From positions 8,246,001 through 8,310,000 of the forward strand of contig OZ024763.1 in the NCBI GenBank assembly GCA_964016885.1: DNA of 64,000 nucleotides, read 5' to 3'. Under the pieces are notes generated by a model. It was not told where the DNA came from. It saw only the letters and a program-made list of their open reading frames with translations, and did not search any database. Positions 1-64,000 of the stretch are shown here, one piece after another (position 1 is the first letter of the stretch; every line of letters starts with the position of its first letter). This stretch comes from Eledone cirrhosa (taxonomy: Eukaryota). Both the position numbers and the translations under genes were made by a program.

Positions 1-85
1 GTGTGTGTGTGTGTGTGTGTGTGTGTTGGAGGGTGTGGAGAATTTAGTGGCTGCTTCTTTTCTTGTTTATAAGAAATAACAAATC

Positions 86-138
<53 letters not shown>

Positions 139-338
139 GCACGTCTGTTTTGTTTCTTCCCGAATAGCTATCCGAGAATAGTTATTAATGCACTGTGATA
201 AATAGTCCTGCCTTTAATGCATTTGAAACCATAATGATCTGCAGAAGACAGCTGATGAACGGGAATTGTCCTTGTTTTCACCCACATGTTTTTTTAATTA
301 TATATATATATGTATATATACTCTGAATGCCTGAATTT

Positions 339-379
<41 letters not shown>

Positions 380-389
<10 letters not shown>

Positions 390-790
390 CTCTGAATGCC
401 TGAACATGTATACATTAAAGCTCTGCTGTCTGGCAACTTACTTGGTAGATACTCATGAAATTATTAACCATCTTTCCAACAAGAACCCTGAGCACGTTTT
501 TGAATTCCATGTGTCTGGAACCCCTATCTTGCTCAGAATATTGATCTCCTGGAAACTGTTCAGAGACGTGCAACCAAATGAACCCCTCCATCAGGCATCT
601 ACCATACTCTGAATGCCTTGCTTCCTGGGCATGGATACATTAAACTTCTGACATCTGGCAACTGACTTGGTAATCACCTAAAAGATTATTAACCATCTTT
701 CCAACAACAACCCTGAGCACCCGTAGACATGCTTGCAAAGTCTGAAAACAGTTCAGCTCCCATGACTTTGCAAAACATTTGTTTCTGTAA
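380..790 (+). mobile_element. CR1-like LINE 3' fragments (rearranged)
   Basis: Encodes LATYLVDTHEIINHLSNKNPEH and matches the better-preserved minus-strand copy at 12240-13175. Confidence 0.55.
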
Positions 791-1975
791 TTGTTTACCT
801 TCCGAGTCATATCACATGACCTTTAGCTGGTCAGGGAGCAGTCACTGTATGAAGGTAATTAACATGAATTGGTAGTGTAGTGAGTGATATATAAAAAAAC
901 AGTGCATTAAATATTTCGCTCTGAAGATGGCCACATGTGATGTCAAAAGCTGAGTTCGCTCACTTTTCTTCTTTTTTTATTTAGAATTTATAAATTTAAA
1001 AACAAAAAAGACGGAATGTGTTCATGTGCAGTCATGTTATCTTTATCTTGTATCATGCACTGGGAACGGCACTTGGGGTCAGGGGTCGAGATAGGCTGGG
1101 GGTAGGGGCGGTTGTGTGACGTCATATTGATAAATCTTGTCAGCTTTTCGTCTTGCTTCTCGTGTGTGTATATATATATATATGTATATGTATATATATA
1201 CACACACATATATATGCACACACACACACACACACACACACGCGTATACATACATATATATATATATATATACACACATATATATACATATATATACACA
1301 CACATATATATATGTATATATTAATATATGTATATATATGTATACACATATGTATATATATATATACATACACACACACACGCACATATATATATATATA
1401 TATATTGTTTCCCATGTGAAAAAAAACCCCAACAAAAACATTTGATGACTTATCATTTTTTACCCTCCCTAGACTGTTTTTATTTTATTTACACTCTCTC
1501 TCTCTCTCTCCCCTCTACGCTCCTAACCTTTACCTCCCCCCTCCGAACTTCTCCTCCTACACCGTGCCCCACCCCTCACAATACCTTCAAATTCAACCCC
1601 CTCCCCCTCCGGCCTCAGGACTTCATTAATCAGATATATTCTGACCCCCCTGATCGTTTGGAACGCCCCCCCCCTATCCCCCCGCCCCTAAAAAGACCAA
1701 TAGAAAAATAAAACAAAACAAAACAACAACAAAAGCCGGGTGGGAATAGAGTGGAGGTGGGGGTTGAATAAATGAATTAAAAAAATATTAAAATATAAAT
1801 GAATCCTTCCTCCCTCCACTCGTGGTTTGCTGTAAGGTCAGCCCGCCCACTGTAGACTTTATATACTGTTGGGGGGGAGCTGGAAATGTCTATTTGTGGT
1901 CTGTGGTGGGAAATAGTAGAGAGGGGGAGAGAGAGAGAAATGGGTGGAAATAAATATACAACTTGATTAACTTGT

Positions 1976-3012
<1,037 letters not shown>

Positions 3013-3114
3013 GTGAAAAATTGAACGGGGGGGGGGGGGGACAAACAAAACAGAGAGGCAGTACGAACAAAGGTTTATTAGTTTGAAGGTCTTGAGAGTG
3101 GGGTGGTGGTGGGG

Positions 3115-3148
3115 AACGACGTTTCGGGCATAAGCCCTTCTTCAGGCG
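3115..3148 (-). ncRNA. Minimal hammerhead ribozyme-like motif (Penelope pLTR type)
   Basis: Minus strand reads CTGAAGA-A-GGGC(TTAT)GCCC-GAAA-CG-TC with a downstream AATAAA; stem I is poorly paired. Confidence 0.55.
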
Positions 3149-3443
3149 AAAAGTGTGTGGGAAGAGAGCTCCAAGGGTGTGTAAGGGAGTGGGAGAGAGA
3201 CATTTAGAAAGGGGGGGAGAGGCAACGGTACAAATGAAAATAAATATAAAAGCATAATAAAAATAAAAATAAACATGAAGTTAAACAAGTGGTGGAAGGG
3301 TGTGGTGCGTGTAGGGGTGGTGGCGGGTGGAGTGGGGGAGAGGGGTATATATATATATACTGTTGTGTTAGTTCAACTATGGTATGTGTATGGTCTATTT
3401 CATCTCACTCTCTCTATCCCTCTCTCTCTCTCTCTCTCTATCC

Positions 3444-3505
<62 letters not shown>

Positions 3506-3526
3506 CTCTCTCTCTATCCCTCTCTT

Positions 3527-3593
<67 letters not shown>

Positions 3594-3702
3594 ATAATTG
3601 GATACTTAGTAAAATCGAATCTCTGGCGGTGTGCAAGCATATTCGGCCTACTATGAGAATGAGTTAGCAAAGCACTCGACAAGGGTAGGTCCCCAGAGTA
3701 GA

Positions 3703-3816
3703 GAAGAGTGAGGAACCCGATGGCTGAGCTCCGGCCGTTTCGACAGCTAGATGTGAACAGCTCGATGTAGCTGTTGAAACGGTCGGAGCTCAGCTGTCGG
3801 GGTCCTGACTCTTTTC
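3703..3816. repeat. Imperfect fold-back hairpin of a dispersed pLTR-like family
   Basis: GAGTGAGGAACCCGA...TCGGGGTCCTGACTC arms; same family at 24672-24786, 39934-40409 and ~58700. Confidence 0.7.
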
Positions 3817-4003
3817 CTATTACCCACTCTACTGCCCACCAAAGTATTGAGTACTCTGGTGCGCTAGGGTCCATCTGGTTCCTTACCACACTTCCTTACT
3901 TATGTTTATCCCGGGTTCAATCGGGGGGGGGTAACCACAGTAAGTATGGTACTCAATACATAGCAGAGTATAAATATTTAATATAAAAATGGCTTCTACA
4001 GGA

Positions 4004-4050
4004 CTTCCTGATGGTTTCTCCCAAATGAAACAGTTCTAGTCCTGTAGAAG
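4004..4050 (+). ncRNA. Hammerhead-like motif (core variant CTGATGG)
   Basis: CTTC-CTGATGG...GAAA-CAG(TTCTAGTC)CTG-TA-GAAG; same family as 22650-22700 and ~58550-58595. Confidence 0.45.
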
Positions 4051-4073
4051 CCATTTCTATATATATATATATA

Positions 4074-4410
4074 TAATATAATGAAATGACAGGAGGCTGG
4101 ATTTGTGTAAATCCTTGAAAGGTTTATTATACTCTGATCATTTCAATGTCCGGGTTCCGTATGAATCCGGTGATGTCATCAGGTATTCGAAATATAATAC
4201 GTGAATGTAATAGATAAAATACATGGGGCTGAAAATCGGGTCCTCGATTTTCAGCCCCATGGATTTTATCTGTTACATTCATTTATTATATTTTGAATAC
4301 CTGATGATATCACCGGATTCATACGGAACCCGGTCATTGAAATGATCAGAGTATAATAAACCTTTCAAGGATTTACACAAGTCCAGCCTCCTGTCATTTC
4401 ATTATAATAT
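4074..4410. repeat. Long near-perfect palindrome (~165-bp arms) centred at ~4240
   Basis: ATAATGAAATGACAGGAGGCTGG...CCAGCCTCCTGTCATTTCATTAT; each arm carries CTGATGA...GAAA-TGATCA. Confidence 0.9.
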
Positions 4411-5344
4411 TTAACTCCGTACTACCACCACCAACTACAAAAACAAAGATGGTTGAACTGCTTTACGTTGAGTACTCTCTATATTATTACATTACGATTG
4501 ACCATACGGAATAGACCAGCTCTATACAGTGGTGAACCTCAAACCTGAATAAATATACATATATATATATATATATATATAAATATATGTATATATACAT
4601 ATGTATATATACACACACACAAACACATATATGTATATATGTGGGATGTATATATATATATACATATATATAAATATAAATTCAGCGAGAATTGTATTTT
4701 GGCGGGTAGAAAAAACGAAACGCAAAATCGTAGATATGCTGGCAAGCGGTCCAATAGTTATATATATATATATATATACACACATGCATGCATATAATGG
4801 GGCAGTGGGTGTGTATATATATATGTATATATATATATATGTCACTTTAACCTGGTCTTGTCAAAAAAACAAACAAAAACCACCCCTTTGTTCAATTCCT
4901 TCCATCCCACCCCACTCTATTTTACACCTTCCCCTCCTGCCCCATACTGGCACTTGTCCCCTCCCCTACCTGTACTATTCCATGTTCTTCTATCACCCTC
5001 ACCACTTCTACTGTCACAATACTAGTCTCCACCACCTCTTACATACACGGCGGGTGGGAAGGTTGTGACCAGGACAGCAAAGAGACAGTAATGTGGGGGC
5101 GGGGGGGAGGCATTATGTGTGTGTGTCTCTCTCTCTCTCTGTATGTCTCTCTCTCTATATATATTTTTTTATTTTTTTTGTTTTCATTTTACGTCCACTC
5201 TTTCCCTGCTTGCAAGGGTGGGACGGGAACTGATACTGGCTTGATTTCTACAGCTGGATGCCCTTCCTAACACCAACCTCATTTACAGTGAGTGCTGGGT
5301 GCTTTTTTGCCATGGCACCTCCACGACCACTTTGCAGTGGAATG

Positions 5345-5510
5345 ATAGGGACCCCAGTCCCTATCATCTCATTTCTACAGCTGAGTAAACTGGAGCAATG
5401 TGAAATAAAGTGTCTTGCTCAAGAAAACAACACATCGCTCATCTGAGAACGGAACTCGCACCCTTTCGATTGCAAGGCCAATGCTCTAACCACTAAGCCA
5501 TGTGCTTCCA
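5345..5510 (-). mobile_element. tRNA-derived SINE, 5' part (family of 15006-15350)
   Basis: Reverse complement gives GCACATGGCTTAGTGGTTAGAGCATTGGCCTTGCAATCG; other partial copies at ~11010-11140, 17690-17870 and 19880-20050. Confidence 0.7.
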
Positions 5511-6000
5511 TAATATATATATATATATATATTGTTATACTTGGGGAGGGTCATATTGTAATATTGTCAGAAATTTTAGAACACACTCATATTTGGTTGC
5601 TTTTCACTTCTGTATCTTTTATATCTCCACAGTTAATTTATTTGGCAATCAATGTTTATCATTGATTGACCAACAGTTAAAAATACAGATATATATGTAT
5701 ATATATATATATGTACACCCACACACACATGTGTATCCCAGGTTTAATCAAGGTGGGTGAGTGGGAGGTAACCACAGTAAGTAAAGTACTCAATACATAA
5801 TAGAGTATATACAATATTTAATGTAGAAATGGCTTCTACAGGACTAGAACTGTTTCATTACAGTTCTAGTCCTGTAGAAGCCATTTCTATATTATATAAA
5901 TATGTGTGTGTGTATGTGCATATAAATGTGTGTATGTGAGTATATATATATGTGTGTGTGTGTGCATGTGTAAATATATATATATATATGTATGTATGTG

Positions 6001-6053
<53 letters not shown>

Positions 6054-6369
6054 GTGAAAACTCATTGCTAGAACAGCCATTAAAACAGTTAAATGCTGGC
6101 AAAGACAGTGATGGGCAAAAATACCTGAGAGTACAGAGACCAGAGGCCAGTGGTCAACAGAGAGACAATCCATAAGGTGGGTGACAGGTAGATGATATAT
6201 AGAAAAGATCCTACTGATCAGTCAGTAGGCACCCCTTAACCAAATATACACCCAACCTACTACTCCTACTCCATCCTCCCTCTCTCACCAACACCACCCC
6301 TTTCTCTGTAAAGTTATGTTGGTACCACAACATTCAGTCCAAACTAATGAGATCATGTAGGTTTCACGA

Positions 6370-6610
6370 CAAAAAAACACACAGTCCACCTTGTAATGTG
6401 GCCGTGTAGGTAACACGGTAAAAACCTCCCAGTCCACACTGTAAATGTGGTTGGTGTTAGGAAGGGCATCCAGCCGTAGAAAACCTTCCAGACAGTCCTA
6501 TACGAGCGAGACACGGTCACCCGACCAACCTTGCCTCAAGTGGGACAATTCCCGTCTAACCCATGCTAGCATGGAAGATAGACGTTAAATGATGATGATG
6601 ATGATGATGA
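6370..6610 (+). mobile_element. Dispersed SINE-like repeat with (GAT)n tail
   Basis: TTAGGAAGGGCATCCAGCCGTAGAAA...CTAACCCATGCTAGCATGGAAG...GATGATGAT; copies at ~20075, 21975, 39290, 45850, 51310 and 63630. Confidence 0.7.
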
Positions 6611-6940
6611 TCTTTTCTATATTTATAGACACACATGACGGGCATCCACACATTTTCCATCTCCCAAATAACACTCACAAGTCATTGGCCAGCCTGTGGT
6701 ATAGTATAACACACTTGATTGAACTGTCCCACATCTAGACTGAGTCCCCAAACCACCTGGTTGCAAATCAAACCAGTTAAGCACACAGCTATGCCTGCAC
6801 CTATTTTAGTACCTGTTAGTATTTTAGTATGTTAGCGTGTGACAGGTGATTAGAAAGCAGTCAGCCATGAAGTCTTTTTTACCTTAATAGTGAAGCAGAA
6901 TTAATTCTCATGCTTTTGTAGTCAATGTACACGCATGTTT

Positions 6941-7204
<264 letters not shown>

Positions 7205-7279
7205 GTGTGTTTAATGGTAGCTATGGTGCTGCCATAGGCGGTATGCCAAAATTAGCACTCAATATTCTTACAGAGCAGA

Positions 7280-7330
<51 letters not shown>

Positions 7331-7346
7331 GATATATATATATATT

Positions 7347-7377
<31 letters not shown>

Positions 7378-7519
7378 ATATATACATATATTTATATCCA
7401 TGCTAGCATAGTAAATGGACTTTAAATGATATATATATATATATATATATACACAGTGATACACGCACAAGTACATGTCTGTATGTGTATATATATATTT
7501 GTATATATATATATATATA

Positions 7520-8090
7520 TGCACCCATAGTTAGCATTTGGGACAGAGGATGGAATTTCTACCTACTCCTTTCCTACATACTGAGCAAGGCCATTTCCCC
7601 GAGGGGATCAGGGCTCTGTTTTCTCTCTTAGGACCTTAGTCTTTGTCAGGTTGACTTTAAGATCCCTTGCTTCTAGGCCCTGATTCTATGTTTGGAATTT
7701 CTTCTCTAGTTCCACCATAGATTCAGCTATGAGTGTAAGATCATCTACACATAGGAGTTCCCATGGTCAGCCAGTCATAAACTCCTCTGTTATAGTCTGC
7801 AGTACAATAATAAACAGGAGAGGGCTAAGAACAGGGCCCTGGTGGACACCAACCTGTATGTTACATTCCTTGCTATAGTCGTTGTTAATCCTAACTTTGC
7901 TGACTGCTCCCCTATACATGGCTTGTACAGCCTTTACAAGCCAGTCATCTACTCCAAGTTTTCTAAGAACCCAGCAGCTTATGGCACGGGGGCACTCAGC
8001 TCAACAAATGCCAGGTAGAGCAGCTTACTGTTAGCTAGGTACTTCTCCTGTAGCTGCTTCATCAGGAAGAGAGCATCTCTGCTGCTTTTG
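7520..8090 (-). mobile_element. Decayed non-LTR (RTE-like) reverse transcriptase fragment
   Basis: Minus strand reads VGVHQGPVLSPLLFIIVL...PWELLCVDDL...KVNLTKTKVL (QG..LSP and YADD-like motifs) with stops. Confidence 0.8.
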
Positions 8091-8237
8091 CCAATATATA
8101 TTTATATATATATATACAAAACATATGTATATATATATATATACACACAGAAAATAGTAATATTAGGTACTGTACATTTATTATAAAGAGTATCCCTGGA
8201 CTTACAAATGCACACACACACATACACACACACACAC

Positions 8238-8333
<96 letters not shown>

Positions 8334-8400
8334 ACATACAGAAAATAGTAGTACTAGGTAAGACTACACATATAGAATACCCCAGGACTTATACATATAT

Positions 8401-8895
8401 AGCTCAGCTTGGTTTGGCTCAACTTAGCTCTGTCCAGCTCAGCTTGGTTTGGCTCAACTTAGCTCTGTCCAGCTCAGCTTGGTTTAGCTCAACTTAGTTG
8501 TCCAGCTCGGCTTGGTTTGGCTCAACTCAGTTGTCCAGCTCAGCTTGGTTTAGCGCAACTCAGCTCGGCTTGGTTTGGCTCAACTCAGCTGTCCAGCTCA
8601 ACTCAGCTGTCCAGCTCAGCTTGGTTTAGCTCAACTCAACTGTCCAGCTCGGCTTGGTTTGGCTCAACTCAGCTCTGTCCAGCTCAGCTCAGCTTAGCTC
8701 AACTCAGTTCTGTCCAGCTCATCTCAGCTTAGCTCAATTCAGCTCAGTCCAGCTCAGCTCAATTCAGCTCAGTCCAGCTCAGCTCAGCTTAACTCAGCTC
8801 TGTCCAGCTCAGCTTAGCTCAATTCAGCTCAGTCCAGCTCAGCTCAGCTTAACTCAGCTCTGTCCAGCTCAGCTTGCTCTGTCCAGCTCGGCTTG
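8401..8895. repeat. AGCTC-based degenerate minisatellite
   Basis: Repeating CAGCTCAGCTTGGTTTGGCTCAACT / AGCTC units. Confidence 0.85.
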
Positions 8896-10011
8896 GGATC
8901 CAGAATTGGATCTGTTTCGGTGTTGAATCTGATCCAGTATCAGATTGGTGATCTGGGATCAGATTGGATGAACACAGCTCGGTGTAGCCCAGCTTCGCTT
9001 AGCTTAGCTCTCTCCACACTGCTAATATTGTCCAAGGGAAAGGAAAAAGTTGATACAACTTGGCTTAGTGGGAAGTACCAGAGATAGTGAGATCCTACTC
9101 TGGGGGTTCAATCCTGGACTCGGGTTCAATCCTTGCTGGGAGACATATCTAACGTGTCCTGTTAATCTTTTAAAGTAGAAACAATTATCATAGTTTTCAT
9201 GGTTGTGGTGGTAGGCTTGTAAAGATGGTGTGGTGGTGTTTGTGTAGGTGTAATAGTTGTAGGGCTATAATGTTGTAATAGTTGTGATGCTGGTGGTGGT
9301 GGTGATGGACTTGTAATGGTGGTGTTGAGATGGTGGTAGTGTTGTAAGAGTGGTGGTGTGGTGGTAGTGGAGATGTTGAGATGAAATAGCTGGGTGGTTA
9401 TAGTAGTGGTGGTGGTGGTGGTGTAATAGCAGTGGTGGTGGTGTAATAGCGGTAGTGATGGTGGTGGTGGTGGTGTTGAGATGACCTAGCTGGGTGGTTG
9501 TAGTAGTAGTGGTGGTGGTGTTGTAATGGCAGTGGTGGTGGTGGTGGTGTAATAGCGGTGGTGGTGGTGTTGGATGACTTAGCTGGGTGGTTGTAGTAGT
9601 AGTACTGGTGGTGGTGGTGGTGTAATGGCAGTGGTGGTGGTGAGATGACCTAGCTGGGTGGGTTATTCTTATGACACATTCAATTTTCTAGTTGACAGGT
9701 GTGTAATACCTGTATAATGTGTGGGAGTGTTTGTGTGTGTATGTATGTATGTATGTATGTGTGTAGGTATATATGTGTATGTGGATACGTGTATGTATGT
9801 ATATATGTCAGGCTGCTGTTTAGCACTACAGGTAACATGTAACCCAGTACAACCTATGCACGGTCGGGTTATCCGCTTGCTGAGGAGGGTGATTTTGGAC
9901 ACCCTGTGGGACGAAAAACAAAACCCGTCAAAGAGCGGAGGAAACCAGTCACTGGTCATCTAATAAAGCTTTTCTTTTTTTATGTGGCGTGAGAGACCCT
10001 CTGGTCTTCAT

Positions 10012-10527
10012 CAACTCTTTAGCATTTAAATCAACCATATCTGGCTAGAATTCTCTAATCACTTTCTGTTCAAACCAGTCATAACCGGCTGCTCATACTG
10101 ATGTTAAGGTATTGTTCTCAAAATAAATAGCTGTTTCTACTTTTAGTACAAGGCCAGCAATTATCCCAGTGTATTACTGGTACTTTATTTTATTGACCCC
10201 CGTAAGGATGAAAGGTAAAGTTAACCTCAGTAGGATTTGAACTCAGACCATAAAGGGCTGGAGTTCTCAAAATAAATAATATTAAAATCTCAGACTCGAT
10301 ATTATGTGAGATATTATGTGAGGTAAAGCCTTTACTGTGAAAATACAATAGTATATATAGAGTAATGTAAATGTTATGTGAGATATTATGTGAGGTAAAG
10401 CCTTTACTGTGAAAATACAATAGTATATATAGAGTAATGTAAATGTTATGCGATATTATGTGAGGTAAAGCCTTTACTGTGAAAATACAATAGTAAATAT
10501 AGAGTAATGTAAATGCTAAAGGGTTAA
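10012..10527. mobile_element. piggyBac-like MITE copy interrupted by a SINE fragment and with an internal tandem triplication
   Basis: Ends AATGCTAAAGGG-TTAA; interior matches 18635-18850; SINE at ~10130-10262. Confidence 0.6.
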
Positions 10528-11141
10528 GACATCTTTCTTGGAGAAGGTCACTCTTATATGAAACCTGTGACTTCATTTGCATCCAATGATGTAGACCACT
10601 TCAACTTTTTGGGATGTGACTTCATGCAGTTTACCACGCCTGGTCAGTCCACCCGCTGACTTGCAAATTATGCCACACTCACTGTCAATGTACCGTGGGG
10701 TGTGTAATGGTAGAACTATCTCACAGTTGGCTCAATTTCTCCATGGCTCATGTGATTTCAGATGGTTAACAAAACCAGCTCGTGTTAGAAGAACTTGGCC
10801 ATATACTTTGCACCTCGATTCCTGCTGAATTTTTGCAGGCATTGCACTCGAGTCCCGCTTATGAAGTGAACACTTCAAAACATACAATATATATATATAT
10901 ATATATTTTTTTTCTTTTTTTTTTATCGATCGACTTTCGTCAAATCGGACCGAGGAAACAATGTTTTCGTCGGTCTTTCCAGTTGCTAATACTATCTATC
11001 GGTCGCAACTCCAGGTAGAAGGAGCAACGTGAAATAAAGTGTCTTGCTCAAGGACATAACGCATCACCCGGTCCAGGAATCGAACTCATAGCCTCAAGAT
11101 TGTAAATCCAATTCCCTAACCACTCAGCCACACGCCTTCAC

Positions 11142-11178
<37 letters not shown>

Positions 11179-11623
11179 GTATGTATATATGGATGTATAT
11201 GTATGTATATATGGATGGTACCATAGACCCAGCACTATGTGTCAGTAATTGTCACAAGTGTAGTGTTTGTACCAGAGTTTTCAAGTCGCTGGCTGGACTA
11301 AAAAGTCACACTCGTTCAGTGCATCGGTAGGGATTCTCCTACATGGATATAAAGTAGTGGCCGTACTCCAAAACGAGTTGGCAGCCACCATATGTATATA
11401 TATATATATGTATGTATGTATATATATATGTGTATATATAATTATGTATTATGTTGTTTATTACATAATTAAATAGCTCTGTAGCATACATAGAACACTC
11501 TCCTTTTCTTTACCCTTCCTATAGAAATACTTTATATATGTATATATATACTTTCCAGGGATAACTTGAACCGTTAAGGTATATTATCCTTGGTTATATC
11601 AAAATTTATAAAACACACTTCGT

Positions 11624-11683
11624 ATTTTATCTGATGAAAGCGTACCAACATTTTTGGTACCCTTGAAATATATATAATAGAAT
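11624..11683 (+). ncRNA. Well-formed type I hammerhead ribozyme motif
   Basis: Stem I ATTTTAT/ATAGAAT; CTGATGA; stem II AAG.GTACCAA/TTGGTAC.CTT; GAAA; palindromic TATATA stem III; UA cleavage site; overlapping AATAAA. Confidence 0.7.
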
Positions 11684-11799
11684 AAATATAGTTTCCATTT
11701 ATTTAATATCACTGTATATATATAAATATATGTATGTATGTATGTATATATATATAGACATTTATATATATACATAATCATTTGTGAGCTTACCTCCCC

Positions 11800-11832
<33 letters not shown>

Positions 11833-12239
11833 TATACACACATATATACACATTCAGATTATAGGTCCTGTATAATTTCCTGTCGGTATCTACAGTAACT
11901 CCATGTATGTATATACTAAATACAGGCACCAATTTTCCCTGGAGTACATACAACACCTTTCAAATACATTTTACCTGCCAACCCCTCCTTTTCTTGATAA
12001 GACTACTACTGATACTACTGACACTACTACTACTACTACTGGCACTACTGTTGTTACTGCTGCTGCTGCTACTACCATCACTGCCGCCACCACCACCACC
12101 ACTACTACATATAATGAAAATGATTGTGTACAGTGCTCAGGTGCAATACAATTCATCAAAGGTGCATGTATAGTACATAGAATAATGTACAAATGTCAGG
12201 AAAGTGAACAGTGTATGAGTCATGATATACACACAGATA

Positions 12240-13175
12240 CATGTGTGTATGGAGGGGTAGTGTTGGCGAATCTCAGGAAGCATACAGCTAACAACTGATG
12301 CAGGTAGTTTGTTCCATGGAGGTTTTAAAGGATGCAGTGTCCCAGCAGCTAACAACTGATGCAGGTAGTTTGTTCCATGGAAGTTTTAAAGGATGCAGTG
12401 TCCCAGCAGCTAACAACTGATGCAGGTAGTTTGTTCCATGGAAGTTCTAAAGGATGCAGTGTCCCAGCAGCTAACAACTGATGCAGGTAGTTTGTTCCAT
12501 GGAAGTTCTAAAGGATGCAGTGTCCCAGCAGCTAACAACTGATGCAGGTAGTTTGTTCCATGGAAGTTCTAAAGGATGCAGTGTCCCAGCAGCTAACAAC
12601 TGATGCAGGTAGTTTGTTCCATGGAAGTTCTAAAGGATGCAGTGTCCCAGCAGCTAACAACTGATGCAGGTAGTTTGTTCCATGGAAGTTCTAAAGGATG
12701 CAGTGTCCCAACAGCTAACAACTGATGCAGGTAGTTTGTTCCATGGAAGTTCTAAAGGATGCAGTGTCCCAGCAGCTAACAACTGATGCAGGTAGTTTGT
12801 GCCATGCTTCAGCAACTCTGAGTATGAAAAAAGTTTCCAAAAGTCATGGGAGCTGTGCTGTTTTCTGATTTTGTTGGCATGTCCACAGGTGTTAGAAACA
12901 TGGAAATCAAAAAGGTGCTCAGGGTTGTTGTTGGCAAGATGGTTAATAATCTTGTGGGTGTTTACCAAGTCAGTTGCCAGACGTCAGAGCTTTAATGCAT
13001 CCATGCCCAGGGAAGCAAGGTGTTCAGGGTATGGTAGATGCCTGATGGAGGGTATTCTCTTGATTGCATGTCTCTGAACAGTTTCCAGGAGGTCAATATT
13101 CTGAGCAAGATAGGGGTTCCAGACTGGTGATACAAGTTCTAAGTTTGGACGCACCATAGCTACATACAGCTTTAA
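12240..13175 (-). mobile_element. CR1-clade LINE 3' end
   Basis: Reads AMVRPNLELVSPVWNPYLAQNIDLLETVQR...RLATDLVNTHKII...CGHANKIRK...WNKLPASVV. Confidence 0.75.
12286..12798. repeat. 61-bp tandem repeat (~8 copies) inside the CR1 fragment
   Basis: Unit AGCTAACAACTGATGCAGGTAGTTTGTTCCATGGAAGTTCTAAAGGATGCAGTGTCCCAGC. Confidence 0.95.
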
Positions 13176-13546
13176 ATATATATATATATAAAGCTGTATA
13201 TAGTTGGTCTGCTGTTATTATTGCTCCTAGGGCTTAAAGCCAATGGCTTTTTTTAACTTAGTCTTATTTCTTATCGATTACTCACTTACATGTGCCATTG
13301 TCCTGTGTTTCCCCCCTTCTATCGGTATGTTTACTTCTTTTTTTCCTTTTTTTTCTTCCTTTTTTCTTTTGTTCTCTCTCTTTGCCATCGCTTCTTTCCC
13401 TCATTGCTTTTTGATAGATAAAAGGCTATGGGTGTGCTATGGATAGATGTATTGTCTATAATGCGCTGAAACATCCGTGACCCATAGTAGATAACTGACG
13501 AAGGGAAACTGTTCATCCCTTGTTTGTGTTGCCTTACCTTCTAACG

Positions 13547-13605
<59 letters not shown>

Positions 13606-13646
13606 CGAAACATAAGTCAATTGCATGAACTCATAATCCTTTATTT

Positions 13647-13702
13647 ACTGCTATATATAGTTCGATGGTAGCCATTGAATGGCTATGACCTCATCAGGCA
13701 GT
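13647..13702 (-). ncRNA. Hammerhead-like motif (GAAC variant)
   Basis: ACTGC-CTGATGA-...TAGCCATT/AATGGCTA...-GAAC-TATATA-TA-GCAGT; sister copy with GAAA at 63152-63210 (-). Confidence 0.5.
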
Positions 13703-13761
13703 TAGTCAGTTCTTAGATATGCCAGCTCTGTGTTTATAGTGTTGATGGTATCAGAGCCTTG

Positions 13762-13803
<42 letters not shown>

Positions 13804-13897
13804 TCATACACACACGTATATATACATACATTCATACACACACACATATATATACATACATTCATACACACACACACATATATATATACATACATTC

Positions 13898-13960
<63 letters not shown>

Positions 13961-15005
13961 CTTGTTGTGGACACTTAATTTCGTCTATTTAAATATTTTT
14001 AATTATATTTAATTCATGTCTGACATCTTACATAGTTTTAATATATTTACAGTTTATTATAAATATTTTTGACATTTTAAAGTGTGTGAACAGAGAAACT
14101 GTCTCCTCTCTGTCTAGTTTCTTGTCTGTCTTTGTCTGTCTTTGTGTCTTCCTCTCTCTGTCTCTCTCTTTCTCTCTTTGTGTGTGTCTCTCACTCTGTC
14201 TAGTTTCTTGTCTGTCTTTGTCTGTGTTTGTGTCTTCCTCTCTCTCTCTGTATATATGTCTCTTTCTCTCTCTGTCTCACTCTCTCTGTTCCTGTCTCCT
14301 CTCGGTCTTGTTTCTTTTCTCTCTCTCTCTCTCTCTGTATGTCTCTATCTATGTCTCTCTCTCTGTATATGTCTCTCTCTCTTTCTCTCTCTCTCTATAT
14401 ATGTCTCTTTCTGCCTATGTATGTCTCTCCCATCTCTCTCTCTCCGGTTAGTAGTAGTGGTAGTAGTAGTGGTAGTAGTGGTGGTGGTGGTGGTGGTGGT
14501 GGTGGTGGTGTTGGTGTTGGTGTTGTGGTGGTGTGGCGGTGGTGGTTGTCGTGTGGTGGTTGTGGTGGTGGTGGTGGGGGTGTGGTAGTGGGAATGGTGT
14601 TGGTGGTGTTGTGGTGGTACCTTACTCATGACCTTTGTTGCAGGGTCTCTGGGAATTAGTGTGTGGGGGTGGTGTAGGGGCAGTTCTGAAAGAGACATAC
14701 AACTTAACTCATGTGTTGATACAGTAAGAAGGGACACTGCCCATAGCCTTCACAGGTCCTATGAGATCAGACATCATCATCATGATCTAGTTTTGTCCAC
14801 TTTCCATGCTTGGCATGAGTTGAACGGGGGTCGTTATGGTCTGAGAGCAAGCAGGTCACCACAACCTTTCATATTCACCATGGATCCTATGAGTTAAAGC
14901 CCTTCCTAATACCAACCACCTTACAGACAGGGGAGCATGTATTGGGTGCCTCTTTTGTGGTACCAGCACTATCACTTTACAGAGTGTACTGGGTGTATTT
15001 GATTA

Positions 15006-15350
15006 TGAAGGCACATGGCTTAGTGGTTAGAGCATTGGGCTTGCAATTGTGAAATTGTGAGTTTGATTCTCGGACCAGACTTTGTGTTGTGTCCTTGAGC
15101 AAGACATTTTATTTCACGTTGCTCCAGTTCACTCAGCTGCAGAAATGAGTTGCGACGTCACTGGTGTCGAGCTGTATCGGCCATTGCCTTTCCCTTGGAC
15201 AACATCAGTGGGGTGGAGAGGGGAGACTGGTATGGATCGGTGACTGCTGGTCTTCTTCAAACAACCTTGCCCAGACTTCTACCTCAGAGGGGAACTTTCT
15301 AGGTACAAATCCCATGGTCATTCTTGACCAAAGAAGATCTTTACCCCCTT
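15006..15350 (+). mobile_element. Full-length tRNA-derived SINE
   Basis: A box TGGCTTAGTGG, B-box-like GTTTGATTC, then TGTCCTTGAGCAAGAC core; second copy at 47850-48198. Confidence 0.8.
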
Positions 15351-16592
15351 TTGGGGGGTTTTACCACATTAACTGTATATTAGAAAGGGTTCTAAATAAC
15401 TCTATTTTTAGTTTTTAATTCTGGAAGAGTTTTGTAATTATTTTTGGTTAATTTGTTAAATTTTTTTCTTTTTTTTAAAGCAAAAAATTCCTTTACATTC
15501 CTTCACGGCTAAGAATGTTCTAGTAAACCAGGTCGAGGGGGAAAGATGGATAGATAGAGAGCTAGATAGAGATAGTGAGAGAGTATGGAACAGACAGAGG
15601 GGCAGGGGAAAGAATCGAGGGAGAGGGGGGGGGGGAAGCAAGAGATAGGGTATGAGAATGAGACAGAGAGAAAGACAGATAGAGAGACAGGAGAAGGGGA
15701 GAAAGAGAGGAAGGAAGAGAGAGAGAGAGACAGGAGTGATAGGAGAATGGGAGAAAGAGAGGAATAAAGAGACAGATAGAAGAGAGAGAGAGAGAGAGAG
15801 AGTGACAGGAGAGATGAGAGAAGGGGAGAGAACTCTGAGTAGTAATTACATGAAATGGTATCTGGAGTTTAGTTTAGTAATTATGTTCTGTAGTGTGTGT
15901 GTGTCTGTGTGTGTGTATGTGTGTCTATGTGTGTGTCTGTGTGTGTGTATGTGTGTCTATGTGTGTGTCTGAGTGTGTGTCTATGTGTGTGTCTGAGTGT
16001 GTGTCTGTGTGTGAATCACACTCGTGCATATATGCATGCATGCACACACATGCATGAATGCACTCATACGCATGTTCACTGTCATGCCAACAGGCCTACA
16101 TACATACACACACTAAACACATGCACACATACACATATATACATATATACATACATATGTACATATATACACATACATATGTATATATATATTCACATAC
16201 ACATACATATGTACATACATATACACATATATACACATACATGTACATATATATACACATATATACATATGCATGTACCTATACATGCACATACACATAT
16301 ATACATATACACACATCTATATACATGTATAGACATAGACATATACACACACACATATGTACCAATATACACATATATACACACACATGTACATACAAAT
16401 ATAGACACATATATACATATACACACACGTATGTGAGGAGGTCAATAGGTCTGATTAGGTATTATTGATTTGGTAAGTGACAAATTATCTCAGCCATGCA
16501 AGCATGGAAACATGGATGGGATATGATGATGATGATGATGATATGCATATATATATATACATACAAATATATACATATATATATACATACAC

Positions 16593-16627
<35 letters not shown>

Positions 16628-16688
16628 CATACATACATATATACATATACATATATATATATACATATACATATATATATATACATAC

Positions 16689-16723
<35 letters not shown>

Positions 16724-16849
16724 CATACATACATATATACATATACATATACATATTCACACACACACATATATATATATATATACATACATACATACAT
16801 ATATATATATACATACATACATACATACATACATACATACATACATACA

Positions 16850-16881
<32 letters not shown>

Positions 16882-17279
16882 CATACATATATATATACAC
16901 ACACACATATATATGTGTATGTATATATATATGTGTATGTATATATGTGTGTATGTATTTATATATATGTGTATATGTATGTATGTGTATATGTATGTAT
17001 GTATATGTGTATGTATGTATGTATATGTGTATATATATGTATGTATGTATAAGTGTGTGTATATATATATATGTATGTGTATATATATGTGTGTATATAT
17101 ATATATATATAACCACATATACATATAAAGTATACACACACACATGTATGTATATGTATGTGTGTATATATATATAAACACATATACATACAAAAGTATA
17201 CACATGTATGATGTATAATTTGTCTACTAGCTGCTTAGCAACTAGGCAGGATTACACTGTCATTATATAACTATGTTAG

Positions 17280-17500
17280 GGCAGTGGATTGGTAAGAACT
17301 GGTAGAGCGTCGGACAACATGCTTTGTGGCATAGAGTTACAACCCTTTAGGTTCTGATTTCAAATCTCTCCGAGGTTAACTTTGCCTTTCATCCTTACAG
17401 GGATTGATAAAATAAAGTACCAGTAATGCACTGGGGTAATTTGATCAACTTTCCCCTCCCCCAAATTCCTGGCCTTGTGCCTATAGTAAAAACAATTATT
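17280..17500 (+). mobile_element. Second tRNA-derived SINE family
   Basis: GTTCTGATTTCAAATC...AACTTTGCCTTTCATCCTTAC...AAAGTACCAGTAATGCACTGGGG...GGCCTTGTGCC; copies at 37735-37955, 56245-56415, 63395-63580 and elsewhere. Confidence 0.75.
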
Positions 17501-18019
17501 ATTATGAAACACAAATAAAAATTTTGAAAGCCAAACAATGCATTATGGAGGACATTAGATCGCCAAGGTAAAAAAAAGAATCTTACCTTAGCAAATTTAA
17601 CGATCCCAATTATTTTCAGGTTTAAAAACCCATTATCAAGGGAAAAACCCAATTATTAATATCGTTATTAGTTAAACAACTAAGAGTACAAGACTCTCCC
17701 TGGACAGGACGCTAGTCTATTGCAGGTTTAAAATCCCACCTATTGCTGGTACTCATTTTCAGCTGAGTATACTGAAGCAACATGAAATAAAGTGTTTTGC
17801 TCAAGAACACAACACACATCCCAGCCCAGGAATTGAACCTAATGATCATAAGCCCAATATTCATAGCTATGGCTTTCAAAATGTTTATTTATTAAACATA
17901 CTGTATATTTTATATATACTAAATTCACATACATATATGTATACAGCCATGTTGAAGCTAAATTTCAATCTCATATATTTAAATATTTGTAAATTTTTTA
18001 TAGCAAAAAAAAATTGAGG

Positions 18020-18361
18020 CAAAATTTTATAATTTTAATTTACTTTCTAACATTTAAATATTTGTATATTTTCTATAATAAAAAATATGGAAAAATTTTA
18101 TTATTTTAATTTACTTTCTTACATTTAAATATTTGTATATTTTCTATAATAAAAAATATGGAAAAATTTTATAATTTTAATTCAGTTTCATAGATTTAAA
18201 TATTTGTATATTTTCTATAATAAAAAATATGGAAAAATTTTATAATTTTAATTTACTTTCTTACATTTAAATATTTGTATATTTTCTATATTAAAAAATA
18301 TGGAAAAATTTTATAATTTTAATTCAGTTTCATAGATTTAAATATTTGTATATTTTCTATA
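18020..18361. repeat. 71-bp AT-rich tandem repeat (~5 copies) abutting the LPP splice acceptor
   Basis: TTTGTATATTTTCTATA recurs at 18061, 18132, 18203, 18274 and 18345. Confidence 0.85.
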
Positions 18362-18404
18362 TTTCAGGTTGACCAGTAAAAAGAAGGAATTTAGTTTGAA
18401 GAAA

Positions 18405-18582
18405 ATGGCAAACCAAGGTTTGGCAGAAGAATTTTCCTACTTGTCTGTGGAAGACATGAGGAAACCTCCCACACCAACACCAAAGCTTCCTCCAGCTTTA
18501 CAACCCCGCCAACGTAGTGTTGACCAATCACAGATCTCCGTCACATCTCCCCACAACTCTCATCCACAGACTTACAGAGCAG
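18405..18582 (+). CDS. LPP: LPP/zyxin-family protein, coding exon 1
   Basis: Acceptor TTTCAG at 18367, ATG 18405 (MANQGLAEEF...), phase-1 donor at 18583 that joins in frame to exon 2. Confidence 0.7.
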
Positions 18583-18634
18583 GTACTTGTTACTGATTTT
18601 GTTGTTGTTTTTATCATTTTATCAGTCACATTAT

Positions 18635-18850
18635 TTAACCCTTTAGCATTTAAACCAGACATATCCGGTCAGAATTATCTCACCTCTTTCTGTTTAAACC
18701 GGCTGTAACGGGCCACTCATACTTATGTTAAGGTATTTTTATCAAAATAAATAATATCAATATCTCATAGATTTGATATTATGTGAGGTAAAGCCTTTAC
18801 CGTGAAAATACAATAGTAGATATAGAGTAATGGAAATGTTAAATGGTTAA
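18635..18850. mobile_element. piggyBac-like MITE
   Basis: TTAA-CCCTTTAGCATTT...AAATGTTAAATGG-TTAA: TIRs and TTAA target site; copies at 48308-48479, 49844-50059 and 62028-62290. Confidence 0.7.
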
Positions 18851-18985
18851 AGTACCAGTAATACATTGGGGTAATTGCTGGCCTTGTGGGAAAAGTAGAA
18901 ACAATTATTATTCGATGTAATCCATATTTACATTTATGTATTTGGTAGTTTAATATTTTCTATGTTGTTGTTGTTGTTGTTTCAG

Positions 18986-19780
18986 TACCTGCCATCTACC
19001 GGCCATCTTTGAGACCTGACGAAGAACTGCCTCCCCCTCCTATGATGTCTAGTATGAACCCTCGTTACCCTGACGACAACTTCCCCCCACCCCCTCCTCT
19101 CCTACCGCCCCTGCCTCCCACCGCGTCCGAGCTCTCCCACGTTCCTTTCTACGGTAACCGTAACGACGGCTACAACCTGCCTCCACCGCCCCCACCGGTC
19201 GAGCACGACTACGCCACCGCCGCCGTGTCGCACGCCACCGCCACACCCACCGTCTACGCCCCGCCCCCTCCCCCGCCCGCCAGCTACCAGGTCCACCCTG
19301 GCTACAGCGTTGGCGGCAGCAGCTACAACTCTCGGTCAGTTCCGGTGACGGCTCCGTCTTCGACCGGGTCCTCCACCCCGTCACACTACCCCCCACGCCG
19401 TGACTTGAACCAGTCGAACTACATGAACCACACTGACCTGCCACCCCCTCCACCGCCGGCCCCCACCCAGACCATCGTGCCAAACTACTCCAATGTCCAC
19501 ACTACCACCAGTAGTGGCGGCAGCGGTGTTGTTGGACTCAGTTCTTCACAACCCCTCAACTACAAAACAGCCGGTCAAGGCAGCCCACAGCAACATAAAT
19601 ACCCGGGTTACTCAGATGCGGTCAGCTCTGCTCCGGCCACTGCCAGTCCACCGGGCAGCTACACTACAAACTCACTGCCTCGGTCAGATGGCCGGAAAGT
19701 TGGTAAAGAAGCTGAAGTAGACGCCTTGACCAGTTTACTAATGCAAAATATTGAATCTGCTGGTGACCCAGACTTCTTTG
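18986..19780 (+). CDS. LPP: LPP/zyxin-family exon 2: proline-rich region with FPPPP/LPPPP motifs and pre-LIM helix
   Basis: DDNFPPPPP, EAEVDALTSLLMQNIESAGDPDFFG; TTTCAG acceptor and GTAAGT donor, phase 1. Confidence 0.92.
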
Positions 19781-20554
19781 GTAAGTATTAATGTTGTTGT
19801 TGTGACAGTTCACGCCTATGCAGGTTTAGCTGGCCTCCTCCAAGGTATATCTCGTTGGAGGTGTCTTGGGTAATTTAATGATAGGGACCCCAGTCCTATC
19901 ATCTCATTTCTACAGCTGAGTAAACTGGAGCAATGTGAAATAAAGTGTCTTGCGTCTTGCTCAAGGAAACATCACCCGGTCCGAGAATTGAACTCACAAC
20001 CTTTCGATTGCAAGTCCAATGCTCTAACCACTCAGCCATGCGCCTTCGCTAAGTATTAATGACTCATCATCATCATTTAATGTCCACTTTCCACGCTAGT
20101 ATGGGTTAGATGGGTTGTCTCATTAGAGGCAAGTTGGGGCAGGTGACTCTGTCCTGCTCATATAGGACTGTTTCTGGCTAGATTTCTACAGCTGGGTGCT
20201 CTTCCTAATGCCAACCATATTTACAGTATGCACTGTCAAAGACACCGATGAGCAAAATTGCCTCGGAGGACAGAGACCAGTAGCCAGTGGTCAACAGAGA
20301 GACAATTCACAAGATGGGTGACAGGCAGATGAAATATAGTTAAGTGTGTTTGTGCACAGAAGTGATTGGAAAAGCTTCATCTCAATCAGAGATAACATTA
20401 CATTGTTTTTTCTTTTAATGAAATGAACAATTCAAATAAGAATTATCTCCCTTAGATTGTCCATATCTTTCTCTATTTTGGATGCTTAAATGTTTGTCTA
20501 TTTTTTTACTATTAGCATGTATATATATATATCATCATCATCATCGTTTAACGT

Positions 20555-20593
<39 letters not shown>

Positions 20594-20598
<5 letters not shown>

Positions 20599-20860
20599 TT
20601 AAATAATTTTGAAAACCATACAATGCATTAGAAAATTAAAAGTGCCAAGATAACAATAGAATCTTACCTTAGCAAATTTAATAATCTTAATCTTAAAGGA
20701 TCAATCTTTTAAGACCCTCACAGGGATACTCCTTTGATAAGGGGTTTTTAAACCCGAAAATATTTGAGATTATTATATTTGCTAAGATAAGATTCTATTG
20801 TTATCTTGGCACTTTTAATTTTCTAATGCATTGTATGGTTTTCAAAATTATTTAAATTTA
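20594..20860. repeat. Fold-back element with ~95-bp inverted arms
   Basis: TTTGAAAACCATACAATGCATTAG...CTAATGCATTGTATGGTTTTCAAA; related copies at 50905-51175 and ~17515-17660. Confidence 0.85.
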
Positions 20861-20947
20861 TTTCCTATTCAACAATGCTTCAAGCAAACTACAACACTGT
20901 ATTATATATATATATATTTATACGTCTGTCTATCTGCTTTTTTGTAG

Positions 20948-21049
20948 GAATGTGTTCCAAATGTGGCCACCGTGTCGTAGGTCAGAGTAACGGATGCACA
21001 GCCATGGATCAAGTATTCCACATTGACTGTTTTGTCTGTGACAGTTGTG
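20948..21049 (+). CDS. LPP: LPP exon 3: N-terminal part of LIM1
   Basis: GMCSKCGHRVVGQSNGCTAMDQVFHIDCFVCDSCG; AG/GT, phase 1-1. Confidence 0.95.
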
Positions 21050-21111
21050 GTAAGTTTATACACCTATCAATCATATTAATATACTGTGTTTATATACATA
21101 CATACATCATC

Positions 21112-21149
<38 letters not shown>

Positions 21150-21349
21150 CAAATATTTTTTCTATATTTTCTGTTTGTATATGTCGTAATTCCTTTATTG
21201 ATTAACTAATTATGCAATCTCACACCTGATGATGTCGCCAGGATCTTACATAACCAGGCTATTGAAATATATATAGTGTTTTTGCAACAGTAAAACTTTA
21301 AAAGAACATCACTACCGATTATGTTGTTATTTCTGTTTACCTTTTACAT

Positions 21350-21392
<43 letters not shown>

Positions 21393-21616
21393 TACTATTA
21401 TTCAGTTTTTGTTAGTGTAATCAATTATATTGATTTGTGAAAAAGTTCTTATTACACTTTGAAAATTTGTTGTGTCTAAGTAATTGGATACGATTTGATT
21501 TGATTGAAATAGTCCAATATTAGTGATCCTATACTGATATATAACACATACGAAGAAACACGTGTCAGTGTTATGCAATAAATGATATTCCCACACTTCT
21601 GGAATGTGGTGTTTTA

Positions 21617-21655
<39 letters not shown>

Positions 21656-21676
21656 CAGAGGCGAGATCATGTAGAA

Positions 21677-21770
21677 AACATATCTGATGATCTTTCAATT
21701 GCAGAGTCAGGTTCAATCTATAATAGGTCTTTCCTCGAGCTGATCGATAGTGAAACATATGTAATATGTT
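21677..21770 (+). ncRNA. Type I hammerhead motif with extended stem II
   Basis: Stem I AACATAT/ATATGTT; CTGATGA; 61-nt stem II region; GAAA-CATATG-TA. Confidence 0.55.
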
Positions 21771-22086
21771 AGTAAATATGTTATGATGCAACACTGACTC
21801 CCTGTTCTTTTATTCTTATAGTATATATATATATATATATATATATTTATTAAAATAACAGATTAAAGTTTAAGCAATGAATCGCTGCTTTCACCCTTAA
21901 TGGGATCTTCTGAAACCTTATCGAGCCCTCTTTGGATTTTAGTCTTCAAATTTATTATTATTACTATATATATATAGTCCTATACGAGCGAGACATGGTC
22001 ACTCGACCAATCTTGCCTCAAATGGGACAACTCCCATCTAACCCATGCTAGCGTGGAAGAGAGACATTAAACGATGATGATGTTGA

Positions 22087-22123
<37 letters not shown>

Positions 22124-22257
22124 GAGGTTATATTTAATTTAAAAATTTAACAATATATATATATGGCCTCAGCCGGATGGCTGAAACAGGTAAAAGAGTA
22201 AAAGAGTATATATATCATCATCATCTTCGTTTAACGTCCATTTTCCACGCTAGCGTG

Positions 22258-22310
<53 letters not shown>

Positions 22311-22393
22311 CGTTATTCCGGGTTGAATCGGAGGTAACCACAGTAAGTAAGGTACTCAATACATAGCAGAGTATAACAGTTTTAATATAGATG

Positions 22394-22444
22394 AGATTCT
22401 ACAGGACTAGAACTGTTTCATTCATTAGAAATCATCAGGAATCT
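22394..22444 (-). ncRNA. Hammerhead motif, mirror copy in the left palindrome arm
   Basis: Reverse complement of 22650-22700. Confidence 0.6.
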
Positions 22445-22649
22445 GGGTATCAAAAAATAAATATGGTATTTATAGGTCTCTACAAGTGGTAGGAGAGGGT
22501 GGGGAGTGGGATGGGTGCAGGTCATTGGTTGATAGAGAAGGGAAATGAATTCCCTTCTCTATCAACCAATGACCTGCACCCATCCCACTCCCCACCCTCT
22601 CCTACCACTTGTAGAGACCTATAAATACCATATTTATTTTTTGATACCC

Positions 22650-22700
22650 AGATTCCTGATGATTTCTAATGAATGAAACAGTTCTAGTCCTGTAGAATCT
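22650..22700 (+). ncRNA. Type I hammerhead motif
   Basis: AGATTC-CTGATGA-T.TTC(TAAT)GAA.T-GAAA-CAG(TTCTAGTC)CTG-TA-GAATCT; 6-bp stem I, GUA triplet. Confidence 0.6.
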
Positions 22701-23057
22701 CATCTATATTAAAACTATATATATATATATATATATATATAACTCTTTAAAATTTACACACAATGCATTTCCTATCACAGTCAGGTTGCTACATTTAAAG
22801 GTTTGTTTCCCAGTCAAAAGTTCCTGTATTCTAAACCTACATTTGTCCCTGTAAATAGTTATTTCACCAAAGTTACTCATATATTTAATCCTGTATGTTT
22901 AATCCTGTATACACCAAACATTTATGTAATTATATTATAAATATCATTTTTATCTCTAATCACTTCCATATGTCAATAATCATCATAAATTATAGGGTTT
23001 CTCTTATGTAAACTATACATTTATCAAAATGCTAATTTCCCCGTTTGTATGATAGTT

Positions 23058-23435
23058 CATATATCCAGTAATCCTGGTATATGAGATATATCCAGTAATC
23101 CTGGTATATATGACATATATCCAGTAATCCTGGTATATGAGATATATCCAGTAATCCTGGTATATATGACATATATCCAGTAATCCTGGTATATATGAGA
23201 TATATCCAGTAATCCTGGTATATATGACATATATCCAGTAATCCTGGTATATATGACATATATCCAGTAATCCTGGTATATATGACATATATCCAGTAAT
23301 CCTGGTATATATGACATATATCCAGTAATCCTGGTATATATGACATATATCCAGTAATCCTGGTATATATGACATATATCCAGTAATCCTGGTATATATG
23401 ACATATATCCAGTAATCCTGGTATATATGACATAC
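23058..23435. repeat. 29-bp tandem repeat (~13 copies)
   Basis: Unit ATATATCCAGTAATCCTGGTATATATGAC, internally quasi-palindromic. Confidence 0.95.
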
Positions 23436-23989
23436 TAATCCTAGACTCCCTGAATTATATGTTTAATGTTATAGTCATTGTCTCTCCTTCTCTGGGAGAA
23501 ATCTGTTGTATTCAGGCCACCACCACCAACACACCGCCACTACCACCACCACTACTACACCTTCTCTCTACTATGTCCACCACCATCACTAAACCATCAC
23601 ACCACCACCATCGCCACTACACCACCACCACCACTACACCACCATCGCCACCACCACACCACCACCATTACTACATCTTCTCTCTACTATGTCCACCACC
23701 ACCACCACCACTACTACCACCACTACTACTACCACCACCACCACCACCACCACAGTAACAACAATGTCAAGTATATTCTCCAAAGTTACATCAGATAAGC
23801 TGACTCAGCATGACTTTAAGAGTTCCTCATCATTTCTCAAGATCTCTTGACCTTGACTTCTGGCCTCTGACCTCTACAGGTCACTATACTGTTCCTCTAT
23901 TACACACAGTTATTGTTGTTGTGGTTACACTGTTTTATCTCTGGTTGGTTGGGATACCTACTGTCTGTCTGTCTGTATGTCTGTGTATG

Positions 23990-24190
23990 TCATCATCATC
24001 ATACGTCCGCTTTTCTCTGCTTGCAAGGGTGGGACGGGTCCTATTCAGTACAGCATCTCTCCACTTGTCACGGCCCTTTGTCATCTCTTCCGTGAGCTTC
24101 AGTGATCTGAGGTCTGCTCTCACCGCCTCCGCCCATGTTTTACGGGGTCTTCCTCTACTGCGTCTTCCTTCCACTGGGATTTCTTGGCAC
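23990..24190 (-). mobile_element. RTE LINE extreme 3' end with (GAT)n tail
   Basis: EGRRSRGRPRKTWAEAV...RDKWR; second copy at 59980-60185. Confidence 0.75.
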
Positions 24191-24799
24191 TTCTTTCTTT
24201 ACCCCAGTGCATTACCGGTACTTTATTTTATCGACCCCGTAAGGATGAAAGGCAAAGTTAACCTCGAGGGGGGGGGGGGATTTGAACTCAGAGCTGTGTA
24301 TGTATATATGTTGTATGTATATATGTGTGTATATATGTGCATCTGTGTGTGTATGTATGTTGTATGTATATAATAATAATAATAATGATAATGAAATTGT
24401 GTACAGTGCTCAGGTGCACTACAGCTCGTCAAAGGTGTATGTATAGTACATAGAATAATACACATATATGTGTGTATATATGTGTGTCTGTGTGTGTATG
24501 TATGTATATATGTGTGCGTGTGACTGCATGATTTTCTTAGTAACAGATAGTGAACTGAATATTATTATTATTATTATTTTGTGGCATATAGTTACATATA
24601 GTGTGGTAAGTTACCAGGTGGACCATAACACACCAGAGTACTCAATACTTAGGGTAGTAGAGTGGGTAATAGAAGAGTGAGGACCCCGACAGCTGAGCTC
24701 TGGCTGTTTCGTCAACTAGATCCAAACAGTTCGGATCTAGCTGTCGAAACGGCAGGAGCTCAGCCGTCGGGGTCCTGAATCTTTTCACATGTATATATG

Positions 24800-24830
<31 letters not shown>

Positions 24831-25475
24831 GTATATATGTATGTATGTATATGTATGTATATGTATGTATGTATGTATATATATGTATGTATGTATGTAT
24901 ATATATGTATGTATGTATATATATGTATGTATGTATATATATGTATGTATGTATATGTATGTATATATATATATATGTATATGTATGTATATATATATGT
25001 ATATGTATGTATATATATATATATATAATATATATGTATATGTATATATATATATACCTTGTCAGTTGAAACAACACATTGGAAATGACAGGGTGAACAA
25101 CGGTGTGTGTGTGTGTGAGAGAGTGTGTGTGTGTGTGAGAGAGTGTGTGTGTAGTGTATCTGGGTGTGGTTTTTCATGATGATGATAATGATGATGACTT
25201 AATCACTAAGTAATTGGATGTTTTGTCAAGTGTAGGGAGTTCCATGGTGATATTAGTGTGATTATAGGGTTCACCTTTGACCTAGCTTTACTTATACAGA
25301 AGCTATGAGAGTGGTGCGTGTGTGTGTGGTTGCATGTGTGTGTGGCTGCGTGTGTGTGAGGCAGTGTATGTGTGTGGCAGTGTATGTGTGTGTAGCTGTG
25401 TGGAGGGGGAGTGGAGCTGTTCCGACATTAAAACCTGGCAACTGATTGGTTTCAATTTCAACTCATCAAAAATCT

Positions 25476-25558
<83 letters not shown>

Positions 25559-25583
25559 TGTGAGTGTATATATATATATACAC

Positions 25584-25665
<82 letters not shown>

Positions 25666-25688
25666 TGTGAGTGTATATATATATACAC

Positions 25689-25750
<62 letters not shown>

Positions 25751-25830
25751 GTGTGTGTATATATAGCTGGTGCTTCTGATAAAATTTGGTGTGGTAGATT
25801 TTATTTGGTTTTGTTAATAATTTGTGAAGA

Positions 25831-26697
25831 TGTCATAGTTGGAGTGGCTGTGTTGGTAGTGATGGTCATAGTTGGAGTGGCTGTGTTGGTAGTGATGGTC
25901 ATAGTTGGAGTGGCTGTGTTGGTAGTGATGGTCATAGTTGGAGTGGCTGTGTTGGTAGTGATGGTCATAGTTGGAGTGGCTGTGTTGGTAGTGATGGTCA
26001 TAGTTGGAGTGGCTGTGTTGGTAGTGATGGTCATAGTTGGAGTGGCTGTGTTGGTAGTGATGGTCATAGTTGGAGTGGCTGTGTTGGTAGTGATGGTCAT
26101 AGTTGGAGTGGCTGTGTTGGTAGTGATGGTCATAGTTGGAGTGGCTGTGTTGGTAGTGATGGTCATAGTTGGAGTGGCTGTGTTGGTAGTGATGGTCATA
26201 GTTGGAGTGGCTGTGTTGGTAGTGATGGTCATAGTTGGAGTGGCTGTGTTGGTAGTGATGGTCATAGTTGGAGTGGCTGTGTTGGTAGTGATGGTCATAG
26301 TTGGAGTGGCTGTGTTGGTAGTGATGGTCATAGTTGGAGTGGCTGTGTTGGTAGTGATGGTCATAGTTGGAGTGGCTGTGTTGGTAGTGATGGTCATAGT
26401 TGGAGTGGCTGTGTTGGTAGTGATGGTCATAGTTGGAGTGGCTGTGTTGGTAGTGATGGTCATAGTTGGAGTGGCTGTGTTGGTAGTGATGGTCATAGTT
26501 GGAGTGGCTGTGTTGGTAGTGATGGTCATAGTTGGAGTGGCTGTGTTGGTAGTGATGGTCATAGTTGGAGTTGCTGTGTTGGTAGTGATGGTCATGGTTG
26601 GAGTGGCTGTGTTGGTAGTGATGGTCATAGTTGGAGTTGCTGTGTTGGTAGTGATGGTCATGGTTGGAGTGGCTGTGTTGGTAGTGATGGTCATGGT
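25831..26697. repeat. 33-bp tandem repeat (~26 copies)
   Basis: Unit GTCATAGTTGGAGTGGCTGTGTTGGTAGTGATG. Confidence 0.97.
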
Positions 26698-26890
26698 GCG
26701 AAGTGTTGATAACTGGCTCTAACAGTAATTACCAATAATTAAATATATAATTTAATTGTTGTTGGTGACATTGGCTAACGTATTTAACTCTGATACTGTT
26801 GTTGCCTCTCCTAACGAGCTTTATAATTATTGTGTGTGTCTGTGTGTGCGTATATATATGTGTGTGTGTATATATATATGTGTGTGTGTG

Positions 26891-26941
<51 letters not shown>

Positions 26942-29669
26942 TATCATCATCATCATTTGTCTATTCATCTTCTCTGTTAGTAAGGGCTGGACAGGTTTTT
27001 GTCATCGACACGACACATTGAATACTTTAATGTGGCTACAGCCCTCTCAGGCAGGCTGGAGGGGCTAGGCTGCATTTGTGTTGAGTGGGGGGCAATGTGA
27101 AATGGAAGTGTTTGTTGTGGGGTCAAGTCCTGTTTCAGGGTTTGAACTCACAACATTATGATACTAAACTAAACACCCTAATCATTAGGCCATGAGCCTT
27201 TACCCTTCATTGGGTTTATGCTTGTTGTTGTTGTTGTTGAAGAAGTGGTCATTTCCATCTTTTGCCCAGCCACAAAGAAAAAGCCCCCCGCCCCCTCCTA
27301 TAATGACGTAAAATAAAAAAACCCAAACATACCTCTCTCTTGTTGGCACAGTGAAGGAGGTGAAGTGCCTTGAACCACACACCACCCCACCCCACACCCA
27401 CCACACACCACCACCCCCATCAACCCAACCCCCCCACCATCAATACCACCACACACCACCACCAACACCACCACCACCACCACCACCACCACCACCACCA
27501 CCATCAACACCACCACCATCAACACCACCATCACCACCACCACCAACACCACCATCAACACCATCAACACCACCACCACCATCAACACCACCACCACCAT
27601 CAACACCACCACCACCACCACCACCATCAACACCACCACCACCAACACCACCAACACCACCATCAATACCACCACCACCCCCACCGGATGTTATGTTATG
27701 CGATAGTGGTTGATGTAGTTAGTTCTATTGATGTTATATATGTGTAGGAAACACACTCACACACACACATACATATACACATACACACACATAAGCATAA
27801 TGAGTATATACACACATACACTCTCACACATACATGACACATACACATAACCATAATAAATATGAGACTGACATATATACACTCACATACACACATACAT
27901 GCACGTCACACACACGCGCGCGCGCAGATATATACATCAGAGACTCTTACACATACACGACACACACATACACCTTACACACACTCACACACGTTACACT
28001 TACACACATATACATCACACACAGTTTCAGAGAGAAGCTAGTGTTAGTGAGAATAAGACTGACAGAGGGAGATGACTGCTATGTGACACTTATTGAGTAC
28101 TACAGCTACAACAACAACAACCACAACAAACACAGCCACAACTACAACCACAACATCAACAACAACAGTCACGACAACCACAGCTACAACTGTGACAACA
28201 ACCAACAGCACCACAACATCCGACACAACCACAGCTACTAGCGACAACAACAACTACCACCACAACAACTACAGCCACCACAACAACCAACATAACCACA
28301 ACAGTGACAACAACAACATCAACAGTAACAACAACCACAACAAGTAGCAACACAGAAGATGACAGTAAGTTACAAAATTACTCGTCACACAGTCTACTAC
28401 ACTTGATGCTAGCTTTTTCTCTATTGTATTAACTAATATTATCTAGTTTGGCAGATTCTAGGGTCCCTTTTTGTGGTGAAAGATTGACTGGGTTATATCT
28501 AGTTTGGCAGATTCTGGGGTCCCTTTTTGTGGTGAAAGATTGACTGGGTTATATCTAGTTTGGCAGATTAATAAGTATTTTGGTAGATACTGAGATCACA
28601 CTTTGAGATGACACCGGGTAGCAGATAGTTTTGTTGGTAGATTGAAGCGGGGTCCTTTTTATGATGAGCTGACATGGGATAACATGTAGTTTGTTTGGTA
28701 GATTCCGGGTCTTTCTGTGTGTGTATAACACTGGTAACATCGAGTTTTATAAATCCTGAGGGTCATTCCTGGGTTTTATTCCGAGGGGTGACATTAGTGA
28801 TAAGTACTTCAATGGTCAGGTCTCAGGGAGAGGTTTTTCTATGAATTTTTGTCACTGGTAACATATATTCTGGTAGCCAGGTCTCAGTAAGATATATTTT
28901 GGTAGTTTCTGGGATCTGTTCTGTGTGGTGGGGTCGATACTGGATAACAGTTAGTCGCGTTGTTAGATCCTCGGGCTTTTCTGGGTAACAATTATTTTAG
29001 TAGGACATTTTTTTATGAAGGCTTCACTAGTGACAGGGACTTGTGGTCAACTCCGACCGTTCCCGTTTTGCACTGCCCCACCTTATCTCATCTCCCATAC
29101 CGGATGTAACTGAATACTGATATAGTTTCATTCTTTCTGTCTGTCTGTCTCCTGATCTGACCGTGTGTCCAGCCCCTGGGTCAGTCACGTTGGACAGTCA
29201 ATGGCATGGAGATTTTTCTATAGCCGTGGCCGTGGTCCAACAGATCAGTTTAAAGTGTGTGTTGGATGTGGGAGGGGAAGAAACACCCTCTCCTCCTTTC
29301 CCTCCCCCTCTCGTTCAGTTGTGGGTCCACACAGGATTGACATTGGAGACTGGGGATGTGTGATAGTGAGTGAGTCACGCGGAAATTGAAGTCCTGTACT
29401 ACTACCACTACTACTACTACTACCACCACTACCACTACCACCACCACCACCACCACCACCACTACTACTACTACTACCACTACTACCACTACCACCACCA
29501 CTACTACTGGATTTCTGGATTTTATCATTACCAACCACACTAACAACAACAGTAACAACAACACATTCACCACAGTAACAACAACAACCACACTAACAAC
29601 AATAACAATAGTAACAACAAGAACAAGAAGTGTTTTAATGATCCAAGCCTCAAACAAAACCATTCCAAG

Positions 29670-32600
29670 ATGGCACTAAACTGTGCCATGATGAATATCA
29701 TAAATATGGAATCTCTGGCAGACTGGAAGTATCGTTATATTTTCTGCTACCAGGACTTCATTAGCAAGATGCTAGTTCTTCACGCTGTTGAGTCGAAGAA
29801 GCCACAACACATCGCAACAATCCTCCATGATGTTCTGCATCTCGTTGACTTCCCCAGTGTCATCAGAAGCGAGAGTGGTCACGTGTTTGTGACACGAGTT
29901 CTCCAAGAGATGAGAATCTGGTGGCCGACCTGTAGCTCGGGGCTAAATTCTTCCATGCAACAGGACGACAGGTTGAATTACCCACAAAACAAACAAGAAG
30001 ACGAAGACAAAGAAGAAGAGAAAGAAAAAGAGGATAGAAGCGATGGTAACGATAATGACAATATGATAGACAATGTGTATGTCTTGGAAAGTCTGAAGCG
30101 TTGGATGATACAACACAACAGCAGCAACTGGAGTCTGGGGGTAAAGCTTGTTCAATTCCAAGAGAATTCTATCAACCAAACAGCAGACATAGACTTTGTG
30201 TCATCCAATAAACTTCTCACAGAACTCGCTGGCATTTACATGCCATTTGAGTGCCTGAAAAGTTTAAAAAGCAGTGACGAGTTAAACCAGATTTTGTGCA
30301 GGACTCTCACTACAGGCATTGAGGATTTACAATCACAGCTAGGAGTTTCTCCTAAAAGGAGTACTGCATGTTGCAAGCTGGTGACCGCTGCCGCGAAACC
30401 CCATGGAAAGCTTACAAATCGTTGTGTGGCTGATAAGAAATTCCAGTTTGAAAGAAATGCGACACATTCTGATTTATTGACTTCTGTCTACCATGGTAGA
30501 AAACCTCATCATGTTGTGACTGATGAGTCTTCAGCTGAAGAAACTTTGCCAAAGTCCAGACTCAGTGGGTCTGTATCTAAAGACAGAGTTTTATCACTTG
30601 AGACCCTCGGAGATTCATCTAATTCAGATTCCCAGGTAACAGGAACTACTAAATCTCAATCGGACATTTCTACAGGAAATGACGTACCTGGAAAACCGAG
30701 CACGGAAATTCTAGATCCTTCTTCTGGTGGCTCTGACACTCACCTTCATCTTCATCATCATCATCAATATCCTCCCCATCCCCCTCATCTTCCTCACCCC
30801 CAGCAACAGCAGCAGTTCGGACGCTTGTCGGAAGTCCTTAACGACACTGGAGGAAGCCATTACCGATATGACTCGGCTAAATGCGTGCGTGACATCATCC
30901 AGTTCATGGAACTACAGCCCTACCGTCACAGTAACAACCTCATACCTTTGATTGTCGAGAAAAAGTCTAAAGATCAACCCTCAGGTGATACGGAAAATAA
31001 TTCTTCCTACGACAGAAACTGTGAACCTTGTGTAACAGCAGGTGAACCTATATCTGAAATACGGACTAAGATAACCACCACACTTACTGCAGAAACTTGT
31101 AACAAGCCACACCGTGCTGCTGACCAGGGCAACAGGAGTTTCACCCCGGATTATACTCACATCTCCCTGAGTGATACAGCCTCTCATTCCACCAACTTGG
31201 ACACTGGTCAGTCTTCACTTGATATCAAAGTCGATAACGAAACACCTGCTGATGCTCTGTTTGATGTACCTGGCACAGATATACAGACAGTGCTGCATGT
31301 GCAGGAAACACCAGCACCTGCTTACGTGTCAAACGAAGGTGAAATTACTTGCAGAAAGGACTTTACCGAAGATGCTCTCAGCTGCGTAGAAAGTGTATCA
31401 AAACATGCAGAAGATACATTAAACTACAGAGGGGGTTTTTCAACTGACACACCTGTTAATGAACTTACTTGTGAGTCAGGGAACTTTGAGGAACCTTATT
31501 TTGTTTACAGGACCAACAGAAGGACTGGGAACAACTTCATTTCCTTAATTCGGAGCTCAAGTTTAACTGAAATCAACAGTCCGATGTTGTGCACCTCTGT
31601 ACCCTCCTGCAAGATTGTTGCACCTTACTGTACAGCTGAAATACAGAGTCCTGGTGATCCGGCCACTGTTGAACCTGAAACGGAATATCCCACATCGAGT
31701 GGGATGTTGGACACCTGTTCTGTGAAGAGTCCAGTGTCAAGGCCACAACTTCCCAGAATACTGGACAGCAACAGCTATTCCTCTGCAAGATGTCCAGCAT
31801 CAAGGCCACAACTTCCCGCAATTTTGGACATTAACCATTCTGAGAGATGTCCAGCATCAAGGCCACAACTTGACACAATTTTGGACACTAACCATTCTGA
31901 AACAAGTCCAGTATCAAAGCCACAACTTGACACAATTTTGGACACTAACCATTCTGAAAGGAGTCCAGCATCAAAGCCACAAACTCCAGGAAAATTCCAG
32001 GATTCGAAGTGCTTGCTTAAAGTCCAGGATATTATAAGGAAGTTGGAAATATCCAGCTCCAGTTGCTCAGAATGTGAGGACTTTACAAAGAACAGGAAAA
32101 TCCCGGAGAGGGCCGCCAATATCGGGAATATCATAAAAAGATTGGAATCATTTGCAGGACCTCATCCGAAATGGAGAACTTTGAGAATAATTGGCCAGAG
32201 CTGTGAGGACTTGAATAAGCTTGACCAGGACTGTAATGCAGGTGATGTGGGGTCAGTTGGAGGGTCAGAAGAGTTGGAAAATACTTTGTCAGTGGACGAA
32301 GACGAAGATAAAGACTGCGAGGAAGAAGAGCCTCAGTATGTCTTACCTGTGAGTCAGCAGCTGGACACTGACCTTGTCTTGAACCTTGATGACCAGTCAC
32401 TGACCTCACCTGACCATGGATCTTTAACACGGGACAATTCCTACCAATTAACTCTGACCACAGACATTAACGATGATGGTGATGGTGATACTTATAGATA
32501 TGATGGTGATGGTTGGGATAAATATGATGGGGATGGGGATTGTGGTCAATATAAAGTAAAAAATGATGATGATGATAATGATTGTAATGTCGATGTTATT

Positions 32601-33804
32601 AATATTAATGAGAGTTCCGATAATGTAGATGATGATGATGATGATGAGGGAAAAGAAAACCATCCCAAAATGCGTCACTTTTCCAGTAGTTCAACCTTGA
32701 AACTTTCTGAGTTGGAGGATGAACTCAGCTCTTTCCCAAGTATCCCAGGATACGAGGACAACAACAACTATGATAATGATGAGACGAGGGTGGACGATGA
32801 TGATGATGATGATGCTTTTACTTATACCGAAGACTTGGACCATCGTATAAACAACGTGATATTCCGCTTGAAGTCAGAATCCGAAATCTCCGATTGCTTG
32901 GATGATGAAGATTCTGATGACTTTTCTGAAGATGGTGGGTCCAAGAACTCAACTTGTGGCAATGATGGTGACACTTCGGTCTCGCTGGATAAAACAGGTT
33001 TCTATGGAAATGAGCCGGGTGACGAAGACGACCAAGAGGACCCTGTAACCCCTACCAACATCAACACACCCTTGTATTTTGCGAACAAGCTCCGTACTTC
33101 TCCTGCCTGTTACAACCTCAACTCCTACATCTCAACGAGTTATTTGTGCAATGGCAGCAGAGATGGTACTCATATCAAACGTAACATCTGTGAAAGTGTT
33201 GAAGAAGTTTCAAACAACCTAGAGCCGTCCCTCAACGAAGTTTCATCAAGTTTATCTTCCGCCCTCAACGTAAAACACAGCTCCTTAAAACGTGTCGGCA
33301 GCAATGTGGGTTCGAGTTCCATCTCTAGCGGACGGGAGTGTTCAGCGAGGCCACAGTCCAGCACATTTTCCAGTGTCTTCAGCATCGCCCAAGCCACCCG
33401 AGCGACCCAAGCTCCTACGTGGTACGTCCCTTCTTACGAAAACCCGAAACAGACGACAAAAGCAGACGAAGGCCAGCTTAGCGAAATGTCTTTTCTGACG
33501 GACATCGAACAGAAAATAAAACAGGCTTTGCAGGAACTTGAGGCTGTGGATCTTTGCCATTACCAGTCCTTCGATAACCTCTGCCCGAGGCCAGTATTAT
33601 ACAGTGGAGGCAATGTCAGGGAAAAATCAGAATTTATTTCAATTTCTCAGTGTAAACAATGCGAATGTGATGATGCATCATACTGTCGCAGTTGCAACTG
33701 TGTTCTGCAGGATCAGTGTTACATCTTTTGTCCTCTCTGCCAATTCTTAAACAAACGGATCGTCGGAACTCAGGAACAATTCCATTATCAGGTTTATGAG
33801 AAAA
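29670..33804 (+). CDS. Large nested coding exon: degenerate KRBA2/SCAND3-like integrase domain, long acidic/disordered region and Cys-rich end; probable alternative first coding exon of the LPP locus
   Basis: 4.1-kb stop-free, non-microsatellite ORF (open to 33941); good start context CCAAGATGG; in-frame stop upstream at 29553; donor A|GTAAGG at 33804/33805 followed by low-complexity TTTCA repeats. Confidence 0.75.
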
Positions 33805-34269
33805 GTAAGGAATATCTTTCATCTCCTTTTGTTTTTCATTTCACCTCATTTCATTGCATTTTCCTCTCATTTCATCTAATTTCATCTCATCTCATTTCAC
33901 CTCATTTTCATCTCATTTCATCTCGCCTCATTTTCATCTAATTTCATTTCACCTCATTTTCATCTCATTTTCACCTCATTTTCATTTCATCTCATTTCAT
34001 CTAATTTCATTTCATCTCATTTTCATCTAATTTCATTGCATTTTTTCTTTCTTCTTCTTCATGTAGTTGTTCTCACTTTCCTTGTTCAAATTATTGTTTC
34101 TAATAATAATTGTTTCTACCTTTGGCACAAGGCCAGCAATCACCCAGTACATTACTGGTACTTTATTTTATCATAATAATGATTTCATTTATTGGCCACA
34201 AGGGCCGACATGTAGGGGACAATACAAAGACAGGGACAGTGGGGGAGTTTACATATACAACAATAGACA

Positions 34270-35100
34270 CCACTACCACCACCACCACCACCACCAACAA
34301 CAACACCACTACCACCACCACCACTACTACTACCACCACCAACAACAACACCACTACCACCACCACCACTACTACTACCACCACCAACAACAACACCACT
34401 ACCACCACCACCACTACTACTACCACCACCAACAACACCACTACCACCACCACTACTACTACCACCACCACCAACAACAACACCACTACCACCACCAACA
34501 ACAACAACACCACCACCACAACCACCACCACTACCACCACCACCACCACCCATCACCACCACTACCACCACCACTACCACCCATCACCACAACTACCACC
34601 ACCACCACCAACAACAACACCACCACCACCACTACTACTACCACCACCACAACTACCACCACCACCAACAACAACAACACCAACACCACCACCACCACCA
34701 CCACAACTACCACCACCACCAACAACAACACCACCACCACCACCACTACTACTACCACCACCACCAACAACAACACCACTACCACTACCACAACTACCAC
34801 CACCACCAACAACAACAACAACACCAACACCACCACCACCACTACCACCACCACCACCACCACCACTACCACCACCACCACCACCACCACCCATCACCAC
34901 CACTACCACCACCACCACTACTACCACCCATCACCACCACCACTACCACCACCACCACCACCACCACTACCACCACCACCACCACCACCACCCATCACCA
35001 CCACTACCACCACCACCACTACTACCACCCATCACCACCACCACCACCACCACCACCACCACTACCACCATCACCACCACCACCCACCACCAACACCATC
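34270..35100. repeat. (CAC/CAA/TAC)n trinucleotide block
   Basis: Directly visible. Confidence 0.9.
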
Positions 35101-35719
35101 TTTGTCATTGTACATCACAAGTGAGTTTATATTAAATAAACAATTATGAATTTATATTTCCCACAGACACAAAAACAGGCATACTGACACACTGACACAC
35201 GCACACACACACGCACACACACACACACGCACACACACACACACACACACGCACACGCGCACACACACGCACACGCACACGCACACGCACACGCACGCAC
35301 ACACACACACAGCCAAATACACAGGCACACAGCCAAATACACAGGCACACATAGACAGACACAGGCACACATAGACAGACACACACACACAGAGACACAC
35401 AAATTTGACAATGGTTATGCTATATTAGAAAGATAAAAGGATATGGTGCTAGCATCAAAGACATGTCAACCCTCCCTAGTGTTGGTGCCACACACAGTCG
35501 GGAGGACCCTTCAGTTGGGTCAACACCAAACCCCTAACACCCACTATGTCATGACAGCAGCAGGGGCCCCTTACAACAAGCTCTATCAGTAGTTCAAGGT
35601 CCCAGGAAATGATGCTATACTACATATAACTAATTAACTCTATAATAATGAGGTTATGTATCTGATGAGTTAATTAGTTACTAATACACTGCACTCAACA
35701 TACAGCGGATGTCTAAAAC

Positions 35720-37680
35720 ACACCGACACCACCAACACCACCAACACCACCAACACCACCAACACCAACACCACCAACACTAACACAAACACCAACAACA
35801 CCAACACCACCAACACCAACACCAACAACACCAACACCACCAACACTAACACCACCACCAACACCAACACCAACACCACCAACACCACCAACACCAACAC
35901 CAACACCACCAACACCAACACCACCAACACCACCACCAACACCACCAACACCACCACTACCACCACCAACACCAACAACACCACCAACACCACCAACAAC
36001 ACCACCAACACCACCAACACCACCAACACCAACACCACCACCAACACCACCACCAGCACCACCAACACCACCAACACCAACACCACCACCAACACCACCA
36101 ACACCACCACCAACACCACCAACACCACCACCAACACCACCACCACCAACACCACCACCACCAACACCACCAACACCACCAACACCAACACCACCAACAC
36201 CAACACCACCAACACCACCACTACCAACACCACCACTACCACCACCAACACCACCAACACCACCAACACCACCAACACCAACATCACCAACACCAACACC
36301 ACCACCAACACCAACAACACAAACAACACCAACACCACCACCAACACCAACACCACCACCAACACCAACACCACCACCAACACCACCACCAACACCAACA
36401 CCACCACCAACACCACCACCACCAACACCACCACCACCACCACCACCAACACCACCAACACCAACACCACCAACACCACCAACACCAACACCACCAACAC
36501 CAACACCACCAACACCACCAACACCACCAACACCACCAACACCAACACCACCAACACCACCAACACCACCAACACCACCAACACCACCAACACCACCAAC
36601 ACCACCAACACCAACAACACCACCAACACCACCAACACCAACACCACCAACACCACCACCACCACCAACACCAACACCACCAACACCACCAACACCACCA
36701 ACACCACCAACATCAACACCATCAACACCAACACCACCACCACCAACACCACCAACACCAACACCGCCAACACCAACACCACCAACAACAACACCAACAC
36801 CATCAACACCAACACCACCAACACCACCAACACCAACACCACCACCAACACCACCACCAACACCAACACCACCAACACCAACACCACCAACACCAACACC
36901 ACCAACACCAACACCACCAACACCAACACCACCAACACCACCAACACCAACACCACCAACACCACCAACACCACCAACACCACCAACACCAACACCACCA
37001 ACACCAACACCACCAACACCACCGACACCAACACCACCAACACCAACACCACCACCACCACCAACACCACCAACACCACCAACTCCACCAACACCACCAA
37101 CTTCACCAACACCACCAACACCACCACCACCACCACCAACACCACCACCACCACCACCAACACCACCAACACCACCACCACCACCACCAACACCACCAAC
37201 ACCAACACCAACACCACCAACACCACCAACACCAACACCAACACCACCAACACCAACACCACCAACACCAACACCACCAACACCAACACCCCAACACCAC
37301 CACCAACACCACCACCACCAACACCACCACCACCACCAACACCACCAACACCACCAACACCACCACCAACACCAACAACACCAACACCAACAACACCAAC
37401 ACCACCAACAACACCACCAACACCAACACCACCAATACCACCAACACCACCAACACCAACACCACCAACACCACCAACACCACCAACACCACCAACACCA
37501 CCAACACCACCAACACCACCAACACCACCAACACCACCAACACCACCATCGCCACCACCACCACCATCACCACCACCACCACCACCAGCACCACCACCAC
37601 CATCAACACCATCACCACCAACACTACCACCACCACCACCACCAGCACCACCACCACCATCAACACCACCACCACCACCT
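35720..37680. repeat. ~2-kb (ACC/AAC)n trinucleotide array
   Basis: Directly visible. Confidence 0.95.
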
Positions 37681-38971
37681 CTATCTGAAGTAGATCATTT
37701 CTCATTATTGTTATCATTTATTATTATTATTATTGGCGGTGTATTGTCAGTATTGGTAGAGGGTCGGACGCCACGCTTTGACGTAGAGTTACGGCCCTTT
37801 CCATTCTGAGTTCAAATCCCGCCTAGGTGAACTTTGCCTTTCATCCTTACGGGGGTCGATAAACATAAAGTACCAGTAATACACTGGGGTCCAATTTAAT
37901 CGACTTTTCCCTTCCTCCCAAATTATTGGCCTTGTGCCTAAATCAAAACTATTATTGTTTTAAAGTACCAGTAATGTACTGGACAATTGTGGCTTTGTGC
38001 CAAAAGTAGAAACAATTATTGTTTAAATCCAGCCCTGGATGGTGGTAGGGGGTGATTCTGGTTATACTGTGGTGTAGGTGGTAGTACTGTGGTAGTAGTG
38101 TTTCATTGGTAGTAGTAGTAGTAGTAGTAGTGGTGGTTATGATGATCAACCATTTGCAAACATTAAGGCCTGCAGATTACCAAGCAGATGTAGAGATATA
38201 TTATCTCCAATAATATCGCCTCCACCCATTATGAAACCAACTGGTAGCCGTATGTAATGTTGTGTATTATTGTTATTGTGTAACTATACATGGTGATGTT
38301 GATAGTGGTGTTGATAATGATGATGGTGATAATGTTGATGATGGTGATGATGTTGATAATCTTCATGTTGTTGTTGATGATGATAATGGTGGTGTTGTGG
38401 GTGGAGATGATGATGACGACGATGATGGTGGTGGTAATGATATTGATGATGATGATGGTGTTGGTGGTAGTGTCAATGATGATGATGATGATGATGTTGG
38501 TGGTGATAGTGATAGTGATGATGATAATGATAATCTTTGTGGATGGTTGTGGTGGTGGTGATGGTATTAGGTTTGTGTAGTGTACATAAGTATATGTATG
38601 CGTGTGTGAGTATGTGTGTGTGTGTGTTCTAATTTGTGTGGGAGCATGGGGCATGTTTGTACTGTCTCTCACTTCCGTGTATATATGTGTGTATATGTGT
38701 ATATATGTGTATATGTGTGTGTATATGTGTATATATGTGTATATGTGTATATATGTGTGTGATAAAAATCTGTTGGTGAGAACACAAGTACCCACTGTTG
38801 AACAGAATATATGTATGTAATGTCTATGTGTGTGTATATGCATGTGTGTATATACACTTTCTTTTGTGTGGTGAATGTATGAATTATTATATAAATGCTT
38901 ATGAATAGTATATATACATACATGCGTACATATGGGTATATATACATATATACATATATATATATATATAC

Positions 38972-39037
<66 letters not shown>

Positions 39038-39933
39038 TCTTTTATGTGGTGAATGTTTAAATGATTATATAAATGCTTATGTATTGTGTGTATATGTGTG
39101 CATACATACATGCGTTCATATATGTGTGTGTGTGTGTGTGTGTGTTAAAAGTTAATACTCAGTGGAACCTCATTAAAACTGAAGTATCTCTGTATTTTAA
39201 TGAAAATCTCCAACAGACCACCACTGAACTGGCCACCAAATGTTGGTCTCTCTCTCTCTATTGTGGGGGCATATTGTCGTCAAGCTGAAGCATATAGACA
39301 ATATGCCCCCACACCCTCCACTGTAAAGTGGACGTGTAGGCATCACGGAAAAAAGCACCCAGCACTCACTGTAAATGAGGTTGGTGTTAGGAAGGGCATC
39401 CAGCTGTAGAAATCAAGCCAAAATCAGTTCCTGTATGAGCAAGGCCTGGTCACCCGACCAGACACTGCCCACAACAGGACAACCCGTCTAACCCATGCTA
39501 GCATGGAAGAACGGACGTAAAACGGTGATGATGATGATATATTCACTTATATATACACTTACTTATATATACTCTTACTTATCTACACACTTGACACATA
39601 CATACTCACTGACTAATATATATATATATATATAAATGTATGTATATATATATAAATGTATATGCATATATATATATTTGCATATATATGTATGTATATA
39701 TATATATATATATATAAATGTATATATCTATATCTATATGTGATTCTTTTTCTACTATTTCAAGCGTAAAACTAATAATATATTTCTTCATTTTACTGTG
39801 TTGTTTGCTTTGTAATTTCTGTTTGCCTTTTGCATATATATATATATATATATATAACGAAGGAAATGTGGTAAGGAACCAGGTGGACCATAACGCACCA
39901 AAGTACTCAATACTTGAGGTAGTAGAGTGGGTA

Positions 39934-40409
39934 ATAGGAACCAGTAAGACCCCGACAGCTGAGCTCAAGCCGTTTCGACGGCTAATTCTGGACTAAATGA
40001 AAATTTATCCTGGTATTTAAATAGCCGATCTTCTCAAGGGGTAATTCCATATATGGTCAAAGTGATTGTCAAAAATCAGTAGTAATTCTGTGGTTGCAAA
40101 TTAGCAGGGGAGATGGTGGCTAAACCTGCCAGTAGGAGAAAGAGGGGAGGGGGTGGAGTAGACCCAATCAAGCGTTGGTAGTGCCAGCTACAGCTGGGCA
40201 TGAGGTCAAAGAAGATACAGGCAGGTTTATCTCCCCTGCTAATTTGCAACCACAGAATTACTACTGATTTTTGACAATCACTTTGACCATATATGGAATT
40301 ACCCCTTGAGAAGATCGGCTATTTAAATACCAGGATAGATTTTCATTTAGTCCAGAATTAGCCGTCGAAACGGCTTGAGCTCAGCTGTCGGGGTCTTACT
40401 GGTTCCTAT
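39934..40409. repeat. Inverted repeat with ~180-bp arms and ~114-bp spacer, containing a degenerate hammerhead
   Basis: Arms 39934-40114 and 40229-40409; ACCCC-ttGAGAAGA-TCGGCTA..TAGCCGTC-GAAA-CGGCT..AGCTG-TC-GGGGT at 40301-40394. Confidence 0.9.
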
Positions 40410-40568
40410 ATATATATAAAATATATGGAACTCCTTTAACCATCTTTTGATCTTATATTATGCATACTCCAGTCCCACAAACTGTAGAGTGCTTCTTATC
40501 CGATATCTGCATTGCTTTATTGTACTACAATAAAACTCACCTCCTACATATATATATATATATATATA

Positions 40569-40603
40569 TTTCTGATGAAGGACTAGCGTCCGAAACGTTA
40601 AGA
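40569..40603 (+). ncRNA. Minimal hammerhead motif
   Basis: CTGATGA-A-GGAC(TAGC)GTCC-GAAA-CGT-TA with palindromic AACGTT; decayed sister copy at ~45432-45465. Confidence 0.6.
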
Positions 40604-40824
40604 CCCTCTTCCTGCTATTTCAAGCGTTAACCTAATATATTCCTTCCATATACTGTACTGATTGTGTTGTTTCTGTTTACCTTTTACATATCTCTCTCTC
40701 TCTCTCTCTCTCTCTCCACTCTGCATCTCCACATGTATTGAATACTCCCACGATTAGTGTTCTCTCTGGTCTCAGCACCGCAGACTCTCTCTGTATATAA
40801 ACTGATAGAGGTCAGAGAGAGAGC

Positions 40825-41395
40825 ACAGACTACATCACACCACACACCACACCACACTACACTACACCACACATCACATCACACCACACCACACCACACT
40901 ACACTACACTACACTACACCACACACCACATCACACCACACCACACCACACCACACTACACTACACACCACACCACACTACACTACACTACACCACACAC
41001 CACATCACACCACACCACACCACACCACACTACACCACACCACACCACACCACACTACACTACACACCACACCACTACACTACACTACACTACACCACAC
41101 ACCACACCACACCACACCACACCACACCACACCACACCACACTACACTACACACCACACCACACCACACTACACACCACACTACACTACACTACACTACA
41201 CCACACACCACACACCACACCACACCACACCACACCACACCACACCACACTACACTACACTACACTACACTACACTACACTACACTACACACCACACCAC
41301 ACTACACTACACTACACTACACACCACACCACACTACACTACACTACACTACACACCACACTACACTACACTACACACCACACCACACCACACCA
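40825..41395. repeat. (CACAC/CTACA)n pentanucleotide array
   Basis: Directly visible. Confidence 0.9.
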
Positions 41396-41446
41396 GGCAC
41401 AATACCAGTAATTATCCACTAACTCTCTCTCTCTCTCCATTTCCAG

Positions 41447-41514
41447 GGACCATCCTCCGTGGTAAATCATTCTATGCTATTGAGACCAAACCATATTGTG
41501 AATCTTGTTATGTT
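41447..41514 (+). CDS. LPP: LPP exon 4: C-terminal part of LIM1
   Basis: (G)TILRGKSFYAIETKPYCESCYV; TTCCAG acceptor, phase-1 start, GTAAGT donor. Confidence 0.93.
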
Positions 41515-41888
41515 GTAAGTATTCTTTCTCTACTGCTCTACTGCCTCTCTACTCTTCTTTCTATTGCTTCTCTACTTTTCTTTCTACTGCTCCTGTACTG
41601 CTCTATCTACTGTTTCTCTACTGCTCTATTTTACCACTATTGCTTCCCTACTGTTCTTCCACTGCTTCCCTGCTGTTCTTCCACTGCTGCTATACTTTTC
41701 CTTCACTGCTTTGATACACTTCTTCCACTGCTCCGCTGCTGATTTTCTACTGCTTCCCTACTGTTCTTCCACTACAACCATATAAAACCTCCATCATTGA
41801 CTCAAGTTCCCTGTAGTTGTTGTTGTTACTGTTGTGTTCCTTCCCCAAGATTAATATGTTCTCTCTGTCTCTTTTCTTCTTTTTACAG

Positions 41889-41936
41889 AACACTCTTGAA
41901 AAATGTTCAGTTTGTTCGAAACCTGTTATTGACCGA
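41889..41936 (+). CDS. LPP: LPP exon 5: start of LIM2
   Basis: NTLEKCSVCSKPVIDR; AG/GT. Confidence 0.93.
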
Positions 41937-42012
41937 GTAAGTGTTGTTGTTGTTGTTGTTGTTGTGGAGGTGTGGCAACAAAATAGTTAAGTTGATAGAG
42001 GGAATGAGGCAT

Positions 42013-42079
<67 letters not shown>

Positions 42080-42081
<2 letters not shown>

Positions 42082-42320
42082 GTAAAATAAAACAAGGACG
42101 ATTGGTTACTCCTTCATTACGTTTATTGGTTGGTGATGCGTGTTTCGCCACTGATCAGCTCAAGGTTCGATCTGTATTGATCTAGCCTGACTCTGTAATC
42201 CACAGCTTGTCAGACCCCTTGTAATGGTAATGAACCTTGAGCTGATCAGTGGCAAAACGCCCGCCACCAACTAATAAACGTAATGAAGGAGTAACCACTC
42301 GTCCTTGTTTTATTTTACTA
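42080..42320. repeat. Inverted repeat (~88-bp arms) with a degenerate extended hammerhead on the minus strand
   Basis: TAGTAAAATAAAACAAGGACG...CGTCCTTGTTTTATTTTACTA. Confidence 0.85.
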
Positions 42321-42419
42321 TACTACTCTCTGTATAGCTCTACACCTCGACACTGAAGTGAACCTAAACATCGAGTGCTCACCCAGGTGAACCTGCAGTA
42401 ACTCCAAGTTACACTCCCT

Positions 42420-42479
<60 letters not shown>

Positions 42480-42562
42480 TAGGAAATAATATCAAGTTTT
42501 TATATATATAATTTTGTAGTTGTTTTATTTTCTAATTATTTTCTTTCTCTTTCCTTCACCAG

Positions 42563-42693
42563 TTGTTGAGAGCGACAGGTAAACCATACCACCCTTCCTG
42601 TTTTACCTGTGTGGTATGTGGTAAAAGTCTTGATGGAGTACCTTTCACAGTTGACGCCACTAACCAGATCCACTGCATTGACGACTTTCACAA
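42563..42693 (+). CDS. LPP: LPP exon 6: LIM2
   Basis: [44 protein letters not shown]. Confidence 0.96.
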
Positions 42694-42752
42694 GTAAGTC
42701 ACACTTTCTCATCTATACTGTAGCGTAGGTTTGGTAGAACTACCCAAGGGTA

Positions 42753-45317
42753 AGAACACTCAGTCTATAGGACAAGTTTAGTATAATTAGTTACAACAGT
42801 GACATCTACAGGTAGAACACTCAGTCTATAGGACAAGTTTAGTATAATTAGTAACAACAGTGACATCTACAGGTAGAACACTCAGTCTATAGGACAAGTT
42901 TAGTATAATTAGTTACAACAGTGACATCTACAGGTAGAACACTCAGTCTATAGGACAAGTTTAGTATAATTAGTTACAACAGTGACATCTACAGGTAGAA
43001 CGCTCAGTCTATAGGACAAGTTTAGTATAATTAGTTACAACAGTGACATCTACAGGTAGAACACTCAGTCTATAGGACAAGTTTAGTATAATTAGTTACA
43101 ACTGTGACATCTACAGGTAGAACACTCAGTCTATAGGACAAGTTTAGTATAATTAGTTACAACAGTGACATCTACAGGTAGAACGCTCAGTCTATAGGAC
43201 AAGTTTAGTATAATTAGTTACAACAGTGACATCTACAGGTAGAACACTCAGTCTATAGGACAAGTTTAGTATAATTAGTTACAACAGTGACATCTACAGG
43301 TAGAACGCTCAGTCTATAGGACAAGTTTAGTATAATTAGTTACAACAGTGACATCTACAGGTAGAACACTCAGTCTATAGGACAAGTTTAGTATAATTAG
43401 TTACAACAGTGACATCTACAGGTAGAACGCTCAGTCTATAGGACAAGTTTAGTATAATTAGTTACAACAGTGACATCTACAGGTAGAACGCTCAGTCTAT
43501 AGGACAAGTTTAGTATAATTAGTTACAACAGTGACATCTACAGGTAGAACACTCAGTCTATAGGACAAGTTTAGTATAATTAGTTACAACAGTGACATCT
43601 ACAGGTAGAACGCTCAGTCTATACGACAAGTTTAGTATAATTAGTTACAACAGTGACATCTACAGGTAGAACACTCAGTCTATAGGACAAGTTTAGTATA
43701 ATTAGTTACAACAGTGACATCTACAGGTAGAACACTCAGTCTATAGGACAAGTTTAGTATAATTAGTTACAACAGTGACATCTACAGGTAGAACACTCAG
43801 TCTATAGGACAAGTTTAGTATAATTAGTAACAACAGTGACATCTACAGGTAGAACACTCAGTCTATAGGACAAGTTTAGTATAATTAGTTACAACAGTGA
43901 CATCTACAGGTAGAACGCTCAGTCTATAGGACAAGTTTAGTATAATTAGTTACAACAGTGACATCTACAGGTAGAACACTCAGTCTATAGGACAAGTTTA
44001 GTATAATTAGTTACAACTGTGACATCTACAGGTAGAACACTCAGTCTATAGGACAAGTTTAGTATAATTAGTTACAACAGTGACATCTACAGGTAGAACG
44101 CTCAGTCTATAGGACAAGTTTAGTATAATTAGTTACAACAGTGACATCTACAGGTAGAACACTCAGTCTATAGGACAAGTTTAGTATAATTAGTTACAAC
44201 AGTGACATCTACAGGTAGAACGCTCAGTCTATAGGACAAGTTTAGTATAATTAGTTACAACAGTGACATCTACAGGTAGAACACTCAGTCTATAGGACAA
44301 GTTTAGTATAATTAGTTACAACAGTGACATCTACAGGTAGAACGCTCAGTCTATAGGACAAGTTTAGTATAATTAGTTACAACAGTGACATCTACAGGTA
44401 GAACGCTCAGTCTATAGGACAAGTTTAGTATAATTAGTTACAACAGTGACATCTACAGGTAGAACACTCAGTCTATAGGACAAGTTTAGTATAATTAGTT
44501 ACAACAGTGACATCTACAGGTAGAACGCTCAGTCTATACGACAAGTTTAGTATAATTAGTTATAACAGTGACATCTACAGGTAGAACACTCAGTCTATAG
44601 GACAAGTTTAGTATAATTAGTTACAACAGTGACATCTACAGGTAGAACACTCAGTCTATAGGACAAGTTTAGTATAATTAGTTACAACAGTGACATCTAC
44701 AGGTAGAACACTCAGTCTATAGGACAAGTTTAGTATAATTAGTTACAACAGTGACATCTACAGGTAGAACACTCAGTCTATAGGACAAGTTTAGTATAAT
44801 TAGTTACAACAGTGACATCTACAGGTAGAACACTCAGTCTATAGGACAAGTTTAGTATAATTAGTTACAACAGTGACATCTACAGGTAGAACACTCAGTC
44901 TATAGGACAAGTTTAGTATAATTAGTTACAACAGTGACATCTACAGGTAGAACACTCAGTCTATAGGACAAGTTTAGTATAATTAGTAACAACAGTGACA
45001 TCTACAGGTAGAACACTCAGTCTATAGGACAAGTTTAGTATAATTAGTTACAACAGTGACATCTACAGGTAGAACACTCAGTCTATAGGACAAGTTTAGT
45101 ATAATTAGTTACAACAGTGACATCTACAGGTAGAACACTCAGTCTATAGGACAAGTTTAGTATAATTAGTTACAACAGTGACATCTACAGGTAGAACACT
45201 CAGTCTATAGGACAAGTTTAGTATAATTAGTTACAACAGTGACATCTACAGGTAGAACACTCAGTCTATAGGACAAGTTTAGTATAATTAGTAACAACAG
45301 TGACATCTACAGGTAGA
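42753..45317. repeat. 61-bp tandem satellite (~42 near-identical copies)
   Basis: Unit AGAACACTCAGTCTATAGGACAAGTTTAGTATAATTAGTTACAACAGTGACATCTACAGGT. Confidence 0.97.
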
Positions 45318-45577
45318 TGGCTGACTGAATATGGTCGTGTGTTGTTTTTCACCTAAATTTTTTTTCTCATTTTCCCTGTTCCTTCCTCTCATCACTCTTT
45401 ACTTTCTATTTATCTTCTATTTCTAACTCTCCCGATGAAGGACTAGTGCCCCAAACATTAAGACTCTCTCCCTGCTATTTCAAGCATTAAACTAATATAT
45501 TTCTTCCATGTACTGTGCTGTTAGTTTTGTTATTTTTGTTATTTCTGTTTACCTTTTACATACACACATATATATAT

Positions 45578-45750
45578 TTTAATTACATAATTAACAACAC
45601 AATATAATTATTCCATTACCAAAGGTTTTGAGAAACTAGACGATCCTTACAGAAACATCTAACTCGTTTGTCAGACAAGATAATTATCTAGTTTCTCAAA
45701 ACCTTTGGTAGTGGAATAATTATATTGTGTTGTTTATTATGTAATTAAAT
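45578..45750. repeat. Inverted repeat (~60-bp arms)
   Basis: ACAACACAATATAATTATTCCATTACCAAAGGTTTTGAGAAACTAGA / TCTAGTTTCTCAAAACCTTTGGTAGTGGAATAATTATATTGTGTTGT. Confidence 0.85.
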
Positions 45751-45809
45751 AGCTCTGTACTATACATAGAGCACTCTTCTTTCCTTTACCTTTCCTATGG
45801 AAATACTTA

Positions 45810-45853
<44 letters not shown>

Positions 45854-46114
45854 CACAGTCCACGCTGTAATGTGGCCGTGTAGGTAACACGGTAAAAAGC
45901 TCCCAGTCCACACTGTAAATGTGGTTGGTGTTAGGAAGGGCATCCAGCCGTAGAAAACCTGCCAGATAGTCCTATATGAGCGAGACACGGTCACCTGACC
46001 AACCTTGCCCCAAATTGGGACAACTCCCGTCTAACCCATGCTAGTGTGGAAGATAGACGTTAAATGATGATGATGATATATATATATAATGTTGTTGTTG
46101 TTCTTTTTCACCAG

Positions 46115-46235
46115 AAAATTTGCCCCTCGCTGTTGTGTGTGTCAACTTCCCATTATGCCCGACCCTGGTAAGGAGGAGACAGTACGCGTGGTAGCTATGG
46201 ACAGGAGCTTCCATGTGCACTGCTACTGTTGCGAG
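46115..46235 (+). CDS. LPP: LPP exon 7: first part of LIM3
   Basis: [40 protein letters not shown]. Confidence 0.96.
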
Positions 46236-46577
46236 GTAAGTTTCTTTCATACCATTTCCTTCCCATATTTCACCTCTCAATAATATTCATGTAGCTAATA
46301 AGTGTTTCTACTTTTGGCACAAGGCCAGCAATTACCCCAGTGTATTACTGCTACTTTATTTTATCGACCCGTAAGGATGAAAGGCAAAGTTAACCTCGGC
46401 AGATTCATGTAGCTAATAATGTCTTCTTAAGTTACTCTCGGGTCCCAAATAATAGGAGGGGGAGGGGGCTTGACATTTGCTTAAATACTATCACCAAGGG
46501 GTTAAAAAAAGACTATATAAAAAAAAGAAAAATAAGCATTAACAAATAGCACAGATATCTGGTATATGACAGGCGTG

Positions 46578-47120
46578 GGCTCAACTCTCACAGAGACATG
46601 AGCTCAACTCCTACAAAGGCTTGAGCTCAACTCTCTCAGAGGCATGAATGAGCTCAACTTTCACAGAGGCTTGAATGAGCTCAACTCTCACAGAGACATG
46701 AGCTCAACTCTCACAAAGGCTTGAGCTCAACTCTCACAGAGGCATGAATGAGCTCAACTCTCACAAAGGCTTGAGCTCAACTCTCACAGAGGCATGAATG
46801 AGCTCAACTCTCACAGAGGTATGAATGAGCTCAACTCTCACAGAGGTATGAATGAGCTCAACTCTCACAGAGGCATGAATGAGCTCAACTCCCACAAAGG
46901 CTTGAGCTCAACTCTCACAGAGGCATGAATGAGCTCAACTCCCACAAAGGCTTGAGCTCAACTCTCACAGAGGTATGAATGAGCTCAACTCCCACAAAGG
47001 CTTGAGCTCAACTCCCACAAAGGCTTGAGCTCAACTCTCACAGAGGTATGAATGAGCTCAACTCCCACAAAGGCTTGAGCTCAACTCTCACAGAGGTATG
47101 AATGAGCTCAACTTCCACAG
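46578..47120. repeat. 23/27-bp minisatellite
   Basis: Alternating GAGCTCAACTCTCACAGAGGCATGAAT and GAGCTCAACTCCCACAAAGGCTT units. Confidence 0.9.
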
Positions 47121-47279
47121 GCGATATTGTCCATTTTTTTCATCACTAGAGCTTTATATGGCCAAGGCCAACTCGTTCGATTATTTTTTCATAATAATAA
47201 AACGACTTATGCTGAAGTATCTTACATTAAACTAACATATTTCAAGGTTTAATCTCTTTCTTCTTTTTATCGTTTCAAG

Positions 47280-47411
47280 GATTGCGGTATGCCATTATCA
47301 TCTGAGGCCGAGGGTCGAGGCTGTTACCCTCTTGATGAACACGTACTCTGCAAAATCTGCAATGCCAAGCGCATTCAGGCACTCACCACCAAAATGACCA
47401 CCGAACTGTGA
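47280..47411 (+). CDS. LPP: LPP exon 8: end of LIM3 and PDZ-binding-type C-terminus
   Basis: DCGMPLSSEAEGRGCYPLDEHVLCKICNAKRIQALTTKMTTEL-stop. Confidence 0.96.
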   Translation, partial: DCGMPLSSEAEGRGCYPLDEHVLCKICNAKRIQALTTKMTTEL

Positions 47412-47650
47412 ACTTTGGGGGAGTCAGGGGCTTTCTTAGAAGCGCCATATTGTGTGTCTTATAGACCCTCCCTGTCTTATGGATAACCGTATAATCTTGC
47501 CTGACAGATTCATATAGTCCTGTATCTGTCAGAACCACATACTCACGTCTGACAGATCCACACAAACACATATATATATATATCACCTTTATAACGCACA
47601 CACACACACATATATCTATATCACTCCTGTACAGAGACTTCACCTTAATA

Positions 47651-47682
<32 letters not shown>

Positions 47683-47782
47683 CTATATCACTCCTGTACA
47701 GAGACTTCACCTTAATAACACACACACACACACATATATATATATCTATATCACTCCTGTACAGAGACTTCACCTTAATAAG

Positions 47783-47849
<67 letters not shown>

Positions 47850-48198
47850 GAAGGAGCATGGCTTAGTGGTTAGAGCATTGGGCTTGCAATCGAGAGGTTG
47901 TGAGTTCGATTTTCGGACCGGACTTACTTGGCGTTTTGTTCTTGAAGAAGACACTTTATTTCACGTTGCTCCAGTTCACTCAGCTGCAGAAATGAGTTGT
48001 CACGTCACTGGTGCCAGGCTGTATTGGCCATTGTCTTTCCCTTGGACAACATCGGTGGTGTGGAGAGTGGAGGCTGGTATGTATGGGCGACTGCTGGTCT
48101 TCCACAAACAACCTTGCCCAGACTTGTGCCATGGAAGGGAACTTTCTAGGTGCAACTCCCATGGTCATTCATGACCGGGAGGGGGTCTTTATCCCCTT
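47850..48198 (+). mobile_element. Full-length tRNA-derived SINE just downstream of the LPP stop
   Basis: A box TGGCTTAGTGG, B box GTTCGATT; colinear with 15006-15350. Confidence 0.8.
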
Positions 48199-49345
48199 TA
48201 TATATATATATAACTCCGGTACACAGACTTCAACTTTATAACACACACATATATACATTTATATGCACACACAAACCCAGTCTTCACTCCCACCCCAAGC
48301 ACATCCTTTAACCCTTTAGCATTCACATTACTCTATATTTACTATTACATTTTCACGGTAAAGGCTTTATCTCACATAATATCGAATCTATGAGATTTTG
48401 ATATTATATATTTTGAGAACAATACCTTAATATCAGTATGAGTGGCTGGATGTGGCCGGTTTAAATGCTAAAGGGTTAAACTGTTTTTGTTTTGTATTTT
48501 TTGATAATTTTTTTTTCTACCAAATATTAATCCTGCTGATAAACTACATGTATATATATATATATATACATGTATGTCTGTATGTGTATGAATATCTATT
48601 TGTCTTTCTGATCATTTGTCTATATCTATTTATTTTTCTACACATCTGTCTGTCTGTCTGTCTATTTATTTTTCTACATATCTGTGTGTGTGTATGTGTG
48701 CTTATGTCTTTTTCTAATTATCTATCTGTCTGTGTGTCTGTCTATTTATCTGTGTGTGTATCTATTTGTCTGTCTGCCTCTCTGTGTCTATCAATGTCTT
48801 TCTATATATCTCTCTCTCTATGTATCTATGAGCCTGTCTCTCTCTTTTCCTTCTAAGCTGTGCATGTATCTATCTGTACTTCTCTTAATACCTATCTCTC
48901 TCTCCCTCCATCTACCTACCTATCTCTCTCTCTACCCACCTACCTATCTTAGTATCTATCTACCCACCTACCTACCTACCTCCCTACCCACCTACCTACC
49001 TCCCTTCCTACCCCCTACCCACCTCCCTCCCTACCCACCCACCTGCCTACCTCTGTCCCTCCCTACCACTCTACCTCCCTCCCTACCTACCCACCCACCT
49101 ACCTATATACCTACCTACGTCCCTCCCTCTCTACCTACCCACCTACCTCTCTCCCTACCTACCTACCTACCTACCCACCTACCTCTCTCCCTACCTACCT
49201 ATCTATCTCTCTACATCCCTACCTCCCTACCCACCTTCCTGTAGAAGCCATTTCTATATTAATCATGTTTACACTCTATTAAAGTATTGAGTACCTTATT
49301 TACTGTGGTCACCCCTGATTGAACCTGGGACTCTCACACACTCAT

Positions 49346-49388
<43 letters not shown>

Positions 49389-49479
49389 AATTAAGTATTT
49401 TTCCTGCTATAATTTCTGTAATATCTTCTGATTCTGGGATATAACTTGGATCTTGGCCAGAGTCAACAGAGGAGCACTG

Positions 49480-49805
49480 GTACTTTATATATATAAAGTA
49501 GTAACTACTTAGTCTCTGGTACTATATAAAGTAGTAGCTCTAGTACTATATATAAAGTAGTAACTACTTAGTCTCTGGTACTATATAAAGTAGTAGCTCT
49601 AGTACTATATATGAAGTAGTAACTACTTAGTCTCTGGTACTATATAAAGTAGTAGTTACTAGTTAGACAATCTCTAGTACTATATATAAAGTAGTAACTA
49701 CTTAGTCTCTGGTACTATATAAAGTAGTAGTTACTAGTTAGACAATCTCTAGTACTATATATAAAGTAGTAACTACTTAGTCTCTGGTACTATATAAAGT
49801 AGTCT
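49480..49805. repeat. AT-rich tandem repeat
   Basis: Recurrent AAAGTAGTAACTACTTAGTCTCTGGTACTATAT. Confidence 0.85.
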
Positions 49806-50552
49806 AACAAAATGACTTTGGTCGATAGAATAAAGTATTCTTATTAACCCTTTATCAATTACATTACTCTATATTTACTATAATATTTTCACATTAAAGG
49901 CTTTACCTCACATAACATAGAATCTATGAGATTTTGATGTTATTTATTTTGAGAACAATACCTTAACATCAATATGAGTGGCCAGTTATGACCAGTTTGA
50001 ACAGAAAGAAGTGAGAGAATTCTGGCCGGATATGGCCTGTTTAAATGCTGAAGGGTTAATTTTCCCATTCTCCAAAACTTTTGAGTTTCAATCCTGTTGA
50101 GGTAAAAAAAACTTTGCCTTTAATCCTTTGAAGAAGAGATGCTGATAAAACAAAATACCAGTGATGTATTGGGGAGTGTCAATATACCCCCCCCCCCCCA
50201 TTTCCGGCCTTGTGTCCTAAATTAGAAACTCTATTGTTGTCTAAACAGTGAGTGTGGTGTGGAGGTGGTGAGTGCTGGACCAATACCTACCTTGACATTT
50301 GGTTTCAGTTTCTCTCCGGAACAATTTCTCTTCCATCAGTAATATTCTTCTTTTTTTTTCTTTCTTTCTTTGAAAATGTTTTTTTTTTTTTGGAAAAAAC
50401 ATGAATTTGTATATAGTTTCGTATAACCACGACACATATATCTGTTTCTCTCTCTCTCTATATATATATATACACACATTTGTTTCTATCTATCTATATA
50501 TGTATACATCTGTTGCTATCTCTCTCTCCCTCTATATATATATATACATACA

Positions 50553-50590
<38 letters not shown>

Positions 50591-51230
50591 CACACACACA
50601 CATATACACCTATTTATCTACCTATATATCTATCTCTCTATATATACACACACATTGACAATGTCAGAAAAGTATGATTATTATTATCATTATAATTATT
50701 ATTACTAATAATTTTATTATTATTATTACTATTATTATTACTATTATTATTATTACTATTATTACTATGTGATCATTGTTTCTATAATTAACATATTATT
50801 ATAATAAACAATATTATTAATTATACATTGTTGTTGTTGCCATGTGTGGAATGCATGAATGTTACACAATTGCTTGTGTATATATATATAATATATATAT
50901 ATATTTAAATAATTTTGAAAGCCATACAATGCATTAGAAAATTAAAGATGTCAATATAATAGAATCTTACCTTAGCAAATTTAACTTAAATCTACCTTCC
51001 TGACAACTCATCTCCGACTGATCCTTTAAGACCTTCACAGGGATACTACCTTGATAATGGGTTTATAAACCCGAAAATATTCAGGATTATTAAATTTGCT
51101 AAGGTAAAATTCTATGGTTATCTTAGCACCTTTAATTTTCTAATGCATTGTATGGCTTTTAAAATTATTAAAATATATATCATCATCATCATCATCATCA
51201 TTGTTTAACGTCCATCTTCCACGCTTGCAT

Positions 51231-51269
<39 letters not shown>

Positions 51270-51767
51270 TATATGTAGCAATAATAATAAATATCATCAT
51301 CATCATCACCGTTTTACGTCCGTTCTTCCACGCTAGCATGGGTTAGACGGGTTGTCCTGTTGTGGGCAGTGTCTGGTCGGCTGACCATGCCTTGCTCATA
51401 CAGGAACTGATTTGGCTTCATTTCTACAGCTGGATGCCCTTCCTAACACCAACCTCATTTACAGTGAGTGCTGGGTTTTTTCGTGGCACCTACACGTCCA
51501 CTTTACAGTGTGGGCTGGGTGCTTTTTTGCCGTGGCACCTCCACGACCACCTTGCAGTGGGGGGTGTGGGGGCAAATATGAAGACTAAAATCCAAAGAGA
51601 GCTCAATAAGGATAAATATATATAAAATATATAAGAACCATAGAGCAAATATTTCAGAAGATCCCGTTAAGGGTGAAAGCAGCGATTCTTTGCTTAAACT
51701 TTAGTTTGTTATTTTAATAAATATATATATATATATATGTTACATTTGATGATATATATACATACCA

Positions 51768-51808
<41 letters not shown>

Positions 51809-52456
51809 GATCACCATTGTTTTTACATCTGCTTTCCATGCTTGCATGGGTTGGCCGATAAAAGGGAAAGTGGTTGTGCATTTGCTTGATGTCAGCCGAG
51901 GGGTTCTCGCACATGGCTACTCAAGCCACCCAACTAACGTGTGCCACAGTACTAACATGACTAGTGTTAGTACTGTAGTCACAACTAGTAGAAATAATAT
52001 TGGTCGTTGTTTTCAAGATTCTGGCTGGCGGTTCTACTGGCTGGATGACCTTCCTATCACTAACCACTTTACAGAGTGTACTGGGTGTATTGTTTCTGCC
52101 AGCAGCAGCAGCAGCCCTAGAGAGGTTGTCTTACCAGACTTAACAGTCCTCTCTACCCTCTATCAGGTTTTATTTGGAGTATCTACTCTCCTAGATGGGT
52201 GGATGAATCGCCCTGACCTGGGGTTAAACAACAACATGAGAAAGCTGTCAGTCAACTACATGAAAAGAAAAGAGGTACTTTATTTCTCATTTAACATTGT
52301 TAGAACAACTATGATGATGATGGGGAGGAGGTGGTAGAAACAATGCGATAGCAAGAATAGACAATTGTTGTTGTTATTGTTGTCGAAATGTGAGCAGTCC
52401 ATAAAAGAGAAGAGTACGGGGAGGTCATATGGTGGTCTTAAAGTGAGGTCGTGACA

Positions 52457-52687
52457 TCAAGCTATAGTGAGGTCATCATTAAAATACAGGAATATTGTTT
52501 GCAGGTATTCGTTCTCGTTCATCCTGAGTTCGTAAAACTCCTCATCAAAGTCCTTGATGCCATTCTCCACCAAAGTCTTGTTCATGTTCAAGTTATGACC
52601 TTTGTACTTCCACGTGTAGCTGCCAGCATGTGCATTGTACGGTAGGTAGCGCTGCAGGATGTTGTCGATACATTCCTCGGCACAGAC
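52457..52687 (-). CDS. CYB5D1: Cytochrome b5 domain-containing protein 1, exon 4
   Basis: [28 protein letters not shown]...[11 protein letters not shown]-stop. Confidence 0.95.
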
Positions 52688-52900
52688 CTACAAAAAGACA
52701 CACCACACACACAACCACCACCACCACCACCCCCCAGTAAACATAATTAAAGAAATATATTTTAATTTAGAAAAATTAAAAAATAGAAATATATATGAAA
52801 TTAGTTTGTTTTTTTAAAACAAAACTAAAAAAACCCCCCCAAAACTAATCCAGTAGAAAAACGAAAAAAAAAGAATTTAGTAAGATAAAAAAGAAAGAGA

Positions 52901-53610
52901 AAGGAGCTGATCATCAGATGCGATCAAAGAAACTATGTGTCCATTGGTCTTTCCATTACTGATACTATCTGTCAGTCACAACTCCTGGAAGAAGGAGCTG
53001 ATCATCAGATGAGATCAAGGAAACTATGTGTCCATTGGTCTTTCCATTACTGATACTATCTGTCAGTCACAACTCCTGGAAGAAGGAGCTGATCATCAGA
53101 TGAGATCAAGGAAACTATGTGTCCATTGGTCTTTCCATTGCTGATACTATCTGTCAGTCACAACTCCTGGAAGAAGGAGCTGATCATCAGATGAGATCAA
53201 GGAAACTATGTGTCCATTGGTCTTTCCATTACTGATACTATCTGTCAGTCACAACTCTTGGAAGAAGGAGCTGATCATCAGATGAGATCAAGGAAACTAT
53301 GTGTCCATTGGTCTTTCCATTACTGATACTATCTGTCAGTCACAACTCCTGGAAGAAGGAGCTGATCATCAGATGAGATCAAGGAAACTATGTGTCCATT
53401 GGTCTTTCCATTGCTGATAATATCTGTCAGTCACAACTCCTGGAAGAAGGAGCTGATCATCAGATGAGATCAAGGAAACTATGTGTCCATTGGTCTTTCC
53501 ATTGCTGATAATATCTGTCAGTCACAACTCCTGGAAGAAGGAGCTGATCATCAGATGAGATCAAGGAAACTATGTGTCCATTGGTCTTTCCATTGCTGAT
53601 AATATCTGTT
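52901..53610. repeat. 91-bp tandem repeat (~7.7 copies) in CYB5D1 intron 3
   Basis: Unit begins AAGGAGCTGATCATCAGATGAGATCAAGGAAACTATGTGTCC; starts at 52901, 52992 and so on. Confidence 0.95.
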
Positions 53611-53874
53611 AGTTGCACATCTTGGCAGAAATGTCACATCTTTTCTGGTGACAGGAGCCAGTTTGAATTCAAAATGTACAGAGCAAGAAGTGACAGACTG
53701 CAAAGAATTCTGGTACTTTAATTATCAACCTTGAAGTGCCAGTAACGCACTGGGATCAATTTGATCGACTTTACCCTCTTCCCTTTAAATTGCTGGCCTT
53801 GTGCCAAATGTAGAAACCATCATTTATTTTGTCTCTGATCTAATAAACAAAAGTAAACACAACATACTTCCTAC

Positions 53875-54096
53875 CTCGATTATTTGCTCCTGTGATGTTA
53901 ACGCGTTTACAATCTTAATTTTGCAAGTCTTTTCTGAAAGGTATCCTACTTCATACGCTTCATTATCCTTCCACCAGGGACAGCCAAAGTCATTAGCCCA
54001 GCTGGAGTCTGGGTACGGTGGTGGTATGTGAAGAAAGCGGCCGTTTGGACAATATGGAATAAGGCACTGCGTCTCGGGATCAACATATTTGCGGAC
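53875..54096 (-). CDS. CYB5D1: CYB5D1 exon 3
   Basis: [42 protein letters not shown]...[11 protein letters not shown]. Confidence 0.95.
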
Positions 54097-54252
54097 CTGA
54101 AATGGGTTACATAGAGAAGGGTCAGGTGCATGTATTTCATTAGAAATATAGTAATGAAAGTTGTGTACAGTGCTCAGGTGCACTACAACTCATCAAAGCT
54201 GCATGTGTTTTTAGAGAAATATGGTAATGAAAATGTTAAAGAGTTGACTCAC

Positions 54253-54329
54253 ATCGCAAGTATATTTGTCAAACCAATGAGAGATGTCTGTCCCACCAGC
54301 ATCAATGATGGGTTTCAAGAGAATATTTC
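54253..54329 (-). CDS. CYB5D1: CYB5D1 exon 2
   Basis: (G)NILLKPIIDAGGTDISHWFDKYTCD; AG/GT. Confidence 0.93.
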
Positions 54330-54894
54330 CTATGGAGAGAGACACAGATAATGTTAAGAAATGATTCCACAGAGAATAATAGTTTCATTTATTGGCCACA
54401 AGGGCCGACATATAGGGGACAATACAAAAGACAGGGACAGTGGGGGTTTACATATACAACGTGTAAACATACACACACACATGTACACCAGGTCTGATCA
54501 CAAAGGAGCCAAACTCTCACTGTCATCGCCTCCATCACCCCCTGCTCTCCCATCTCACATGTACACCAGATCTGATCACAAAGGAGCCAAACTCTCACTG
54601 TCAGTGGTGGACTGGGTCTAAAAATATTGGGTGCCAGGAGATGAAGGGGTCCACATACATATAGAATGCTATCATTTAATTTTTATAATGAATAAATAAT
54701 ATTTTCGAAAAATACGTAAGTGGAAACAAAACAGTGCAATCATATTTTTGCAGAAAAATATCTTACCTTCTCCAATAAAAAAAAATGTTTTTTTCGAAAT
54801 CCAGAGACTTTCAATAATGACCAGAAGTCGACCCTAAATATTACTAATAGCTCTAGGAAAGCCATGAACGACAACACATCTTTTTAACTTTGAT

Positions 54895-55205
54895 TTTGAA
54901 AATAAGTTTATAGTTATCAATATTCATTATACTTTCGTAGCTGTCTCGGTGGCCTAGTTGGAAGAGTCATAGGCGGTGGTGATCCTGGTCTGAAGTTCAA
55001 TCTTGGTTGGGAATAGGGTTCCCTTTTCAGTTTTTTTCTATTGGTTGTAAAATAAAAACTGAAAAGGTTACATGCACCTCTTGACCAGGATTGAACCCAA
55101 GACCAGGATCTCCACCGTCTCTAGTACCTACCACTAGGCCACAGAAACAACTACAAAAATCTTATGAAAATTCATACTTATAAACCTACTTTTATTTATT
55201 TTAAA
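54895..55205. mobile_element. Fold-back element made of two inward-facing tRNA-like units
   Basis: GTGGCCTAGTTGG...GATCCTGGTC..GTTCAATCTTGG on +, with its mirror CCAGGATTGAAC..GACCAGGATC..CCACTAGGCCAC. Confidence 0.6.
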
Positions 55206-55587
55206 ACAAATTTTATTCTTTCTTTTAGATTTCAGGTATTTTTTGAAAGCAAAGGATTGGCCCCTAAAATAATACAGCATATGTATGTATATATGTGTAT
55301 GTATATATATGTATATGTGTGTGTATGTATGTGTGTGCGCGTGTGTATATGTATTTGTGCGCGCGTGTGTGTAACAGGAGAAACGACGTTAAACGACGAT
55401 GAACACAACTATAATGATGATGATGATGATGGCGGTGACGGTGACGATGATGACGGTGACGGTGACGATGATGACGGTGACGGTGACGATGATGACGGTG
55501 ACGGTGATGATGATGACGGTGACGGTGACGATGATGACGGTGACGGTGACGATGAAACACAAACAAAATAAAAATAAACCTTGTAAC

Positions 55588-55708
55588 CTTTTTGCGCGGA
55601 ACAGAGTTTGGTCAAATCGTAAACTTTGCCCATAAAAGTGACCCAGAGGTCATCTGGCATGTTATGATGTGAGATCTCTTTAGGAGTGAAATATCTTACA
55701 ACATCCAT
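55588..55708 (-). CDS. CYB5D1: CYB5D1 exon 1
   Basis: [40 protein letters not shown](G); phase-1 GT donor at 55587. Confidence 0.9.
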
Positions 55709-55921
55709 TGTGGCCCAGGACTGGAATAGTTTCAAGACGACACAAGTAGATATTTCAGGAAGAAAATAAAGAAAATGTATAATAATTCAGTTAAGAATAA
55801 GAATATAATACAGTTGATCTCTTAAAATAAAATAAGATAAAATAATACTTTTTGGGGTAATTTCCGATGATTTTTAGTTAATTTTCAGCTAAAATTGTGA
55901 AAAATAACGAAACTCCATTTC

Positions 55922-55950
55922 GTTGTCAATGACAACATTACTGTAAACAA
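55922..55950. promoter_or_regulatory. Putative RFX X-box plus forkhead site upstream of CYB5D1
   Basis: Palindromic GTTGTC-AAT-GACAAC followed 5 bp later by TGTAAACAA. Confidence 0.5.
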
Positions 55951-56459
55951 AGCATGTAAAGCTGGCTTTAAATATAGTTCCGTCGTTTCTGGACTTAAAT
56001 AGACCCTTACATGGTCTGCTTTAAATAGACCCTCACACAGCCGGCTTTAAATAGACCCGGGAGACGGCCGGATTAAAATAGACCCGGGACTCGGCCAGCT
56101 TTAAATAAACCCTAACACGACTGGCTTTAAATAGACCCTCACGTAGCCGGCTTTAAATAGACTCGGGACTCGGATGTTTTAGGTGAGAGAAAGAAGGATT
56201 TAAACAGAAGTTTTTATTAACAGTTGGATAAATAACATTAAATAATTGTTTCTACTCTTGGCACAAGGCCAGCAATTACTCCAGTACATTACTGGTACTT
56301 TATTTTATCGACCCCGTAAGGATGAAAGGTAAAGTTAACCTCGGCGGGATTTGAACTCAGAATGGCAAGGGAGGTAACTATGCTGGAAAGCATGGCACAC
56401 GACTCTCTACCGATGATATTAAATATTATGAGAGGTAATGACAGATAATTATAATAGAG

Positions 56460-57150
56460 GGATGGAGAAGAAAGGAAAGAAAGAAAGCGAAAAAGAAAGA
56501 AAAAAGGAAAGAGAAAAAGAAAGAGAAATGGAGAAAGAAAGAGAAAAAGAAAGAATAAGAGAGAAAGAAAAAGAGAAGGAAAGAGAGAAAGAGAAAGAAA
56601 AAGAGAAAGAAAGAGAAAAAGAAATGGAGAAAGAAAAAGAGAAAGAAAGAGAAAAAGAAAGAGAAATGGAGGAAGAAAGAGAAAGAGAAATGGAAAAAGA
56701 AAGAGAAAAAGAAAGAAAAAAGAAAGAGAAAAAGAAAGAAAAAATGAAAGAGGAAAGGAAAAAGAAAAAGAAAAAGAGAAAGAAAGAGAAAAAGGAAAGG
56801 AAAAAGAAAAAGAAAAAGAAAAAGAAAGAGAAAAGGAAAAAGAAAAAGAAAAAGGAAAGAGAAAATGAAAGAAAAAAAGAAAGAGAAAATGAAGAAAAAA
56901 ATGATGAAAGAGAAAATGAAAGAAATGAAAGAGAAAGAGAAAGAGAAAAAGAAAGAGAAAAAGAAAGAGAAAAAGAAAGAGAAAAAGAAAGAGAAAAAGA
57001 AAGAGAAAAAGAAAGAAGAAAACAAAGAGAAAAACAAAGAAAAAGTGAAAGAGATAAAGAAAGAGAAAAAAAGGGAAAAAGAACGATAAAGGGAAACAGA
57101 AAATATGAAAGAAAAAAGAGTAGAAAATGAAAGAAAAAGAAAGAGAAAGA
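56460..57150. repeat. Purine-only (GA/AAAG) low-complexity tract
   Basis: Directly visible. Confidence 0.9.
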
Positions 57151-58026
57151 AATGTCGTTGGAATACTCAGCCACTTCTACAGTAATTCCAGTTATTCTGT
57201 CAATGATTGTAAATAGAGAGATCGTCAAGTATGAAATTTGTAGAAATTTATAGGAAAAAAACAAATTTCTTCAAATTTCATACTTGACGACCCAATAATC
57301 ACAATGTCGGCATTACTGTCTAAACATTGAGTGAAAGCATATCTCGCTCTCTTTATTCGTTAATTTAGCTTAAAATGGTATGTTAAGGCTTCCTAACTGT
57401 GGAATACTCAGCCACTTATATGTTAATTTCAGTCATTCAGTTAGTTAGAATAATAGAAAGCTCTCCACCGAGAAGGACTGAGACTTCTAAAAAATGTGGT
57501 GTAAATAATAGTAGCTGCTATTTCTAACCGCGGCCGACCACAGAGAGGCAGCCAGTCAAAGGGAGATAATTACATGACTGAGTGTGTATTAAGACAATGA
57601 GGTGCACACACGCATATTTACACACACGCACACGTATACATACATATATACAAACTCATATACATACAAATATAACTGCACACACACACACATACACATA
57701 TATACGAACACACATATACACACATGCAATTACACTTATCACACACACATACATATATATATGAATATATGAATACACATATACACATACATGCAATTAC
57801 ACTTGTCACACACATACACATACGTATATACACACATATATTCGAATATACAACATGACGATACAAACTCAATTTCTATAATTAATATTACTAAACTAAA
57901 TAAGTCCTAAATATATTTATATATTTATATTTCAAACTTATTAGTTAATTAAACATGTATTATTAGATCAAAATTTGTTGTTGACATACTTCGGTGGTAG
58001 TTTCGTATTCAGTTGATATTTCCAAC

Positions 58027-58041
58027 ATGGGAGAAGTTTTG
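58027..58041 (+). CDS. NAA38: NAA38 putative exon 1 (MGEVL)
   Basis: AACATGG start context, phase-0 GTAAAT donor, in frame with exon 2. Confidence 0.55.
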
Positions 58042-58268
58042 GTAAATATTTCTCTGATTTTATTGATATTTTTTCTATTTTGTATATATTTAAAATATTA
58101 CACTCAAACTTACACACACAAACCGACAAAAACATTCAGATACACACACTTATATATTTATATATTAGGTATATTATATATTTCACGTATAATGGTTCAT
58201 TTCATGTATTTGGTTCTATTAGAATTTAAATCGGGATTCGGCCACTATTGAATGAAGTACTCAATACG

Positions 58269-58309
<41 letters not shown>

Positions 58310-58442
58310 TATATATTCATATATATATAAGGTATTCAAACGTTATTTATATACATATATATATATATACTTATTTTTGTAACGTATTGGGTACCTTTTG
58401 TAACTGGTTTCTTTTCGGTTATCCTCGTAAGACTATCCCCTG

Positions 58443-58508
<66 letters not shown>

Positions 58509-58763
58509 GGGTTCTACAGGACTAGAACTGGAGAAATTATCAGGAAGCTTCCCGATGATTTCTCCCAAATGAAACAGTTCTAGTCCTGTAGAACATATTT
58601 CTATATTACATATTTATACTCTGCTATGTATTGAGTACCTTACTTACTGTGGTTACCCCCCATTGAGCCCGGGATAAACACACACATATATATATATATG
58701 AAAAGAGTCAGGACCCCGACTCAGCTCCGGCCGTTTCGACAGCTAGATCCTGAAATCTCTCTT

Positions 58764-58794
<31 letters not shown>

Positions 58795-58903
58795 CGTATT
58801 TGGTTGACGGCTTTTATAAAAGAGTACTCAATACCAGTGATGATGACGATGATGATGGTGGTAGTGTATTGGTATTGATGTTGATGCTGCTGTAATATTT
58901 CAG

Positions 58904-59021
58904 GATGGTGAATGTGGAGAATCCTGTGATGAGACAACAATGGTGGACGGACGGAAGAAGTTACAGACATGGCTGAATAAAAACATGAAAATTAAGATGA
59001 GTGACGGACGTACACTTATAG
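58904..59021 (+). CDS. NAA38: NAA38 (LSMD1, NatC auxiliary Sm-fold subunit) exon 2
   Basis: GRKKLQTWLNKNMKIKMSDGRTLIG (Sm1 motif). Confidence 0.92.
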
Positions 59022-59469
59022 GTAAGGTGGTGGTGGTGGTGGTAGTGGTGTAGTGTGGTGGAGGAGGTGGTAGTGGTGTCAGTGGTGTAGTGTGGTGGTG
59101 GTGGTGGTTGTGGTGATGGTAGTGGTGTGGCAGTGGTGTAGTGTGGTGGTGGGGAGGTGGTGGTGGCGGCGGTAGTGTTGTGTGGTGGTTATGGTGGTGA
59201 CGGTGTGGTGGTGGTGGTAGCGGTGTAGTATTAGGGGACTGTTTGTGGTGATGGTGGTCACGATATTCTAACATTCCATGATATCTTAATAACCATGATA
59301 ATATTGGGATATCATTGATATCCCAATATCCATGATATCCCTATATCCATGATATCCCAATAACCATGATATCCCTATATCCATCATATCCCTCTATCCG
59401 TGATATCCCTATATCCATGATATCCCAATATCCTTATTGTTCACTATTCTATGCTATATTCTCTTCCAG

Positions 59470-59541
59470 GTATTTTCCTCTGTACTGACAGAGACCGAAA
59501 TGTCATACTTGGTTCTTGTGAGGAATATTTGAATTCTCCAG
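59470..59541 (+). CDS. NAA38: NAA38 exon 3
   Basis: (G)IFLCTDRDRNVILGSCEEYLNSP. Confidence 0.95.
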
Positions 59542-60258
59542 GTGAGTCAGAACACATCGTTACATTATCACTGTGTAACATTGTCACTGTGTCACATAGT
59601 CACTGTGTCACAAACTCACATAGTCACTGTGTCACTTAGTCACATTGTCATATAGTCAGTGTCACATTGCCACATAATCACTGAGTCACTGTGTCACATC
59701 CACGGCTGGATTTAATGGAGTACAAAGGGGTCCCTCTGCTGTGAAAGTGCTCTGCCTGGTGGTTAGGGTGTTAGGTTCATGATTGTAATGTTGTGATTCC
59801 TTAAGCAAGACACTTTATTTCACAGAGCTCCATTCCACTGCTGGACTTCCATGAAGCACCTTGTCTAGATTTGTGTCTTTGGGCTAGGGATAGGGTGCAA
59901 AGCCCATCCATGGTCTCTCATAACCAATGGGGGCTTCTAGAGAGAGAGACACACACATACATACATAGATACACACACATCATCATCATCATCTTCATTT
60001 TACGTCCGCTTTTCCCTGCTTGCAAGGGTGGGACGGGTCCTATTCAGCACAGCATCTCTCCATTTGTCACGGTCCTTTGTCATCTCCTCTGTGAGCTTCA
60101 GCGATGTGAGGTCAGTTTTCACCACCTCCACCCATGTTTTCCGTGGTCTTCCTGTACTGCATCTTCCTTCTACTGGCATTTCTACACATATATATATATA
60201 TATACATACACACACACACCACCTTATCTCATCTATGTATATTTGTGTTATTTTTCAG

Positions 60259-60371
60259 ATGCTGAAGAACCAGAAGAACCCCGGATTCTTGGCCTTGCTA
60301 TGGTCCCTGGTCACCACATTGTCAGCCTACATGTTGATGATTGTAAAGCCCTTAGCCCCGAAATCATGTAA
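60259..60371 (+). CDS. NAA38: NAA38 exon 4
   Basis: EEPRILGLAMVPGHHIVSLHVD...M-stop. Confidence 0.95.
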
Positions 60372-60405
60372 CCCATGTCTCTATCCATCTTTCACAATAT
60401 TTATT

Positions 60406-60411
60406 AATAAA
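60406..60411 (+). terminator. NAA38 polyadenylation signal
   Basis: AATAAA 35 bp after the stop, followed by T-rich sequence. Confidence 0.6.
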
Positions 60412-60664
60412 ATCACAATATTTCTTTCATTCTTCTATGTTTTATAAACTTGTCTTTTGTTTTTATTTATATTTTTCTTGTATGTTGGACATTTCTAGTG
60501 CAACAAACCTTATTTTGTCTTTTTTTCCTAGGTTAGCCATGAGCTAACAAACCATGTTTGGTAGTTTTAGTCCTAGGTCAGCCATGAGCTAACAGACCTA
60601 TGATTAAAGTTCTAACTACAAATATCTTGTCCTTTATTTATACATTGTGTATCTAGGAATTAAG

Positions 60665-61225
60665 TGCAAGAATTGCAGGAGCTGGTGCAACTGATGCAGT
60701 AATGTGCCAGCTTCAGTTCTTGGTCAGCAGAAGAAGGGAGCTAGGTGTAAAAGCCAAACTCGCTATCTTCAATTCGGTATTCATGCCAACCCAACCCTTA
60801 CCTATGGTCATGAATCTTGGGTAATGACTGAAAGAATACGACTGCGAATACAAGTGGCCAAAATGGGGTTCCTCTGAAGAGTCTTTGGAGTAATGTTACT
60901 CGATAGAGTGTGTAGCTCGGAGATCAGAGAGTCACTCCAGTTAGAGCCACTACTTCTCTCAATTGAGAGATCACAGCTCTGATACTATGGACATATGGTT
61001 AGAATGTCTCAGGAAAGAATCACTGGTCAGATTTTATGAGCAAAACTAACCGGCAGGAGACCCAGGGGTAGACTCCAAACAAGATGGTTGGATAACATCC
61101 ATGAGCTTGGCTGGTCTCGCTTGGGTGATCCAGCCAAGTCAGTTGGAGACAGTTGCTTCTGACGACCCTCTGGAAGGAGTGTTTGAGGACTCTGCTCCCT
61201 CTCAGGAATAAATGAGTGAAGAAGA
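60665..61225 (+). mobile_element. RTE-clade LINE 3' fragment
   Basis: LTYGHESWVMTERIR...MGFL*RVFGV...SQL*YYGHMVRM...GRRPRGR..TRWLDNI. Confidence 0.8.
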
Positions 61226-61354
61226 AGTGTATTTAGGACTAGATTATCTAGTGGATCCTTGTCAATGATATTCCAACTGTATTCATCCTTACTTTTATTC
61301 AGACAGTGTATCTAGGACTATAATATTTAATATGTTCTCTGTTTTGCCATAGGT

Positions 61355-61620
61355 CAGCTCGAAAGTGACACAGAGGAGACTGAGGTTAGCTGGACATGTT
61401 CACCGACATTTAGAGTTGACACTGCACTCAGTGGGAATCCTCTACATGGACACACTAGAGGAGGGAGTCTGAGGTTGACATATATTGATGCCCTAAGGAC
61501 AGACACTGGATTCTGGGAGATGCAAGATATAGCGGCAATGATGAAGGACAGAATGCTGGAGAGAACTTGTCCATGGATCTCGGTAGGTGGGGTGGGAATT
61601 CTCACCCACCCCTGAAGAAT
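61355..61620 (+). mobile_element. Second, distinct RTE-like LINE 3' fragment
   Basis: QRRLRLAGHVHRH...LTYIDALRTDTG...MMKDR. Confidence 0.65.
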
Positions 61621-64000
61621 AGTCATAACAGTAAGAGCAAAGATTTGAATGTAGTGGATTTATAACTCCTTGTCGTGTCAAAGACAGGATCAATTCTCTT
61701 GTGCGTGGGTCTCATGATAAAATAAACGAAACAATACGATCGCAAATACAGTACACACACACATATATATATATATATATACAAGCATGCACACATACGC
61801 ACACACACATGGAAAGCGGTGGGAGATGGCTACACACAAAATTTATTTATCAAATTGACTATAGTCCAACTAGGATTAGGATGGGCAACATCACTATCAT
61901 CATCATCAGCAACAGCAGTAGGGATACTATGGCTAAGAGCACTCCTGTCTTTTCTTCCCATCACCCCTATTTACCTATCAGATGTGTCTATGTGGTTGTT
62001 GACTAACTAAAAATAGCTAAATCACCCTTAACCCTTTAGCATTTATATTACTCTATATATACTATTGTGTTTTCATGGTAAAGGCTTTACCTCACATAAT
62101 ATCTCACATAACATTTACATTACTCTATATATACTATTGTATTTTCACAGTAAAGGCTTTACCTCACATAATATCGAATCTATGAGATTTTGATATTATT
62201 TATTTTGAGAACAATACCTTAACCCTTTAACATTTAAACCAGCCAGAATTCTCTCACCTCTTTCTGTTCAAACCAGCTGCAACTGGCCACTCCTAGGTTT
62301 TCTACACCTAGAACAAAAGACAGGATGGTCACTGCTGGAATGTGTTTGGTCTTTGGATGTAGGTCTGATTGATAAGGATGATACAGCTACGACTAAACAC
62401 ACCCACCACCATATCAACCATTACCACCATCACCATCACAATCATCACCATTACAACCATCACCACCTCCACCATCACTACACCACAATAACCACGACAA
62501 TCACCATCACCACTACCACCACCACTACACTGCAACCACCAACGCCACCACCACCACCAACACCACCACCAACACCACCATAACCACCACCACCAACAAC
62601 AACAACAACCAGATATCACGGTAAACTTTGACATTGAAGGAGTTGATAAATTTCTGTGAAAACTCTTGTGTGGGTGTGTGAGTGTTTGTGTGCGAAGAGT
62701 GTTTGCGTGTCTGTATCTGTGAGTGTGTATGTGAGATCATATATGTATGTACATGTGTGTGAGTATCTGTGTAGTTATATTTTTGTCTTCTGTTCACCAA
62801 AATGTCGCTGACAAGCCAAGAAGATGAAGAGACAATGGGAATATTTGATTACAGTGTCAACTGTGACATGGTAAGTTACATTTATATATATATACTTATA
62901 TATGATTATATATATCATCATCATCATCATCATCATTTTACGTCCGCTTTTCCCTGCTTGCAAATATATATATATATATGTGTGTGTGTGTGTATAATTC
63001 ATGTAAATATATATACAGAAAAAGGACTATATCTTATGAGAACACACAGTATTTTGTATATATACAAATCATATATATATATATATATGTATATATATGA
63101 ATAAGAAGTGTAAGTGGAACAGGGTAAAATTAGCTTCGTTTCTTCATATTCGCTGCTATATATATTTCAGTGATAGCCATTATTCAATAGCTATGATCTC
63201 ATCAGTACACATACTCAAAATGTTATCTATATATATATATATTTATTTCCACATCCTTTATAAGTCAAATTATTTATATATCTTCATCTTTAGGACAATA
63301 AAAGAGACATATGATGAAAGCGTTAAAAAGAAATAGTTAAAGATAAAGAGACTGGGAGTTTGGTTCCATTGTGTTCAGACCTGATGTATATATAATTGTT
63401 TCTACTTTTGGCACAAGGCCAGCAATTATCCCAGTGCATTACTGGTACTTTATTTTATCGACCCTGTAAGGATGAAAGGCAAAGTTAACCTCGGCGGGAT
63501 TTGAACTCAGATCATAAAGGGAGGTAACTCTATGCTTCAAAGCATGGCGCCCAACCCTCTACCGATACTGCCAATCCACTAATATAACTTTATTAGATAT
63601 TAAACTTTATTAAACCCGACCTCCCATGGGTACAAGCTGAAGCATATAGACAATATGCCCCCACACCCCCCACTGCAAGGTGGTCGTGGAGGTGCCACGG
63701 CAAAAAAACACCCAGCCAACACTGTAAAGTGGACGTGTAGGCGCCACGAAAAAGCACCCAGCACTCACTGTAAATGAGGTTGGTGTTAGGAAGGGCATCC
63801 AGCTGTAGAAATCAAGCCAAATCAGTCCCTGTATGAGCAAGGCATGGTCAGCCGACCAGACACTGCCCACAACAGGACAACCCGTCTAACCCATGCTAGC
63901 GTGGAAGAACGGACGTAAAACGGTGATGATGATGATGATGATATATATAATATATATATATATATATAGGCACAAGGCCAGCAATTTTGGAGGAGGGGAA

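Follow-up and report, generated by a model that had tools for sequence, protein, structure and literature searches.

The window analysed here is a stretch of 64,000 nt of Eledone cirrhosa DNA (GCA_964016885.1, contig OZ024763.1, 8,246,001-8,310,000, forward strand), to which all positions below refer. It holds a host gene of the zyxin/LPP family with eight coding exons, bounded by GT-AG ends throughout, whose intron 3 (21050-41446, 20.4 kb) interrupts LIM1 in phase 1 and contains a further coding exon, here called exon X. The label LPP was given by the initial annotation, and the closest vertebrate paralogue is judged only by a structure match of the cephalopod-like canonical relative P0170, for which TRIP6 is the best solved-structure match. 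The coding features are:

18405..18582, + strand: coding exon 1, canonical start; like the start of the canonical relatives P0170/P0171 and present in the retrocopy
18986..19780, + strand: exon 2, proline-rich, four [FL]PPPP (VASP/EVH1-type) motifs; missing from the predicted fusion isoform
20948..21049, + strand: exon 3, first six LIM1 zinc ligands, phase-1 end; missing from the predicted fusion isoform
29670..33804, + strand: exon X, single-copy coding, 1,378 codons and one base; predicted alternative first coding exon
33805..33810, + strand: phase-1 donor GTAAGG of exon X (context AAA-GTAAGG); the preceding 13 residues are identical in Octopus sinensis
41447..41514, + strand: exon 4, second half of LIM1, carrying its last two zinc ligands; common to both isoforms
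41889..41936, + strand: exon 5, LIM2 start
42563..42693, + strand: exon 6, LIM2
46115..46235, + strand: exon 7, LIM3
47280..47411, + strand: exon 8, LIM3 end, class I PDZ-type tail TTEL, stop

The canonical join of the host exons gives 524 aa with no internal stop, comprising a proline-rich N-terminus, three LIM domains and a class I PDZ-type tail, and this isoform has the three tandem LIM domains with short linkers that mark the strain-sensing region of zyxin/LPP. Since a processed retrocopy unites exons 1-8, with exon 3 joined to exon 4, the parent isoform exists, and canonical proteins are also known from other species. No retrocopy with the exon X-exon 4 junction was found; the two DNA matches of exon 4 are the gene and the canonical retrocopy.

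As initially described, exon X forms a stop-free frame on the strand of the host gene, inside the intron that splits LIM1. This frame is open from 29556 to a stop at 33941 (1,461 codons from stop to stop), while the remaining five frames over exon X hold 57-138 stops apiece, and an open run of 1,378 codons has a chance of ~4e-36 at the local base composition. The first ATG past the preceding stop lies at 29670 (context AAG-ATG-G). In the ORF list of the window, LPP exon 2 is the sole other long non-repeat frame. CpG ratios around 29000 are unremarkable.

The exon X-exon 4 junction and conservation in Octopus sinensis

The phase-1 donor after 33804 fits exon 4, in agreement with the initial annotation, and joining exon X to exon 4 onward yields 1,544 aa, ~3x the canonical length, with no internal stop. 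The junction VYEK-R-TILRGKSF, predicted from the window before any comparison, recurs unchanged in two RefSeq proteins of O. sinensis, XP_029651497.1 and XP_036369609.1, which represent the exon X orthologue from gene LOC115224746. At this point the O. sinensis models (P0001 and P0002) read HYQVYEKRTILRGKSFYA, exactly the join predicted for the window; over the remainder of the protein, exons 4-8, 162 of 165 residues agree with the window, and both models begin at exon X, without the canonical LPP N-terminus. The junction is therefore already in RefSeq, where it is uncharacterised. Frame and phase at the join fit an in-frame transcript, and the fusion isoform is probably made, a prediction drawn from the gene model of one other species. 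Apart from P0001 and the fragment P0004, protein searches, one of which scored 45 candidates, turned up no relatives of exon X, and the junction was seen in no further protein cluster. Two sequencing runs gave single contigs unspliced through 41395-41960 and upstream of the ATG; because of this they behave as DNA and are uninformative on expression.

Conservation between the two species is distributed in blocks. Identity amounts to 71/90 and 85/98 in the core, 79-87% across the conserved blocks, 65/76 in the block aa 775-850 and 13/13 in the last 13 residues of exon X, as opposed to 39-44% (about 43%) in the linkers. The frame is open in both species despite 43 alignment gaps, and when neutral substitution was simulated 300 times down to the observed 58% identity, each run produced at least 18 stops. 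Block conservation and open frame together point to purifying selection on exon X at the protein level. Since the blocks are 79-87% identical and the linkers ~43%, exon X is almost certainly a domesticated coding exon; this status, already proposed in the initial annotation, is borne out by its single copy and by the open, block-conserved orthologue. No relatives were found in viral, prokaryote-genome or metagenome contigs, which gave 89, 23 and 107 pattern matches, respectively.

Transposase ancestry and composition of exon X

Within exon X the following parts were distinguished:

29685..30359, + strand: integrase core of the GINGER2/KRBA2 type plus the helical part behind it, aa 6-230 (profile, tree, structure model)
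30426..30452, + strand: VADKKFQFE, aa 253-261, the same in O. sinensis; agrees with the F-actin motif in V, F and E, but Lys at position 4
30885..30911, + strand: helix motif 1, VRDIIQFME, aa 406-414; shared with O. sinensis and P0004
31725..31982, + strand: in-frame 57-bp tandem repeat, 4.4 copies; not in O. sinensis
31992..32219, + strand: conserved block aa 775-850, containing helix motifs 2 and 3
32022..32048, + strand: helix motif 2, VQDIIRKLE, within this block
32121..32147, + strand: helix motif 3, IGNIIKRLE, within this block
33651..33740, + strand: three CxxC pairs forming a cysteine cluster; perhaps the C-terminal zinc finger of the transposase itself

A search with the core gave 307 proteins at E<=0.001, and those named among ten examined were KRBA2-like, SCAND3 and integrase/THAP; human SCAND3 (P0069) matches the core at E 3e-8. 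A profile of 13 GINGER2-like proteins matched the core at 1e-26 in O. sinensis and at 2e-18 and 4e-9 in the window. Two trees were built, one from 21 of the 30 GINGER2-like proteins selected plus 18 of the 59 integrase loci in the own genome, the other from 15 and 7, respectively. In these the exon X core falls among the GINGER2-like rows, its stem being long and its tips short; the AU test allows an alternative placement outside these rows (p 0.10). The modelled structure of the core (pLDDT 78) matches retroviral integrase cores, but is not independent of the sequence evidence because it is driven by an alignment of GINGER2-like proteins. Judged by these comparisons, the transposase part can be narrowed to a DNA transposase of the GINGER2/KRBA2/SCAND3 type, as opposed to an LTR integrase. 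Pfam found nothing on the whole exon X ORF and only sub-threshold, unrelated matches on its parts. An Atlas comparison returned an rve-like match of the core at 0.90 with a low shared-feature count, which is a lead only, and no usable match for the motif block.

The initial description of an 'integrase exon' is correct for aa 6-230, which are transposase-derived, but overstates the share, because only ~230 of 1,378 residues are demonstrably transposon-derived. Its view that the integrase is catalytically dead was confirmed. Both aspartates of QVDLID have become Asn (29694-29696, 29703-29705), the aspartate of SDNG has become Glu (29871-29873; Asp in 88 of 113 relatives), and the third catalytic motif RxxQxQGSVER is overwritten by an acidic insertion, which could provide a Glu only by alignment chance. 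The DDE triad is thus not intact, taking as catalytic the Asp positions of retroviral integrases.

Many genomic copies with TIRs had been named initially as the mark of a young element. Each own-genome search gave one match to exon X (counts that are lower bounds), and no long pair around the ORF was present among the longest 25 of 84 inverted pairs in 27900-34300 (TIR criterion 50-180 bp). GINGER2 element ends, defined by TGTNR and a 4-bp target duplication, were likewise not found around exon X. For the H2C2 finger, the six frames of intron 3 gave no profile match before position 149/461 and no Pfam match. The only other notable GINGER2-like match in the own genome is a relic with 15 stops.

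Downstream of the core, the linker of exon X is at least ~5x as long as that of 12 measurable relatives (76-218 aa). The relaxed pattern [VI]xx[LI]xxx[FLM]E, chosen after the sequence was seen, has three occurrences in each species, at corresponding positions, a number reached by 2 and 1 of 5,000 shuffles. In both species the motifs carry V/V/I at position 1, I/I/I at position 4 and E/E/E at position 9. They share with the SFM actin-filament motif the nine-residue helix, hydrophobic residues at 1/4/8, Glu at 9 and low-complexity surroundings, but position 8 is Met, Leu and Leu and not Phe, which in VxxLxxxFE is one of the two most conserved positions (PMC13364712), and three copies stand in one chain. 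The three repeated helices, which are new in this analysis, resemble the F-actin motif VxxLxxxFE without its Phe and are regarded as putative.

The tail of exon X was compared with two kinds of zinc finger. Pfam gave no match to Znf_SCAND3 (PF23663) on the tail. Our own profile of 13 relatives scored the two tails at a level reached by 158 and 203 of 1,000 shuffles with bias correction and by 13 and 42 of 1,000 uncorrected, or by 287 and 582 of 1,000 with the cysteines fixed. Out of six pairwise tests of the window tail as a PF23663-type finger one gave 1/1,000, and the His of the finger layout CxxC-CxxC-H-xx-C-CxxC is missing there. A decayed duplicate of exon 3 was considered for the tail as well and is unsupported: the level was reached by 125-477 of 1,000 shuffles for protein, 218-984 for the LIM1 profile and 44 for DNA, and tblastn found no exon 3 duplicate. 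Contrary to this rejection, an all-LIM profile on the O. sinensis tail was reached by only 3 and 36 of 1,000 shuffles. The structure model of the tail (pLDDT 43) is uninformative. In the most far-reaching reading, taken up below, the last CxxC pair of exon X might complete the orphan second finger of LIM1.

Proposed history and competing readings

We propose that a dead GINGER2-type exon serves as an alternative first exon of this gene and that the resulting isoform is likely a steady actin-filament anchor or cross-linker, an explanation to which, as a whole, we assign a probability of roughly 0.55. A GINGER2-type element would have inserted on the sense strand into intron 3 of a cephalopod ancestor and would then have lost its ends and the H2C2 finger. 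The low-complexity linker of the transposase would have grown to ~1,100 residues, and a GT just past the cysteine cluster would have been taken up as donor, so that exon X, as an alternative first coding exon, would be joined to exon 4 in the 1,544-aa isoform. This isoform would drop the four VASP-type motifs and the first half of LIM1, keep two whole LIM domains and gain three or four short helices like the F-actin motif VxxLxxxFE. The dead integrase core may act as a folded, possibly self-associating head, while LIM2, LIM3 and the PDZ-type tail would still direct the protein to adhesion sites, and its role would shift from strain-triggered repair to steady anchoring or cross-linking of actin filaments.

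The predicted isoform differs from zyxin, LPP and TRIP6 in having no FPPPP/LPPPP motif and two whole LIM domains plus an orphan half (two Pfam LIM stretches, compared with three in P0170). Two tandem LIMs of mammalian zyxin bind strained-actin sites weakly (10.1101/2020.03.06.980649). Since four VASP-type motifs and half of LIM1 are lost, strain sensing may have been traded for steady filament anchoring, a view that we hold tentatively; given the fusion, an actin-anchoring role has about even odds. Rather doubtful is the wider idea of a mechanosensor rebuilt in cephalopods, in which a whole GINGER2 transposase would have been stretched to a 1,378-residue first exon with its own tandem F-actin-binding helices and spliced into LIM1, so that the choice of promoter would decide whether the gene makes a VASP-recruiting repair protein triggered by strain or a filament cross-linker that is independent of force. 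Such an isoform switch might serve muscular-hydrostat or skin tissues.

A real fusion isoform could instead be nuclear or a general scaffold, with the head binding DNA, chromatin or itself and LIM2-LIM3 acting as a co-regulator platform; the tumour fusions HMGA2-LPP and MLL-LPP, in which DNA-binding AT-hooks precede the LPP LIM domains, would be a parallel. LPP shuttles into the nucleus, where its tumour fusions are chiefly found (PMC546208), known host-transposase fusions are mostly transcriptional regulators (10.1101/2020.05.07.082677), and the integrase core is the most conserved portion of exon X (79-87%). However, neither an H2C2 finger nor another DNA-binding domain was found upstream of the core in the six frames of intron 3, the only basic stretches are short clusters, of which one (KNRK/KKNR) is common to both species, and the three repeated helices would be left unexplained. 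We consider this reading unlikely.

Less probable still is a nested single-exon gene with its own transcript to the stop at 33941 (1,423 aa from the ATG), in which case the junction in RefSeq would reflect a minor splice form or a join made in gene modelling. Since the frame reads 45 codons past the donor, such a product is conceivable, but this read-through part enters a TCATT microsatellite, as introns do throughout the window. With a matrix from the gene's seven other donors, the donor of exon X scores a weak 4.1 bits against 8.0-12.3 for the others, a value reached by 106 of 1,263 GT sites in intron 3; an ATTAAA lies at 35131, and SCAND3 and KRBA2 also hold the whole GINGER2 domain on one exon (PMC3575427). 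Against this, the 13 residues before the junction are identical although the linkers are ~43% so between the two species, and both O. sinensis RefSeq isoforms use the junction.

The initial annotation saw no phase-compatible acceptor upstream. This holds for the phase-1 AG sites in 29556-30200, all 17 of which have at most 12/20 pyrimidines, so a direct splice from exon 3 to exon X is unlikely, but a pyrimidine-rich AG at 29317-29318 (19/20) had been missed. It opens one further feature:

29319..29365, + strand: possible 47-nt exon (AG 29317-29318, GTGAGT at 29366), a weak candidate

This stretch might belong to the 5' UTR; alternatively, as it is stop-free in the required frame, it might act as a bridge, linking exon 3 in frame to either of the phase-0 acceptors 29670 and 29754. 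The bridge would make exon X an internal cassette placing ~1,390 residues inside LIM1, and 29754 indeed ranks 14th of 687 AG sites. By the gene's own matrices, however, 29319 ranks 72nd and 29670 581st of 687, and the donor at 29366 reaches 4.1 bits; exon 3 with 29319 but without the small donor runs into a stop after 23 codons, and both O. sinensis models begin at exon X. A cassette is thus very improbable. The reading of exon X as a young or mobile transposon, or as a frame open by chance, without any function for the host has transposase homology as its one point of support and can be dismissed, as exon X is single-copy, lacks TIRs, has its catalytic residues replaced and has an open, block-conserved orthologue in O. 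sinensis that contradicts it.

Relation to known fusions and significance

For the predicted fusion, in which a dead transposase exon precedes LIM domains, no description was found in the literature searched, to which most subscription journals do not belong. SCAND3 (ZBED9) and KRBA2 of mammals are single-copy genes that hold an integrase domain of GINGER2 origin on one exon and combine it with host domains (PMC3575427). The same arrangement is predicted for exon X, whose transposase domain lies on an exon separate from the host LIM domains. In SCAND3 and KRBA2 the host SCAN or KRAB comes first, followed by the transposase with its H2C2 finger (PMC3575427), whereas in exon X the transposase comes first and the finger is lost. 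SCAND3 keeps QVDLID and SDNG, while exon X lost both and is predicted to join cytoskeletal LIM domains. Both lie in different parts of the tree, which indicates independent capture.

KRABINER, SETMAR and CSB-PGBD3 likewise combine an intronic transposon and alternative splicing with a retained parent transcript and a conserved transposase exon (10.1101/2020.05.07.082677). In the tetrapod fusions described there, splicing leads from host exons further upstream to the transposase, and DNA-binding domains are mostly retained (10.1101/2020.05.07.082677), in contrast to exon X, which would be a first exon that uses a donor and takes the place of the host N-terminus and half of a LIM domain. The main text of that study does not contain the words LIM, zyxin or integrase, and its 55 host domains are given in supplementary tables. 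With GINGER2/Tdd transposons exon X shares the DDE integrase-like core, the same surrounding motifs, the helical part that follows and possibly a C-terminal cysteine finger (PMC2836005), but it has no TIRs, no H2C2 finger and no intact DDE, one copy and a longer linker. The tumour fusions HMGA2-LPP and MLL-LPP also set a foreign N-terminal module ahead of the LPP LIM domains; they are somatic translocations with DNA-binding AT-hooks (PMC546208), whereas exon X is inherited, conserved and in-gene.

Transposase capture is known chiefly as a source of vertebrate transcription factors, with DNA-binding domains behind KRAB or SCAN. If the proposed fusion is true, capture would extend to an invertebrate cytoskeletal mechanosensing gene with the transposase first, the captured part would be the catalytic core rather than a DNA-binding domain, and the cut would run through the middle of a host domain. 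One locus would then provide a natural pair of two-LIM and three-LIM proteins, by which the avidity model of LIM strain sensing could be tested natively.

Open frame and predicted junction with the LIM exons

The window (C24:8246001-8310000 of the 3.0-Gb animal genome) carries genes with similarity to Octopus sinensis genes. In intron 3 of LPP, a plus-strand frame runs without stops from 29556 to 33941, with its first ATG at 29670; the remaining five frames contain 57-138 stops, and the chance probability of such an open run is ~4e-36. The host gene comprises eight coding exons, all GT-AG. Exons 1-8 joined translate into 524 aa; replacing exons 1-3 by exon X (29670-33804) gives 1,544 aa. Both translations have zero internal stops, and the phase at the end of exon X is that of exon 3, phase 1. 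The coordinates, phase and length in the initial annotation are correct. The exon X donor scores weakly on a matrix derived from the host gene's own donors.

A protein search with the whole ORF (7,999 scored candidates) returned a single protein, isoform X2 of O. sinensis LOC115224746, which has a LIM domain; isoform X1 belongs to the same protein cluster. Both isoforms share the junction HYQVYEKRTILRGKSFYA and the C-terminus TTEL, begin in exon X 12 residues ahead of the Met matching the window start, and differ by 72 residues located inside exon X. Both protein models give independent support to the exon X-exon 4 junction of the predicted integrase-LIM fusion. Since alternative isoforms in the NCBI pipeline derive from aligned transcripts, the two isoforms would imply RNA over exon X in O. 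sinensis. Beyond this cluster, no protein with the junction turned up in three protein searches, but they were insensitive, one having 45 scored candidates and listing no octopus canonical isoform either. From these models and the sequence, exon X is probably spliced to the LIM exons as a fusion isoform.

Three LIMs are present in the canonical isoform, along with four motifs of the [FL]PPPP type, a motif that does not occur in exon X. A retrocopy of its message is located on contig C8:

L081:867-1980 (G000:C8:25330148-25331261), processed LPP pseudogene derived from the canonical message, intronless across exons 1-8, exon 3-exon 4 join included

The exon 3-exon 4 join in this copy (76-94% identity by piece, internal deletions) shows that the lineage does make the canonical message. 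A second LIM gene (L082, G000:C3:118722633-118722758), 57% identical to exon 6, is presumably an Ajuba/LIMD1/WTIP-type paralogue. An intact, divergent, intronless actin ORF of 376 aa (L065:1495-2625, G000:C3, minus), 76-79% identical to four further actin loci in this genome, is a possible retrogene. Intron 6 of LPP holds a near-perfect tandem array of ~2.5 kb (window 42760-45300, unit ~60 bp), and an open frame at window 59805-60371, ending in EEPEEPRILGLAMVPGHHIVSLHVDD, resembles the final exon of a gene of the Sm-like (LSMD1/NAA38-type) class.

Transposase origin of the exon X core

The N-terminal 260 residues of exon X have 307 protein matches at E<=0.001, and named proteins among the ten looked up were KRBA2-like, human SCAND3 and integrase/THAP. 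The KRBA2/SCAND3 group is described as descending from GINGER2 transposons (PMC3575427). In an alignment including 113 of 149 listed relatives, exon X of both species has Asn at both aspartate positions of QVDLID, Glu for the SDNG aspartate (kept in 88/113 relatives) and an acidic run in place of the motif bearing the third catalytic residue, in agreement with the proposal of a catalytically dead integrase. The match to a profile of 13 relatives spans profile positions 149-375 and the profile gave no further match upstream in intron 3, so that an H2C2 finger is undetectable.

In trees, the two exon X sequences fall among GINGER2-like rows, away from the genome's own LTR-like integrases, although an AU test did not reject a placement outside this group (p 0.10). 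Their long stem (1.6-2.4) and short tips (0.08-0.19) suggest rapid change following capture and later constraint. The predicted structure of aa 1-240 (pLDDT 78) matches integrase cores of retroviruses, foamy virus among them; the model was built on the same GINGER2-like alignment and is not independent of the sequence evidence. Five own-genome searches yielded one copy each and no TIRs were found flanking the ORF, which argues against a multi-copy young element.

Besides exon X, the best GINGER2-like match of the genome is a decayed relic (L034, G000:C2:96157594-96158151, minus) that is interrupted by 15 stops and matches in two frames. At least 150 integrase-core matches above the Pfam cut-off are spread over many contigs; many of them score equally and lie in open frames of ~1,000 codons, which points to young families of LTR elements. 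In the database proteins P0005, P0009 and P0032, several GINGER2-like cores lie in tandem and their catalytic motifs are replaced. Two of these proteins are named from beetles and have a THAP-like domain at the start; all three are apparent further domestications of this transposon group.

Conservation, linker and cysteine tail

Between the window and O. sinensis, exon X is identical at 680/1,171 aligned residues, and a single frame is kept throughout despite 43 gap openings. Identity is 71/90 and 85/98 in the core, 65/76 in the block aa 775-850 and 84/128 in the tail (last 13 residues 13/13), against 39-44% in the linkers. When neutral substitution was simulated down to the observed overall identity, every one of 300 runs acquired at least 18 stops. 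On this protein-level evidence for selection, exon X is a real, domesticated exon. A more distant fragment of 353 aa, P0004, has 58% identity across aa 138-227 and also contains motif 1 (VRDIIQFME), by which a cephalopod-wide age is only suggested. O. sinensis lacks an in-frame 57-bp tandem repeat present inside exon X (window 31725-31982), a large in-frame gain of the kind that the exon tolerates.

About 1,100 residues of exon X are rich in Ser/Asp/Thr and gave no family match, Pfam searches included. The exon ends in three CxxC pairs, and a comparable finger follows a variable linker in 12/149 GINGER2-like proteins by a strict pattern (Pfam Znf_SCAND3 in SCAND3). The cysteine spacing of the tail fits this finger, and the remaining residues contribute nothing significant; the exon may be a single transposase stretched in its middle. 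A decayed copy of exon 3 fits the tail more poorly.

Three conserved linker islands follow one pattern (VRDIIQFME, VQDIIRKLE, IGNIIKRLE); all are present in O. sinensis and VRDIIQFME also in P0004. Three hits to a relaxed form occurred in 2 and 1 of 5,000 shuffles, for a pattern defined post hoc from motifs already in view, and the strict form in 0/149 GINGER2-like relatives. In their 1-4-8-9 spacing the helices agree with VxxLxxxFE, the F-actin motif described in PMC13364712, but they lack its Phe, which a fourth site, VADKKFQFE, retains. For actin binding, this is a motif-level lead.

Comparison with known fusions and proposed function

As far as 10.1101/2020.05.07.082677 describes host-transposase fusions, the exon X-LPP fusion would operate alike, and it shares its source transposon group with SCAND3 and KRBA2. 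It differs from all of these in domain order and partner domain, and its LIM domain is halved. Compared to the GINGER2 element (PMC2836005), exon X no longer qualifies as an element. The fusion is undescribed in the literature searched (domesticated KRBA2/SCAND3/integrase, octopus transposases, cephalopod LPP, mollusc Ginger2, zyxin-transposase, LOC115224746), although host-domain supplementary tables might include a LIM partner; the passages seen of a survey of transposon-derived factors covering Octopus do not mention Ginger (PMC10027918).

We infer the function of the fusion isoform from its domains. Integrase cores frequently self-associate. Mammalian zyxin requires three tandem LIMs for strain-site binding, two binding weakly (10.1101/2020.03.06.980649, 10.1101/2020.03.06.979245), and LPP binds VASP via FP4 motifs and Scrib via a PDZ-type tail (PMC546208). 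Lacking FP4-type motifs and a third LIM, the fusion isoform would no longer recruit VASP and would sense strain far less; LIM2-3 and the PDZ-type tail would be retained, and exon X would add a folded, dead integrase core as well as several helices that are candidates for filament binding. A nuclear role of the isoform is the main rival. Exon X as a stand-alone nested gene, not a part of the LPP message, ranks behind it, and inclusion as a cassette exon via the small candidate exon 29319-29365 comes last. We prefer the reading in which the fusion isoform, located at adhesion sites, would serve there as a steady anchor or a cross-linker.

Follow-up and report, generated by a model that had tools for sequence, protein, structure and literature searches.

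What a transposase-derived reading frame is doing inside a zyxin-family gene is the question raised by the 64,000-nucleotide stretch of Eledone cirrhosa DNA analysed here (the window). The preliminary description had located a KRBA2/SCAND3-like integrase with an altered DDE triad at 29679-30296 (+), and the peptides on which it relied are found there; that stretch makes up no more than the opening sixth of an open frame of 1,461 codons (29556-33941, +). The main point is absent from that description: the frame lies inside a zyxin-family gene and, by our prediction, is spliced in phase to the LIM exons of that gene. The first well-placed ATG (29670) has a good initiation context, and residues of the core are numbered from it. 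A further ATG upstream, in another frame, starts a run of 13 codons (29638-29679, +) whose overlap with the main ATG could lower translation. The features are collected in Table 1; the window is rich in simple repeats.

Table 1. Features of the zyxin-family gene and of the transposase-derived exon, by position in the window
Feature	Position	Strand	Basis
Host proline-rich exon (start approximate, taken as the open-frame start)	18949..19780	+	four [FLYW]PPPP motifs; retrocopy match
Host exon, first part of LIM1, phase-1 donor	20948..21049	+	retrocopy
Transposase-derived coding exon (predicted), 1,378 codons plus one base, ATG to phase-1 donor	29670..33804	+	open frame; end-to-end alignment with Octopus sinensis XP_029651497.1
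Ginger2-type integrase core with altered catalytic columns (residues 7-228)	29688..30353	+	family profile, fold, O. sinensis identity
N9, first catalytic Asp column	29694..29696	+	profile alignment; N in O. sinensis
E68, second catalytic Asp column	29871..29873	+	profile alignment; E in O. sinensis
Acidic insert, residues 87-131, in place of strand 5 and the catalytic loop	29928..30062	+	profile alignment, model
M132, Glu column	30063..30065	+	profile alignment
Conserved helical motif 1, [VI]xx[LI]xxx[LM]E	30885..30911	+	kept in O. sinensis and P0007
57-bp in-frame tandem repeat, ~4.4 copies	31725..31982	+	linker; no O. sinensis counterpart
Conserved island with motifs 2 (32022-32048) and 3 (32121-32147)	31995..32219	+	O. 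sinensis alignment; single copy
Cys-rich exon end, possible remnant of the transposase C-terminal zinc finger	33651..33740	+	spacing by eye; not significant
Predicted splice donor GTAAGG, phase 1	33805..33810	+	position homologous to the junction in O. sinensis models P0003/P0004
Shared exon, last part of LIM1	41447..41514	+	retrocopy
Shared exon, LIM2 start	41889..41936	+	retrocopy
Shared exon, LIM2	42563..42693	+	retrocopy
Shared exon, LIM3 start	46115..46235	+	retrocopy
Last coding exon, LIM3 and stop	47280..47411	+	retrocopy

A phmmer search of 1.84 billion representative proteins with the window protein found 317 relatives with E ≤ 1e-3, of which 27 reach E ≤ 1e-10. The relatives of the core include P0079 (1,325 residues; E = 5e-8), with a SCAN + rve + Znf_SCAND3 + hAT-dimer architecture. 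The family name Ginger2/SCAND3-type is taken from this Pfam architecture together with PMC3575427, the available text of which traces the SCAND3 architecture (SCAN, rve, Znf_SCAND3 and hAT) to Ginger2 transposons; the naming has no verified TIR-bearing element behind it. A profile of the family was built from 143 of the 150 matches listed (P0009 onward, shorter than 700 residues, with P0032 removed and octopus sequences absent). The window protein scores 101.7 bits on this profile over positions 192-383, a value that is partly circular because the query itself selected the profile members; P0079 scores 462. The similarity extends to about residue 228, past 30296. Pfam rve (PF00665), which the preliminary description had recommended as a check, did not match the stretch even at E ≤ 10, and 14 of the 21 relatives scanned gave weak rve matches, all below the 32.6-bit cut-off. 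A PDB sequence search with the stretch alone gave nothing relevant. The best matches in the protein atlas (0.95) were rve clusters, with rve in 15% and 49% of their members. These sequence comparisons confirm the stretch as a Ginger2 (SCAND3/KRBA2-type) transposase core, as first proposed.

A quick tree of 80 rows (the first 70 of the 108 complete family rows, P0079, 3 cephalopod-type and 6 gypsy-type sequences) groups the core with the Ginger2-type family, apart from the gypsy integrases. The window sequence, O. sinensis and P0007 form a clade (SH-aLRT 100) on a long stem (2.0 changes per column), within the family and not beside SCAND3. The label 'GIN' that had been attached to the stretch is misplaced. 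According to the available text of PMC2836005, GIN1/GIN2 derive from Ginger1; the window core, which has no intron, scores -1.7 bits on a gypsy-type integrase profile built from the same genome against 101.7 on the Ginger2-type profile, a judgement made via that gypsy-type profile.

The catalytic columns are altered in the window. In the column of the first catalytic Asp (filled in 123 rows of the profile alignment, 106 of them with D) the residue is N9, and in that of the second (142 rows, 110 with D) it is E68, exactly the two substitutions that had been reported; O. sinensis has N and E at these columns. The conserved Asp three residues past the first catalytic Asp is also Asn in the window. 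An acidic insertion had been said to replace the segment carrying the catalytic Glu; the insert does replace the strand and loop just before the Glu, but the Glu column itself (E in 97 of 124 rows) aligns to M132 and, in O. sinensis, to a gap next to Met/Ile. The register of M132 is uncertain by one residue, with Glu absent on both sides. In the structural model the insert (~87-131) has no strand and a pLDDT of about 50; its O. sinensis counterpart is shorter and also acidic. The H2C2 finger is a defining feature of Ginger2 transposases in the available text of PMC2836005. A six-frame profile search of the window (E < 0.03), in which matches begin only at profile position 168, gave no match to this finger (profile positions before 186). 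The alignments show a core that lacks the catalytic triad, the catalytic loop and the H2C2 finger. All three columns are filled in 108 of the 144 family rows; of these, 68 have the intact triad and 18 hold one triad residue or none, so triad decay alone is ordinary in the family.

The RNase H-like integrase fold that had been anticipated is supported by an AlphaFold model of the core (pLDDT 78), guided by an alignment of family members, in which four core strands and the flanking helices are predicted and the fifth strand is absent. The model superimposes on foamy virus integrase with Z 13.2 and an rmsd of 2.9 over 127 aligned residues; 20 chains reach Z ≥ 8, and the top 18 of them are retroviral or retrotransposon integrases. 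The best Foldseek match is at 4.8e-5, and an alignment-based profile against the PDB ranks foamy-virus integrase first (3.8e-21). Profile and model evidence are not fully independent, because the profile comes from the query's own matches and the model from the family alignment. A homodimer prediction of the core, run without an alignment, scored 0.00 and is uninformative either way.

Active Ginger2/Tdd elements (PMC2836005) have terminal inverted repeats of 50-180 bp and a 4-bp target duplication. The locus shares with them the integrase-like core; it has no DDE triad, no H2C2 finger and no flanking inverted repeats, and is single copy. In the 3.0-Gb assembly a single match was obtained for the core, and likewise for the 31995-32219 island and for the 3' end. 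No inverted repeats adjoin the exon; inverted matches in the masked host intron (E < 0.1) all lie more than 4 kb away and are dispersed-repeat-like, and a search for terminal repeats around the exon returned only microsatellites and dispersed repeats. A search of the genome for Ginger2-type sequences with an intact-triad query recovered the present locus together with two relics riddled with stops; many gypsy-type integrases also matched, at ~25% identity. The counts of Ginger2-type matches are lower bounds. The relics (G000:C2:96157642-96158226 and G000:C2:388645464-388645949; L008 and L013) are the sole other family matches among the matches listed. The same genome contains an array of gypsy-type integrases (G000:C3:346968887-347038518), with frames of ~1,061 codons repeated head to tail each 5.3 kb in ~14 units and many dispersed copies elsewhere.

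The full-length comparison is between two sequences, the window and O. sinensis, the latter a gene model in which small introns could be hidden. The exons align with 34 gap runs and zero stops. Identity in the core is 63/80 before the acidic insert and 84/97 after it (79-87%), compared with 439/844 (52%) in the linker that follows; the last 108 residues are identical at 72 of 107 positions. Of the relatives located, only P0003 is near full length. P0007, a distant relative among the shorter proteins, starts mid-core, has 52 of 90 residues in common with the window protein, with an invariant run of 19 residues among them. It also has motif 1 and retains the same derived residues. Metagenome contigs contained no orthologue of the exon. 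The host role suggested in the preliminary description is supported by the single copy, by the intact frame and by the comparison with O. sinensis, in which the core is better conserved than the linker; the core is very probably both domesticated and dead.

The host gene belongs to the zyxin/LPP/TRIP6 family (best PDB match the TRIP6 LIM, 3.9e-33). Its proline-rich exon carries [FLYW]PPPP motifs, which bind Ena/VASP. The transposase frame lies on the same strand as the host, inside a 20.4-kb intron (21050-41446) that splits LIM1. A processed copy of the host gene, the sole one found, is located at G000:C8:25330148-25331608 (L034, L035), with the exons joined in order, the introns absent and 76-94% identity; it has a stop, a frameshift and deletions and is a pseudogene. 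Because this retrocopy joins the host exons and omits the transposase frame, it confirms the ordinary isoform and the host exon bounds. A second zyxin-family LIM gene (G000:C3:118722633-118724960; L036) contains introns, and its matched pieces are 53-78% identical; no transposase-core match was found within the 10 kb examined there. A host intron also contains a 61-bp tandem array (window 42753-45317; 42 copies, 98% matches).

The junction between the transposase exon and the LIM exons is supported by computed RefSeq models: O. sinensis XP_029651497.1 and XP_036369609.1 both join the two. At the homologous position the window has a GTAAG donor, one of only five GTRAG sites in 4,272 bases, in a phase equal to that of the host's own donor. 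Simple repeat begins just past it, at 33834, and accounts for most of the 45 codons between the donor and the frame's own stop. Joining 33804 to 41447 gives a predicted stop-free protein of 1,544 residues, with a LIM tail identical to that of O. sinensis at 163 of 166 positions. In the O. sinensis gene models a transposase domain stands in frame with host domains. With this exon and LIM tail linked in the same way and the core more conserved than the linker, the O. sinensis gene is taken as a syntenic orthologue under constraint. The predicted fusion would contain half of LIM1 and the whole of LIM2 and LIM3, compared with three LIMs in the ordinary isoform, and no [FLYW]PPPP motif, compared with four in the host proline-rich exon. 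None of 21 candidates among shorter proteins spans the junction. A cassette exon, with the first part of host LIM1 joined into the whole core, was considered and rejected: seven AG dinucleotides lie between the ATG and the stop upstream of it, all out of phase. From the pyrimidine-rich AG that ends at 29318, translation would run into an in-frame stop, and this site would be usable only for a non-coding leader. Because no in-phase acceptor precedes the core, the exon reads as an alternative first coding exon. From donor, phase and gene models together, we think it probable that the exon is spliced to the LIM exons.

The linker between the core and the exon end comprises ~1,040 residues of low complexity. 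The pattern [VI]xx[LI]xxx[LM]E, which was set after the motifs had been seen, occurs three times in the linker of each species, against 0.05-0.08 expected from shuffles; in the island that holds motifs 2 and 3, residues 801-850 are identical to O. sinensis at 45 of 50 positions. The SFM F-actin-binding motif is given as VxxLxxxFE in the available text of PMC13364712 and 10.1101/2025.04.16.649135. The linker motifs resemble it in hydrophobic/Glu spacing, low-complexity setting and conservation but have Leu or Met, not Phe, at position 8. A search with the strict pattern (Val at position 1, Phe at position 8) gave no match, the three relaxed matches all having Leu/Met, and the available text of 10.1101/2025.04.16.649135 describes the Phe as essential.

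Judged from the spacing of its cysteines, the Cys-rich exon end may represent the C-terminal finger of the transposase itself, in which case the whole exon would be one stretched transposase. Against a 32-sequence profile of Znf_SCAND3-type fingers this end scores -1.3 bits, below a LIM control; its model has a pLDDT of 44, and the atlas gave no usable match. Pfam PF23663 was silent in the genome and equally silent in the controls.

The reading that we favour, with a little more confidence than doubt, is that the exon headed by the dead single-copy Ginger2 core acts as an alternative first coding exon of the zyxin-family gene, which would give a non-enzymatic scaffold isoform. A Ginger2 element would have inserted into the LIM1 intron in a cephalopod ancestor, where it would have lost its ends and its catalysis and its frame would have grown the low-complexity linker. 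An internal promoter is predicted to drive transcripts joining 33804 to 41447 alongside the ordinary three-LIM isoform. The fusion isoform would swap the proline-rich N-terminus of the host for the dead core and linker, and we propose that the core is used as a folded protein-contact module. The three helical motifs of the linker and LIM2-3 could hold the isoform on the actin cytoskeleton, where it would act as a tether or in competition with ordinary zyxin. This cytoskeletal role is a tentative suggestion, which we would expect to fail somewhat more often than hold. Within it, a tether or competitor is favoured over a strain sensor because two tandem LIMs bind strain sites weakly, and parallel clustering of LIMs does not rescue the binding (available text of 10.1101/2020.03.06.980649). 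We consider unlikely the most far-reaching version, a lineage-specific cephalopod protein in which a Ginger2 transposase split by a 1,000-residue linker with newly evolved actin-binding helices is spliced mid-LIM1, so that one gene alternates between a strain-sensing zyxin and a tension-independent actin tether.

Because the frame reaches its own stop 45 codons beyond the donor, a stand-alone product could be made, and the exon could then be a nested gene that has its own promoter and ends within the intron, the join to the LIM exons being a rare or mis-modelled splice. The frame's own ATG and stop, the absence of the transposase exon from the retrocopy and the lack of any junction-spanning protein besides the two RefSeq models are consistent with such a gene. 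We nevertheless regard it as a clear minority possibility, given a scarce GTAAG site in the right phase at the O. sinensis-homologous junction and the mostly repetitive codons past it. Far less probable is that the frame is a pseudogene or a decaying remnant of a transposon without any function for the host. The changes in all three catalytic columns, a linker identical at barely half of its positions between the species and the decay of many relatives speak for it; against it, 1,378 stop-free codons stay open in both species across all the gap runs, conservation is concentrated in the core and the islands, and P0007 keeps the derived residues.

It is also conceivable, but quite unlikely, that the fusion is made and has a nuclear function, either regulatory or as a decoy poisoning related transposases. 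Zyxin-family proteins shuttle to the nucleus. A defensive or regulatory function has been proposed, without test, for SCAND3/KRBA2 (available text of PMC3575427), and vertebrate host-transposase fusions are mostly transcription-factor-like in the available text of 10.1101/2020.05.07.082677. Against a nuclear role, the H2C2 finger is unmatched in every frame of the window, and, besides this locus, the two stop-ridden relics alone are Ginger2-like among the genome matches listed.

The alternative first exon that we favour over these readings can be compared with known captures. SCAND3 and KRBA2 are mammalian proteins derived from the same transposase family, single copy, with the integrase on one exon joined to host exons (available text of PMC3575427). 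The window gene would be a separate capture and not an orthologue: it is not sister to them in the quick tree and has no SCAN or KRAB domain, its transposase part is N-terminal, its host partner is LIM rather than SCAN or KRAB, and its core has lost triad, catalytic loop and H2C2, whereas P0079 retains D/D/E. The KRABINER, SETMAR and CSB-PGBD3 fusions are alike in the intronic transposon, the capture by alternative splicing and the parental transcript that is kept, here seen in the retrocopy (available text of 10.1101/2020.05.07.082677). In the tetrapod survey reported in that text, DNA-binding domains make up 76.5% of the captured domains, and eight of nine traced splice sites are acceptors upstream of the transposase. 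The present exon differs from those fusions in its downstream donor, the lack of an in-phase acceptor, the dead catalytic core that is kept and the cytoskeletal partner. With zyxin, LPP and TRIP6 it would have the C-terminal LIM exons in common, with two whole LIMs and not three, and without [FLYW]PPPP. Our verdict is a probable host-transposase fusion of unusual build.

Transposase capture is documented chiefly in vertebrates and chiefly gives DNA-binding regulators; this case is from a cephalopod and concerns a mechanosensing cytoskeletal gene. If the junction is real, it would offer a case, open to testing, in which a transposon has remodelled the cytoskeleton by way of an alternative isoform. 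It would also be a candidate cephalopod novelty hidden by domain annotation: RefSeq labels the O. sinensis product uncharacterised, and Pfam detects only LIM in it. No description of this transposase-zyxin fusion was found in the literature covered, which excluded subscription journals and supplements; octopus transposon-derived transcription factors are treated in PMC10027918, the available text of which does not mention Ginger.

Two further observations concern the family and the window. P0006, P0008 and P0032, two of them named from tenebrionid beetles, carry three tandem decayed Ginger2-type cores, with a THAP domain in P0006, and are apparently a separate domestication of the Ginger2 family. 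On the minus strand, the window contains exon-like frames at 53824-55786 with an apparent resemblance to a cytochrome b5-domain protein.
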